In this document: positions 1 to 46,168 of the stretch, in pieces | How positions within the stretch are numbered: position 1 is the stretch's first letter | Layout: every line of letters begins with the position of its first letter | Virus record (IMG/VR): IMGVR_UViG_3300032332_001684 | Location: 1 to 46,168 of that record | Source of the DNA: a virus | Lineage: Duplodnaviria > Caudoviricetes | Direction: 5' to 3' (one strand) | Length of the DNA: 46,168 nt | Position numbers and translations under genes: made by a program | Notes under the pieces: model-generated | What the model saw: only the letters and a program-made list of their open reading frames with translations | Databases searched by the model: none | Told to the model about the DNA's origin: nothing

Positions 1-1554
1 TATTATAGTCAAGGTATTACCGAAGGCAATGATGACCCTGCAAAACAATTATGGTACAATTTCTTAAAAGAAATGCGTTTTTTTGCCATGCGTAGATTAT
101 TAAGATTTGATACCAGAGACATTGCCAAGACCAACCTTGACAAAAACGATTTTCAACATTTGGCCTCCACACAAGGCCCCAAGGAAGAAGACCCTATGAA
201 TACCATGAATGAAAGCCAATATAACGGAAGAAACTCAAGTAAAACCAGTCGAGCCATCAAGGGACGTACAGAAGTAATTATTAGACATAAAAATTCTGTA
301 GCAGAAACACATCCATCGGCTCGTGGACAATCTAAAAACATCAAGGCCATATTTGTTCAGAATTCCGATGGAGAGAGATTCAAATATCCATTCATACATG
401 CTGCCGGAGCATTTGCTATGGCACAACATGTGGATCATGGTGGAGTACCGCACGATCCAGCAGGCAAAGCAATTATAGGCATGAGCGAGGAAATCGCAAA
501 ATTAGGAAAATTTCAAAACACTATACGACGTCATCAAGCCAAGTTGCATGATGATGCACTACATATTACAGATCGGGCTGTAAGCCGACTTATGGAACTC
601 AAGGCAAAGGTAGCAGCGTTAGGCAAGCGTCATCACTATAAATCATGGATCAGTGAATTTAATGACCAGGCAGCGATAGACGATGATATTATGGAACTGG
701 ACGCAGTTACTATGGAAGATTATCGTAGTAAATTTACACAGAAAAATTTCCAAGAAGAATTATCTGAATTTTTTCCAATGTTACATAAACTAATGAGAGA
801 AAATAATAAGATTGATTTAGAAACTTATATCGGCGAAGAAGAACACGAAGAACACAACAACGAAGTTAAAAAAGACATGTTTTCTGAGTTTGAACAGTGG
901 GCCGAGGACATTGAAACAGGCGAATTCAATATTGAAGAATTTAGAACAGCACTTGAACAACTACCAGAACCCTTAACATTAAATGATGATGAAAGTGTAG
1001 ATGAAGTAATTAGATTTTTAAGAGAATATGGCATTGAAGATATAGAATTAATAGAAAATTTAAAAGACGAAGCAAGAATTGACAGCACAGCAGATCCTAT
1101 TAAAGAAGTATTATTACCATGGGCACAAGACTCAAGAAATCAAGAGGCATATCCAGGCTTATCTGAATTATTAACTCAAATGGTTGGAGGAGGAGAAGCA
1201 CCTGCCGAAACTCCTCCAACTCCTGAGCCCGCTGAAACTCCCCCAACTCCTGAACCTGTTGCAACCGAACCAGAACAGCCGGTAACAGAAAGCATGATCA
1301 AAGACATTGCTAACAAAGTCAAAAGTTACTGGAATAGAGACAATCCTACAGTAGGTGCTTTTAGAGATAGAGGAAATATTGCTACCGAAGTCAAAAAAGA
1401 AATTGAAGAGAAATACGGAGAAAGCGCCGGGGAACATGCCCGACAAATGGCTGAGACACTCATGACCGAACTCACTGACGAATGGGAACGTAGACACAGC
1501 CGAACTCGAATAGAAATGGAAAGCATACTAAAACTGGCTGGATTACAAAAATAA
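1..1554 (+). CDS. Large acidic hypothetical phage protein (5'-truncated by the window edge)
   Basis: The frame is open from base 1 through the ATG at 73 to TAA at 1554. It contains a Pro/Glu/Thr linker repeat (PAETPPTPE twice). Confidence 0.75.
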   Translation, partial: YYSQGITEGNDDPAKQLWYNFLKEMRFFAMRRLLRFDTRDIAKTNLDKNDFQHLASTQGPKEEDPMNTMNESQYNGRNSSKTSRAIKGRTEVIIRHKNSVAETHPSARGQSKNIKAIFVQNSDGERFKYPFIHAAGAFAMAQHVDHGGVPHDPAGKAIIGMSEEIAKLGKFQNTIRRHQAKLHDDALHITDRAVSRLMELKAKVAALGKRHHYKSWISEFNDQAAIDDDIMELDAVTMEDYRSKFTQKNFQEELSEFFPMLHKLMRENNKIDLETYIGEEEHEEHNNEVKKDMFSEFEQWAEDIETGEFNIEEFRTALEQLPEPLTLNDDESVDEVIRFLREYGIEDIELIENLKDEARIDSTADPIKEVLLPWAQDSRNQEAYPGLSELLTQMVGGGEAPAETPPTPEPAETPPTPEPVATEPEQPVTESMIKDIANKVKSYWNRDNPTVGAFRDRGNIATEVKKEIEEKYGESAGEHARQMAETLMTELTDEWERRHSRTRIEMESILKLAGLQK

Positions 1555-1577
1555 TCTGGCAAGATTTGAGGTTGCAA

Positions 1578-1585
1578 GATAAATA
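1578..1585 (+). promoter_or_regulatory. T4 late-type promoter variant (GATAAATA)
   Basis: Matches the TAAATA core of the T4 gp55 promoter TATAAATA, in the intergenic region upstream of the SSB gene. Confidence 0.4.
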
Positions 1586-1684
1586 AAGTTAGCATACAAT
1601 TACTGTATGCTAACTTTTTTCTTTTAGTCAGTGGGCTAAGAGAAATGGCATAAACAAAGGCATAAAACATCAAGGAGAAATATT

Positions 1685-2683
1685 ATGGCAACTTTGGCTG
1701 AAATTCGCGCAAAACTACAACAATCGTCACAAAACAACGCCTCATCGGGCGGTGGTGACAACGGAATTTTCCCACATTGGAATATCCAAGAAGGACAAAC
1801 TGCAACAGTTCGTTTCCTTCCAGACGCAGATTCTAACAACACTTTTTTCTGGCTCGAACGAGCAATGATCAAATTGCCCTTTGCTGGGGTTGAAGGTGAA
1901 ACCAACAGCAAACCTGTACAAGTGCAAGTTCCTTGTATGGAGATGTGGAACGAAACCTGTCCGATTCTAACTGAAGTGCGCCCTTGGTTCAAAGACAAGA
2001 GCCTGGAAGATATGGGCCGTAAATATTGGAAAAAGCGTTCATACCTGTTCCAGGGATTTGTTGTCGACAGCAAATATCAAGAAGATCGTACTCCGGAAAA
2101 CCCCATCCGTCGCTTCATCATTGGTAGCCAGATCTTTAACATTGTTAAGAACGCACTAATGGATAGTGAAATTGAAGAACTTCCTACCGACTATGTACGC
2201 GGATTAGACTTCAAAATTGCTAAAACCAGCAAAGGCGGTTATGCTGATTACAGTACCAGCAATTGGGCTCGTCGCGAACGAGCATTGAGTGAGGTTGAAC
2301 AAGCCGCTATCAACCAATACGGATTGTTTAAATTGTCGGACTTTTTACCCAAAAAGCCAGGTGACGTTGAACTCAAGGTCATGAAAGAAATGTTCGAAGC
2401 ATCTGTTAATGGCGAAGCATTTGATATGGATCGGTGGGGTGCTTACTTTAAACCGGCAGGTATGGGCGGCGGTGGCACGGCTACTGGTGCTAAAACTGGT
2501 GGAACAGTTGAGGATCTTGACATCCCTTTTGAGTCTGCGGCAGCAACACCCGCTCGAGTTGTTGCCGCTCCAAAGCCGGTAGTCGAGGAGCAAGAATCTG
2601 CTGCAGAATCGGATTCTGGTAGCGAAGCCAGTAGCCGTGCCGCGGACATCATTGCTATGATTCGCAAACGTCAGTCTACTTAA
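1685..2683 (+). CDS. Single-stranded DNA-binding protein, T4 gp32-like
   Basis: ATVRFLP, ETCPIL, YWKKRSY, DFKIAKT..GGYADYSTS motifs, acidic tail and AGGAG RBS. It lies directly upstream of UvsX. Confidence 0.9.
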   Translation: MATLAEIRAKLQQSSQNNASSGGGDNGIFPHWNIQEGQTATVRFLPDADSNNTFFWLERAMIKLPFAGVEGETNSKPVQVQVPCMEMWNETCPILTEVRPWFKDKSLEDMGRKYWKKRSYLFQGFVVDSKYQEDRTPENPIRRFIIGSQIFNIVKNALMDSEIEELPTDYVRGLDFKIAKTSKGGYADYSTSNWARRERALSEVEQAAINQYGLFKLSDFLPKKPGDVELKVMKEMFEASVNGEAFDMDRWGAYFKPAGMGGGGTATGAKTGGTVEDLDIPFESAAATPARVVAAPKPVVEEQESAAESDSGSEASSRAADIIAMIRKRQST

Positions 2684-2697
2684 TAGGAGATTGAAAC

Positions 2698-3756
2698 ATG
2701 GGTAAGGCTTTTGATATTTCAAAATTCAGAAAAAGCCTTACCAAGTCCATTGACGGGCTTGGTATTGGCTTTAACGATCCTACAGACTGGATCAGTACCG
2801 GTAATTATGCTCTTAACTATCTCATTAGTGGGGACTTTTTTAAAGGAATTCCCCTAGGCAAGGTTACAGTATTTGCTGGCGAAAGTGGTGCTGGTAAGAG
2901 TTATATCTGCTCTGGTAATATTATTCGTCATGCACAAGAACAGGGTATTTACGTTGTACTTGTTGACAGCGAAAATGCTCTCGATGAAAAATGGTTACTG
3001 GACTTGGGTGTCGATACACACGAAGATAAACTACTTAAACTCAACATGGCTATGATTGACGATGTAGCCAAAACTATCCATGAGTTTATGAAAGAATATA
3101 AACTCATGCCTGCAGAAGAACGACCTAAAGTTCTTTTTGTAATTGATAGTTTGGGCATGTTGCTGACTCCTACTGATATTAATCAATTTGAAGCAGGTGA
3201 CCTAAAAGGTGACATGGGTCGTAAACCCAAAGCACTGACAGCACTGGTTCGTAATTGTGTTAATATGTTTGGTAGTTATAACGTAGGAATGGTCTGTACT
3301 AATCATACCTATGCATCACAGGACATGTTTGATCCAGATGATAAAATTTCAGGTGGTCAAGGATTTGTCTATGCAAGTTCCATTGTTGTTGCTATGAAAA
3401 AACTCAAACTCAAAGAGGACGAGGATGGCAACAAAGTCACGGATGTACTAGGCATTCGCAGTGCCTGTAAGATCATGAAAACACGTTATGCTAAACCGTT
3501 CGAAAGTGTTCAAGTTAAAATTCCTTATTCAACTGGAATGAGCCCTACTAGCGGACTTGTTGATCTTTTTGAAAAGATGGGAATCTTGACAAAGAGCGGA
3601 AATAAGTTACAATATGTAAGCAAGAAAACCGGGGAAATCAGTTCAGAATTCCGTAAAAACTGGACTGAAGATAAATTAATGACGATCATGTTGGAATGGG
3701 ATAATTTAGCAATTATTCCTACCATAACAACAACTGAAGACCAGGAGGAAGCATAA
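2698..3756 (+). CDS. uvsX: RecA-like recombinase UvsX
   Basis: Walker A GESGAGKS, DSENA, VIDSLG, TNHTY, SGG.G..YASS. Confidence 0.93.
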   Translation: MGKAFDISKFRKSLTKSIDGLGIGFNDPTDWISTGNYALNYLISGDFFKGIPLGKVTVFAGESGAGKSYICSGNIIRHAQEQGIYVVLVDSENALDEKWLLDLGVDTHEDKLLKLNMAMIDDVAKTIHEFMKEYKLMPAEERPKVLFVIDSLGMLLTPTDINQFEAGDLKGDMGRKPKALTALVRNCVNMFGSYNVGMVCTNHTYASQDMFDPDDKISGGQGFVYASSIVVAMKKLKLKEDEDGNKVTDVLGIRSACKIMKTRYAKPFESVQVKIPYSTGMSPTSGLVDLFEKMGILTKSGNKLQYVSKKTGEISSEFRKNWTEDKLMTIMLEWDNLAIIPTITTTEDQEEA

Positions 3757-4014
3757 ATGGAAGAGGATCTCATCATTGAAATTTGGGACACATTTAAAGA
3801 ATATGTTCCAGAAAAAAATCGCGAAAATGCAGCAGCACACTTCATTGATTTTCTCATCGGCCGCGATGTAGAAATGAGTGTGATTGAAAGTCTACTTGGA
3901 TTTGATACACATCTCGACAATGCAATCGAAGTTATTCTGGAAGAAACTAACGACATCGATGGCGGGGATGAAGACGGAGATTGGGATAGGTACGAGGACG
4001 ATGAGGATCATTGA
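3757..4014 (+). CDS. Small acidic hypothetical protein
   Basis: Abuts uvsX, with a GGAGG RBS; 85 aa. Confidence 0.75.
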   Translation: MEEDLIIEIWDTFKEYVPEKNRENAAAHFIDFLIGRDVEMSVIESLLGFDTHLDNAIEVILEETNDIDGGDEDGDWDRYEDDEDH

Positions 4015-4469
4015 TGAACTGGTATGCTCGGGTCAGCCAAGACCTAGCACATCTTCCCGATTGCCTAGTTTATTTTTATAATGAATTAACACAGGCACGG
4101 CTTGAGGTCAAAGTACAGGGTAACCTAGAAAAGGCCTCGGCCGCACTACCCGGGGTTGTTGAACATAGATTCAATCAACTTCAAGAAATTGAGGCTGTGT
4201 TAGAATTTCTTAATATCGAATTGCGCAGGATTAGATCTAAAATCTTCAGAAAATATTTAGAAAATTATCAAAGAGCATTGAGTAGCAGAGATGTTGAAAA
4301 ATATGTCGAAGGCGAAGATGATGTAGTAGATATGGAAAAGGTTATTAACGAATTTGCCCTGCTGAGAAATCAATGGCTGGGTGTGATCAAGGCCATTGAC
4401 ATTAAACAATGGCAATTGAGCAATATTATCAAACTCAGAACTGCCGGGTTAGAAGATATTACTTTGTGA
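4014..4469 (+). CDS. uvsY: Recombination mediator, UvsY-like
   Basis: Helical ~150-aa protein with KYLENY.RALSSRD..KYVEGE and KQWQLSNIIKLR, between uvsX and uvsW. Confidence 0.8.
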   Translation: MNWYARVSQDLAHLPDCLVYFYNELTQARLEVKVQGNLEKASAALPGVVEHRFNQLQEIEAVLEFLNIELRRIRSKIFRKYLENYQRALSSRDVEKYVEGEDDVVDMEKVINEFALLRNQWLGVIKAIDIKQWQLSNIIKLRTAGLEDITL

Positions 4470-4520
4470 ACCATCGGGGAGGAACTTGACTTTCTCCCTT
4501 TTTTTCTATATAATAATCTT

Positions 4521-5717
4521 ATGGAATTTGAAACTCTAATTTCTCTTCTTTCGACTAAATGTCGTAGCATGATAAACTCATGGGACATCAATTTGATTGA
4601 CAGTTTTAACGAACAGTTGAGCAGAGGACATGCCTTGACCGAAAAACAGGCAAATCTTGGTCTGAAAATCTTAAAAAGACAAGTGGACAAACTAAACTTG
4701 GTTGTCGGAATCGATGTTACACCGTATATTGAATCTCCTACCTATAAATTTCCATTTAAAAAAATAAATTCAACAAAAAAGATTTCCATTGAACGCCATT
4801 CCATACACGGAAAGATCATAAAAGTAGAATTTCCATACAATGACCAAATACTAAACAAAATTCGAGAAGTAAAAAATAAACTGTCATTGGCTTTTTGGGA
4901 GAAAGACCTGAAATATTGGGTATTTTCACTCGACGAGACCAGTATACAATTTTTAATGACACTGGTCGACTCGGAAAATTTTGAATACGACGAGGAATTT
5001 GAAAAATATATAGATCAAATTCGTGATATCAAAAATAATATGGAAAAATATGTTCCGACAGTAACGATTGAAAACGAAAAAATTAAATTCCTAAATGTTT
5101 TTGAGGATTTACCCCAGCCCGAAACCGATGATTTATTAGAATCAATTTTCTTGGCAAGGAAATTAGGAATTTTTACCTGGACCAACGAAGTTGAACATCG
5201 CCTGAATCGTCTAAACGTTGATCCACTTCTAAAAAAATTCTTAAATCATACAAAATCTGATTCATTTGTTGTTAATTTACAAAAACACAGTGTATTTTCT
5301 CTGAGAGATATTGTAAAATACCTTATGCCTTGCCTTTTTCTGGTACCAGGAGGGAATGAGTTTGATACAACAATTACCATTGTCGATCTACTCAAAGGCC
5401 TAGGCCTAGACGAAACGGAAATTTCTGTACTTTTCAGACTACCATCAACTACAGATCATGAATTTAATGATTATGTTAGAGAAAATTCACTAAATTCCCC
5501 TCTCACAGACAAAACTCGTGCAGTCTTGGTCAGTCAAAAAATTCCAAAACCAGTTTATCAATCAAAAATAAAATTCCAATGTGCAGTGAACTTCAGCGAC
5601 TTTAATACACACTACACAATGAGACAATATTTGTCCAATTATCAAAATATTATTGAAATTTCCAATGGAAAAACATCTACTCGTCAGTTTGAACTATTTC
5701 CGGAGTTATTTCAATGA
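4521..5717 (+). CDS. Hypothetical protein (N-terminal ALTEKQ motif)
   Basis: 398-aa ORF preceded by TTGACT/TATAAT-like elements (about 4486-4513); its stop overlaps the uvsW start. Confidence 0.75.
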   Translation: MEFETLISLLSTKCRSMINSWDINLIDSFNEQLSRGHALTEKQANLGLKILKRQVDKLNLVVGIDVTPYIESPTYKFPFKKINSTKKISIERHSIHGKIIKVEFPYNDQILNKIREVKNKLSLAFWEKDLKYWVFSLDETSIQFLMTLVDSENFEYDEEFEKYIDQIRDIKNNMEKYVPTVTIENEKIKFLNVFEDLPQPETDDLLESIFLARKLGIFTWTNEVEHRLNRLNVDPLLKKFLNHTKSDSFVVNLQKHSVFSLRDIVKYLMPCLFLVPGGNEFDTTITIVDLLKGLGLDETEISVLFRLPSTTDHEFNDYVRENSLNSPLTDKTRAVLVSQKIPKPVYQSKIKFQCAVNFSDFNTHYTMRQYLSNYQNIIEISNGKTSTRQFELFPELFQ

Positions 5718-7171
5718 GCAAGACTACACAACTGAAAATACTCGATGAAGTGAATTGCAAATTTCTAAATTTAGATTTAGATACTCGCAAGGCACTAGTG
5801 AAAAAATTCAAATACGAGGACCCCACTGCCAGGTATAGACCCAGTTATCGACTAGGAAGATGGGACGGTAGTATCAACTTTTTTGGTCTAGGCGGAACTA
5901 CCTATATCAGTATGCTCGAACAGGCCTTGGCATTTCTCGAAGAACGAAATTACTACATTGAAGTAGAAGATCTAAGGACTAGCCCTCCCTTGGAATTTCC
6001 TGAAATTTTTGAGGATTTTTGGGGAGATTTAACATGGCCCGAAGGACATGTCATGGAGGGGAAACCCATTCGATTGAGAGATTACCAATGCACAGTAATC
6101 AATAATTTTTTACGAAATCCACAATGTCTACAAGAAGTAGCCACCGGTGCAGGCAAAACCATTATCACTGCAACACTGGCAAAAATCTGTGAAAAATACG
6201 GACGAACTATAACCATTGTGCCTAACAAAAGTCTTGTGGAACAAACCGAAGAAGACTTCCGCAACTGCCAATTGGATGTAGGAGTTTACTATGGAGATCG
6301 AAAAGATCTTAATCGAACACATACTATTTGTACCTGGCAAAGCCTAAATATTTTAGACAAAAAATCACATGATGATGCAGAATTACTAACTTTGGCTGAG
6401 TTTTTAGATGGTGTCCAAACGGTAGTAGTCGATGAAGTTCATATGGCCAAGGCCGATGTACTGAAAAAATTACTAACACAGAATCTAAGCCACGCCCCAA
6501 TTCGCTGGGGATTGACCGGAACTATTCCTAAAGCCGAACATGAATACCAAGCACTACGTGCTAGTTTAGGAGATGTAATTAATCGTGTCAGTGCATATGA
6601 TCTACAACAACGAGGCGTCCTCAGCGACTGCCATGTAAATATTGTACAGACAGCCGAATGGAAAGAATTTGCTAATTATCAAGAAGAACTAAAATATCTG
6701 GTCACCGATGAGACCAGAATGACACATGTCGCTAACATGATCAGGAAAATTACCGAGTCAGGAAACACCTTGGTATTAGTAGATAGAATTGAAAGCGGTA
6801 AATTTCTTATAGAACAAATACCCAACAGTGTATTTGTATCTGGCGAAATGAAAACAAAAGATAGGAAAGAAGAATATGACGAAATTAAAACTTCCGACAA
6901 TAAAATTATCGTGGCCACTTATGGCGTTGCTGCCGTTGGGATTAATATCCCCAGGATTTTTAATTTGGTCCTTTTGGAACCAGGAAAAAGTTTTGTCAGA
7001 GTTATTCAAAGCATTGGACGAGGAATTAGAAGAGCCGAAGACAAAGACTTTGTCCAAATCTGGGACATAACCGCAGCCACCAAATACGCTAAAAGACATC
7101 TCACAGAACGCAAGAGATTCTATAAAGACGCTCACTATCAATTCACAATAGAAAAGGTAAAATACCAATAA
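5714..7171 (+). CDS. uvsW: SF2 DNA helicase, UvsW-like
   Basis: LRDYQ Q-motif, ATGAGKT, DEVH, GLTGT, QSIGRGIR. Confidence 0.92.
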   Translation: MSKTTQLKILDEVNCKFLNLDLDTRKALVKKFKYEDPTARYRPSYRLGRWDGSINFFGLGGTTYISMLEQALAFLEERNYYIEVEDLRTSPPLEFPEIFEDFWGDLTWPEGHVMEGKPIRLRDYQCTVINNFLRNPQCLQEVATGAGKTIITATLAKICEKYGRTITIVPNKSLVEQTEEDFRNCQLDVGVYYGDRKDLNRTHTICTWQSLNILDKKSHDDAELLTLAEFLDGVQTVVVDEVHMAKADVLKKLLTQNLSHAPIRWGLTGTIPKAEHEYQALRASLGDVINRVSAYDLQQRGVLSDCHVNIVQTAEWKEFANYQEELKYLVTDETRMTHVANMIRKITESGNTLVLVDRIESGKFLIEQIPNSVFVSGEMKTKDRKEEYDEIKTSDNKIIVATYGVAAVGINIPRIFNLVLLEPGKSFVRVIQSIGRGIRRAEDKDFVQIWDITAATKYAKRHLTERKRFYKDAHYQFTIEKVKYQ

Positions 7172-7674
7172 TGCAGATACTAACCCTCGACGACCGACTC
7201 TTCAGTCTTAACGAATTACCAGACGAACTTGACGATGATCTGAGATTCGCTGTACTGGACAACAGCGACAGCAGTAATCCCGATCATTTCTTTATTCCAC
7301 TAATTTTCTTGGAGAGTTTTACCGGACCCGCCGCAGTACTAAAAATTGGCAATAACGAAATTGCCATGCCACTGGACTGGTGTACAATTGTTGGCGATGC
7401 CGAAGGTACTGAAATGGAAGTACTACCATTGACTAGTTTGAACGATCGAGGATTTAAAACATTCACCTTTAATCCTCTCAGTAGTTTCAGACCAGAGTTT
7501 TTGGACATTGACATCATTGATGTTTACCAAGATGTTAAATGGTACTTTCCTAAAATGAAACCAGGACAACTACTTTGTACTCCCCTTCACTTGGGAGAAA
7601 AACCTACCTGCGCCTACTTTGTTAAAGAAGTTAGTCGTCAAAGTGAACTGGTTAATTACAGTCTCTGCTGGTAA
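7171..7674 (+). CDS. Hypothetical phage protein
   Basis: 167-aa ORF translationally coupled to uvsW (TAATG). Confidence 0.75.
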   Translation: MQILTLDDRLFSLNELPDELDDDLRFAVLDNSDSSNPDHFFIPLIFLESFTGPAAVLKIGNNEIAMPLDWCTIVGDAEGTEMEVLPLTSLNDRGFKTFTFNPLSSFRPEFLDIDIIDVYQDVKWYFPKMKPGQLLCTPLHLGEKPTCAYFVKEVSRQSELVNYSLCW

Positions 7675-7675
7675 T

Positions 7676-7906
7676 ATGACCTACGTGTATGAAAGTTCGG
7701 ACAATGGCGATACTGTGTATCGAAGAAAGGTCGGCGAAACAGAACGGGAATTGCATTCAGTCAGTGAACGAAGAAAAAATTTAATGGATGAGATTAGAGA
7801 GAATCAACTCTGGGGCAACATTCATCGTGCAGCACTAACCAATCCTGCTTTACAAGAAGCACTGGATCGTGTTAAAGTAATATACTACTTGAGCAAAGAA
7901 AAATGA
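7676..7906 (+). CDS. Hypothetical protein (MTYVYES.DNG.TVYRR)
   Basis: ATG at 7676 just after the previous stop; C-terminus NPALQEALDRVKVIYYLSKE. Confidence 0.7.
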   Translation: MTYVYESSDNGDTVYRRKVGETERELHSVSERRKNLMDEIRENQLWGNIHRAALTNPALQEALDRVKVIYYLSKEK

Positions 7907-8148
7907 CCATGTCTTCTCATACATTTAAAACATTTAACGGAAATTCTTGGACGGAAGCCATGAGAATTGATTCCAGCGGAAACATAGGTATTGGCACAAA
8001 ATCGATTGAATCGCATTCGTCTATAAACCAATACGAGGAGTGGGTTGATATATTAAAGTTAGCAGAAACACATCCTGCTGTGAGTTCAGCCTTGGAAAAA
8101 TTAAGAACAATTTATTATTTGAGCAAAGAGCATGGCAACAAAACCTAA
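7903..8148 (+). CDS. Hypothetical protein whose C-terminus is paralogous to 7676..7906
   Basis: ATGA overlap with the previous gene; C-terminus HPAVSSALEKLRTIYYLSKE. Confidence 0.65.
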   Translation: MTMSSHTFKTFNGNSWTEAMRIDSSGNIGIGTKSIESHSSINQYEEWVDILKLAETHPAVSSALEKLRTIYYLSKEHGNKT

Positions 8149-8599
8149 ACTTGATATCAAACGAGTACTGGCGGCAGTAGATCAAAAAAATTACGATTTC
8201 TACAACACCCTCACCGACGAAGAAAAGAAAAGTTTTAATCCCTATGTGTTGATGAGATACACTGCCAGCACTACCGGTGATCCTGATCTTCAAGAATGGT
8301 TTATTGAAAGAACAAACGAAATGGTTAATAAAAACTATTTCAATTTCAGCAAAGATCATCAAGCACTATTGTGGAAACTATATGCGGCTACCGGAGCAGG
8401 AGTTAAAACATATCATCCCTATTTGGCAGCAGGTAAAAAAGGCAAAGCCAATCGAATCGAAAAACTATTAGCCGAACTTTATCCAGCAATGAAAATGAGC
8501 GACATTAAATTATGGGCCTCGCAGATGGATGAGAACGATTGCGAAGAGTTATTTGATAAGATGGGGTTTGATAAGAAACAACGGAAAGAATATGAGTAA
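8132..8599 (+). CDS. Probable clamp-loader small subunit (T4 gp62-like)
   Basis: EEKKSFNPYVLMRY motif, size (155 aa) and replication-gene context. Confidence 0.55.
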   Translation: MATKPKLDIKRVLAAVDQKNYDFYNTLTDEEKKSFNPYVLMRYTASTTGDPDLQEWFIERTNEMVNKNYFNFSKDHQALLWKLYAATGAGVKTYHPYLAAGKKGKANRIEKLLAELYPAMKMSDIKLWASQMDENDCEELFDKMGFDKKQRKEYE

Positions 8600-8816
8600 A
8601 GAAATCAACGTATTTGATCACACACAAATTAAAACAGTGAATATTGATTTCAATGACGGTCATTGGAATGCCAAAACACACTATATGATTGTGACATACA
8701 ATATAGACTCCCCGGCAGGAATTACTGCTAAATTAGTTCCTCATTATCAAGAAACTGAAATAACAGATGTATCATTAGCCGAAACAATATTAAATCAATT
8801 TAAAATCAACAAGTGA
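8592..8816 (+). CDS. Hypothetical protein
   Basis: ATG at 8592 overlaps the previous gene; fills the gap in the operon. Confidence 0.6.
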   Translation: MSKEINVFDHTQIKTVNIDFNDGHWNAKTHYMIVTYNIDSPAGITAKLVPHYQETEITDVSLAETILNQFKINK

Positions 8817-9508
8817 TGTTACTGGTGGACCAACCTTTTAAATGTATTCATTGCAGCACAAGTTTCATGAAAGAAAAAACACTTGTGGCGCATATGTGCG
8901 AGAAGAAACGACGAGCCTTACAACGAGATGAAAAAAGAGTACAGGCTGGGTTTATGGCCTTTAATCGTTTTTGGCAATTAACACAAGGCGCTAAAAAACA
9001 CAAGACCTATGAAGAATTTTGCGACAGCAGTTATTATAACGCCTTTGTGAAATTTGGCAGTTTCGTTAACAATGTCAATCCACTATATCCTGACCGATTT
9101 ATTGACTATGTAATCAAGAGCGGAGTAAAACTGGACCACTGGTGCCGAGACGAATTATACGACACCTACCTTTTTGAAACGATTAAAATAGAACCGGTGG
9201 AATCTGCGGTACAGAGAACATTACAAACCATGATGGAATGGGGCGACGAACACAATGCAGAATTTTCACACTACTTCAACTATGTGAGCCTGAACAAAGC
9301 CGTGTATCATATACGAAACGGTAAGATTAGCCCATGGGTGATTCTAAACTCCAACGCAGGAAAAACCATGATTGGCAAAATGACCGACGAACAATTGGAA
9401 ATGATTGCCCCGGCATTCGATGCACAATTTTGGTTGAAGAAATTTCGACAGACTCCAGCAGACGTTGCACTGGTGAAAGAAATTTGTGACGAAGTGGGAA
9501 TAGAATAA
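8813..9508 (+). CDS. Hypothetical protein with an N-terminal zinc-finger-like motif
   Basis: FKCIHC...F.....L..HMC at the N-terminus; directly upstream of the DnaE-like gene. Confidence 0.75.
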   Translation: MMLLVDQPFKCIHCSTSFMKEKTLVAHMCEKKRRALQRDEKRVQAGFMAFNRFWQLTQGAKKHKTYEEFCDSSYYNAFVKFGSFVNNVNPLYPDRFIDYVIKSGVKLDHWCRDELYDTYLFETIKIEPVESAVQRTLQTMMEWGDEHNAEFSHYFNYVSLNKAVYHIRNGKISPWVILNSNAGKTMIGKMTDEQLEMIAPAFDAQFWLKKFRQTPADVALVKEICDEVGIE

Positions 9509-10075
9509 ATGGACATCGATATCGATTTTGGAGATCGCACTGCTGTACTGAGTATCATTCAACATGTTCCTGCTAGCCTAGACGGAAGTAAACGACACAA
9601 CACCGGAATATACTGTCATGCTGTTCCGGTCAATCCACTAACCGGAACAGCCAGTATTGATTATCGAACTGCCGAGTCGAGAGGATACTTTAAAATAGAT
9701 TTTCTCAATGTTGGCATTTATAAAGACATTGAAAATAATCAACATCTTGAAGAACTAATGAATGCCGAACCACTGTGGGAACTACTGGAACAAGACGATT
9801 TTGTTGATCTAATATTTCATATCAACGGACATGGAAATCTATTACGTCAAACTAAACCAAAAAATATAGAACAACTGGCAGCAGTATTGGCCATGATCAG
9901 ACCGGCTAAAAGATATCTTATTGGCCAAGATTGGAATACTATATTAAAAGAAATATGGGTTAAACCCGTTAACGATGATTACTATTTTAAGAAATCTCAC
10001 GGATTAAGTTATGCTATGGCAGTTATGATTCACATGAATCTAATCTGCGAAAAAATTAGTTACGGCTACTCTTGA
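9509..10075 (+). CDS. Miniature DNA polymerase III alpha (DnaE)-like catalytic fragment
   Basis: DIDIDF, HNTGIY, GYFKIDFL, AAVLAMIRP and YYFKKSH..SYA match family C polymerase motifs, in order, within 188 aa. Confidence 0.75.
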   Translation: MDIDIDFGDRTAVLSIIQHVPASLDGSKRHNTGIYCHAVPVNPLTGTASIDYRTAESRGYFKIDFLNVGIYKDIENNQHLEELMNAEPLWELLEQDDFVDLIFHINGHGNLLRQTKPKNIEQLAAVLAMIRPAKRYLIGQDWNTILKEIWVKPVNDDYYFKKSHGLSYAMAVMIHMNLICEKISYGYS

Positions 10076-10433
10076 CCGCTCTGATTAATTGAATCGACCT
10101 ACGCTTAACACGCTTCTCGGCTATTTCGCTGAGATTGACTATGGGACCAAATAATACTCGAACATCTTTGGCATTGAAGGTTTTGATGTAGCCACGAAAC
10201 GCAGACATTTCCTTCTTTAAGAAAATACTAATAGGTATCCTACGATTACTTTCCCACCACCAAACTTCACCTAATTCCAAAAACAATTTACGATCTTCAG
10301 GGTCTACAATCATAGAGAGATCATACATGCTGACAACATAATTGTCGCAATTGATAATAATCCCAACATATTCTTTTTCGTTTGATTTAATACAGCTGAT
10401 AAACGGAAAATTGTCTTGAAATCGATCTTTCAT
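10056..10433 (-). CDS. Hypothetical phage protein
   Basis: 125-aa ORF with LELGEVWWWESNRRIPISIFLK. Confidence 0.7.
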   Translation of the reverse strand: MKDRFQDNFPFISCIKSNEKEYVGIIINCDNYVVSMYDLSMIVDPEDRKLFLELGEVWWWESNRRIPISIFLKKEMSAFRGYIKTFNAKDVRVLFGPIVNLSEIAEKRVKRRSIQLIRAVKSSRN

Positions 10434-10455
10434 TCAGTGTTCAATAAATATTAGT

Positions 10456-11289
10456 ATGCAAAATTTACCAATCTATTTATACCAGAATAATCTTGACATA
10501 ATTTTAGATGCGGACCCGACTGTTAGAGGAGTTAATCAGGTCATGTACCAACGAGATCTTACCATCCAGAAAGGCGTAAAAAACCAAGTTAGAATACAGT
10601 TTAAAAACAGCGACCAGAAACGAATCTCTATCTATTCTACACAAACATACATATTCAGCATGTTTGATGCAATAGATCAACGACTCCTGATTGAAAAGCC
10701 ACTTGAAGTATTAACCGAAACTACCAGCACACGGGGAGTGGCACTGCTAACACTAACCGAAAGCGATACACTTAATCTCTCCCCTACCAGTTATCAATAC
10801 AGTGTCAAACGACTCGACAACGACGGCAGTTATATTCCAGCCTATACCAATACCTACTACGGAGTTGCTGGTACACTGAGACTAAAGGACGACATCTATC
10901 CTGTACTACAACCCAGTACCACCATTGCTAACTGGACAAAACTGTTTAATCCCAGTACACTAAAATACGAACACAGTTCAGGAAATATCTACGCCAATCC
11001 GGAATTCAACGGCAATAACGCACTACACACCATTGCCTTTTATCTCACAGCCTATCGTGGACAAGTCATTGTAGAAGGCTCACTGGATAATACTCCCAAC
11101 TCCGGAGATAACTTTGCGATCATATCCACACAGACCTACTCAGGATTTTCTGGAATTGAATACCAAAACTTCAACGGAGTATACTCCTACATCAGAGTGA
11201 GACATATTCCTGCTCAAGCACCGGCTGAACCCGACAACGACAACCCTGCCTACTACGGAAGATTTGACAAAGCACTGTATAGAAGTTAA
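10456..11289 (+). CDS. Hypothetical, probably late/virion protein
   Basis: AATAAATA late-type promoter at 10443-10450; Thr/Tyr/Asn-rich, beta-strand-like composition. Confidence 0.65.
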   Translation: MQNLPIYLYQNNLDIILDADPTVRGVNQVMYQRDLTIQKGVKNQVRIQFKNSDQKRISIYSTQTYIFSMFDAIDQRLLIEKPLEVLTETTSTRGVALLTLTESDTLNLSPTSYQYSVKRLDNDGSYIPAYTNTYYGVAGTLRLKDDIYPVLQPSTTIANWTKLFNPSTLKYEHSSGNIYANPEFNGNNALHTIAFYLTAYRGQVIVEGSLDNTPNSGDNFAIISTQTYSGFSGIEYQNFNGVYSYIRVRHIPAQAPAEPDNDNPAYYGRFDKALYRS

Positions 11290-11298
11290 AATAGTAGA

Positions 11299-12306
11299 AT
11301 GCAAGAAATTCATTCGGCTATTCAGGCTCTATTGCCTTCCCGGCGCAAAACCACTCCCAGTGGCTGGACCGCAGTTAATGCACCTTGCTGCCACCACAGA
11401 GGACATACCGTAGATACACGCCAACGCGGCGGAATAATACTGGCCCCTGACGGCGGATTTACTTTTCACTGCTTTAACTGCAACTTCAAAACCGGATGGC
11501 GCCCGGGAAATTTACTGAGTACCAATACTAGATCATTATTCCGCTGGTTGGGAATGAGCACCCAAGAAATACAAAAACTCAATTTCTTGGCCATGCGTAT
11601 ACAGACCACTGATACACCCACTCCGGCAGGCATAGTGTTTCATCTAGAACCAAGAACACTGCCCGACCAGGCTAAACCACTGGCCGAATGGATGCAATCC
11701 GCTGACTCAGAACAATCTGCACAGATACAACAGGTAGTTGATTATCTAACCGGACGTGGAATGAATCTTGATTGGTATAACTGGCACTGGAGCCCTATAT
11801 CCGGCTATCAGGATCGCGTGATCATACCATTCTATAACAATAGACAAATAATAGGCTGGACTGCTCGCAAAATTACCGAAGGCCGCCCAAAGTACCTTAC
11901 TTCCAGCCAACCCGGCTATGTGTTTAATCTAGACCAACAAACACAAGAATACGATAGACAATTTGTAGTTGTAGTGGAAGGACAGATGGACGCAATTGCT
12001 GTTGACGGTGTGGCCATCATGACCAACGAAGTCAACGCCACACAGGCTGCTAGAATTACTGCACTGAATCGACAGGTCATTGTGGTACCTGATCGAGACC
12101 GCGCCGGCGCTCGCATACTGAACGCAGCACTGACCCACGGTTGGGCAGTGAGCAATCCACCCTGGGAAAAACACATCAAAGACACTGCTGACGCAGTTAA
12201 TCACTACGGACGACTTTATACACTGACCACAATCCTACACTACCGCGACACCAATAAGATAAAAATACAACTACTGAAACGACAACTTGAAAGACTCAAT
12301 GGCTAA
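11299..12306 (+). CDS. DNA primase (zinc finger plus TOPRIM, gp61-like)
   Basis: PCC...HCFNC zinc-binding domain, RVIIPF, PKYL, VVEGQMDA, PDRD; upstream of the helicase. Confidence 0.88.
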   Translation: MQEIHSAIQALLPSRRKTTPSGWTAVNAPCCHHRGHTVDTRQRGGIILAPDGGFTFHCFNCNFKTGWRPGNLLSTNTRSLFRWLGMSTQEIQKLNFLAMRIQTTDTPTPAGIVFHLEPRTLPDQAKPLAEWMQSADSEQSAQIQQVVDYLTGRGMNLDWYNWHWSPISGYQDRVIIPFYNNRQIIGWTARKITEGRPKYLTSSQPGYVFNLDQQTQEYDRQFVVVVEGQMDAIAVDGVAIMTNEVNATQAARITALNRQVIVVPDRDRAGARILNAALTHGWAVSNPPWEKHIKDTADAVNHYGRLYTLTTILHYRDTNKIKIQLLKRQLERLNG

Positions 12307-13732
12307 TAAAACCGACTACAATTTAGAAGTACAAACCCTGTATCTGGAAATGTTTCTGTCAGACGCAGAAAGTTTTGCCCGCTGTCAAAATATTTTTGAT
12401 GCCGAAAACTTTGACCGCAGACTGGAAGAACCTGCTCGCTTTATACACCAATATGTGGATCAATACAAGGTCATGCCGGAACCGATAATTGTAAACTCCG
12501 CACTGGGCACTGCACTGAAAAAACTAGACTTGCCTGCAGAAAACTACGAATGGCTATTGGACCAATTTGAACAATTCAGTCGCCATCGCGGACTGGAACG
12601 TGCTATCCTAAAATCCGCAGACCTACTGGAATCCGGAGACTACGGTCCTGTAGAACGACTGATCAAAGACGCTATACAGATCAGCCTGAACAAAGACATG
12701 GGCACAGACTACTTTGCTGATCCTAGAGGCAGATTGACTCATCTCAAAGACAGCAACGGACAAATTTCAACCGGCTGGCCCAGCGTAGATAAAAAACTCT
12801 ACGGCGGATTCAATCGCGGAGAACTAAACATATTTGCAGCAGCATCGGGCGGCGGCAAAAGCCTGTTCCTGGCCAATATGGGCGTGAACTGGGCCATGGC
12901 TGGACTCAATGTAATATACCTGACTTTTGAACTGAGCGAAGAACTGGTGGCCATGCGACTGGACAGCATGATCACCGGTATTGGTACACGAGAAATATTT
13001 CGCAACATTGACGATGTGGAACTTAGAGTTAAAATGATGCAAAAACGTGCGGGAAGTATACAGATCAAGTATTTGCCCAGTGGGAAAAATTGCAACGATA
13101 TTCGCGCCTATTTGAAGGAATATCAGGTCAAAAAAGGTCAAAAACCTGACGTTTTGTTAATAGATTACCTGGATTTGATGATGCCTTTAAGCGTGAAGGT
13201 ATCGCCCAGTGATCTGTTTGTTAAAGACAAATATGTGTCTGAAGAAATTAGAAATCTTGCAATGGAAACCCAATGCATTACCGTGACAGCATCGCAACTT
13301 AATCGCAGCGCAGTTGAAGAAATTGAATTTGATCACAGCCATATCAGCGGCGGACTATCCAAGATCATGACCGCAGACAACGTGGTTGGAATCTTTACCA
13401 GCCGCGCTATGAAAGAACGCGGACGCTATCAAATCCAATTTATGAAAACTAGATCCAGCAGCGGTGTGGGTCAAAAGGTCGATTTGGAATTTAATCTGGA
13501 TACTCTACGTATATCAGACCTGGGTGAAGACGAAGAATCCAACTCATCGGCTTCTCCTGCTACAACAGCCTACACAAATCTCAAACGCACCAGCACTACC
13601 ACATCAACAACTGCAGAAATTCCAGTGAATCCCAACTCGGGCGCCAATAAACTACCACGTCCTGCTGCTCCTCGCAGCGGTGCAGATATACGCACTATAT
13701 TGGCTTCATTCAGCCCTGAAAAAGATTCTTAG
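12299..13732 (+). CDS. Replicative helicase, DnaB/T4 gp41-like
   Basis: ISTGW, AASGGGKS, TFELSE, LIDYLDLM, TASQLNR, TADNV. Confidence 0.92.
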   Translation: MANKTDYNLEVQTLYLEMFLSDAESFARCQNIFDAENFDRRLEEPARFIHQYVDQYKVMPEPIIVNSALGTALKKLDLPAENYEWLLDQFEQFSRHRGLERAILKSADLLESGDYGPVERLIKDAIQISLNKDMGTDYFADPRGRLTHLKDSNGQISTGWPSVDKKLYGGFNRGELNIFAAASGGGKSLFLANMGVNWAMAGLNVIYLTFELSEELVAMRLDSMITGIGTREIFRNIDDVELRVKMMQKRAGSIQIKYLPSGKNCNDIRAYLKEYQVKKGQKPDVLLIDYLDLMMPLSVKVSPSDLFVKDKYVSEEIRNLAMETQCITVTASQLNRSAVEEIEFDHSHISGGLSKIMTADNVVGIFTSRAMKERGRYQIQFMKTRSSSGVGQKVDLEFNLDTLRISDLGEDEESNSSASPATTAYTNLKRTSTTTSTTAEIPVNPNSGANKLPRPAAPRSGADIRTILASFSPEKDS

Positions 13733-14295
13733 AACCAAATGGCAATCTGCTGACGAGCATGCGCCTCTAATACACAATGCCACTGCTCTTGATCATCCTG
13801 ATCAAATACCAACTCGCGAGTGGCCCTGACCAAACTCCAACTGCTTTCTACTGCACCCCAGGTAACTTCTCCGGCAATTTCACAATCTAACTGACCTGCA
13901 GGCCATCGCGTAAAACCGGCCACAGCACGAAACTGCTCAGGCCCTTCACCACTACTGATTGCTGCCAGTATGCTGACATCATTGCTGTAACCAATGTCGT
14001 CCGTGACCTGCACGGTACCACTGGTGGACCAATCCATGGTATGTACCACTATGATACGATTGGTGTTTTCTGTTCCACCTACATACAACGGCTGATCCAC
14101 TTCTATATTGAATCCCATGTTGTTCATTACACTGCCAATGGTGATGCCGGTGTTGATGGGTCGATTGATCTGAAACCCTATACTGCCAGCCAGATCATGC
14201 TCCACTACCAACACAACCCCTCCGCGCAGTAGACTTTCTCTACGTCGAGGATGCGCTCCCAACAACTGCCCTTGATAAGTTTCCATTTCTGTCAT
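13729..14295 (-). CDS. YqgE/AlgH (DUF179) family protein
   Basis: GQLL, VVLVVEH..GSIGFQINRP, LYVGG, FRAVAGFTRW..GQLDCEI. Confidence 0.8.
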   Translation of the reverse strand: MTEMETYQGQLLGAHPRRRESLLRGGVVLVVEHDLAGSIGFQINRPINTGITIGSVMNNMGFNIEVDQPLYVGGTENTNRIIVVHTMDWSTSGTVQVTDDIGYSNDVSILAAISSGEGPEQFRAVAGFTRWPAGQLDCEIAGEVTWGAVESSWSLVRATRELVFDQDDQEQWHCVLEAHARQQIAIWF

Positions 14296-14324
14296 ATAGA
14301 TATTTACTCAATAAATAATCTATC

Positions 14325-15020
14325 ATGCAGATACTTGAACTGATCAGCCCCACCCGTACAGAACATGCCAAACTGAATCCATTGCTGTGGACATCAGACC
14401 GTCACTTGATTCCCCAGGTGAAATCCACACTGATAAAAATAGCACGGCACTTTCAACAATTTGTAGACATAGACTTTCCGGTGATAGACCTACAGATCAC
14501 CGGAGGACAGACCACACGATACTATACAGATCACAGCGACTTGGATCTGCACTTGATCACTGACTACAGTCAAATAGACTGCGACCAAGAACTGGCCGAA
14601 CTGTTTGATACCAAACGACTGCTGTATCGCCAACAACATGAGATCCATATACACAAAATTCCTGTGGAACTCTACATAGAAGATCTAAAACAACCCGCAG
14701 CCGGCGGCGCTTACAGCATCGTTGACCTGGAGTGGATTAGACCCAGTCCAGAACCTGACCATCAACCCAACAACCAAAAAATTGAACAACTGGCCAGTGT
14801 ATGGGACCAAAACCTACGTGCTGCACTGGATCACAGAGATCTCACCATACTGAAAGAACTACACACACTGCTGCAACAGTATCGCCGCCGAGGCCTAGCA
14901 CAACAGGGCGAATACGCCCAAGCCAATTTGGTTTTTAAAACACTGCGCAATTCCGGAATAGTGGACCAACTGAGATCCACAATACGACACTTGGAAGACC
15001 AAAAACTCAGCCTAGATTAA
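14325..15020 (+). CDS. Pol-beta superfamily nucleotidyltransferase
   Basis: ITGG...YT.HSDLDLH signature plus VELYIE; AATAAATA late-type promoter at 14310-14317. Confidence 0.7.
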   Translation: MQILELISPTRTEHAKLNPLLWTSDRHLIPQVKSTLIKIARHFQQFVDIDFPVIDLQITGGQTTRYYTDHSDLDLHLITDYSQIDCDQELAELFDTKRLLYRQQHEIHIHKIPVELYIEDLKQPAAGGAYSIVDLEWIRPSPEPDHQPNNQKIEQLASVWDQNLRAALDHRDLTILKELHTLLQQYRRRGLAQQGEYAQANLVFKTLRNSGIVDQLRSTIRHLEDQKLSLD

Positions 15021-15282
15021 CCAACACACGGCGCAGCCGCCAGCGGAAAATTTTTTTCACACCAAAATAATCACCCAAGATAATCATCGCGCCCATAAAA
15101 AACGGCAGGATTACTCCCACCGTAGTTGATGTGCTGCCATGACCCGGTCGCGTATGTGTTGTAATCTTTCCAATATCCACTCAGGTAAATCATCATCATG
15201 TACCACTGTGGCATGACGATAACCTACCTGTAGATCTAGATCCTCAACTGTGATACCGGAATCATCCGAGTCCCAACAGAAC

Positions 15283-15495
15283 TTACTTGGCTGCGGGAGT
15301 GGTAACTGGCGCAGCAGCCTTTGCGTCGACTTTGGCAGGAGCCTTGTCTTCACTTTTGGCAGGCTTGGCTTCGACCTTGGGTGCAGCAACTGGAGTTGTA
15401 GCGGCAGCAGCAGGTGCAGCAGGTGCCTTGGCTGGCTCAGAGGCAAAAGCAGTGGTGGCAATCAGTCCGGCGATTAGGGTAGCGATGGTTTTCAT
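15283..15495 (-). CDS. Small secreted Ala/Pro/Lys-rich protein
   Basis: MKTIATLIAGLIATTAFA signal peptide, low-complexity APAK tail and AAGGA RBS. Confidence 0.7.
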   Translation of the reverse strand: MKTIATLIAGLIATTAFASEPAKAPAAPAAAATTPVAAPKVEAKPAKSEDKAPAKVDAKAAAPVTTPAAK

Positions 15496-15600
15496 AAGGT
15501 TTTCCTTTAAATTTAACAGCACACAGAACTTTCTGTGCGTACTTATATTAACGCTGTAGTTAACGATCCCGTTGACTGATTTGGCAATATTGATCAAAAT

Positions 15601-15622
15601 AATAGGCTCCGAAGAGCCTATT
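15601..15622 (-). terminator. Intrinsic terminator downstream of the tmRNA gene
   Basis: 9-bp stem AATAGGCTC-cgaa-GAGCCTATT, followed by ATTTT on the minus strand. Confidence 0.7.
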
Positions 15623-15875
15623 ACTGGTGGGTTATTTTACAGAGTCTTTCCTACTCCGCAGAGATCACGCTGCTAGGCGTGTTTCTCCGAAAAATGCGTC
15701 ATTTGCATTTACTCTTTTTGCTTGGATTACGTCCATCGCCTTTCGTGTTGTCTACTCATCTACTCATCCGTCAATCGATACCATGGCGGTCCCCCTGATT
15801 TGGAACCGTCGGGAGTCGAACCCGAGTCTTGCCCGTCTTTGGACTTGCTTCTTTCCTTACGGTCTTTACAACAAT
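15623..15875 (-). ncRNA. ssrA: tmRNA, circularly permuted (two-piece) gene; tag ANDAFFGETRLAA
   Basis: On the minus strand the T-arm TCGGG-TTCGACT-CCCGA and 3' acceptor strand CGGTTCC-A (15801-15825) come before the 5' acceptor strand GGGACCG (15787-15793). The stem has a G3:U70 pair. GTAAAT precedes the GCA resume codon (15704-15706) and the tag stops at TGA (15665-15667). Outer ends are approximate. Confidence 0.9.
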
Positions 15876-15878
15876 TCT

Positions 15879-16190
15879 TTACTGGCGCACCAACACTTCT
15901 TGTGCTACGCCATTGACTATCATGACTTGTCTGACATACGCCGTTCCATCAATGTATACAACTCCAGGCTGCGGAACATACACTGGTGGCTGCTGTACTA
16001 TTACAGGATCAGGTCTGGTCAACCCATATACCACAGCACCGCCAATAATGGCAGGTGCGACCCAGTTCCAATCGCTTCGCGGAGCCGGACGATGGTGATG
16101 GTCAAAATGACGCATGCCATGATGGTGTTGTGCATGTGCCACAGGTGCAGACAATAATCCGATAAATGCTGTTAGAACAACTGCTCGCAT
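15879..16190 (-). CDS. Small exported or membrane-associated His/Pro-rich protein
   Basis: Signal peptide MRAVVLTAFIGLLSAPVAHA, then WVAPAIIGGAVVYGL and a PPVYV stretch; AGGAG RBS. Confidence 0.7.
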   Translation of the reverse strand: MRAVVLTAFIGLLSAPVAHAQHHHGMRHFDHHHRPAPRSDWNWVAPAIIGGAVVYGLTRPDPVIVQQPPVYVPQPGVVYIDGTAYVRQVMIVNGVAQEVLVRQ

Positions 16191-16316
16191 TGAAAATCTC
16201 CTGAAGATATATACAATATATTTACACAAAACCACAGTCGTGTCAACCAGGATCTTGTTACTACACCCCGTACTACTGATAATTACTGTAGAAATACAAA
16301 ACCACAAAGGATCAAC

Positions 16317-16532
16317 ATGTTTCTAAGCCTAACCAATGCTAATCCACAGCACAGAGGAACTCGCGTGGCCATTGACCGTAAACTGGTGGTCAGTGTACAC
16401 AACAGCATGGTCACTCGTGATGATGACACTGTGGAATCAGTGACCTTTCTGTTCTGCCCGCCACACGGCACTTGGGAAGTGTTGGAATCCTTCGAAGATG
16501 TACTGGAACAACTCAACAGCACAGATTGGTAA
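16317..16532 (+). CDS. Small hypothetical protein, FlbD-like pattern
   Basis: MFLSLT..G..VAI...V.SV ... WEVLESFEDVL pattern; AAGGA RBS. Confidence 0.6.
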   Translation: MFLSLTNANPQHRGTRVAIDRKLVVSVHNSMVTRDDDTVESVTFLFCPPHGTWEVLESFEDVLEQLNSTDW

Positions 16533-16570
16533 TCCCAGTCTATAGATCAGATGAATAAAATATATGCGAA

Positions 16571-17326
16571 TTAAACCAATGACCTAATGTAAACTCTACT
16601 GGGATCGTTGTAAATTCTGGGTACACGCTTGAGAAGATAAATCCCCTGATCCCTGAGCTGATCAATGCGTTCAGGACTGGACGGATTGTGATCCCAATGA
16701 TTGTATTTGGCAAATCCGATCATTTGATCCGGAGGCACATGTTTGAACAAGTATGCTCCATACAAAAATTCTTCCGAACCGTGCCCTCGACTGCGATTTC
16801 TATTGGTATCCGCAAAAAAATCCATCATGTTGAAAAATATGTCGGTGCGATAAAACATACCATCGTGATTGCTTTGGAATCGAAAATATTCTCTACCTAT
16901 AACATCCAACATGATGTCGCAGTGCTGATCTGTACAGTTGCAGTTCATATCTCGCCCAGTCTTGATGTCGAGTGGTCCTCTTTCAAAGTACCCAGCGTGA
17001 TACTGACATGCAAAGTCATAGAAATCGTGACGTATAAACATCTGATTACTGGCCGGCGTGACTACATACTGTGACTGTATGCCATGTGTACGTATATAAT
17101 CCCAAAGTTCTATATGATAAGGGATCAAAGACCCTACTTGCCCGTTGGGAACAGATCGATTTACTATGTGTACATGTGGACCAGATATGTCATCAAAATT
17201 TTCGTTGTGTATACCATTGCTGATTACCACACACACATCACGATTGAATTTGAAAATGTTTTCTACATTGTCCACAACACAGTCTCTGGCTTCATGGCAA
17301 GTTAATAGTACTAGTAGTTTATACAT
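16571..17326 (-). CDS. Putative glycosyltransferase-like protein
   Basis: N-terminal hydrophobic strand then HE, SNQMFI, EEF and KRV.R motifs; perfect TATAAATA at 17355-17362 on the minus strand. Confidence 0.5.
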   Translation of the reverse strand: MYKLLVLLTCHEARDCVVDNVENIFKFNRDVCVVISNGIHNENFDDISGPHVHIVNRSVPNGQVGSLIPYHIELWDYIRTHGIQSQYVVTPASNQMFIRHDFYDFACQYHAGYFERGPLDIKTGRDMNCNCTDQHCDIMLDVIGREYFRFQSNHDGMFYRTDIFFNMMDFFADTNRNRSRGHGSEEFLYGAYLFKHVPPDQMIGFAKYNHWDHNPSSPERIDQLRDQGIYLLKRVPRIYNDPSRVYIRSLV

Positions 17327-17377
17327 AATAGAATACCTCGATATAGTGTGTGATTATTTATACACATGAGTATGGCA

Positions 17378-17512
17378 GGGGTCTATAAGGCAGGCAAAAA
17401 ATTTACTGCGCAAAATTTTTAGATCCCAGACCCTTACCACAGTGGGGGATTTTGAGTACACTGTGGTGAGGGGTCTATACAGTATTGGAAAAATTTGCTG
17501 CGCAATTTTTTT
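17378..17512. repeat. Direct repeats of A/T-tract palindromes around a long hairpin
   Basis: GGGGTCTATA at 17378 and 17470; AAAAATTTRCTGCGCAA(A)TTTTT at about 17397 and 17489; hairpin arms 17428-17444 and 17459-17476. Confidence 0.75.
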
Positions 17513-17615
17513 AAGGTGCGGAGATCTCCACCCCAGGCCGTTCTAATCTAACCCAACTTTTTTTGCATGCGGTTTGTTGCGTGTGCGCAACAGTTTTGTT
17601 TTTACTGCCCCCCCG

Positions 17616-17676
17616 TGTTGCTAGAATCTCACACCCCCGGCACTCCCTTGACAGTCTGGCCCACCTGCCGTATACT
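17616..17676 (+). promoter_or_regulatory. Sigma70 early promoter with upstream 18-bp box
   Basis: TTGACA (17648), 17-bp spacer, TATACT (17671); box TGTTGCTAGAATCTCACA at 17616-17633. Confidence 0.85.
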
Positions 17677-17682
17677 ACGTGC

Positions 17683-18036
17683 ATGGATACCACAACAGCA
17701 CAGCCCAAAGCAGCGGCCCGCAAGCGGCGTAGCGATCGTAACCACATCATTTACGAACTCATCGTAAATGGGCTGAACTACATTGGCGTTACTGCCAAGA
17801 CTGAGTCAACAGTGCTAAAGAGTGTACAAGTACGTGCCAACAAGCATTGGTATCGTGCGCAAAAGGAAAACAAGGACTGGAGTCTTTGTGTTGCGTTACG
17901 CGAATTGTCTAGCAAAGATCTCATTGAGATCCGTGTGCATGAGATTGTGCGTGGTAAGGCTGCGGCGCATCGGCGTGAAGTAGAAATCCGTCGTGCGCTC
18001 CGCCCTGTACTCAATACCGATGTGCGTGGGGATTAA
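17683..18036 (+). CDS. GIY-YIG family nuclease-like protein
   Basis: IIY-x8-YIG, conserved R..H, late E and terminal LN. The start lies 7 nt after the -10 box, so it may be leaderless. Confidence 0.7.
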   Translation: MDTTTAQPKAAARKRRSDRNHIIYELIVNGLNYIGVTAKTESTVLKSVQVRANKHWYRAQKENKDWSLCVALRELSSKDLIEIRVHEIVRGKAAAHRREVEIRRALRPVLNTDVRGD

Positions 18037-18236
18037 TCCTCTGTTGTAACTGGGTCCGGTTCGGACTCGCTTCTTACTATATATCCTGCCAATCTCTGGT
18101 CTGCCTTTCGGCGACTGAGAGCCGAACCTACGGCGTAGATCCTTGGGTAGTGATGTCCGCAATAACTGGCATCCGGTAGTACTGTGTGGTTGCAGCCTTC
18201 GCCCTGCCCAATCCATTGGCATGTAGTGAACATCAT
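18033..18236 (-). CDS. Small Cys/His protein resembling the GcrA C-terminal domain
   Basis: TCQWIG...C........SYCGHHY..IY pattern. Confidence 0.5.
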   Translation of the reverse strand: MMFTTCQWIGQGEGCNHTVLPDASYCGHHYPRIYAVGSALSRRKADQRLAGYIVRSESEPDPVTTED

Positions 18237-18496
18237 GATTCCGTCTCTTCTGCTTTGAGTTGACGGATAATGCGATTGCGATCTGCTTCGCTCATATTGA
18301 CTATCATTTCTATTCCTGCTTCCATTCCTGCGCTGTGTGCCAGAAACTCCATTAGTAAGGTCAGTGCAAAGATTGATCCCAGTGCCCAAAAGTGTTCGCC
18401 ACCGAGATCAAGTCCTAGTACGTACAGAGTGAATATCATAGTCAACAAGGCAGCCAGCCTCGCTGTTTGTCTGCTGCCTACGTTGATTTGAATCAT
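18233..18496 (-). CDS. Small membrane protein (two TM helices)
   Basis: Two hydrophobic stretches; ATGA overlap with the next gene. Confidence 0.65.
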   Translation of the reverse strand: MIQINVGSRQTARLAALLTMIFTLYVLGLDLGGEHFWALGSIFALTLLMEFLAHSAGMEAGIEMIVNMSEADRNRIIRQLKAEETES

Positions 18497-18507
18497 GTTG
18501 TATCCTG

Positions 18508-19371
18508 TTATGCTCGACGCATGCAAGTGGTACGAGCCATTGCTTGCCAGTTGGTTGGAAAGCCGCCTCGCAGGTCTGCAATCTTCAGTACCATACGCAG
18601 GCTGAGTTCGCGCAGTCGGTTTTGGTTCTCGTCGATAAATGCAACGATCTCGTCCTTTGCAATGTCGCTGAGGTTGTCCCTATCGTCCAGCATGCCGCCC
18701 TTAACGATCTGTCGGATACGTAGGATCTTCTCCCTATTGGTATCCATCTGCAGATCAATGTAGTGGCAACGTGACTCTAGTGCGTCCAAGTGATCACGCA
18801 GTTTCTTGCTCTTAATGTGTTCAAACTTGATGTTGGTGATAAAGATGGCACTGCCGCAGAACTCAAAGCGATTGGGAATGCCTTCACTACGTAGGATGCG
18901 GCTGTCAGTATTCCAACTGATAAAGCGTCGACGACTTGAGTCCAGTGCGCCTTTCAGGATGTTGAGGCTCAGGTCTTCTAGTAGGATGCTGTCGCAATCG
19001 TCAAACACAACCACATTGCCCTTTGCTGAGTATTCAAACAGTTTGCCATACAGCCCGATTGCTGACATAGCGCCTTTAACAATCTCAAACTTGGGTTTGC
19101 GTTCTGCCAACTTGTTGAACAGGTCTTCTTTTTGCAGTACTGCTTCAACGTTATGGCTTTTGCCCACGCCTGGAGGACCGCTTACAATCATTGCGCGGAT
19201 ATCGCCGGACTTGACGGCTTTGGTCATGTCAGTAAGGATATCAAAGCGTTCTTGCAGTCGGGTTAGGATCTGTTCATCAGTTTCACGTGCCACTTCGCGT
19301 TCGCGTCGTTTAATGGCTTCCGTATCGAATTCAAGTACTGTGGAGCCTTTGCTGGATTTTGCTGTTGCCAT
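18508..19371 (-). CDS. AAA+ family ATPase
   Basis: Walker A GPPGVGKS, Walker B VVVFDDCD, sensor IFITN, Arg finger ALESRC. Confidence 0.85.
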   Translation of the reverse strand: MATAKSSKGSTVLEFDTEAIKRREREVARETDEQILTRLQERFDILTDMTKAVKSGDIRAMIVSGPPGVGKSHNVEAVLQKEDLFNKLAERKPKFEIVKGAMSAIGLYGKLFEYSAKGNVVVFDDCDSILLEDLSLNILKGALDSSRRRFISWNTDSRILRSEGIPNRFEFCGSAIFITNIKFEHIKSKKLRDHLDALESRCHYIDLQMDTNREKILRIRQIVKGGMLDDRDNLSDIAKDEIVAFIDENQNRLRELSLRMVLKIADLRGGFPTNWQAMARTTCMRRA

Positions 19372-19407
19372 GTTGTATTCTCTAGTAGGTAGTAGCGTAG
19401 TATACGA

Positions 19408-19623
19408 TTATTTAAGTAGATTGTCAAGCACATGTTGTGCCAATTCCACATCTGCGTAGTCTTGGATTTGTTCGTCGTAGTGAGCAGCAATCATCAGTTG
19501 ATATACAGTGAAGGCTGGGCGACCGTATTCAGCAATCACTGCCTGTACTTGGTCATTGTCCTGGCAGGACCATATCATGTCAGCCAGTATTTGGTACAGT
19601 GGATTCAGGCCGTGTATTTCCAT
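19408..19623 (-). CDS. Hypothetical early protein
   Basis: 71-aa ORF coupled to the upstream gene (TAATG). Confidence 0.65.
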   Translation of the reverse strand: MEIHGLNPLYQILADMIWSCQDNDQVQAVIAEYGRPAFTVYQLMIAAHYDEQIQDYADVELAQHVLDNLLK

Positions 19624-19874
19624 TATTGGCCACCGGCACGATCGATCATTGCTTGGGTTTCATCTTTACGACGTTCCTGATCAACAAACATCCCATAGAT
19701 CATGTAGATGACACCAGCCAGCAGGGTCAATGCCATGCCCTGAATGATCTTTTCGTTGGTAAAGTAGCGAGCCAGGACGTAGACCACTGCCTGTGCGCCG
19801 CAGATGATGGCAGCGATGGCCATCATCTTGACCACTGCACGAACTTCAGGACTGGGAGGAGATAAGTATTTCAT
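19623..19874 (-). CDS. Small membrane protein
   Basis: ATG at 19874 with AAGGA RBS; two hydrophobic segments. Confidence 0.65.
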   Translation of the reverse strand: MKYLSPPSPEVRAVVKMMAIAAIICGAQAVVYVLARYFTNEKIIQGMALTLLAGVIYMIYGMFVDQERRKDETQAMIDRAGGQ

Positions 19875-19885
19875 CGTATTTTTCC

Positions 19886-20005
19886 TTATAGAATGGTTGC
19901 TAGTGTAGCAAGGAAGTTGGCTGCAAAAAACAGTATGCTCTGGGCAATACCAGTGGTAATCATGAACCAAGTCACAAAACAGAATCCTATGAATTTCAAC
20001 ATCAT
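19886..20005 (-). CDS. Hydrophobic ~39-aa peptide (not in the ORF track)
   Basis: AAGGAG RBS right after the promoter at 20029-20057; MMLKFIGFCFVTWFMITTGIAQSILFFAANFLATLATIL. Confidence 0.6.
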   Translation of the reverse strand: MMLKFIGFCFVTWFMITTGIAQSILFFAANFLATLATIL

Positions 20006-20066
20006 CAACTCCTTGCTGCGATTCAAGTAGTATACAGTGGACCAAGGGTCCTGTCAAGTGTTGCTG

Positions 20067-20246
20067 TTATGCCACACGCTTGAGGTCTGTGTCTACACCG
20101 TCGGGATCGGTGGTGTAGACGCGATCAATGTCCGGGTGACTGACCAAACCACATCGATTGATGAAGTCGGCACGCTCGTCGGCTGTGTCAAAGGTCTTGT
20201 GCCACTCATGTCCGTTGCGGAAGATCCAGGTGACTTTAAAGTTCAT
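20067..20246 (-). CDS. Hypothetical 59-aa protein (not in the ORF track)
   Basis: MNFKVTWIFRNGHEWHKTFDT...DLKRVA; GGAG RBS; ATGA overlap with the upstream gene. Confidence 0.65.
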   Translation of the reverse strand: MNFKVTWIFRNGHEWHKTFDTADERADFINRCGLVSHPDIDRVYTTDPDGVDTDLKRVA

Positions 20247-20626
20247 GCTGTCTCCGTCTTAATGTAGCCGTAAGGCACGCCAACACAATAGCAGAGATAC
20301 TCGTCATCGCCGTCGCTGCCTTCCGCTTCGTGTATCCAGCGCAGGGCCATTGCGCGGTCTTTAGCGCCCAGGGCGATGATCTTCTCAACCCGTGCCTCAA
20401 AGGCGTGGATAGCCGCATCCTCGTCTACCCGGCGCTGGAGCTCGTTGCGGTTGATGACGAACTGCAGGGTTTCGAACTCCTTTTGGAAGTCCACCAGCGT
20501 CCACTTGGATGTGTCCACACCGCGTGGGCGGACGTTATAGGCGTCCTTGTACATGTCCCAGTAGGTCATTGCAGCCTGCTCAAGCGGAGTGTACTCTTCC
20601 CAGGATTTGTAAGTGTATTCGCTCAT
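20243..20626 (-). CDS. Hypothetical early protein (YWDMYKDAYNVRPR motif)
   Basis: AAGGAG RBS downstream of promoter 20660-20688. Confidence 0.75.
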   Translation of the reverse strand: MSEYTYKSWEEYTPLEQAAMTYWDMYKDAYNVRPRGVDTSKWTLVDFQKEFETLQFVINRNELQRRVDEDAAIHAFEARVEKIIALGAKDRAMALRWIHEAEGSDGDDEYLCYCVGVPYGYIKTETA

Positions 20627-20710
20627 TGCCTGCTCCTTGTTTGCTTCGTCCATGTAAGTATTATATGGCAGAGTGGTGGTCTTGTCAAGCCGTTGTGTTT
20701 TTACAACAGT

Positions 20711-20896
20711 TCAGTACTTGACCACGCGATCCACCTGGCTCAGGTATGCCCAACTGCCGTCGTAGTCAATGCCCGGGCGACCGTTCTTAATGTCGTCTTC
20801 CACTGCTTCGACAACCACTCGTTGTGGATGACCCGCACCAAAGTTTCCGCGTACAATGACCACGCTGCCCGCCCGGATGTCTTCTAACTTGACCAT
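20711..20896 (-). CDS. Hypothetical early protein (DIKNGRPGIDY)
   Basis: AAGGAG RBS; ends 2 nt before an 18-bp box. Confidence 0.7.
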   Translation of the reverse strand: MVKLEDIRAGSVVIVRGNFGAGHPQRVVVEAVEDDIKNGRPGIDYDGSWAYLSQVDRVVKY

Positions 20897-20906
20897 TGTT
20901 TGCTCC

Positions 20907-21047
20907 TTACCAGATAACGACTTCGCCGTCCTGGTCGATTTTAACTTCGCTGATTGGCTTGTTGGTATCCCACGATCCATCATAGATCAGTATCTCTTTA
21001 TTGGGATCTAACTGGCTCAACAGATCAATCAATTCTTGTGCGGTCAT
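20907..21047 (-). CDS. Hypothetical 46-aa protein (not in the ORF track)
   Basis: MTAQELIDLLSQLDPNKEILI...; AGGAG RBS after promoter 21075-21103. Confidence 0.65.
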   Translation of the reverse strand: MTAQELIDLLSQLDPNKEILIYDGSWDTNKPISEVKIDQDGEVVIW

Positions 21048-21113
21048 CTTATGCTCCTGTGTCGCCATGTTCGTAGTATATGGCAGAGCAGTGGTCTTGT
21101 CAAGCCGTTGTGT

Positions 21114-21419
21114 TTACGCCACAATCCACTGTTCCTGGTCTTTGAAACGGAGTTTCTCCGAGCCGTCGTACTCTTCGATCTGGAACTCGCGCCCCTCCTC
21201 CACCCAAGCAATGGTCAGGTCTTCAGGATCGCCGATGTAGGTGTCAGGCCAGTGTTCCGCACAGTAGGACTCGATGTCTTCATAGCGATCTGTTTCGATC
21301 ATCTCCACCACTGCTGGATCAAATAGCAGTTCAGGGATCAGGTGCCAACTGTACCAGCCTGCTCCATAATGCGGGCTATAGATCACAGCCACCTTACCGT
21401 CTCTTACGACTTTGTTCAT
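21114..21419 (-). CDS. Hypothetical early protein (GAGWYSW...EEYDGSE)
   Basis: 101-aa ORF whose stop lies inside an 18-bp box. Confidence 0.75.
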   Translation of the reverse strand: MNKVVRDGKVAVIYSPHYGAGWYSWHLIPELLFDPAVVEMIETDRYEDIESYCAEHWPDTYIGDPEDLTIAWVEEGREFQIEEYDGSEKLRFKDQEQWIVA

Positions 21420-21423
21420 CTCG

Positions 21424-21633
21424 TTATTTCCAAAGTGGAAAGTGTTTGCCTACCAATACAGCGGCTCTGAACTCTTTATTCTCCGCCAGCAGTTTACAAG
21501 TTTCGGTAATGATCAATTCGGCAAACTTTTCTAGTTCGTCAGGAGTGAAGGTATAAGATTTAGGATCTTTAGGAAAGTCCCATTCTTTCTGACCGGCACA
21601 ATCAATAGCAAATTGTTTAATAAGGTCCATCAT
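21424..21633 (-). CDS. Hypothetical early protein (ELEKFAELII motif)
   Basis: GAGGA RBS upstream of ATG ATG. Confidence 0.6.
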   Translation of the reverse strand: MMDLIKQFAIDCAGQKEWDFPKDPKSYTFTPDELEKFAELIITETCKLLAENKEFRAAVLVGKHFPLWK

Positions 21634-21695
21634 TGCTCGTCCTCTCGCACAAAGATCCACCGTCCGTCCTGTTCAATCCAATATCCGCTCATGTC

Positions 21696-21983
21696 TCAAT
21701 CTCCTGAATCGATGTGGAAGTTGTCACCGCAAGAGCGGCATTGGTATTGGTGGAGGCATCGTCCAACAGTCCGGACTTCATAATCATGCTGGCAGGGTGT
21801 GCCATCTGGTTGAAGAGGGACCTGGCCTGTGGACTTGCCGTACATGTATTGAGCACCGCAGTTACCGCAGGGATAGGTGTCGGTTTCGCTGTCATAGCCG
21901 GAGATCCATTGACGGTGAGTTCCAGTGGCCGCAATACGAGCGGTTCCGTTGCATACTGGACAAGTGCCTTTTGCTTTCATCAT
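21696..21983 (-). CDS. Small Cys-rich zinc-binding protein
   Basis: CPVCNG, CGNCG, C.H, CRSCG. Confidence 0.7.
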   Translation of the reverse strand: MMKAKGTCPVCNGTARIAATGTHRQWISGYDSETDTYPCGNCGAQYMYGKSTGQVPLQPDGTPCQHDYEVRTVGRCLHQYQCRSCGDNFHIDSGD

Positions 21984-22003
21984 TTTGACAGTATAAAGCC
22001 TTG

Positions 22004-22333
22004 TTAGGCCCGCGTCAAGTGGTATTGAAACCCTTGCGGTGACACCTTCTTGTAGATGCCCAGTTTGGCCCAGTCTGCTTCCAACAGAGCCAGCATCTTG
22101 CGATCGCGCACCTGGGAACCTGCCTGCACCTTTACTGCGGCACTGCGCTTCCCGTAGCCCACATCGTAAACGATGCCATTGATGACTTCTTCCAGCGCCA
22201 ATTTGATTCGACCCAATTGCGTCTGCTGGGCATAGGAGTAAAGCGACTTGTTGACAACATTCCGCATGCGGCGGTCTTGCAGGGCCCAGAACTTGTTAGG
22301 GGCTTCTTCGGTGTTCAAGTTCACTGTACGCAT
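22004..22333 (-). CDS. Hypothetical early protein
   Basis: AGGAG RBS after promoter 22361-22389. Confidence 0.7.
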   Translation of the reverse strand: MRTVNLNTEEAPNKFWALQDRRMRNVVNKSLYSYAQQTQLGRIKLALEEVINGIVYDVGYGKRSAAVKVQAGSQVRDRKMLALLEADWAKLGIYKKVSPQGFQYHLTRA

Positions 22334-22430
22334 CGTGCTCTCCTGTGTGTCCATGTTCACATTATATAGGGGCCCCGGCGGCCCGTCAACCCCATCTTGG
22401 GGCTGTTGTTTTTTTGCAACAGCCTTGTTA

Positions 22431-22676
22431 TTAAGCGTACATAACAGTTACGTCGCCTTCTACAATTAATGCAGCAAAGCCTTCTTCGCCTTCCTTTGCA
22501 GCCGCAACCCAATCGTCAAACAAGTCGTTGTTTACTTGTTCTCGTTCAAAAATAAGTATGCCGTTACAGCGTACAAAGTCTTTGCCTCGTTGCAATGTAA
22601 CATCAACAGTATTACCACTAGCGTATGCACTACTGTAATACTCCCCTGCCTCAACGTCAACTACTTTTACTTTCAT
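22431..22676 (-). CDS. Hypothetical proline-free protein (TC/CC-free gene)
   Basis: AAGGAG RBS; 81 aa. Confidence 0.75.
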   Translation of the reverse strand: MKVKVVDVEAGEYYSSAYASGNTVDVTLQRGKDFVRCNGILIFEREQVNNDLFDDWVAAAKEGEEGFAALIVEGDVTVMYA

Positions 22677-22697
22677 TGCGTTATACTCCTTGTTTAA

Positions 22698-23006
22698 TTA
22701 AACTAAACTTGCTTTACAAGCAAACTCTTCACGCGCAATTAAGTTGTGTTCCTCAATATATTGCAATAACTCTACAAAGTGCTCGCGCACAATAGTATCT
22801 TGCGCTATAATGTCCCTATGCAGTTTTTGCACATTGTGCTCTGCATTAAACTCTGCAAGTATACGTGTGTTGTAAACAATGTCGTGCGTATACTGTTTAA
22901 TGCTGTCTGCATTAGCAACATTGCAAAATTGCTCTGCGTATTCTGCAGTAAGCGTAAATGCAAGCACATTAATGTCTACAACGTGTTTTACAGTAAGTTT
23001 TTGCAT
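22698..23006 (-). CDS. Hypothetical proline-free protein (TC/CC-free gene)
   Basis: First gene after promoter 23040-23068; 102 aa. Confidence 0.75.
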   Translation of the reverse strand: MQKLTVKHVVDINVLAFTLTAEYAEQFCNVANADSIKQYTHDIVYNTRILAEFNAEHNVQKLHRDIIAQDTIVREHFVELLQYIEEHNLIAREEFACKASLV

Positions 23007-23154
23007 AACTTGCTCTCTGTGTTTTGTTTAAGTGTGTGTAGTATAGCGTAGCCAGCGGGGACTGTCAACTGTCGCATAAAAACAACACCTGCTGTTGTAT
23101 TTCTCCCACAAATCATGGTTCGGATTGACGGCCTCTCTCGGAGGCCGCTATCAT

Positions 23155-23658
23155 TCACTCGTTGGTTGCGGACACTCCGTCGTCCAGATCGATCTCCTGG
23201 TTCTCCGACTCCCAGTCGGACATCATGGACGAGATCTCAAACTCCTCGTCCAGTTCTCCAGGCAGCGCATCGGCGATCTCATCACTGTTCATGCCGCTGT
23301 AGTCGTAGCAGTCGTCCCGCCCGTCGGTCCAAATGCCAGCAAAGGCCATGCCCGGCTCGTAGTAGCGAGCATAGACTTCATAGCCCAGCGAATGCAAGTG
23401 TGCATACAAGCCAGTGGGTGGGGCCCAGGCACTGTCAAATACCAGCGTCACGCCACCTTCGTCTGTGTCGCTGATCTCACCTTCCACTTCCCACTTGGTG
23501 CCCCAAGTGTTGACGGAGTGTTCCCAAGACCACTCGTTGGTTGGGTGTGGAAGGAACTCATTACACAGGCGGCCCGCTTCGAAGGCTGAACGAACACGCT
23601 CGATTGCGGCTGGATCACTGTGACCGATGGTCACTACGTTGGCACACCAATTAGGCAT
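23155..23658 (-). CDS. DUF1281/YubB ferredoxin-like domain protein
   Basis: MPNWCAN, NTWGTKWE, FDSAWAPP, YYEPGMAFAG. Confidence 0.75.
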   Translation of the reverse strand: MPNWCANVVTIGHSDPAAIERVRSAFEAGRLCNEFLPHPTNEWSWEHSVNTWGTKWEVEGEISDTDEGGVTLVFDSAWAPPTGLYAHLHSLGYEVYARYYEPGMAFAGIWTDGRDDCYDYSGMNSDEIADALPGELDEEFEISSMMSDWESENQEIDLDDGVSATNE

Positions 23659-23870
23659 TATTGCACTCCTGTATCAAATGAATCTTCTTCGGTGACATAG
23701 CATTCAGCCGCGTCTAACTCCACGCTGAAGTCAATGCCCTCTTCCCTACAGTAGTGTAGGATGTCTGCGATTAGATCGGCTGGACGATTCATGTCGGTCT
23801 GCTCCATCAGTAGTCGCACACGATTGGCAGCCAAACTGCTCATAGTATTGAATCCGGCTATGGTTCCCAT
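23658..23870 (-). CDS. Hypothetical early protein (DLIADILHYC)
   Basis: Follows promoter 23900-23928 and is coupled to the next gene. Confidence 0.65.
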   Translation of the reverse strand: MGTIAGFNTMSSLAANRVRLLMEQTDMNRPADLIADILHYCREEGIDFSVELDAAECYVTEEDSFDTGVQ

Positions 23871-23950
23871 AAATGCCCCGCTGTGTTGTTAGTGTGTGTA
23901 GTATACTGGAACCCGGCACTGCTGTCAAGCACCGGGCCCCTGTGTTGTTT

Positions 23951-24274
23951 TTACGCTACAGCAAAGAACTTAACTACCGCATCTACCAGTGTGCGAGCAG
24001 GATTGTCTACTGTGTCCTCAAACACCAGCCCGCCCTTAAGCGACTTAGTGTATGCTTTACGCAGTAGTACCTGCTGCCCCTCTACGTTAAAAATAAAGCG
24101 GTCGCCGTATGTGGCACTGGCAAAGCCGTTACGCATATAGGGCTTCAGCGGCCCGGGCCGGTTGCTGTTGTGCATGCCTACGCCCTCGTATGTGGCCTGC
24201 TGTAGCGAACTGCCAAACTGTAGTGTGTAAGTGGTCCCTGGAATGAGTTTGCTGGGTGCGATTGCTTTTGGCAT
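23951..24274 (-). CDS. Hypothetical early protein
   Basis: ATG at 24274 with GAGGA RBS after promoter 24305-24333; its stop lies inside an 18-bp box. Confidence 0.7.
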   Translation of the reverse strand: MPKAIAPSKLIPGTTYTLQFGSSLQQATYEGVGMHNSNRPGPLKPYMRNGFASATYGDRFIFNVEGQQVLLRKAYTKSLKGGLVFEDTVDNPARTLVDAVVKFFAVA

Positions 24275-24362
24275 TGTGTTTCCTCTGTGTTGCATTGTCT
24301 GTGTAGTATAGCGTCTGTTTGCTGTGCTGTCAACCGTTGCGCGGACCCCACACCCCGGCACT

Positions 24363-24557
24363 TCAGTAGCGCATACCAAATGTCTTGTTATACTGTGTGT
24401 AGAAGGCGATAGCAAAGTCTTCTACATCAGTAGTAGCGATTTCAGCATCCGGATCTAAGCCGTGGTAGAAACGATAAGCATCACGCACACCAAATGGGTT
24501 ATTGTCCACCAAGTCTTGCAAGTAATCCAGTTCACCGTGTGAGAATGTATAAGTCAT
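24363..24557 (-). CDS. Hypothetical early protein
   Basis: AGGAAG RBS; the stop is followed directly by AGTGCC. Confidence 0.6.
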   Translation of the reverse strand: MTYTFSHGELDYLQDLVDNNPFGVRDAYRFYHGLDPDAEIATTDVEDFAIAFYTQYNKTFGMRY

Positions 24558-24807
24558 AAATCTTCCTGATACCTTGTATAACACCGCCTAGGTAGATGGC
24601 AAGCAGTGCTGAGTTGACCACAATCAAACTGAGTTGTCTAATGCGCACTGCCCAGATCGTCCACAGCGCAGTTCCTATATAGAAAGCAAACACATTGTAA
24701 GGATAAAGATTAGCGCTGGTTAGTACTGCTCCTGCGATGGTAAATGCTGTTGCCGACCATTGTAAAAAGAAATCAATTGTTGCGTAGGTTAATACAAAGC
24801 GGCGCAT
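24532..24807 (-). CDS. Small membrane protein (three TM helices)
   Basis: Hydrophobic; LQW.AT...GAVLTS.N.YPYN pattern. Confidence 0.65.
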   Translation of the reverse strand: MRRFVLTYATIDFFLQWSATAFTIAGAVLTSANLYPYNVFAFYIGTALWTIWAVRIRQLSLIVVNSALLAIYLGGVIQGIRKIYDLYILTR

Positions 24808-25064
24808 TAATTGATATCCTTTGGACCCACCCATTCCATGCAGTGCTCTACAGCGTAGGGACCATATGCATACGTATGCCGAGGAGCAAGAAAGCCTTCA
24901 GTCTTACGGCACCATTCAATGCTTTGACCATTTGTCCAAGCACGGCACAGACGTTCCGCGTAGCCTTCGCTTTTGTTAAATGCTCGCATGGCAATTAATG
25001 CACCACGCTGTGTAGCGTATGCTTTAACTGCGGTGCTGGTGCGACGATCGACAACTTGATACAT
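24807..25064 (-). CDS. Hypothetical early protein
   Basis: AGGAG RBS after the -10 box at 25099. Confidence 0.65.
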   Translation of the reverse strand: MYQVVDRRTSTAVKAYATQRGALIAMRAFNKSEGYAERLCRAWTNGQSIEWCRKTEGFLAPRHTYAYGPYAVEHCMEWVGPKDIN

Positions 25065-25185
25065 GGTATCAACTCCTACAGTGGATTACAGTTCACATAG
25101 TATAGCAGGCAGGGGCGCCTCACATGGTCGTTTAAGCGTGGCACAATCCCGTTATGTGGGAGTCTTGCCACACCCCCTGGCACTC

Positions 25186-25629
25186 TTAAAAAGCCGCGTC
25201 TTCCAAGTCAGCCAACTCAGCAGTGATCTGTGCCTTGCTCTTAGTGCTCTTAGGAGCGGCCTTGGCACGGATGGTCTCAAGCGTAGGAGCAGCCGCAGTG
25301 GGCTTTTCCTTCTTAGGCTTCTTCGCTTCCTTGTTGCCTTTCTGCTCTTTCTTAGCAGCCTGTGGCGCACGACGCTCCAGTGCTTCTTCCAACGCGGCCT
25401 GCTTCTCAGCGTTGACCTCGCCTGCGTCGTTGGTGGCAAACTGGATGCTGAGCAGGAATGCCACTGCGTCGGCTTTGGTCATTGGCTCCTTCAGTTCGAT
25501 CAGATCGATGTCGGTCTGATCTTTCTGCAGGACTTTGGTGCGGGTGACCAGATCGGTTGCGAAGCGGGCTTTGAGTTCGCCTTTGGGGGTGCGGCTAACA
25601 CCAGCAACAGTAAACAATTTCTCAGACAT
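25186..25629 (-). CDS. Hypothetical protein with a Lys/Ala-rich, possibly DNA-binding tail
   Basis: FTVAGVS...KARFA.D...R.KVL; AGGAG RBS after promoter 25684-25712. Confidence 0.75.
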   Translation of the reverse strand: MSEKLFTVAGVSRTPKGELKARFATDLVTRTKVLQKDQTDIDLIELKEPMTKADAVAFLLSIQFATNDAGEVNAEKQAALEEALERRAPQAAKKEQKGNKEAKKPKKEKPTAAAPTLETIRAKAAPKSTKSKAQITAELADLEDAAF

Positions 25630-25808
25630 AATATAAACTCCTAAGTGTGTGTAAAGTGTTAGTTGAATCTTTCAACTTCAATCATTATACTGGACTTCTG
25701 GCTCCAGGTCAACCAAATCCAAACTGTTGTAATCCTGCCACTCGCCCGTGTCGTAGACATTCTCCGGGTCGTAGTACTCAGGATCCTCGTAAGTGTATAC
25801 GAACCCGC

Positions 25809-26291
25809 TCATGCTGCCAACTCCTTCGATTTACGCTCATCTGCCAATACACTGGCCAGCGACACCAATTGTCGGCTGAGTGCGGCACAGTCGTATGTGT
25901 CGCCTACAAGCCATTCGTCATTCTTCAGGATGTAGTAGTATTCAGCACCACAGCCATCGCACTGATCCAGGAACTCTTCAAACGACTGGGCAGTCCGGAA
26001 CTCCGTGCCCTTCTCGCCCCTGTCGCGTCCGTAAAAGAGGCACTGGCCATCGTAGAGAGCATCGTATTCCTCATTGGTCATACCAGCGTCCAGTGCGCTG
26101 AAGGCATGCTTAGTGCCCAGGTCTCGTCCCAGAACACTCATGTCTCCCAAGCACAGCAGGTCTGCTGTCTTTGCGTGATCATAGTGTTGTTGTAGGATAG
26201 CGCCGTTGTGAGCAGGATAACCATCCCAGTGACAGTATACGCTGAGGATCACACCATCACGCTCAATACCAATACGACTGCGAGTTCCCAT
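25809..26291 (-). CDS. Hypothetical phage protein (MGTRSRIG...YCHWDGYP)
   Basis: 160-aa ORF with FYGRDRGE and EYYYI motifs; ends in LAA. Confidence 0.8.
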   Translation of the reverse strand: MGTRSRIGIERDGVILSVYCHWDGYPAHNGAILQQHYDHAKTADLLCLGDMSVLGRDLGTKHAFSALDAGMTNEEYDALYDGQCLFYGRDRGEKGTEFRTAQSFEEFLDQCDGCGAEYYYILKNDEWLVGDTYDCAALSRQLVSLASVLADERKSKELAA

Positions 26292-26379
26292 TATACATAC
26301 CCCTTGAATACTAGATAAGCCACAATACCTGCACAGATCACCAACATGACTGATACTGTGCGATCACCTGCTTCGCCGC

Positions 26380-26541
26380 TCATGCCATTGCCTTTTCCAA
26401 GTTATTGAGAATGCTTTGAATCACATAAGCAGTCCCTGGGTCGCTCTCAACCAGTCGCTCTAAAATCTCTTCCAACACATAGGAATCTGTGTTGCTGAGC
26501 ATGTCTACAATAGTGTCTACTGACAGTTGAATTCCACGCAT
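26380..26541 (-). CDS. Hypothetical 53-aa protein (not in the ORF track)
   Basis: MRGIQLSVDTIVDMLSNTDSYVLEEIL...EKAMA; GGAG RBS after promoter 26575-26603. Confidence 0.55.
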   Translation of the reverse strand: MRGIQLSVDTIVDMLSNTDSYVLEEILERLVESDPGTAYVIQSILNNLEKAMA

Positions 26542-26613
26542 CTCATTCGCTCCGTTTTGTTTTCCAGTTCAAGTATTATACGGGGGAACTCGTCCCCCGT
26601 CAACCTGTTGTGT

Positions 26614-26895
26614 TTACGCCACAGCGTTCAACTTCGTCAACGCGTCGCCAATCGCCTGCATAGGCATGTCATCCAACGCGTCGTGTATGCGGTCGCCGTC
26701 GTTAACTACCTCTGCCAACTTCTTAACCAGAGCCTTTTGAAACTTAGTCTCAGCCATGACCTGCTCTACCAATTGCTTGCGAGTTGGCAATCCAGCAGCC
26801 TTGAGGTCCTTGTCGGTGTACTCGAACATCTGGTCTTCCAAGTACTCAGCAAGGACGATCTTAACCAGTTTCTCGTTCAGTGTGATTTGGAACAT
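26614..26895 (-). CDS. Hypothetical early protein
   Basis: GGGAG RBS after promoter 26930-26958; ends in AVA inside a box. Confidence 0.7.
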   Translation of the reverse strand: MFQITLNEKLVKIVLAEYLEDQMFEYTDKDLKAAGLPTRKQLVEQVMAETKFQKALVKKLAEVVNDGDRIHDALDDMPMQAIGDALTKLNAVA

Positions 26896-26969
26896 TTCAA
26901 ACTCCCTGTAAGTGTGTCTCAGTTCAAGTATTATACGGGGGAATCCCTCCCCCGTCAAGCCCGTTGCGT

Positions 26970-27260
26970 TTACGCCACAGCCGCCACTTCCTTGCTGGCT
27001 TTGAGCATGTTGGCTGGCACTTTGAACAGTCCACGCGGGCTACGAACTGTGACATACTTAATTGCCACCTTCTCTACTGTGCCTGCAACAAAGCCCAATT
27101 TGGCGCTGTTAAAACAGACGCGATCGCCTACACCAAATGACCAAATGTTATTACGAACCAATTGGGCTCGCGCAAACTTCACAGCCTCAACAAATTTTGA
27201 AAGGTCCTCGTTGGACCAGGGCGTGAAACGAATGCGACGGGCGATTTGATCTGCGTTCAT
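26970..27260 (-). CDS. Hypothetical protein with an SH3-like C-terminal pattern
   Basis: F.VGDRV.F...GTVEKV..KYVTV......KVPANML; GAGGAG RBS. Confidence 0.75.
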   Translation of the reverse strand: MNADQIARRIRFTPWSNEDLSKFVEAVKFARAQLVRNNIWSFGVGDRVCFNSAKLGFVAGTVEKVAIKYVTVRSPRGLFKVPANMLKASKEVAAVA

Positions 27261-27265
27261 ACTAA

Positions 27266-27499
27266 TTACTCCTCTGTGGTCAATTCAAGTTCATCGGCAC
27301 ATTCAACAACAAAATCAGCAGTCCTACGAAACTCTTTGCACAGTTCGTACAACCGATTGAACGAATTCAATTCAATTGTGCTCAAGTCGCGCAAGAAGTT
27401 CTCAGGATCTTCGTCCATGTGGTCGATAATCTGGATCATAGCCTGCACAGTGTTCTCGCACATGCAGTAGCTCATATTGGGGAATCTGGAACTTGCCAT
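27266..27499 (-). CDS. Hypothetical early protein (NMSYCMCENT)
   Basis: GAGGT RBS after promoter 27534-27562. Confidence 0.7.
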   Translation of the reverse strand: MASSRFPNMSYCMCENTVQAMIQIIDHMDEDPENFLRDLSTIELNSFNRLYELCKEFRRTADFVVECADELELTTEE

Positions 27500-27558
27500 T
27501 TGCGTTACCTCTGTTGTGTGCTTCAGTTTCAGTATTATAGCGGTTCTGGACTAGTCTG

Positions 27559-27810
27559 TCAAGCGTGTTGTTTATTCACAACATCCATCATGCCCAGTCG
27601 CCGAGCAGGCCCAGTAAACAATTCCTCATCGTCTAACATCAGTTCCTCTGCCACACGGCCAAACACCTCCACAGGAGTGTCCAGCAGGACACGGTGTTGG
27701 ACACTCCCGCCATACTTGACACGGCTGCTCTGGACTACACCTGTGACAGTGTATGCGCCCAAGTATACTCCAGCCACCTGCTGTCCTTCCTTGTTCCAAC
27801 TCATAGTCAA
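27559..27810 (-). CDS. Hypothetical early protein (SRVKYGG.VQH)
   Basis: Its TGA stop lies inside the next promoter's TTGACA. Confidence 0.7.
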   Translation of the reverse strand: MTMSWNKEGQQVAGVYLGAYTVTGVVQSSRVKYGGSVQHRVLLDTPVEVFGRVAEELMLDDEELFTGPARRLGMMDVVNKQHA

Positions 27811-28025
27811 CCCCTCAGAGTGTTCATCAAACGGTTGTGGATTGCATCCATCTCGCTCTGCTCCACATAGAAGTCAGTGAGCGGATCGTAATACTGACCT
27901 TCCCGTGGATCGTAGTATAGCACACGACCTGAGAAGTTGAACGGGCCTTCCAATCCAGCACGGGGACCGAACCGATTGCGCATGTTGTCCATTTGGTGCC
28001 GATCTGCTAGTACCGTGTATCCCAT
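27807..28025 (-). CDS. Hypothetical early protein (GLEGPF...YYDPREGQYYDP.TD)
   Basis: GGGAGG RBS after promoter 28058-28086. Confidence 0.75.
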   Translation of the reverse strand: MGYTVLADRHQMDNMRNRFGPRAGLEGPFNFSGRVLYYDPREGQYYDPLTDFYVEQSEMDAIHNRLMNTLRG

Positions 28026-28115
28026 CGCTGCCTCCCGTTGTGTTTCGCAGTTCAAGTATTATACTGCTCAGTGGGGCCCACGTCAACCTGTGGCGCAGAC
28101 CCCACACTCGGCACT

Positions 28116-28448
28116 CTAATCCATGCGCGAGCCAGCGTAGGCCTCAAAGCCATACTGCCGGAACACCTCAGCCGCCGCTCGTGCGCCTTCTTCCAGGATG
28201 CCCATGCTCTGCACACCCACGCCTGCGGGATTCCACAGTTGGAATGTCTTGTCCCAGGTTTGCCGCACACCTGCTGCCTTCAGCATCTTGCCCAGTTTGG
28301 TATTGCCTTTGACCTTGTAGATACTAGTCCAAGCAAAACCGCAAGCGTCGCGGTCGCCGTAGCGTTGCAGGGCAGCCATTGCGGCCTGTCGAGCGGCCAA
28401 CTGCGCTTCGGCTACGATTGAGTTGACTTGAGTTTGAGTGAATTCCAT
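28116..28448 (-). CDS. Hypothetical phage protein (ACGFAW...SRMD)
   Basis: AGGAG RBS after promoter 28481-28509. Confidence 0.8.
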   Translation of the reverse strand: MEFTQTQVNSIVAEAQLAARQAAMAALQRYGDRDACGFAWTSIYKVKGNTKLGKMLKAAGVRQTWDKTFQLWNPAGVGVQSMGILEEGARAAAEVFRQYGFEAYAGSRMD

Positions 28449-28532
28449 AACGTTCTCCTAAACAGTGTTGCGATTCAAGTAGTATACAGTGGCCACCACA
28501 GACTGTCAAGCCTGTGGCAGCGATCCCACACA

Positions 28533-28817
28533 TCACATGCTGTGGTAGCGCTCGGTGCTGGGATCCACACAGGTCCCACGCTCACCGCGCCGAATCTGCA
28601 CAGGCTCACCAGTCAACAGATGCTTAACTGTGACCTTGTAGTCGGCATTATGACGGAGTATCTGGGCGATCTCCTCCTTCTGCTTACGCTTGGGCAAGTC
28701 CTTCAGCATGCTGACAATGAAGCTGGAGAAGTAGCCTGCGGCATAGGCAGTACCTTCATCCTCTACCAACTGTTTGAGTGCAGCTGCCATAACTTGCTGA
28801 TTTTCTGTAGTCCACAT
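28533..28817 (-). CDS. Hypothetical early protein (CVDPSTERYHSM C-terminus)
   Basis: GGAG RBS after promoter 28849-28877. Confidence 0.7.
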   Translation of the reverse strand: MWTTENQQVMAAALKQLVEDEGTAYAAGYFSSFIVSMLKDLPKRKQKEEIAQILRHNADYKVTVKHLLTGEPVQIRRGERGTCVDPSTERYHSM

Positions 28818-28906
28818 CGTGCTCTCCAAGTAGTGCTTCAGTTCAAGTAGTATACAGTGGGTCGGTGGGGCTGTCAACCGTTGCCGCAGCCCCACACTCA
28901 GGCACT

Positions 28907-29167
28907 TTAGCAGTCTGGGTCGTAGTCTGCCCATTCCTGCGACTCGCTGACTGGATCGATCTCTTCCAGACTATCCTCAAAGTCCCGCCCTGCCGCAACC
29001 CAGTCCTCTTCGTCGTCGTACTCTTCGTCCAGGATGTCATTGATCCGCATCATGTCGGCGACTTCGTCCTCGCTCATGTACTTGAGCGCCATAGTAACGA
29101 CGTCTCGTGCATCGAGCAGTCCGCTGTCAATGAGGTCAAGCAGGTAGTTGGTTTGCTGGCGTGGCAT
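28907..29167 (-). CDS. Small acidic early protein (EWADYDPDC C-terminus)
   Basis: GGAG RBS after promoter 29201-29229. Confidence 0.7.
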   Translation of the reverse strand: MPRQQTNYLLDLIDSGLLDARDVVTMALKYMSEDEVADMMRINDILDEEYDDEEDWVAAGRDFEDSLEEIDPVSESQEWADYDPDC

Positions 29168-29257
29168 AGTATTCTCCGGGTTGTTTGCTTCAGTTCAAGT
29201 AGTATAGCGAAATTGGCCCGATCTGTCAAGTGTGGCAATTACACCACACCTGGCACT

Positions 29258-29509
29258 TCAATAGTCGCCTAAGTCGAACCGGTCCTCATAACTGGCATCC
29301 AAGTAGGAGTCCTCAGCAGGATCACAGCCTGTCACGTATTCGTAGCCGTCATCACTCTCGTAGTCGTCCATGCCGTCGTACAGCGTGTCGAACGCACGAG
29401 GATCGATCAACGACTCCTCAATGTTCAGTATACGTGCGATCTCTGCGGGCGTGAATCCCTCTTCAAGCAGGTCTTGTACGTCCATATGCAGGTTTGACAT
29501 TGCACTCAT
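29258..29509 (-). CDS. Small acidic early protein with an HTH-like N-terminus
   Basis: LLEEGFTPAEIARILNI; GGAG RBS after promoter 29546-29574. Confidence 0.7.
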   Translation of the reverse strand: MSAMSNLHMDVQDLLEEGFTPAEIARILNIEESLIDPRAFDTLYDGMDDYESDDGYEYVTGCDPAEDSYLDASYEDRFDLGDY

Positions 29510-29602
29510 CGCTCTCTCCCGTGTAGTGTATTGCTCAGTTCATGTATTATACTGCTCAGTGGGGTCCCTGTCAATTGTGGCAAGAACCCCACACTCGGCA
29601 CT

Positions 29603-29854
29603 CTAAAATACGGATCCTTTAAACTGCTCGTAGTCGTAGAAGGCCACTAACCGTCCCCCTTTGAGATACACTGTGATGCCGCCCAACTCCTCTGCAGTGT
29701 CCCAGTCCCTAAACTGGCTCTCAAAGCGATCTGCCAGTTCGTCCATTAGGTCGTCGCCTGTGGCTTCCCAACTGGCTACTGCCTCAGCTTCCCAGTCGTG
29801 TGTATAGACGGCACTGTTAATCTGCTGGCTCTGTGCTAGACTAAGTGTGTACAT
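29603..29854 (-). CDS. Small acidic early protein
   Basis: GGGAG RBS after promoter 29887-29915. Confidence 0.7.
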   Translation of the reverse strand: MYTLSLAQSQQINSAVYTHDWEAEAVASWEATGDDLMDELADRFESQFRDWDTAEELGGITVYLKGGRLVAFYDYEQFKGSVF

Positions 29855-30013
29855 CTTGTGCTCCCGTTTAGTGCTTCAGTCTCAATAGTATACAGCTCCC
29901 TGCCCAAAACGTCAACTCAAAAGATCGTTGTGGCATTTTGGCTACAGTGGCAGATTCGCCACAGATCACGTTCCGCTTGACAGATCGGGCAAAAGATGCT
30001 AGCACCGCGACTT

Positions 30014-30139
30014 CGTCATGAATCGTGTAACAGTCATGATTCGTAGTATAGTCATGAATCTTAGTACTATACTGATCCGTAGTATAGTCATGATCTTCAG
30101 TACTATACTAGTCTGTAGTACAGTAGTAGATCGTGTAAT
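30014..30139. repeat. About seven degenerate 17-19 bp tandem repeats
   Basis: Units such as AGTCATGAATCTTAGTACT, ATACTGATCCGTAGTAT and AGTCATGATCTTCAGTACT. Confidence 0.75.
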
Positions 30140-30144
30140 GGATT

Positions 30145-30220
30145 TGGCCTGCCCGGGAGGGATCGAACCTCCGACCCACAGCTTAGAAGGCTGTTGCTCT
30201 ATCCACTGAGCTACGGGCAG
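30145..30220 (-). tRNA. tRNA-Arg (anticodon UCU)
   Basis: CTGCCCG acceptor stem, TAGCTCAGTGGATAGAGC D-arm, ACAGC-CTTCTAA-GCTGT anticodon arm, GGTTCGATCC T-loop, encoded CCA. Confidence 0.95.
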
Positions 30221-30225
30221 TGATC

Positions 30226-30303
<78 letters not shown>

Positions 30304-30364
30304 TAAAAACACTCGATTCTACACTGTAGCAATACTCTGCATACTGTGTATTTAATATAGTAAT

Positions 30365-30394
30365 ATTATACGGCAAAATACTTCAAAACGTCAA
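30365..30394 (-). promoter_or_regulatory. Sigma70 promoter for the tRNA pair
   Basis: TTGACG, 18-bp spacer, TATAAT on the minus strand. Confidence 0.7.
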
Positions 30395-30774
30395 GAAAAA
30401 TCACCAATTTCAACACAAAAACAACAGTATTTTGATCCTTTTTCACCACCTTTTGGAGAGTGGGAATGTGGTGTCCCCACTGTGAATTCTACCCTGTAGA
30501 AATTTTGGATGGACGGTGGGGAGAGAGGCTATGCTCAAATACTCCACACCATTCTACACTCTTTCACACTGATTCACACTGATTCACACCCTTCTACACT
30601 TGCCTAACTGTTGCCCCTGTGTGCCCGGATTCTCTGTAGTGTAGATCTCACTGTGTAGACCCGAATCCTCAGACCGCTACAGCGGGGTATTTGCATCGAG
30701 GGTATTTTGGGTGTGAAATCTTAGACCGCTACAGCGGGGCATTTGGGTATTAGTCATTACCGGTATGTGCATGT

Positions 30775-31395
30775 TCATTGTGGTTTGACACGCACATTGA
30801 TGTTACGATAAATGATGTTGCTTAAATGGTCTATGAACCAATCGTAGTCCAGTCCCAAATGGTATTTGTTCACTATGTGATCAAAGTTCTTTCGATTCTG
30901 TAGATGCCAGGGCCAGTGCTTGCGATCAAAGTTTGTCAGCACTATATCACCCATAGCACTATCTTGAGTGATCCAATGATGTGCTCGCTTGCTCACTGGC
31001 ATGATGCACATAAACTCGATCAAATCCCAAGGACTGTTTGCCAGATCGACAGTACGCCAAATATCACTAGGATGATTCTTCCATTTGTCAGCACTATCAC
31101 CGCTTTGACGTCCACTTCTGGCTCGCTGTCTGATGTGATTAAAGTCAATTTCAAAGCGTTGTTTAGGTTCTCCGGTCAGTAGGTCTGGATGATTACTAAA
31201 GCCCACCTCACCCGTAATCACACAACTCAAGGGATGTCTAGGGTCTCCGTGATACAGTTCTTGTAGTACGGGTAGATTTTCATTTTTGCGTTTAGCCTTG
31301 CGGCATTCACCACGTAGATTAGGATTAGTAGGAGTAAAGTAATAAGGCAGTCCCTTTGTTTCAGGCTGCCAGTTCCATGCTGTTGACTTTTTCAT
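30775..31395 (-). CDS. Hypothetical protein, possible divergent HNH-like nuclease
   Basis: CVITG...IDFNHI...SKRAHHWI; 206 aa. Confidence 0.55.
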   Translation of the reverse strand: MKKSTAWNWQPETKGLPYYFTPTNPNLRGECRKAKRKNENLPVLQELYHGDPRHPLSCVITGEVGFSNHPDLLTGEPKQRFEIDFNHIRQRARSGRQSGDSADKWKNHPSDIWRTVDLANSPWDLIEFMCIMPVSKRAHHWITQDSAMGDIVLTNFDRKHWPWHLQNRKNFDHIVNKYHLGLDYDWFIDHLSNIIYRNINVRVKPQ

Positions 31396-31491
31396 ATCTC
31401 TCTGTGACCTCTTGCTGTGTGTATATGTGTATATACTATACTGTAGGAGATTGATCCAGTCAATCTCCAGTCGGTGTGTGTGGGATTTTCA

Positions 31492-32256
31492 CTACCCAGT
31501 CTGTATAGTGTTGGCAGAGTTGGACAGTCGAGTATTGGCTATCCAGTTCCAGTGTTGTCCCAGTACTGGAGTCAGTCCAATGTGGCTACGTGGTATAAAG
31601 TAGCGTGAGTCGGCTGTGCCAATGTTCATTTGGTCCACTATGTTGCTGAACACGCTGTCTACCAGTATGATACATTCAGCACGTTCCAGTATGGTCAGCC
31701 AGTCCCATACCGAGTCTGTGGCTGCGGTAATTTCAATCTGTCTCCAGTTGGTGGGAATTATGGTTCTATCAAAGTCTGCACGGTGATCGCTGCCTTCAGT
31801 GTGTATGATCACATAAGGAGCAGTGTCAGAGCCGATGATTTGGTCGTACAGTGCCTGTTCTCTTGCGGCGTTGCGTGTAATGTATTCGGGCAGTCGCCAT
31901 TTGTAGTGAAATGGTACTTCTGCTGCTGTGTATTTGTACTGATCGAATTTGGTATGTTGAAAGAATGTTCTACGATGAAATTCCTGTCCAGTCAGTGCTT
32001 GATACAGCACTATGGCTTCTGTGCAGTTGACTGATCGCAGTGCTTGTATAGGCTGTTCAAAAAAGAACGAGCCGGAATCAGTGGTCACAGGAATCCATTC
32101 AATCCACGGCACAGTGTGTTGCCAGTGTGAAAGGAATTCTCTGCAGATGGGCCACACCACTGAGTAGCCTTGATCTCGGTAGTAGCCAGCAATGGGCAGT
32201 GCTATCACTATGTCGCCCAGTCCTCTGCTTTGTATCAGTCCAATTTTTTGATTCAT
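31492..32256 (-). CDS. GT9 (heptosyltransferase)-like glycosyltransferase
   Basis: RGLGDIVIALP N-terminal motif, PYVIIH, ILVDS..SNI. Confidence 0.65.
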   Translation of the reverse strand: MNQKIGLIQSRGLGDIVIALPIAGYYRDQGYSVVWPICREFLSHWQHTVPWIEWIPVTTDSGSFFFEQPIQALRSVNCTEAIVLYQALTGQEFHRRTFFQHTKFDQYKYTAAEVPFHYKWRLPEYITRNAAREQALYDQIIGSDTAPYVIIHTEGSDHRADFDRTIIPTNWRQIEITAATDSVWDWLTILERAECIILVDSVFSNIVDQMNIGTADSRYFIPRSHIGLTPVLGQHWNWIANTRLSNSANTIQTG

Positions 32257-32276
32257 GATGTTGTTTTGTTAGTGTA

Positions 32277-33053
32277 TTAAAAGTAAGTGATTTTTGGGTT
32301 GTTGGGAAAGTAGCATTCGTTGCGAGACTGTGGCAAGTCGCGTCGTTGTTCGACGTAAGCAGGGATGCCCAGTCCAATGGCCAGTGCCAGGGCGCTGCTT
32401 TGGTTGCCAATAAAGGTTTCTGCGCCGGCTATGATTTCAGCCACTTGCAGCATGGTGGCGGTTGGGTGGTATACTGTATTGGTCCAACCGGTTATCTCCC
32501 GGAATTGGTCAAATTCTGGGGGCAGTCCCAGGAACACAGCACGTTGGTCCCAGCCTTGGTTCTGCCATTGACGCCACTGGTCCGGGGGTGTAGCAGGTAT
32601 CCAGCGCTCAGTGCGATTGACCACTATGGGTCTGCCTGGGATTGTCTTGGTCATGGGCACAGTCAGCCAAGGGCGGTCGCGCAGTTCCTGTTGTTGTGCA
32701 GGGTCGCGGATACCAAAAGTGTTGGCGTAGATGTCCACATAGTTGCCTGGGTGGCCCACAAAGGCTGTACGGAATCTGTCCAGGTTGTGTGTGATTTCTG
32801 TGGTGTCAGTCATGGGCTCAAAACTTTCTATGTAGTGTTGAGCCAGCATGAAGTCCTGTAGGTATTCCAAGTCGTGTTGTGTCAGTCTGCCCCGGTGGAA
32901 CTCTGCTGGCTGGCTGCCGTAGTAGTGTTGGCCAATCCAGTCAATCTGGTTGAGATGTAGATAAAATTCTCCTGGGCCTAGATGTTGTACTATGGGCAGG
33001 CTGTAGATCAAGTCGCCCAGTGCGCCGCTGTGTTTGTATCGTCGGGTTGTCAT
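32277..33053 (-). CDS. GT9 (heptosyltransferase)-like glycosyltransferase
   Basis: SGALGDLIYSLP, PWL, IIAGAETFIGNQSSALALAIGLGIP. Confidence 0.7.
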   Translation of the reverse strand: MTTRRYKHSGALGDLIYSLPIVQHLGPGEFYLHLNQIDWIGQHYYGSQPAEFHRGRLTQHDLEYLQDFMLAQHYIESFEPMTDTTEITHNLDRFRTAFVGHPGNYVDIYANTFGIRDPAQQQELRDRPWLTVPMTKTIPGRPIVVNRTERWIPATPPDQWRQWQNQGWDQRAVFLGLPPEFDQFREITGWTNTVYHPTATMLQVAEIIAGAETFIGNQSSALALAIGLGIPAYVEQRRDLPQSRNECYFPNNPKITYF

Positions 33054-33212
33054 GGATTTGTTGGTTATGTGTATATTTAAATGCCAGTGTGTTACAGTGT
33101 AGACATTCTTGGTCTGGAGGTCAAATCTCTTGATATCCTCCTGTTTATCCAGTATAATGTCAGCAGCAGTATAATTAATCTTACGCCTGTAAATTTTAAG
33201 GAGGTCTATTCC

Positions 33213-33809
33213 ATGACTGAATCAGCAGCAATAATCAGCGAGGGTGAAGGTGCCAGTGAGTTGATTGCTCCCATGGGCTCGGCAGTGGTACAAGTACTCA
33301 CAGTGTTGAGCATGTTGGTGGCTTTGGTATTGGCAGTGAAATTGTTGACCTGGGCAGTGGCAGACAAACTGTCTCGTACCCAGGAAATTGTGGGTTCGGA
33401 TGTTACCGCACAGGTTCGCGAACAACAACTGGGCTGTTTGGCCAAAAACATCTATCATGAGGCTGCCAATGAGCCGTTTGAAGGCAAGGTTGCTGTGGCA
33501 CAGGTCACGTTGAATCGTGTGGCCAGCGGGCAGTTCCCGGATGACATTTGCCAAACCATTTATCAAAAAAACGTGTTTTATGAACGTGTGCTGTGCCAGT
33601 TTTCCTGGACCTGTGATAGAACTGTGAAATTCCGTCCAGTCAATCCGGCAGCCTATGCCGAAAGCATGGCTGTGGCCAAGAAAGTGTTGTTGGAAGGGTT
33701 TAGACTGCCCAGTTTAAAGAACGCATTATATTATCATGCTGCCTACATCGACCCCAAATGGAAGCGCAAACGCATCACACGCATAGGTCAACATATTTTT
33801 TACGAGTGA
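33213..33809 (+). CDS. Cell wall hydrolase, SleB/Hydrolase_2 family, with an N-terminal TM helix
   Basis: CLAKNIYHEA, GKVAVAQVTLNRV, QFSW, YYHA...PKW, IGQHIFY; AAGGAGG RBS. Confidence 0.9.
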   Translation: MTESAAIISEGEGASELIAPMGSAVVQVLTVLSMLVALVLAVKLLTWAVADKLSRTQEIVGSDVTAQVREQQLGCLAKNIYHEAANEPFEGKVAVAQVTLNRVASGQFPDDICQTIYQKNVFYERVLCQFSWTCDRTVKFRPVNPAAYAESMAVAKKVLLEGFRLPSLKNALYYHAAYIDPKWKRKRITRIGQHIFYE

Positions 33810-33819
33810 GTATCGCATC

Positions 33820-34140
33820 ATGTCTGTTATCGCATATATTCAAAATCTACCCCGGTTTGTTTACCAGTTTCTTAGAGACCACTTGGGCAGAATCAGTGCC
33901 CACACACTGGGTTGGATCACCATCATACTGTTGCACTTTGCTGCCATTCCCACGCTGTTGGCTGTGTTGTTGGGACAAACGGACAAGTTGCCGCCGGTGG
34001 ATCTCATGATCTTTGTGTGGTCGGCACTGATCACGCTGTTTTTCAAAAGCCTAATCGATCGTAATTTTGTTTACATTGCCACTATTTGTTTGGGTTTTGC
34101 TGCTCAAACAGTGATCATGTCCTTGATCCTGTTCAAATGA
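33820..34140 (+). CDS. Small membrane protein (about three TM helices)
   Basis: Hydrophobic 106-aa ORF just after the hydrolase. Confidence 0.7.
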   Translation: MSVIAYIQNLPRFVYQFLRDHLGRISAHTLGWITIILLHFAAIPTLLAVLLGQTDKLPPVDLMIFVWSALITLFFKSLIDRNFVYIATICLGFAAQTVIMSLILFK

Positions 34141-34209
34141 AGTATAAATAGTTTTATGAAGATCAGCGAACTACTACATGAAAAGCACATTGCCAACCCC
34201 ACCAAAAGT
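34088..34209 (+). repeat. Left copy of a 122-bp direct repeat flanking the cyclitol island
   Basis: Aligns without gaps to 37726-37847 (offset 3638); contains TATAAATA at 34143-34150. Confidence 0.92.
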
Positions 34210-34221
34210 AGCCCTTTGTGA
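34156..34221 (+). pseudogene. Truncated copy of the 5' end of gene 37794..38045
   Basis: MKISELLHEKHIANPTKSSPL* versus MKISELLTEKHIANPTKSQCA... Confidence 0.75.
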
Positions 34222-34281
34222 AAGCAATGGAATATCCGTAAATGATTATGTAGGCAAACGAGATCATTACACGAGAGACTG

Positions 34282-35013
34282 ATGAATATTGTTTTTGGCA
34301 TCTGTGGGGAAGGTCAAAGATTTAGGGATGCAGGATACAGTCAACCCAAATATCTTATAGAGTATCTTGGCCATTCCATGATCTATCATGCTGTGAAAAC
34401 TTTGAAAATTCTCGGCAAGATTTATTTTATAGTTAGGCAACAACATCTAGATCAATATCAAAATTTAGAACAAGACCTTTTGTCTATAGGTGACAAAATC
34501 ATTGTGTCTCCAGGATCAACATCTGGAGCAGCCGCAACTCTCTTGTTAACTCGAGACCACATAGATCATGATGAGCCTTTGATGTCAGTCAATTGTGATC
34601 AATATATGAATTGGGATTCTAAAGACTTTATGGCCAAATTGTCTGCCAATCAATCGACATCGTATGTGCTGACATTTAAAAGTGATAACCCTAGTTACAG
34701 TTATATCAAAATAAAAAACAATCAGGTAATAGAACTAAAAGAAAAAGAAAGGATCAGTGACCTTGCCACCTGTGGTATGTACCATTGGGCTAGAGCAGGA
34801 GATTTTTTTCAAGATGCACAGCAGATGATCTTTGAAAATAAAAACTCAAATAAAGAGCATTATGTGGCACCAGTATATAATTACTCTATAGCAAGAGGAG
34901 TAGTTGTTGATCATTATGAAATTGATCAACAACAGTTTTGGCCAGTAGGGACTCCTGGCGAACTTGATAAATTTTTAAAAAACTATGAAAATTCAAAATG
35001 TAAAAACTCTTAA
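34282..35013 (+). CDS. Sugar-phosphate nucleotidyltransferase (NTP_transferase, GT-A fold)
   Basis: GEGQRF..AGY..PKYLI, T.GAAAT, VNCDQ, KEK.RISD.AT.G.YHW, E.YVAPVYN, GTP.EL. Confidence 0.85.
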   Translation: MNIVFGICGEGQRFRDAGYSQPKYLIEYLGHSMIYHAVKTLKILGKIYFIVRQQHLDQYQNLEQDLLSIGDKIIVSPGSTSGAAATLLLTRDHIDHDEPLMSVNCDQYMNWDSKDFMAKLSANQSTSYVLTFKSDNPSYSYIKIKNNQVIELKEKERISDLATCGMYHWARAGDFFQDAQQMIFENKNSNKEHYVAPVYNYSIARGVVVDHYEIDQQQFWPVGTPGELDKFLKNYENSKCKNS

Positions 35014-35956
35014 AGGTGGGTCCTTAAACACTACTAAATTGTATGAAACTGATCAAGACAGTTTTATTAGAAAGTATGTGAGATTAGATTCTGACAGAGA
35101 ATATGGTTATGTTCGTTGGTACAGTCAATTTAAAAAACTACAGAGATTTAATCAAATGTTTCCCGGGCTGGTACCTGAAATCAGAGACATAGGAGAAGAA
35201 AATAATCATGCCTATGTGGAAATGCAATATGTGCCTAATCTAGATATTAAAACTCTATTTCAAAAGAATCTATTAGCAGGCCAGCAGGTAATAGAATTGA
35301 ATATAGCCTTATGGAAATCTTTTGATCTAATACATTCTCACAGATATAAACATTGTGCCAGTTCCCTATCTTTATATTTTATTGAAGAGGTAGAACAAAA
35401 ATTAAATGATGCTAGAAAATTCTCTGAATTTGAAAAATTCTATCAATTGGGATCGTACACTTATCAAGGAAAGACTGTTAGAGGACTCAACAAGACATAT
35501 CAAAAATTTAAAAAACTGTTTAATGGCAACATTACCGAGGAATCATATGTTCACGGAAATCCTACTCTAGAGAACATACTGTACGATCCTTTGACCAAAA
35601 AGGTAACCTTTATAGATCTCTATGAAGAAGGCATAGTAGACTCTAAGTTGGCAGATTACTCAATGGTTTTACAGTGTAGTCATAGTCTATACGGAGTCTA
35701 CAACGATCATGTAATAGCCGTCGATGGAAATGCAGTGACCTCTGATGCGGTGGTGCCCAGTGAATTGATTAGGTTCAATGATATTTTCAACAGCACTCTA
35801 GCAGATAGATGCAGTGATGAAGAGTTAGCACTGATAAAACTGTTTGAAGCAACACAATTTTTTAGGATGCTGCCCTTCAAATGTCATGCTGGTTATGTAG
35901 ATGCTGCAAAATTCTTTTATGTTCATGCATGTTATCTTGTAAATGATTTATTATGA
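34985..35956 (+). CDS. APH/choline-kinase-like phosphotransferase
   Basis: LKGGS Gly-loop, IRK, HGNPTLENILY (catalytic-loop variant with N in place of D), FID. Confidence 0.7.
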   Translation: MKIQNVKTLKGGSLNTTKLYETDQDSFIRKYVRLDSDREYGYVRWYSQFKKLQRFNQMFPGLVPEIRDIGEENNHAYVEMQYVPNLDIKTLFQKNLLAGQQVIELNIALWKSFDLIHSHRYKHCASSLSLYFIEEVEQKLNDARKFSEFEKFYQLGSYTYQGKTVRGLNKTYQKFKKLFNGNITEESYVHGNPTLENILYDPLTKKVTFIDLYEEGIVDSKLADYSMVLQCSHSLYGVYNDHVIAVDGNAVTSDAVVPSELIRFNDIFNSTLADRCSDEELALIKLFEATQFFRMLPFKCHAGYVDAAKFFYVHACYLVNDLL

Positions 35957-37020
35957 AATGGACAGTCAATGCCAACATTCCTGTTGAGTTTGATATTACC
36001 AAAATAGACAATATCAAGCCCTATATAGATTCAAATGTAGGACGTAATATTGTCGTGGTTGATCGCACAGTTTATGATCTATATCCTGATCTGTTCAAGT
36101 TAAAATCAAAAGATGCTGTGTTGGTAATTAACTGTCAAGAATCTACAAAGAATATTTCTTTGGTAGAGCAAATATTGTCTTTCTTTGAACAACAACAGGT
36201 GTTAAGAAGGGCCGAACCTATCTTGGCTATTGGTGGAGGAGTGCTATTAGACACTGTGGGATTCTGTTGCAGTATCTATCGTAGGGGAATACCTTACATA
36301 AGAATACCTACCACCTTGTTGGCCATTGTTGATGCCAGTGTAGGAGCCAAAACCGGTATCAATCATTTTGATAGAAGAAACAGATTAGGCAGTTATTATC
36401 CTCCTAGAACAACTATCATTGATCGATCTTTTATCAAAACTCAAACTGCTAGAGACATTGCTAACGGAGTAGCAGAAATATTGAAATTGGCCATTGTGCT
36501 GGATCTAGAGCTATTTGAACTGTTAGAATCATCAAACTCTTTGATTAACAATAAATTCCAGTGTCAGGTCGCTGACAATATTATAGATCGATCAATTACG
36601 GGTATGATAACAGCACTGAATCAAAATCTTTGGGAACATAATCTACAGAGGGAAGTAGATTTTGGTCATACATTTAGCCCAATTGTCGAAATGAAAAATA
36701 TAGAAACTATGCTGCATGGCGAAGCAGTTATATTAGATTGTCTTTTTAGCTGTTGCATATCTACCAACAGAGGTTTATTAGATTACCAAAACTTATACAG
36801 AATCCTCAAAGTAATTCAACAATTTGGTCTTCCTACTCAGCATGAAGATTTTTACAACCAAGACCTCTTGGATTTAGGATTTAAAGATGTTATAAAACAT
36901 AGAAACGGCAATCAATACTTGCCGTTGCCTACAAAAATAGGACAATGCAGAATTGTCAATGACATCAACTATAGAGAAATTCAAGAAGCAGTTAACACTA
37001 TGAGAATGTTAAATGAATAA
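35953..37020 (+). CDS. Sedoheptulose-7-phosphate cyclase, 2-epi-5-epi-valiolone synthase (EEVS)-type
   Basis: GGGVLLD, YRRGIPY.RIPTTLLAIVDASVGAKTG, NLWE..LQR.VDFGHTFSP, LHGEAV. Confidence 0.85.
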   Translation: MKWTVNANIPVEFDITKIDNIKPYIDSNVGRNIVVVDRTVYDLYPDLFKLKSKDAVLVINCQESTKNISLVEQILSFFEQQQVLRRAEPILAIGGGVLLDTVGFCCSIYRRGIPYIRIPTTLLAIVDASVGAKTGINHFDRRNRLGSYYPPRTTIIDRSFIKTQTARDIANGVAEILKLAIVLDLELFELLESSNSLINNKFQCQVADNIIDRSITGMITALNQNLWEHNLQREVDFGHTFSPIVEMKNIETMLHGEAVILDCLFSCCISTNRGLLDYQNLYRILKVIQQFGLPTQHEDFYNQDLLDLGFKDVIKHRNGNQYLPLPTKIGQCRIVNDINYREIQEAVNTMRMLNE

Positions 37021-37681
37021 GCATGCCCTAATTACCGGTACCAGCAGAGGATTGGGCCTAGAAACTGTCAAACACTTTTTATCTAAAGGTTGGTCTGTTA
37101 CAGGCATATCAAGAACTCAATCATTAACTCACAGCAACTATCAACATCTTTCCGCAGATATTTCAAATAGAGATGAACTGGCCAAAGTAATTTCCTATAT
37201 TCATTCGGACATTGATCTATTGATCAACAACGCCGCGGTATTTTCAATGCAGCCTTTTTCTAGTGAGTCTATCAATAACATTGAACAGATCATAGATATC
37301 AATCTAAAAGGCAGTATCTATACCACTAAATTCTGTTTAAGGCAATTACGAAATAGCAGCAAAATAATTTTTATTAATTCAGTAGCAGGGTTATCTGAAC
37401 TGGAAAATCAATCAGTATACTGTGCTGCCAAACACGGATTGACAGCGTTTGCAGGAGTGCTTGGAAAAGAATTAAGAACACAGGGAATAAAGGTTGCCAG
37501 TATCCATCCTGGCGGAATTAACACCAGCCTATGGAATGCCAGTAATCCCTATCCCTGTGGACCTGCTGAATCAGCTATGCCTGCACAGGCAGTGATCGAT
37601 GTTATTGATTTTATAGCCAACAGTGCTTACGACGTTGACTACAAAACTGTAAAACTTTTCCCCTCGATAGAATGGCACTAA
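37013..37681 (+). CDS. SDR family oxidoreductase
   Basis: TGTSRGLG, LINNAA, INS, YCAAK, PGG.NT. Confidence 0.9.
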   Translation: MNKHALITGTSRGLGLETVKHFLSKGWSVTGISRTQSLTHSNYQHLSADISNRDELAKVISYIHSDIDLLINNAAVFSMQPFSSESINNIEQIIDINLKGSIYTTKFCLRQLRNSSKIIFINSVAGLSELENQSVYCAAKHGLTAFAGVLGKELRTQGIKVASIHPGGINTSLWNASNPYPCGPAESAMPAQAVIDVIDFIANSAYDVDYKTVKLFPSIEWH

Positions 37682-37725
37682 CAATAGATCAAGATGCTTT
37701 CGACAGCGGCCAGATAGGCAGTAAA

Positions 37726-37847
37726 GTTTGGGTTTTGCTGCTCAAACAGTGATCATGTCCTTGATCCTGTTCAAGTGAAGTATAAATAGTTTTATGAAGA
37801 TCAGTGAATTATTAACCGAAAAGCACATTGCCAACCCTACTAAGAGT
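37726..37847 (+). repeat. Right copy of the 122-bp direct repeat
   Basis: Matches 34088-34209; TATAAATA at 37781-37788. Confidence 0.92.
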
Positions 37848-38045
37848 CAGTGTGCCATTAAACGACTGAGCAATGTGAGATACAGTCAGTGTGTGAGTCT
37901 TGGCTTGCGAGCACACGACAGCGAACATACTGCCGGGACTGGCACACAGGGCAAAAAGGGAACCGGCGTTAGACTAAAGGGCAAACGTATGCGTAGCGAA
38001 AAGCACGGTGGTCCTGTAAAGAATTACGGCGGCGACCACAGTTAA
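37794..38045 (+). CDS. Small basic late protein
   Basis: Starts 5 nt after a perfect TATAAATA; MKISELL start. Confidence 0.75.
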   Translation: MKISELLTEKHIANPTKSQCAIKRLSNVRYSQCVSLGLRAHDSEHTAGTGTQGKKGTGVRLKGKRMRSEKHGGPVKNYGGDHS

Positions 38046-38383
38046 AAGTCGCGTAGGTTTCCGGCTATTAGTTGTAAAACTTCTTCGTGATCTAATTGGC
38101 CCAGTATGGATCCTAACCCGTAGATTTTGTCATCGTTGTCGTTCATCAAATGTGATAGTCCTACAAACTCCAGCAATTCACTGTAACTAATGGGTTCGTC
38201 ACGCATGTGACTGACCCAGATACAGGTAATAAAGGCACAACTCATTAGGGTTTGATCGTCGGTAATACCGCGTTCTTCGCACCATGCCACAGTGCGATTT
38301 AGATAGTAGTCAATGTCCTCTAGACGATTTTCCAGTTGAGAGATCCATTCCTGTGTATGCTCTCGGAACCAAGGCTGGGTCAT
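38042..38383 (-). CDS. Hypothetical protein
   Basis: ATGA overlap with the iscA stop. Confidence 0.7.
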   Translation of the reverse strand: MTQPWFREHTQEWISQLENRLEDIDYYLNRTVAWCEERGITDDQTLMSCAFITCIWVSHMRDEPISYSELLEFVGLSHLMNDNDDKIYGLGSILGQLDHEEVLQLIAGNLRDF

Positions 38384-38700
38384 ATGGAAAAACTCTCGCC
38401 ACAACCGCATTCGTTTTTGGAGTTGGGATTGCGGAATTCAAATTCGTGATTGAGTCCGCGACTGACCCAGTCCATCACAGTGCCCTGTAGATAGATGCTG
38501 TGCCGCGGGTCCATGTAAATGTGTACACCCTTGGATTCGTAAATGGCCAACGTGGAGTCGATTTTGTCTATGAATTCCAGAATGTAACTCAAGCCCGAGC
38601 AGCCGGAAGTTCTCACGCCAATGCGTATGCCCAGTCCTTTACCGCGGTGTAGTAATTGTTCTTGGACTCTGTTGGCTGCTGAATCAGTTAGGGTAATCAT
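38380..38700 (-). CDS. iscA: A-type Fe-S cluster carrier, IscA-like
   Basis: MITLTDSAA, GIRIGV..SGCSGLSY, F.NPN....CGCGESF. Confidence 0.88.
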   Translation of the reverse strand: MITLTDSAANRVQEQLLHRGKGLGIRIGVRTSGCSGLSYILEFIDKIDSTLAIYESKGVHIYMDPRHSIYLQGTVMDWVSRGLNHEFEFRNPNSKNECGCGESFSI

Positions 38701-38741
38701 AGTAGTTTTTAACTTGAGTATTTATGTCGATAAATAGTTCT

Positions 38742-39065
38742 ATGATAACAATAAGTCAAAGTGCTCGTGCCAAGATACTGGATCTACTAGCGGAAGAAAA
38801 CAATCCTGATGTCTTTGTGCGGGCGTTTGTACAAGGTGGCGGGTGTAGTGGATTCAGTTATGGGTTTACGTTTGATCAACAGCCAGGAGAAGATGATCAT
38901 GAGTTTCTCTTGGGGTCTGGTCGGATCATGATAGACTCTATGAGCATGGCGTATCTTGAGGGTGCTGAAATAGACTACAGTGAAGGTCTGTTGGAAAGTG
39001 GGTTTACTGTTCGTAACCCTAATGCTGTAACATCTTGCGGTTGCGGAAACAGTTTCTCTGTTTAA
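38742..39065 (+). CDS. erpA: A-type Fe-S cluster carrier, ErpA-like
   Basis: R.FVQGGGCSGFSYGFTFD, DSMSM.YL.GAEIDY, NPNA..SCGCGNSFS. Confidence 0.88.
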   Translation: MITISQSARAKILDLLAEENNPDVFVRAFVQGGGCSGFSYGFTFDQQPGEDDHEFLLGSGRIMIDSMSMAYLEGAEIDYSEGLLESGFTVRNPNAVTSCGCGNSFSV

Positions 39066-39072
39066 TCTATGG

Positions 39073-39101
39073 TTGACAGCACATCCAATCTGTGGTATAC
39101 T
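39073..39101 (+). promoter_or_regulatory. Sigma70 promoter for the ligase operon
   Basis: TTGACA, 17-bp spacer, TATACT, with an extended -10 TG. Confidence 0.8.
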
Positions 39102-39133
39102 AGCAGTATCTTAACCACACCGACACAGATTCT

Positions 39134-40453
39134 ATGAGTAATTGTTTTCGAGTTATCACTGCCCTGGAACAACACCCCAGTCGTATCAACAAAGAACAAA
39201 TCCTAGAGGCCGAAGCCGTGTCAGACAATACCGAATTGTTTGCAGGCATGCGAATGGCCTTGGATGCACTGATCACGTTTGGTGTACGTCAAGTACCGAT
39301 TAAAAAATCAACTGATCCACAGACCAGTCCGACTGGATTACATTGGGATGCATTTGCCCTACAGGTACAAGCCCTAATTGACCGTAGAGCAACTGGTCAC
39401 CTTGCCCGTGATTTGATTGAGCATCTCATGTACTGTGCCACTGAACAGCAGTGGAATGGATGGTATCGTCGTATCCTAATCAAAGACCTGCGTTGTGGAG
39501 TCAGTGAAAAGACCATCAACAAGGTACTCAAAGTATTTCCTGGTATTGCTTCGATTCCAGTGTTTGAGTGTCAGTTGGCACATGATGGAGCCAACCATGA
39601 GAAGAAGATTGTGGGTCGTAAATTGTTGGAGCCCAAACTGGATGGAGTTCGTTGTCTCACAGTGATTGACTATGAAAATCGCACAGTGACTCAGTTCAGT
39701 CGCAATGGCAAAGAGTTGACCAATTTTGGTCACATCACCAGTGCCATACTGGACAATATTGATTTATTGGCTCGTAGTTATGTATTGGATGGAGAGATTG
39801 TCAGTGCCAGTTTTCAGGATCTCATGAAGCAGGTACATCGCAAGGATGATGTGCAGGCTGAGGATGCGCGATTGATGTTGTTCGACATTGTTCCGCTCAG
39901 TGAGTTTCGAGCAGGAGCCAGTGTTTTAGGACAACGTCGCCGCAGTAATTTTCTTCGTGGGTTAAGGCGTATCTTTGATCACATTGGCAGTATTGACATC
40001 ATTCCGCAGAAAGAAGTGGATCTGGATGGATTAGTTGGTCAGTTGGAGTATCGTCAGTACAACAAGGATGCAGTGGATTCTGGCTATGAAGGCATTATGA
40101 TCAAGGATCCAGATGCTGTATATGAGTGCAAGCGTTCAGTGTCTTGGCTCAAGCAAAAGCCGTTCATCGAAGTCAGTCTCACTGTGGTTGAAACAGAAGA
40201 AGGTACTGGCCGCAATGCAGGCAAGATGGGTGCCTTGGTTTGTGAAGGCATTGACGATGACAAACACATTCGTGTGAATGTTGGCAGTGGGTTTACTGAT
40301 CAAGAGCGAGATGAGTTTTGGGCTTGTCGAACAGATGGGCAGGTTGTTGAAGTACGTGCGGATGCCATCACGCAGAATCAAGATGGCACATATAGCCTGC
40401 GATTCCCTAGGTTCTTAAAGTTTCGCGGGTTTCGTGCAGGTGAAAAAATCTAA
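39134..40453 (+). CDS. ATP-dependent DNA ligase (T4 gp30-like)
   Basis: EPKLDGVR, SRNGK, LDGEI, FDIV, EGIMIK, KRS..WLK, VGSGF, SLRFPRF. Confidence 0.93.
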   Translation: MSNCFRVITALEQHPSRINKEQILEAEAVSDNTELFAGMRMALDALITFGVRQVPIKKSTDPQTSPTGLHWDAFALQVQALIDRRATGHLARDLIEHLMYCATEQQWNGWYRRILIKDLRCGVSEKTINKVLKVFPGIASIPVFECQLAHDGANHEKKIVGRKLLEPKLDGVRCLTVIDYENRTVTQFSRNGKELTNFGHITSAILDNIDLLARSYVLDGEIVSASFQDLMKQVHRKDDVQAEDARLMLFDIVPLSEFRAGASVLGQRRRSNFLRGLRRIFDHIGSIDIIPQKEVDLDGLVGQLEYRQYNKDAVDSGYEGIMIKDPDAVYECKRSVSWLKQKPFIEVSLTVVETEEGTGRNAGKMGALVCEGIDDDKHIRVNVGSGFTDQERDEFWACRTDGQVVEVRADAITQNQDGTYSLRFPRFLKFRGFRAGEKI

Positions 40454-40470
40454 AAGGAGATTGACAGTAA

Positions 40471-40689
40471 GTGAGTAAAGAAGATGTAATTGCCTTGGAA
40501 GGAGTCATCAATGAAGTTCTTCCAAATGCCATGTTTAGGGTACAGTTAGAAAATGGTCCAATTGTGTTGGGTCATATATCGGGTCGGATGCGTCAAAACA
40601 AAATTCAGATCCTCACCGGAGATCGGGTACGTGTGGAAATGTCGCCGTATGATGTTTCCAAGGCCAGGATTGTTTATCGCGAGCGGTAA
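40471..40689 (+). CDS. infA: Translation initiation factor IF-1
   Basis: [33 protein letters not shown]...IQIL.GDRV.VEMSPYD; GTG start with AGGAG RBS. Confidence 0.93.
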
Positions 40690-41172
40690 GTGTTTATCTT
40701 TCAAGATTTTCTAGATCCAGAAACCTGTACTGTTTACAAGCAGCGGGTCAGTGATCATTATCAAAAGCAAATTGCTGATGGGCGTGATCCTATGAGTTTC
40801 ATGGATTCCAGAAATCTCGACGTCACGGATGATCCAATCAGGTCTAAGGTACAGGAATTTTTAGAATCTCGTCTCAGGGTGCGTTTGCATTGTCATCAAG
40901 TTGAGTTACAGACTTGGCCCATAGGATGTCCAGTTGGTCTTCATCGGCATGATCGTCAAGGCAGGGAAACTGGCGATTACAACAGTTTACTTTATTTGAA
41001 TTCAAATTTCAGTGGAGGTGAGTTTTACACCGACACTGGTATAATATTGCGTCCCAGTATCGGTACGCTGACCTTTTTTGATGGCAGTAAGGTCATGCAC
41101 GGAGTAAGGCCAGTGGCAGTCAACCATCGTCACACCATAATCTTTTGGTGGGAGAGCACTGAGTTCTATTGA
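40690..41172 (+). CDS. 2OG-Fe(II) oxygenase (prolyl-hydroxylase-like)
   Basis: H.HD, LYLN..F.GGE, HGV, R.TI. Confidence 0.85.
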   Translation: MFIFQDFLDPETCTVYKQRVSDHYQKQIADGRDPMSFMDSRNLDVTDDPIRSKVQEFLESRLRVRLHCHQVELQTWPIGCPVGLHRHDRQGRETGDYNSLLYLNSNFSGGEFYTDTGIILRPSIGTLTFFDGSKVMHGVRPVAVNHRHTIIFWWESTEFY

Positions 41173-41685
41173 TCAGTTGATATAGTCTATCCAACTGGGA
41201 TGTTGTAGGTCCCAACTCATTTTCCTACGTTTTTCCACCAGTTCGTAGTAACTGGGTTTTCTCGGTGCGATCTTAGGTTTGATCTGTTGATTATTGCCTT
41301 TGCGACTGTTGCAGTCACCACAAGCACACACACAATTTTCCCATATGCTCTTACCGCCGTGACTGATTGGCAGTACATGGTCCAATGTGGCATAGCGTTT
41401 CTGTATGTCTATGCCGCAGTATTGGCAGCGGTATTGGTCGCGGAGGAATACGTTTTGTTTGCTGAAACGAACAGCAGTTTTCTTTTTTTGGTATTCCCGT
41501 AGCATCATCACAGCAGGTACAGGAGTGCTCCAGTTTACACTGTGAACAATCCAGTCTGTGTGCCATTCCAGCACAGAGGCTTTATCTGTGACTAGATATT
41601 TAATGGCTTCCTCCCAAGTAATGGTGCTCAATGGCAACATACTAATAGGAGCAGCGTCTGCATTAAGTACAAGTGTGGCCGACAT
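41173..41685 (-). CDS. HNH endonuclease
   Basis: LVLNA, NVFLRD.YRCQYCG, TLDHVLP.SHGG..WENCV.AC..CN..K. Confidence 0.9.
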   Translation of the reverse strand: MSATLVLNADAAPISMLPLSTITWEEAIKYLVTDKASVLEWHTDWIVHSVNWSTPVPAVMMLREYQKKKTAVRFSKQNVFLRDQYRCQYCGIDIQKRYATLDHVLPISHGGKSIWENCVCACGDCNSRKGNNQQIKPKIAPRKPSYYELVEKRRKMSWDLQHPSWIDYIN

Positions 41686-41777
41686 TTTGACTAGTATTTA
41701 TCAGATAAACTATAGCACAAGAACTACTGAAATACAACTAAATAACCTAAATTAGGTAACTTTGGGATATAAACAAT

Positions 41778-43352
41778 ATGACCATTCAATATATTAACAC
41801 CGGGTCGGGAGCCAATGCAGGGGATGGTGACAGCATAAGATCTGCCTTCGTCAAGGTCAACAACAATTTCAAAGAGTTGAGCATGGCCAGTTGGGCTATT
41901 TCTTCATCAACTCTCTATTATGATGTACTTCCTTATGCCAATCTAAGTTATAATATAGGTAGTTCTTTGCAGCGATGGAATAATGTTAGTGCAAAGACAT
42001 TATCTCTGGAAACAGTAACAATTGCTTCTACCAGTGGGTTCTTGACTGTAAATGGTAATAGATTATCAGTTACTGAAGTAGGAATTAATCCACCATACCG
42101 TCCTTCCGTAGGAACAACCTGGTATGATACTACCAATGGTAGGTTATATGTTTATTATGATGGTACCTGGGTGGATGCCAGTCCGGGTTCTGGATCGGGC
42201 GGAAGCAGTGACTTTTTATCGGTTGACAGCGATATTCTTCCACGAGTTGATTTTTATTATAATATTGGTTCTGCCAATAAAAAATGGAACAATGTCTATC
42301 TAGGTGGGGATGTTGTTATTAACAGTGTTCCGGTGTCTATCAACTATGATCGCAAATTAACCATTGATGGAGTTGAGTATAAAGGTGTCCAGGGTGTCCA
42401 AGGAACACAAGGTGTCCAGGGACGTCTTGGTACCCAAGGAACCCAAGGAACCCAGGGTATACAAGGAACCCAGGGTGTACAAGGAATGGTTGGTACTCAA
42501 GGTGTTCAGGGTACACAAGGTGTTCAGGGTGTGCAAGGTATAATAGGAATCGTAGGTGGTGTAACTTACACTGTGACTAATTCGGGTGCCAGTGCGTACA
42601 CAATAAATGGTAATAGTAATCCTGCAATAAGTCTAACTAGAGGATTTACTTACTATTTTAATGTCAATGCCAACGGACATCCTTTTTGGATTAAAACGAG
42701 CCAAGTTACAGGTACCGGTAATGATTACTCATCGGGAGTAACAAATAACGGCACACCAATGGGAACAATTATTTTTACTGTACCGTTAGATGCTCCTTCG
42801 GTATTATACTATATTTGTCAATTCCACGGTTCAATGGTAGGGCAATTTAATATAACCGATACAGGACCCCCAGGTGCTCAAGGAACTACAGGGGTACAAG
42901 GAACGCAAGGTCCTCCTGCAGATCAATCATTGAACACCACAAGTAGTGTAACATTTGCCAGTGTCACTGCAACCACTATAACAGCAGGTGTTGCACAGAA
43001 TAACACCAGTACCACACAAGTTGGATATTTGGTTGTTCCACAAAATGCCACTAGTTTGTCCTATACATTGGCATTGAGTGATCAGGGCAAGCATATTTAC
43101 AGCACCACAATGTTGAGTAATCAGGTTATCACCATACCGCCAGATAGTAGTGTAGAATTTCCTATTGGAACCGCAGTTACTGTAGTATTGCAAGGACTAG
43201 GTAGTTTATCTATCAATACCGGTACCGGTGTTACCATGTATCTTGCAGGATCAGGCAATACTGGAAATAAAGTATTAACAGCATATGGAATGGCTACATT
43301 AATGAAGGTTTCTACAAATACTTGGTTTATCAACGGCACAGGATTGTTATAA
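41778..43352 (+). CDS. Virion fibre protein with collagen-like repeats and a cupredoxin-like insert
   Basis: N-terminal IN.G..ANAGDGDSIRSAF.KVN.NF, (G-X-Q)n repeats, HPF..YYICQFHGSM, C-terminal TIP.DSSV.FPIGT...W.I.G; TAAATA upstream. Confidence 0.8.
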   Translation: MTIQYINTGSGANAGDGDSIRSAFVKVNNNFKELSMASWAISSSTLYYDVLPYANLSYNIGSSLQRWNNVSAKTLSLETVTIASTSGFLTVNGNRLSVTEVGINPPYRPSVGTTWYDTTNGRLYVYYDGTWVDASPGSGSGGSSDFLSVDSDILPRVDFYYNIGSANKKWNNVYLGGDVVINSVPVSINYDRKLTIDGVEYKGVQGVQGTQGVQGRLGTQGTQGTQGIQGTQGVQGMVGTQGVQGTQGVQGVQGIIGIVGGVTYTVTNSGASAYTINGNSNPAISLTRGFTYYFNVNANGHPFWIKTSQVTGTGNDYSSGVTNNGTPMGTIIFTVPLDAPSVLYYICQFHGSMVGQFNITDTGPPGAQGTTGVQGTQGPPADQSLNTTSSVTFASVTATTITAGVAQNNTSTTQVGYLVVPQNATSLSYTLALSDQGKHIYSTTMLSNQVITIPPDSSVEFPIGTAVTVVLQGLGSLSINTGTGVTMYLAGSGNTGNKVLTAYGMATLMKVSTNTWFINGTGLL

Positions 43353-43353
43353 C

Positions 43354-44808
43354 ATGGCCGGGATAATGCAGAATATCATTTCCAGTCGAGGGGAAAAAGC
43401 AGTTGGGTATCGGGGGCGCAGTTCATTTGGTAAAAGTATGGTATTTGGTAGTACAGCAGGAACAGCGTTGGGCTCTGGTGATGCCACAAAGATGTCATCA
43501 TTAAATATTAGTGGGCTATCCGCAGTTGGTTCTGGATCGTGGACTATTGAGTATTGGTTAAAATTTTCAAACATTCAGTTTAATGAAGGAGTTATTCATC
43601 AAAGCGGTCAAGTAATTTTAAGCAGTGTTCCTCTCACCAACAGTTTAGTAATACTACACACTGCCGATGCTGTAAAAGTCAACAACAATGTAGTCACTGT
43701 AGCAGACATGAAAATACCCAATACTGCTGTCCAGACACAGGCCTGGGGATTGAATACTTGGTATCATGTAGCCATAGTTAGGAACGGAACTGCACTAACC
43801 TGTTGGATCAATGGAAGTCGTACAACATCGGGTGTAATCACAGATAATAACGTATATTCAGAATTGCCAATTGAAATTGGAACTTGGTTAGCCGATCATG
43901 GATTAGGTACTACAAACAATTTCATAGGTAGCCTATATAATTTTAGAATAGTAAATGGGTCAGCAGTGTATGATACTGCCGATGCTACAATCACAGTTCC
44001 AAGTGTACCATTGGATCTCTACAGTACTACTACTCGATTGCTGATGTTATCTAAAGATTCTAGCAGTAATTTATTAATTGATAGCAGTGGTAGTTCGTCA
44101 ATCACTCCAATGGCAGGAACAGTGTTAGGAAGTAGTACAACTCCATTTAGTGACACAGTTTCAACAACATCTGCTATCTTGTCTTATTCATCTCCTTTTG
44201 TATCAGGCAAATCAGGCAGTTATCTTTTCTCAGGAACCAGCGGTAGTTATGTCAGCAGTACAGATGTGTCTAGGTTTGCCGTTGGAACTGGTGATTTTAC
44301 TGTGGAATGGTTTGCTTATCAACTGAATACAAATTCTAATCCCAGTGCATGGTGGTATGGTACTTCCAGTTTAGGTATAGCATTTGAAGGCAGTGGAACC
44401 ACAGCAGATATTAAACTGTATGCAGGTGGGTCTTCAGTTGTGTTGGCCGCCGGGTTAGCCAAAAGTTCTTATATCGGGCAATGGACTCATTGGGCAGTGG
44501 TAAGGATCGGCGGTACAACCACTCTCTATCGTAATGGTATTTCAGTTGGTACTGTGGCCTTTGCTGCTGACATTACTGATTCTGCCTCAACCTTTTACAT
44601 AGGTAATCGTGGACCTAGTAGTACTAATGATCAGTCGTTCAATGGATATATCACCAATGTTCGTATAATTAAAGGAGTAGGAATATACACAGGTAGTTTC
44701 ACAGTGCCTACCAATAATTTACTCAGGGTTCAGATAGCGAATTACTATGGTGGATCCAACACCAGTGCTGTTCGTTCCGAGCAGGTTGTCTTGTTAATGG
44801 TACCATAG
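43354..44808 (+). CDS. Virion protein with two ConA/LamG-like domains
   Basis: WTIEYW...WYHVAIVRNG and DFTVEWF...WTHWAVVR..G...LYRNG..FNGYITNVRIIKG. Confidence 0.8.
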   Translation: MAGIMQNIISSRGEKAVGYRGRSSFGKSMVFGSTAGTALGSGDATKMSSLNISGLSAVGSGSWTIEYWLKFSNIQFNEGVIHQSGQVILSSVPLTNSLVILHTADAVKVNNNVVTVADMKIPNTAVQTQAWGLNTWYHVAIVRNGTALTCWINGSRTTSGVITDNNVYSELPIEIGTWLADHGLGTTNNFIGSLYNFRIVNGSAVYDTADATITVPSVPLDLYSTTTRLLMLSKDSSSNLLIDSSGSSSITPMAGTVLGSSTTPFSDTVSTTSAILSYSSPFVSGKSGSYLFSGTSGSYVSSTDVSRFAVGTGDFTVEWFAYQLNTNSNPSAWWYGTSSLGIAFEGSGTTADIKLYAGGSSVVLAAGLAKSSYIGQWTHWAVVRIGGTTTLYRNGISVGTVAFAADITDSASTFYIGNRGPSSTNDQSFNGYITNVRIIKGVGIYTGSFTVPTNNLLRVQIANYYGGSNTSAVRSEQVVLLMVP

Positions 44809-44845
44809 ATTGGGTAAATAGTGATGTATAAACCGGAATAAAAAC

Positions 44846-46168
44846 ATGGCATTAGATTTTCCACCAAGCACCAGTACCAGCATAGGATCCATATTTACAG
44901 GAACCAATGGTATTACCTATATCTACAATGGAACACGTTGGACCGGACAGTCCAATACCGCTGTAACAGGAATACAAGGCGTAACTGGATCGCAAGGCGT
45001 AACTGGATCGCAAGGCGTAACAGGACCTGGTGTATACGAAGGGACAACCTCACCTGCTAGCACAAGTACTTTATGGTACGATACTACCTACGGTAGATTG
45101 TTTATCTACTACGACAGCACCTGGGTTGATGCAAGTCCGGGTACAAATGGTATTGCTGGATCCCAAGGCATAACTGGTACACAAGGAGTACAAGGTGTTA
45201 ATGGAATACAAGGAGTGCAAGGTGTTAATGGAATACAAGGAGTACAAGGTGTCAATGGAATACAAGGAGTGCAAGGTTCTCTAGGAACCAAGGGCGATCA
45301 AGGTATCAGTGTAACACTACAGGGAAGTACCAGTACATCGGCAGCATTACCACTAGCAGGGTCTGCTGGGCAAGGATGGATTGTCAATGACACTGGAAAT
45401 CTATGGTTTTGGAATGTGTCGACTGGTGCATGGAATGACATCGGAAAAATTGTTGGACCAGCAGGTAGTCAAGGAGTCACAGGTGCTCAAGGGCACCAAG
45501 GTTCTCAAGGAGCCACAGGATCTCAAGGAATGGTTGGTACTCAAGGCGTCCAGGGACTACAAGGTGTCCAGGGACTACAAGGCGTCCAGGGACTACAAGG
45601 CGTTCAAGGACTACAAGGTGTTCAAGGAACAGCCGGATTACAAGGAACAGCCGGATTACAAGGAACAGCCGGATTACAAGGAACAACGGGCGGCCAAGGA
45701 GTACAGGGTGTTCAAGGTCGTCAAGGTGCGCAAGGCACAGATGGCACACAGGGTATTACGGGTGTTCAAGGTCGTCAAGGTGCGCAAGGCACAGATGGTA
45801 CACAAGGTACTACAGGCGCTCAAGGTACCCGTGGAATAAATGGAACCAATGGAACCAATGGGTCAAACGGATCACAAGGTGCAACGGGTAGCCAAGGAAC
45901 TACAGGTACACAAGGAACTAGTGGAACAAATGGATCACAAGGAACCTCAGGTACGGGTACTCAAGGAACTACAGGTGCAGGTATCCAGGGCATTACAGGC
46001 AGTCAAGGAACCACTGGTATCCAGGGCATTACAGGTAGTCAAGGAACTACAGGCAGTCAAGGAACCACTGGTATCCAGGGCATTACAGGTAGTCAAGGAA
46101 CTACAGGCAGTCAAGGAACCACTGGTATCCAGGGCATTACAGGTAGTCAAGGAACTACAGGCAGTCAA
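44846..46168 (+). CDS. Collagen-like fibre protein (3'-truncated; absent from the ORF track)
   Basis: MALDFPPS...TYIYNGTRW start, LWYDTTYGRLFIYYDSTWVDASPG module shared with 41778..43352, long G-X-Q/G-X-T repeats, no stop before the window end; GTAAATA upstream. Confidence 0.85.
   Translation, partial: MALDFPPSTSTSIGSIFTGTNGITYIYNGTRWTGQSNTAVTGIQGVTGSQGVTGSQGVTGPGVYEGTTSPASTSTLWYDTTYGRLFIYYDSTWVDASPGTNGIAGSQGITGTQGVQGVNGIQGVQGVNGIQGVQGVNGIQGVQGSLGTKGDQGISVTLQGSTSTSAALPLAGSAGQGWIVNDTGNLWFWNVSTGAWNDIGKIVGPAGSQGVTGAQGHQGSQGATGSQGMVGTQGVQGLQGVQGLQGVQGLQGVQGLQGVQGTAGLQGTAGLQGTAGLQGTTGGQGVQGVQGRQGAQGTDGTQGITGVQGRQGAQGTDGTQGTTGAQGTRGINGTNGTNGSNGSQGATGSQGTTGTQGTSGTNGSQGTSGTGTQGTTGAGIQGITGSQGTTGIQGITGSQGTTGSQGTTGIQGITGSQGTTGSQGTTGIQGITGSQGTTGSQ
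46016..46168 (+). repeat. 54-bp coding tandem repeat in the collagen region
   Basis: GGTATCCAGGGCATTACAGGTAGTCAAGGAACTACAGGCAGTCAAGGAACCACT, about three copies up to the window edge. Confidence 0.85.

Follow-up and report, generated by a model that had tools for sequence, protein, structure and literature searches.

A phage transcription unit without GA or GG on its template strand, and its possible relation to guanine modification

In T5 and BF23, selection has reportedly removed certain motifs from the early DNA, which is injected first, the motifs being longer host restriction or methylation sites, avoided on both strands. The avoidance considered here differs in that it concerns a two-letter step, is strand-biased, is likely directed at the phage's own mark and alters the amino-acid content of the proteins. 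With respect to the chemistry, a term of comparison is provided by CAjan, with dPreQ0 at GA and GGC (PMC7544227), and iggy, with dPreQ0 at GA (PMC10484667), i.e. a 7-deazaguanine written by a transglycosylase at a G that precedes a purine. However, their DpdA1 belongs to another subfamily, without a match in the clade of the present locus, they contain QueC, which was not found here, and, when examined as positive controls, they showed no gene-length island (an island being a stretch from which TC and CC are missing on the message strand). PA5oct (Wroclawvirus) is closer. Its DNA is reportedly modified at G in GA and/or GG, as judged from restriction resistance, with the cutting enzymes deduced from the text (PMC12191111), it needs the RNA polymerase of its host (PMC7318152), and a DpdA3 (QCG76197.1) is entered for it, with FolE, QueD, QueE and DpdL, in the supplement of PMC10516641. 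The likeness to the clade described below extends to the same gene set, with a glycosyltransferase-like gene near DpdA3, to the inferred modified motif, which equals the banned steps, and to the near-identical phage Paride, which carries motif-free regulatory patches. In contrast to PA5oct, for which nothing of the kind has been described, whole genes and their proteins are recoded here, mainly on the template strand; note also that the modification of PA5oct is reported on the basis of restriction resistance, and that the modification of the present clade is a putative one. Finally, the purine bias of coding strands linked to Rho avoidance (PMC13323073) is also a strand-specific, transcription-linked recoding, with UC/CC as the recognition unit; however, in Bacilli that bias is a quantitative one and extends over the whole genome, whereas the ban in the islands is absolute, limited to few genes and extended to the other strand and to untranscribed DNA.

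The window, the whole stretch of 46,168 nucleotides that was analysed, is a viral fragment, estimated to be 10% complete, of an uncultured freshwater giant phage; it carries T4-like replication genes and, among cultured phages, is most closely related to Phosso, Atu_ph07 and the PA5oct-like and GAP32-like jumbo phages. Between 19427 and 29915 the minus strand holds 19 near-consensus sigma70-type promoters, one per small gene, many of them with a short palindrome in the 17-bp spacer. Embedded in this array of small minus-strand genes, most of which have a normal TC/CC content, is one transcription unit of 656 bp (22402..23057, minus strand) whose template strand is free of GA and GG and whose message strand is, equivalently, free of TC and CC. 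It would be read from a sigma70-type promoter predicted by sequence and pattern scan at 23040..23068 on the minus strand (TTGACA, 23068-23063; TATACT, 23045-23040), the 17-bp spacer of which contains the last TCCCC before the clean run. ORF-A (22698..23006, minus strand) encodes 102 residues, with no Pro, Gly or Trp; none of its 53 C lies in TC or CC, and 18 of its 63 G lie in GA or GG. A 21-bp spacer, with a putative Shine-Dalgarno AGGAG at 22686..22690 (minus strand), separates it from ORF-B (22431..22676, minus strand), which encodes an acidic protein of 81 residues without Pro, with TC/CC at 0 of 35 C and GA/GG at 32 of 68 G. A palindromic box with 8-bp arms (22401..22424), detected by sequence and box scan, lies at the close of the unit, immediately upstream of the promoter that follows, as a putative terminator or operator. 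Boxes of this TGTTG...CAACA type recur just upstream of promoters (22401-22424, 23082-23098, 27566 and 17575, and also in the related loci L022 and L056), and a possible function is that of an operator. Neither ORF belongs to a known family: Pfam gave no family match and PHROG nothing below E 0.029, and a comparison with described anti-defence families (Pfam, PHROG and named Atlas clusters at 0.9) gave no match either. The Atlas yielded no usable match for ORF-A and, for ORF-B, matches solely to unnamed phage proteins with scores below 0.9, and no ORF-B homologue was found in INPHARED. Elsewhere in the window, a run on the plus strand (34282-37681) encodes a nucleotidyltransferase, a kinase-like ORF, an AroB-like sugar-phosphate cyclase and a short-chain dehydrogenase, which possibly make an activated sugar or cyclitol, conceivably the donor for a glycosyltransferase.

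An earlier note on this DNA had stated that every G (about 109) on the plus strand between 22403 and 23056 precedes C or T, and the computed count agrees exactly, with 109 G, of which 50 are in GC, 59 in GT and none in GA or GG. The boundaries that it gave, at the TCCCC of the promoter spacer and at the end of the downstream palindrome, were recovered as well, as were the absence of proline from both proteins, due to the lack of GA/GG on the template strand, and the use of AGY for all Ser codons (5 of 5). Its description of the bias as strand-specific holds in that TC (36) and CC (20) are present on the plus strand of 22403-23056, but needs softening in that GA/GG are also few on the coding strand of ORF-A (the 18 of 63 G given above). 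The unit contains 110 consecutive G without GA or GG, versus about 14 expected as a maximum; the second-longest GA/GG-free run in the window spans 84 bp, and no other dinucleotide pair is absent for more than 237 bp. The count against shuffled nulls that the note had proposed never gave zero, either in 5,000 mononucleotide shuffles (GA+GG, 47.6 ± 4.7, minimum 31) or in 5,000 synonymous resamplings with the codon usage of the window (TC+CC, 20.4, minimum 4, for ORF-A; 13.1, minimum 2, for ORF-B). When codons were shuffled synonymously within each gene, zero TC+CC was obtained in 0% of the trials for ORF-A and in 12% for ORF-B. The region is also covered by contigs of four other runs, with many substitutions, so that the island is not an assembly artefact; among the 18 listed island substitutions one would create GA, versus 22% of all possible changes, a comparison that, covering part of the substitutions, carries no information.

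The ban is shared by relatives. TC and CC are both zero in 29 of 33 ORF-B homologue loci (L012, a duplicate of L004, being omitted), one site is present in two, and two, from the T4-like genomes G001 and G002, lack only CC; in the partner gene of the 'EQGMQ' family TC/CC is zero in 58 of 80 loci, retained from among 406 confirmed viral loci, with 1-6 sites in 14, 10-17 in seven and only CC absent in one, counts that in both cases are not independent because many loci are near-duplicates. Database matches of ORF-B numbered 38, including itself, and 34 of the 37 aligned homologues have no proline, the other three having one each. Thus, the question raised earlier, whether homologues would also be YC-free and Pro-free (Y, pyrimidine; R, purine), finds a largely positive answer for ORF-B. 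The homologues of ORF-A (n=17) are depleted and mostly not clean, YC accounting for 0-11 of 44-66 C in nine loci; L003 was discarded as an ORF-A homologue, its match being at chance level. TC/CC-free runs in relatives reach 1,445 nt, the ban still holds in homologues whose proteins are about 45% identical, and the YC fraction of distinct called genes is bimodal, with 86 genes below 0.05 and the remainder peaking at 0.35-0.45. In L145, a minus-strand gene lies between plus-strand island genes, and it is the message strand of this gene itself that is clean, so that the ban tracks the direction of transcription. This flip and the conservation across distant homologues bear out the earlier suggestion that selection keeps such units expressible.

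Among the members of the islands, the unnamed 'EQGMQ' family (L002:6966-7322 and a further 79 loci) is the most constant, and it has a homologue in the cultured Xanthomonas phages BUDD and X1; its protein is the best candidate for a key early function. Lower-GC relatives, all short records (L126, L128, L129, L132, L137, L139 and L146), have near-normal TC/CC in this gene and would be natural negative controls. In the two T4-like genomes, the ORF-B homologue lies in a CC-free or nearly C-free island (L035:8658-9349 in G002; L037:9396-10278 in G001), that of G002 including 205 nt without any C.

Island proteins are small and mostly acidic, with 0.1% proline versus 3.4% in controls, and the acidic island genes keep near-normal GR on the coding strand; a Pfam search with 24 island and control proteins returned no informative family. 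AGY accounts for 385 of the 388 Ser codons of island genes, the purine content of which is 0.60 versus 0.54, with TT enriched (O/E 1.37), AC and GC strongly enriched, and UU and CU not depleted. The residual sites show no tolerated sub-motif, save a slight excess of GGT, and residual CC is frequently located in hairpin stems. A TC/CC context, stronger on the non-template strand, is the signature of cytidine deaminases, and past hypermutation, or a current attack on the exposed non-template strand, would match the observed context and strand bias as well as the excess of TT. However, C-to-T changes cannot produce the AGY serine codons, AC and GC are strongly enriched, and the boundaries at promoters and hairpins are sharp, making a deaminase a most improbable cause. 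UV photoproducts were rejected, TT being plentiful on both strands.

The main alternative explanation is that host Rho loads on UC/CC of the nascent RNA, and that early transcripts were recoded to deny it a foothold. The motif is identical, E. coli Rho recognizing up to six CC or UC dinucleotides (PMC13323073), and the depletion of UC/CC was indeed found on the message strand and follows gene direction. Avoidance of Rho would also account for the CC tolerated in hairpin stems, for the higher proportion of purines in island genes and for the scarcity of C in the islands of the T4-like genomes. However, Rho needs several sites and would not demand a complete absence across more than 1 kb together with the loss of proline noted above; nor are UU and CU depleted. 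Furthermore, the effect is not confined to transcribed RNA: GA/GG are also lost from the message strand, depletion extends upstream of the start site, and the patches of Paride involve both strands, none of which Rho can account for. As the sole cause Rho is rather unlikely, although it could act together with a pressure from modification.

Strand specificity alone cannot distinguish a DNA-level from an RNA-level cause, since each UC/CC of the message corresponds, as its reverse complement, to a GA/GG of the template. Informative in this respect are the loci in which both strands are affected. Neither YC nor GR occurs for 484 nt in L031:2204-2687; in L141:159-722, YC accounts for 8 of 143 C and GR for 5 of 106 G, and in L114:4140-4409 the values are 17 of 62 for YC and 2 of 41 for GR. 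The avoidance of GA/GG on both strands leaves the ORFs at L031:2286-2684 and L141:159-722 nearly devoid of Asp, Glu, Gly, Trp and Pro. Among Lys, Glu and Gln codons, those ending in G are under-used before a purine, with an odds ratio of 0.48 in 91 island genes versus 0.76 in 619 controls. In the untranscribed DNA of the 23 first-in-island promoters, GR is 0.25, 0.16 and 0.17 at positions −50..−36, −20..−13 and −6..−1, compared with 0.53, 0.34 and 0.55 in the same bins of 574 other promoters; YC is also low in two of the three upstream bins, and bin −29..−21 gave no significant difference in these 23 promoters. In G006, the genome closest to the window among those compared, the 81 sigma70-type promoters are low in YC at −6..+19 (0.16-0.23 versus 0.40-0.45), a depletion not seen in the 42 promoters of G001. 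The depletion of both strands, and that of untranscribed promoter DNA, argue for a cause that acts on DNA and is not solely an RNA signal.

Of the options listed in the earlier note, the data favour the one that places the cause at GR of the template strand, and nothing points to the agents that it named, namely a host RNase, a deaminase, an ADP-ribosyltransferase or UV damage. An RNA-level toxin, i.e. a UC/CC-specific single-strand endoribonuclease or an RNA-modifying enzyme, of host or phage, that would degrade other messengers while sparing these, is very unlikely. A single-hit agent of this type would fit the strict zero, the strand specificity and the tolerance in stems; however, the loss of GR and the promoter depletion would be left unaccounted for, a Pfam scan of 255 ORFs of 130-800 residues in G006 gave no candidate enzyme, and a host toxin would need to be common to the hosts of dozens of lineages.

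The best candidate agent is a putative 7-deazaguanine-type modification made by the phage itself, which, like Rho, did not figure among the options of the earlier note. G006 (353 kb, 98% complete) contains a single 922-bp island and is 42-80% identical to the window in eight core proteins. Beside its DNA polymerase are found P0056 (514 residues), a DpdL homologue (LGYPHRHIF, in agreement with LxxxHRHxF), a glycosyltransferase-like gene, FolE and QueE, with QueD encoded elsewhere; no clear QueC was detected, a weak Pfam match (E 1e-5) lying far from the cluster and none being obtained with CAjan QueC. The predicted structure of P0056 (pLDDT 92) matches tRNA-guanine transglycosylases in a fold search (E 2e-7), the only search to place it; the PDB, when queried at the sequence level with P0056, with its profile and with the glycosyltransferase, returned nothing. 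It contains the motifs DSGG, LDVP, VLQG and HFLG, and the label of the glycosyltransferase presumably holds on the basis of a GT4 motif and of the names of homologues in GenBank records. Against 50,697 deposited phage records P0056 gave 13 matches, namely 11 PA5oct-like phages, Phosso and Vibrio 2.275.O; the PA5oct homologue, 43.5% identical, is the QCG76197.1 entered as DpdA3. From this homologue and the fold, P0056 is probably a DpdA-family enzyme of the DpdA3 type with a TGT fold.

Classic DpdA1/TGT enzymes were considered and rejected, as Pfam TGT was found in 0 of 5 records and CAjan DpdA in 0 of 27, and tblastn with the DpdA of CAjan and iggy gave nothing in the loci searched; the relevant DpdA is of a more distant family, recognized from the FolE neighbourhood. 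A homologue of P0056 is present in seven of the nine island-bearing records of at least 185 kb (two of them identical) and FolE in eight of the nine. P0056 had no match in the shorter records (5-43% complete), nor in G000, the window's own record; since this 10% complete fragment holds none of the modification genes, the link of the window to them is by kinship. G001 encodes FolE, QueD, QueE, DpdL and a different DpdA-like gene, with no matching glycosyltransferase; its ORF at L038:15244 was rejected as a DpdA candidate. The CC-poor or C-poor islands of G001 and G002 fit another enzyme specificity, and also Rho. In G006, G001 and Paride, the deazaguanine cluster also includes a phosphoribosyltransferase gene (L156:10587-11129, L048:375-818).

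Cultured phages give a mixed picture. Paride contains eight patches without GA, GG, TC and CC on both strands, versus one in the converse control class, with up to 60 informative bases compared with about 17 expected. The patches viewed lie in non-coding DNA or overlap very small unassigned ORFs, being regulatory rather than whole genes, and include the tandem sigma70 promoters of the tRNA cluster, in which the −35 element is TTGCAA, not TTGACA. The one enzyme discordant with the motif of PA5oct, ApaLI, contains no GA/GG step and has only two sites in Paride. A 58-bp stretch of CAjan (53680-53737; L066:23680-23737), in a region of small genes, is free of GA, GG, TC and CC on both strands, with 30 informative bases versus 16 expected. 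Phosso has a DpdA3-like gene (29% identical), a glycosyltransferase and DpdL, yet no island (best run 26 versus 17 expected); Vibrio 2.275.O has a DpdA3-like gene and a best run of 25, and BUDD and ACP17, with a DpdA2-type enzyme plus a glycosyltransferase, have no island. A scan of other G contexts in these four phages gave nothing convincing. Neither pathway genes nor islands were found in GAP32, RsoM2USA and Atu_ph07 (480 of 490 kb read), and the absence of islands from these three related jumbo phages of proteobacteria, which have no modification genes, also speaks against Rho. In the small set of genomes examined, the pathway looks necessary but not sufficient for an island.

With these elements, the island unit is probably kept free of the phage's own GA/GG guanine modification so that the host sigma70 RNA polymerase can read it. 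The genome from which the window derives would encode DpdA3, DpdL, FolE, QueD, QueE and the glycosyltransferase; once the DNA has replicated, DpdA3 would exchange the G of GA/GG for a derivative of 7-deazaguanine, and the glycosyltransferase encoded nearby may make the modified base bulky. The injected DNA would then be fully modified, and each modified G of the template would slow or stop the host polymerase. At promoters, sites on either strand would hinder opening, and elsewhere those of the non-template strand would matter little. Genes needed first would be kept clean at the cost of proline and of TCN serine, and acidic proteins would retain GA on the message strand, which is not the strand that is read and on which Asp and Glu cannot be encoded without it. 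The products, small and for the most part acidic, for which no family match was obtained, would likely be first-wave proteins for host takeover or counter-defence, and one of them may make the rest of the genome readable.

The same phage modification could instead be read by a modification-dependent host nuclease or glycosylase of the END type, units with a clean template surviving to express inhibitors. All of the DNA-level evidence applies equally, small acidic island proteins would be in keeping with it, and END nucleases target PA5oct, which encodes an inhibitor (PMC12191111). However, a double-strand nuclease should demand that both strands be clear, while most island genes are clear only on the template, and the promoter depletion of G006 at −6..+19 (n=81) points to polymerase contacts. 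We therefore regard this alternative as unlikely.

Returning to a block of host transcription by the phage's own modification, its weak points are Phosso, with the genes but no island, the results given above for Vibrio 2.275.O, BUDD, ACP17, CAjan and iggy, and Paride, where the patches are regulatory only. Also counting against it are the lack of the modification genes in the window fragment, the near-normal GR on the coding strand of acidic island genes and the neighbours with normal TC/CC, from which last it follows that the phage must read modified DNA somehow; residual CC in hairpin stems also fits an RNA reader. Characterized DpdA3 enzymes replace all G and not only that of GR (PMC10516641). 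The ban spares GC and GT, and the text on PA5oct implies partial modification, so this DpdA3, or a second step after it, looks context-specific.

In the literature searched, with subscription journals mostly outside its scope, modified phages with early genes free of the motif were not found to be described. The enzymes resemble a known kind, and what is rated new is the absolute, strand-biased recoding of whole genes. Whatever the mechanism, something in the infected cell reads a two-letter step almost site by site. The ban can be computed, and it marks both the motif of a modification that is yet to be measured and the genes that come first in uncultured phages; the island genes are a limited set of candidates to screen for counter-defence. 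A new guanine chemistry (DpdA3 plus glycosyltransferase), approachable in the cultured PA5oct and Paride, is also suggested. A bolder and more tentative proposal is that a widespread group of aquatic jumbo phages may armour its DNA at GA/GG with a putative, hitherto undescribed glycosylated form of 7-deazaguanine, impassable for the host RNA polymerase, and may bootstrap from clean islands whose proline-free proteins include a transcription-unlocking factor; if so, sequence alone would be enough for the island to disclose the motif of the modification as well as the true genes of the first wave. DNA hypermodification is usually viewed as a protection from restriction and CRISPR that comes at no cost. 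Should the present reading be true, it would have a transcription cost that rewrites genes and strips amino acids from their products, paid with modification-free first genes.

Follow-up and report, generated by a model that had tools for sequence, protein, structure and literature searches.

Pathways to C7 cyclitols have been described, in the pathway papers and reviews consulted, as routes to the secondary metabolites acarbose, validamycin and kirkamide and to sunscreens. According to PMC9200736, the GDP-valienol of the acarbose and validamycin pathways is made by way of the cyclitol 1-kinase AcbU and the cyclitol-1-phosphate guanylyltransferase AcbR/VldB, and the validamycin enzyme ValC has been characterised as ROK-like. 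As far as the literature searched extends, no phage or other viral example of such a pathway was found, in line with the original prediction, which knew of no characterised phage example.

Here, a T4-like phage from a lake metagenome was found to carry a four-gene cassette flanked on either side by a copy of a duplicated gene junction. The window analysed is the entire 46,168-nt stretch of IMG/VR record IMGVR_UViG_3300032332_001684. The cassette genes occupy positions 34282-37681 on the plus strand and encode a sugar-1-phosphate-type nucleotidyltransferase (34282-35013, 243 aa), an APH-fold kinase-like protein (34985-35956, 323 aa), a sugar-phosphate cyclase (35953-37020, 355 aa) and a classical SDR, the predicted ketocyclitol reductase (37013-37681, 222 aa). 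Consecutive ORFs overlap by 29, 4 and 8 nt, and the GC content of the genes is, in order, 0.35, 0.34, 0.353 and 0.392, with 0.469 and 0.448 in the flanks; the ORFs lie exactly where four overlapping AT-rich genes had been predicted.

We consider it fairly probable that these four genes form a self-contained pathway leading from host sedoheptulose 7-phosphate to a nucleotide-activated C7 cyclitol (carbasugar). The cyclase would convert sedoheptulose 7-phosphate into a ketocyclitol of the 2-epi-5-epi-valiolone type with release of phosphate, the SDR would turn the ring ketone into a pseudo-anomeric hydroxyl, to which the APH-fold kinase would add a phosphate, and the nucleotidyltransferase would couple the cyclitol phosphate to an NMP, yielding an NDP-cyclitol. 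A separate glycosyltransferase may finally transfer the cyclitol to a glycan or protein; none of the four cassette genes encodes a dedicated transferase. These steps are inferred, their order being provisional, and the product would probably be a saturated cyclitol rather than valienol. The reading as a C7-cyclitol activation operon, already put forward in the original prediction, is supported by every computational test made: the affinity of the cyclase, its score below the aroB cut-off, the conservation of the four genes as a unit and the replacement of the reductase all agree with it.

The comparison with the GDP-valienol branch of acarbose and validamycin biosynthesis (AcbC/ValA; AcbM/ValC, AcbU; AcbL/AcbN; AcbJ; AcbR/VldB; AcbS/ValL) yields both likenesses and differences. 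The cassette cyclase is a true ValA homolog, and the predicted steps of EEVS cyclisation, ring-carbonyl reduction, C-1 phosphorylation and nucleotidylation of the cyclitol 1-phosphate are common to both (the known pathway after PMC9200736), whereas the cassette kinase has an APH fold and ValC is ROK-like by description (PMC9200736). The epimerase, dehydratase, 7-kinase, 7-phosphatase and pseudoglycosyltransferase of the acarbose/validamycin set were not found in the window. Moreover, those pathways belong to actinomycete secondary-metabolite clusters, whereas the cassette occurs in phages and in surface-glycan clusters, and its cyclases fall in a clade separate from the actinomycete ones.

Affinity of the cyclase

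The cyclase has the two-domain architecture of the DHQS-like enzymes, with matches to PF01761 (DHQ_synthase N-terminal domain, 4.7e-34) and PF24621 (DHQS_C, 1.7e-24). When compared with a set of solved structures, in which EVS has no member, the single sequence matched ValA (4P53) best at 272 bits (5.8e-80), ahead of DDGS (5TPR, 185 bits), DHQS (at most 148) and DOIS (81), that is, with a margin of 87 bits over DDGS and 124 over the best DHQS. The family profile (A1) kept this ranking, with 364.6 bits for ValA, 278.2 for DDGS, at most 192.7 for DHQS and 107.2 for DOIS. The AroB equivalog TIGR01357 (NCBIfam) was not reached (221 bits against a cut-off of 305). According to PMC5133447, confirmed EVS enzymes cluster where a DHQS label would be given.

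The cyclase motif NLWEHNLQREVDFGHTFSP was found in the translation of the window, so that the predicted NLWE..L.R.VDFGHTFSP is present, and it matches ValA at the aligned segment. The phage cyclase aligns with ValA over residues 29-350 and shares with it NLWEH..R.VDFGH(S/T)FSP and an LHGEA segment, which we take to be metal-site elements. In DDGS the aligned segment reads NLHE..AYGHTWSP and in DHQS LNYGHTFGH, both departing from the cyclase at W227, D236 and S242-P243. Eight residues (W227, E228, R233, D236, H239, S242, P243 and H255) are invariant among 38 members of the cyclase family. A published EEVS list of 14 fingerprint sites is that of Kean et al. 2014, as cited in PMC4426668. ValA differs in being a 420-residue chain with an N-terminal extension; the 355-residue phage protein is without it and aligns from ValA residue 68 onward.

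The cyclase is therefore assigned as EEVS-type, on account of ValA being its best match in both the single-sequence and the profile comparison and of the missed aroB cut-off, and the original choice of EEVS over DHQS and DDGS is supported. Homologs in the source databases are mostly named '3-dehydroquinate synthase' and the Pfam domains bear the name DHQ_synthase, as would suit an ordinary dehydroquinate synthase, or a DDGS serving mycosporine-like amino acids or gadusol. Such an identity is disfavoured by the bit scores, by the aroB cut-off and by the differing motifs at the aligned sites, as well as by the lack of any O-methyltransferase, ATP-grasp or MT-Ox gene in the cassette, and we judge it extremely improbable; the window annotation likewise placed no MT-Ox, methyltransferase or ATP-grasp gene beside the four genes, as had been predicted. 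Within the EEVS-type assignment, the tree places the cassette-type cyclases in a clade of their own, apart from those of actinomycetes, and they could for this reason make a different product.

Kinase-like protein, nucleotidyltransferase and reductase

The AlphaFold model of the kinase-like protein (pLDDT 94.9) shows a bilobal protein-kinase-like fold, and its nearest structures in Foldseek were APH(4)-Ia, NahK (N-acetylhexosamine 1-kinase), APH(2'') and FN3K (prob 1.0, TMq 0.5-0.6). On this model, the Foldseek matches and the motif columns, we annotated it as a putative small-molecule kinase of the APH/NahK fold. The protein itself missed all Pfam kinase cut-offs, the best match being Fructosamin_kin (19.8 bits against 22.4). 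In APH and choline-kinase-like enzymes the catalytic loop is H-x-D-x4-N, with a catalytic Asp. Here the loop reads HGNPTLEN, and the Asp is replaced by Asn in 38 of the 39 kinase-like sequences, the archaeal L088 being the only one with HGD. The kinase call of the original prediction can thus be retained for the APH-type fold, but the loop is atypical and the Pfam cut-offs were not reached.

Since its only sequence matches in the PDB are weak (0.0037) and involve the pseudokinase domain of JAK2, where HGN is likewise present, the protein may not be a conventional kinase. It could be a pseudokinase or perform other chemistry, in which case the cassette product would not be an NDP-cyclitol and the nucleotidyltransferase might, for example, act on another sugar phosphate. 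We regard this as quite unlikely. KGGS, K30, E39, E196, N197, D211 and E215 are invariant in the 39 sequences, and the conservation of the glycine-rich loop, the beta-3 Lys, the helix-C Glu, the metal-binding N197 and D211, and E196 speaks for a functional active site that binds nucleotides. In addition, one homolog, L045, scores above the Pfam APH cut-off (24.3 against 23.2). Sedoheptulose 7-phosphate loses its only phosphate in the EEVS reaction, and because the kinase-like gene is strictly linked to that of the nucleotidyltransferase, a phosphorylated substrate would have to be supplied. The atypical HGN kinase family poses a defined biochemical question of its own.

The nucleotidyltransferase scored 43.5 bits against PF00483 (NTP_transferase; cut-off 21.2, 3.7e-11) and matched phrog_3980 at 2.7e-54. 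PF00483 enzymes carry the N-terminal signature G-x-G-x-R-(x)n-K, which is present here, with G9, R13 and K23 invariant in 37 sequences. With the family profile, PDB 4EVW was the best match over the full length (1.6e-47), followed by RmlA at 58 bits; 4EVW is by far the closest solved relative, bearing the depositor's name 'nucleoside-diphosphate-sugar pyrophosphorylase' with no function given.

The combination of an APH-fold kinase and a small PF00483 nucleotidyltransferase is shared with the NahK-type, AmgK/MurU and LicA/LicC systems, which are salvage pairs of an anomeric sugar kinase and a nucleotidyltransferase. NahK is one of the best structural matches of the kinase, and MurU appears among the NCBIfam matches of the nucleotidyltransferase (1.7e-07). 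The cassette differs from these pairs in having Asn for the catalytic-loop Asp and in being joined by a cyclase and a reductase, which would supply the substrate de novo. We take the pairing to resemble LicA/LicC, which would suit a phospho-alcohol donor, that is, a nucleotide-activated cyclitol like CDP-choline, CDP-glycerol, CDP-ribitol or CDP-inositol, from which the cyclitol phosphate would be attached by a phosphodiester. A weak NCBIfam match of the nucleotidyltransferase to inositol-1-phosphate cytidylyltransferase (0.0066), the ribitol-5-phosphate and MEP cytidylyltransferases among the profile matches (4.5e-05 to 3e-04) and an inositol monophosphatase family gene near the cassette in the cellular locus L083 are consistent with such a donor. 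Sugar-1-phosphate enzymes match far better, however (RmlA 6e-15, GMPP 3e-12, GlmU ~1e-10), and the annotated flanks contain no gene of the LicD, CDP-alcohol-phosphatidyltransferase or TagF type, and we consider a donor of this kind unlikely compared with one of the sugar-nucleotide type.

The SDR matched adh_short at 6e-40, and TGTSRGLG, NNAA and YCAAK could be read in its translation, as in classical SDRs. In five cellular loci (L083, L086, L098, L099 and L112) the gene immediately after that of the cyclase encodes an aldo/keto reductase instead of the SDR. The predicted reductase step is thus kept through non-orthologous replacement.

Distribution of the cassette and possible uses of its product

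A search of IMG/VR for relatives of the cassette found 118 contigs, among which 80 viral loci were examined. The SDR gene follows that of the cyclase in all 80 loci, the kinase is present in 78 and the nucleotidyltransferase in 71, and every viral locus missing either of the latter two does so at a contig end. In bacteria and archaea, the kinase gene adjoins that of the cyclase in 19 of 80 loci. The four genes therefore travel together in viral contigs and in 19 cellular loci, the latter mostly surface-glycan clusters, and the cellular hosts include Polynucleobacter, myxobacteria, Saccharibacteria, Balneolaceae, Actinomarina and DPANN-type archaea. Pfam glycosyltransferases flank the cassette in eight of the 12 annotated cellular loci, some with Wzx, Wzz or GtrA, and sugar-nucleotide-modifying enzymes flank it in two more; no glycan genes were found near the remaining two (L084 and L091). 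A minimal predicted activation route of four genes, headed by the entry enzyme known from the C7-cyclitol pathways, is thus widespread in aquatic phages, as the 118 contigs show. The candidate end uses named in the original prediction were virion fibres, DNA, host LPS and diversion of the ADP-heptose precursor.

We tentatively propose, as a possibility that is more doubtful than the pathway itself, that phages and the bacteria and archaea sharing the cassette use an NDP-cyclitol as donor to incorporate a carba-heptose (a C7 cyclitol with carbon in place of the ring oxygen) into structural glycans, the genes forming a promoter-flanked module that moves between phage genomes. This would make carba-heptose the first carbasugar to occur in a glycan of the cell surface or the virion. 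Ordinary glycosidases would not cut a carba-heptose linkage, which could therefore armour the glycan against the depolymerases of competing phages or rewrite a receptor. An NDP-carbasugar that feeds glycosyltransferases would represent a new class of glycan building block and a new phage auxiliary metabolism drawing on the pentose-phosphate pathway, and the cassette would offer a small set of enzymes for making activated carbasugars, compounds that attract interest as sugar mimics resistant to glycosidases.

One gene near the cassette, no more than a candidate user of its product, is o258 (32277-33053, minus strand), a backbone gene whose product is predicted from its model and Foldseek to be a GT9-like glycosyltransferase of the heptosyltransferase fold. 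The model (pLDDT 93.6) gave WaaC, the GT9 structure 3tov (TMq 0.60), WaaF and TibC as top hits, and its GT-B fold is most like that of WaaC, WaaF or TibC. ADP-heptose, the donor of GT9 heptosyltransferases, is itself a C7 unit derived from sedoheptulose 7-phosphate. The o258 protein is, however, about 70 residues shorter than these enzymes and matches no Pfam family even at E 10, including GT9 (PF01075); the gene belongs to the backbone, and it did not co-occur with the cassette (0/80 cassette loci and 0/80 related backbones).

That a 3.5-kb module comes without a dedicated transferase would also fit a soluble product, with the cyclitol or NDP-cyclitol acting as an inhibitor, or its synthesis as a sedoheptulose 7-phosphate sink, and so perhaps blocking the host's ADP-heptose or LPS synthesis or a glycosidase. 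Valienamine-type C7 cyclitols are potent glycosidase inhibitors, and ADP-heptose is fed by the same precursor, sedoheptulose 7-phosphate. Most cellular copies nevertheless belong to glycan-assembly clusters that also contain glycosyltransferases and flippases, and a free inhibitor needs no conserved nucleotidyltransferase; the chance of such a role seems slim. The T4-like backbone, with DNA ligase and replication genes in the window, brings to mind a further use, since T4-like phages glycosylate their DNA from NDP-sugars: the NDP-cyclitol could be a donor for phage DNA hypermodification. We find this very improbable, given that the cellular homologs reside in surface-glycan clusters, that no DNA glycosyltransferase or base-modifying gene adjoins the cassette, and that the cassette is an accessory insertion absent from all 80 related backbones.

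Insertion site and mobility

Repeat search and alignment revealed that the 3.5-kb cassette is flanked by two direct repeats of 122 nt (92% identity, spacing 3638), both on the plus strand. The left repeat (34088-34209) comprises the last ~52 nt of a membrane-protein ORF, the T4-type late-promoter-like box TATAAATA and the first 18 codons of a duplicate of orf83, and the right repeat (37726-37847) contains a second TATAAATA (37781-37788) together with the beginning of the intact orf83. The small membrane-protein ORF (33820-34140, plus strand, 106 aa) is a backbone gene to the left of the insertion site, with homologs of 53-80% identity in 13 of 80 backbone loci, and orf83 (37794-38045, plus strand) is the backbone gene immediately after it in cassette-free relatives. 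The orf83 duplicate (34156-34221, plus strand) aligns to 37794 onward and runs for 21 codons before a stop; judging from its sequence, this truncated 5' end was left by the cassette insertion.

The original prediction had placed a perfect late promoter upstream of the genes. A TATAAATA box does lie at 34143-34150 on the plus strand, 131 nt upstream of the nucleotidyltransferase ATG, but it is one of two junction copies (34143 and 37781), and shuffling gave no enrichment of the motif in the window (four occurrences against 2.1 expected, with at least four in 17 of 100 shuffles). The junctions of relatives carry ATAAATA-like variants.

Matching contig pieces from other runs start at 34204 (X3, X4 and X5) and end at 37731 (X2-X5), which are the inner edges of the direct repeats and delimit a putative mobile unit of GC 0.36 (34204-37731, plus strand). 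Eight related backbones have an empty site, with a gap of 11-20 nt between the membrane-protein ORF and orf83. We regard the cassette as a mobile module that is flanked by repeats and was inserted recently, a point that the original prediction had not noted. Contigs from two further lake studies carry it at a different position, and the insertion, the empty sites and this second position in other lakes together provide a clean natural example of module movement between T4-like genomes.

The four-gene core and its predicted enzymes

The window is a fragment (CheckV completeness estimate 10) whose phage belongs to the T4-like myoviruses, with PHROG matches to gp32-type SSB, UvsX, primase, DnaB-like helicase, DNA ligase, and baseplate and tail-fibre proteins. 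Four ORFs make up the cassette on its plus strand: a nucleotidyltransferase (34282-35013, Pfam NTP_transferase), a kinase-like protein (34985-35956, with only a sub-threshold Pfam match to Fructosamin_kin), a cyclase (35953-37020, Pfam DHQ_synthase N and DHQS_C) and an SDR (37013-37681, Pfam adh_short). Consecutive ORFs overlap by 29, 4 and 8 nts, and the GC content of the cassette genes is 0.34-0.39, compared to 0.45-0.47 in the flanking backbone, which bears out the four overlapping AT-rich genes of the original prediction. A DNA similarity search detected no cassette-like DNA in the phage collection, and a tblastn search of that collection with the cyclase returned only host-like aroB (15 records, 26-30% identity).

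The cyclase scored 221 bits on the aroB equivalog model, against a cut-off of 305. Comparison with all solved structures placed it closest to 4P53 (5.8e-80, 272 bits), which is ValA, the EEVS of the validamycin pathway (PMC4426668); DDGS scored 185 bits, DHQS at most 148 and DOIS 81. A profile of the 38-member cyclase family gave the same ranking, with scores of 364.6 for ValA, 278.2 for DDGS, at most 192.7 for DHQS and 107.2 for DOIS. The DDGS entry here is 5TPR, which we take to be this enzyme and which its depositors named 3-dehydroquinate synthase. In the aligned segment, the phage cyclase reads NLWEHNLQREVDFGHTFSP, ValA NLWEHQLRRLVDFGHSFSP, 5TPR NLHELDLDRVIAYGHTWSP and Helicobacter DHQS RAGLNYGHTFGH, and eight residues (W227, E228, R233, D236, H239, S242, P243 and H255) are invariant across the 38 cyclases. 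Since the scores, the ValA-matching segment and the invariant residues agree, the earlier argument from an EEVS-type signature motif is supported. A 14-site fingerprint that tells EEVS from DDGS and DHQS has also been published (mentioned in PMC4426668). For the window's cyclase, an EVS is less likely than an EEVS, because confirmed EVS enzymes group where they would pass as DHQS, according to PMC5133447; the solved structures included no EVS for comparison with the cyclase.

The 37-member nucleotidyltransferase profile put one structure far ahead, 4EVW (1.6e-47, full length), deposited as a nucleoside-diphosphate-sugar pyrophosphorylase, with RmlA next at 6.4e-15. Translation of the SDR revealed the classical TGxxxGxG, NNAA and YxxxK elements. 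The kinase-like protein was folded from a 39-sequence alignment, which yielded a confident model (pLDDT 94.9, pTM 0.92) whose nearest structures are the aminoglycoside phosphotransferases APH(4)-Ia and APH(2''), N-acetylhexosamine 1-kinase and FN3K. A KGGS loop, K30, E39, N197, D211 and E215 are kept in all 39 sequences. APH-type kinases carry HGD...N at the catalytic loop. The loop is HGN-x-TLEN in 38 of the 39 family members, with HGD solely in one archaeal member, and in the window's protein (gene 34985-35956) it spans residues 190-197, where an invariant Glu adjoins the metal-binding Asn. As HGN replaces HGD in this loop, the only PDB sequence matches of the family are weak ones to the JAK2 pseudokinase domain. 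Judged by the fold of the model, the protein is a predicted small-molecule kinase with a conserved but atypical active site, and the HGN-x-TLEN loop together with the invariant Glu may represent a distinct catalytic solution.

Conservation of the cassette in viruses and cells

Relatives were retrieved by an alignment-based scan, single-sequence scans of viral and genome contigs having given no loci. Cyclase relatives are encoded on 118 IMG/VR contigs, of which the best 80 (50-67% identity) were kept. In these 80 of 118 viral loci, tblastn recovered the SDR every time (80), while 78 loci have the kinase and 71 the nucleotidyltransferase, with order and strand unchanged; every missing kinase or nucleotidyltransferase falls on a contig that ends before the expected position. 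The first 23 viral loci (group I) have approximately 1.5-2.2 kb between the nucleotidyltransferase and the kinase, containing a 110-aa ORF and a RuBisCO-like protein (PF00016, 1.9e-33, 379 aa), both of which the window is without. The RuBisCO-like gene lies at 4925-6061 in viral locus L001 and also occurs in 19 other viral loci (cluster 15). The closest relative of the group-I cassettes is the window's cassette. A Woesearchaeote locus (L093, positions 5-1159) encodes a RuBisCO with the N-domain, with an HAD and an IF-2B-family gene nearby.

Accessory genes around the core in other phages encode an aminotransferase, carbamoyltransferase, methyltransferase, 2OG oxygenase, radical SAM protein and epimerase. 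When 23 accessory-cluster profiles were compared with the 279 six-frame ORFs of the window, no match was obtained save a weak one of an epimerase profile to the SDR. Thus, the RuBisCO-like, radical SAM, methyltransferase, aminotransferase and other accessory genes are absent from the window fragment, and the window copy is a bare four-gene core.

Among species-representative genomes, 416 cellular relatives of the cyclase were found, and 80 (38-53% identity) were kept. The kinase adjoins the cyclase in 19 of these 80 of 416 loci, mostly in the order kinase-cyclase-reductase-nucleotidyltransferase. These 19 include myxobacteria, Saccharibacteria, Fibrobacteria, Balneolaceae, Holophagaceae, Magnetovibrionaceae, a Polynucleobacter isolate, an Actinomarina single-cell assembly, a Woesearchaeote and another archaeon. 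The remaining 61, mostly from actinomycetes, have the cyclase alone in common. Five cellular loci have an aldo/keto reductase immediately after the cyclase where the SDR would otherwise stand. Such a non-orthologous replacement speaks for reduction of a carbonyl as an essential step once the ring has closed.

Further examination of 12 annotated cellular loci revealed that Pfam glycosyltransferases flank the cassette in eight, some with Wzx-type flippases, Wzz or GtrA. Two have sugar-nucleotide-modifying enzymes only (DegT aminotransferases, epimerases, methyltransferases and a carbamoyltransferase), and the flanks of the last two contain no glycosyltransferase or sugar-nucleotide-modifying genes. 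In Polynucleobacter, the genes to one side of the cassette encode ManC, a GT2 and a Wzz-like protein, and those to the other side an ABC-like protein, a GT9, a GDP-mannose 4,6-dehydratase and an epimerase for dTDP-sugars.

A tree of 86 cyclases (LG+G4, quick search, SH-aLRT support only) was rooted on two annotated AroBs. The cassette-linked cyclases form one group (support 94), separate from the actinomycete clades. The viral rows, 22 in all, share a single clade (98) with two cellular rows of phage gene order, a gammaproteobacterial MAG with citrate synthase in its flanks and the Actinomarina assembly; the sister of this clade is a Magnetovibrionaceae cassette (95). The window lies inside a seven-row viral subclade (99), where its six companions all come from group I, in a tree where long branches and composition bias were flagged, including for the window's own row.

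Insertion and movement of the cassette

A 122-nt direct repeat with 92% identity between its copies (34088-34209 and 37726-37847) brackets the cassette. Each copy contains the final ~52 nts of the membrane-protein ORF, TATAAATA and the first codons of orf83, and the left copy leaves a truncated orf83 duplicate of 21 codons. Related backbones were retrieved via the conserved neighbour o258, 80 being fetched of 161 relatives found, and none of these 80 carries cassette genes. Both the membrane ORF and orf83 are present in 11 of the 80, and the two lie 11-20 nts apart in eight of the 11. These eight backbones thus have an empty site, with an ATAAATA-like box in the spacer.

Near-identical cassette pieces were present in freshwater and lake metagenome runs, among which no RNA runs were listed. 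Contigs of four runs were placed on window positions 32000-40000 at a threshold of at least 90%. Three of the runs have pieces that begin at 34204, and all four have pieces that end at 37731; both positions coincide with the inner edges of the repeats. In two runs from two further studies, the end at 37731 is followed by 782-784 other letters and then by the hydrolase gene at ~33423, placing the cassette at a second position upstream of the hydrolase. In addition, one 10.4-kb contig joins 34119 directly to 37836, a single cassette-free junction with only 35 letters on one side. Thus, the same module is seen at different places in close relatives, and the cassette is an insertion that moves. 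The exact junction pattern had 0 matches in viral contigs.

Promoter and terminator scans around the cassette gave nothing above chance. The putative late promoter described in the original prediction is one of the two copies of the duplicated junction, and its motif is not enriched in the window.

Proposed pathway and neighbouring genes

In the route that we infer, the cyclase would convert sedoheptulose 7-phosphate into a 2-epi-5-epi-valiolone-type ketocyclitol with loss of phosphate, and the ketone would be reduced by the SDR or, elsewhere, by the aldo/keto reductase. The pseudo-anomeric hydroxyl so formed would be the site at which the APH-fold protein adds a phosphate, and the nucleotidyltransferase would form an NDP-cyclitol. 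Candidate acceptors of the cyclitol are a host surface glycan, a virion protein or something else. A precedent for 1-phosphorylation of a cyclitol followed by nucleotidylation is the acarbose pathway. Its kinase AcbU acts on the 1-OH of valienol 7-phosphate and, at a lower rate, on that of valienol, and AcbR makes GDP-valienol from valienol 1-phosphate and GTP (PMC9200736). Compared to that pathway, the predicted phage route would be much shorter, with a kinase of a different fold. A literature search on valiolone in viruses, made outside subscription papers, returned papers that were unrelated by title, one on dehydroquinate synthase as a phage auxiliary metabolic gene returned a gut-virome paper, and a term search of the text of a 2026 cyclitol review (PMC12904256) found phage, virus, lipopolysaccharide and polysaccharide absent. 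The present analysis adds the footprint of the insertion, with the empty sites and a second position in other lakes, as well as displacement of the reductase, the HGN motif of the kinase and the cyclase tree.

Two further proteins are encoded close to the cassette in other phages. One is a conserved protein of ~236 aa, without a Pfam family, whose gene comes immediately after that of the SDR in 47 viral loci (cluster 6; for example 8754-9461 in L031). The window does not have it, and it is a candidate for the transferase that the phage pathway lacks. The other is a large two-part protein with a cytidylyltransferase-like N-terminus and a Zeta-toxin/AAA_33 kinase-like domain; many group-II phages encode it downstream of the cassette (45 viral loci, cluster 5; 9504-12062 in L045 and 12715-14508 in L034).

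The window's cassette is preceded by the genes for a cell-wall hydrolase (PF07486) and for the small membrane protein; farther upstream, on the opposite strand, are o258 and o254. The o258 family has 559 database relatives of ~255 aa and no Pfam domain. The o258 model (pLDDT 93.6) best matches the GT9 heptosyltransferases WaaC, 3tov (TMq 0.60), WaaF and TibC. The donor of GT9 enzymes is ADP-heptose, which is likewise a C7 unit made from sedoheptulose 7-phosphate. The GT9-likeness of o254 comes from an Atlas lead only; hhalign against the o258 family aligned the N-terminal GxGD..LP motif alone (probability 1.5%). GT9-like genes occur in the fetched flanks of none of the 80 cassette loci (best 80 of 118), and the cassette occurs in none of the 80 o258 loci (of 161 relatives). 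On these two counts, a role for these genes as the dedicated transferase of the cassette was rejected as a specific link. Both o258 and o254 are backbone genes and candidate users of the cassette product.

Several other features of the window were also recorded. The o254 and o258 genes (31492-33053, minus strand) are a conserved pair, adjoining in 62 of the 80 related viral loci (of 161 relatives). A little way downstream of orf83 are two divergent genes for A-type Fe-S cluster carriers (PF01521; 38380-38700, minus strand, 6e-17, and 38724-39065, plus strand, 4.5e-17). Such genes are also found in the window's backbone relatives, and in 24 viral loci of group II a homolog of the second (~50% identity) precedes the cassette by ~4.4 kb. 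Two adjoining tRNAs, tRNA-Arg(TCT) and tRNA-Met(CAT), are located at 30145-30303 (minus strand), and the tRNA-Arg part has matches of ~90% to the tRNA-Arg genes of two phages, one a Pelagibacter phage and the other a Methylophilales phage. An HNH endonuclease gene, possibly encoding a homing endonuclease, lies on the opposite strand (41173-41685, minus; phrog_16726, 5e-35) between a DNA-endonuclease-like gene and the baseplate/tail-fibre genes. The tail-fibre ORF (44846-46168, plus strand) extends past the window end, and 3-4 repeated stretches in it match collagen-like minor tail and tail-fibre PHROGs.
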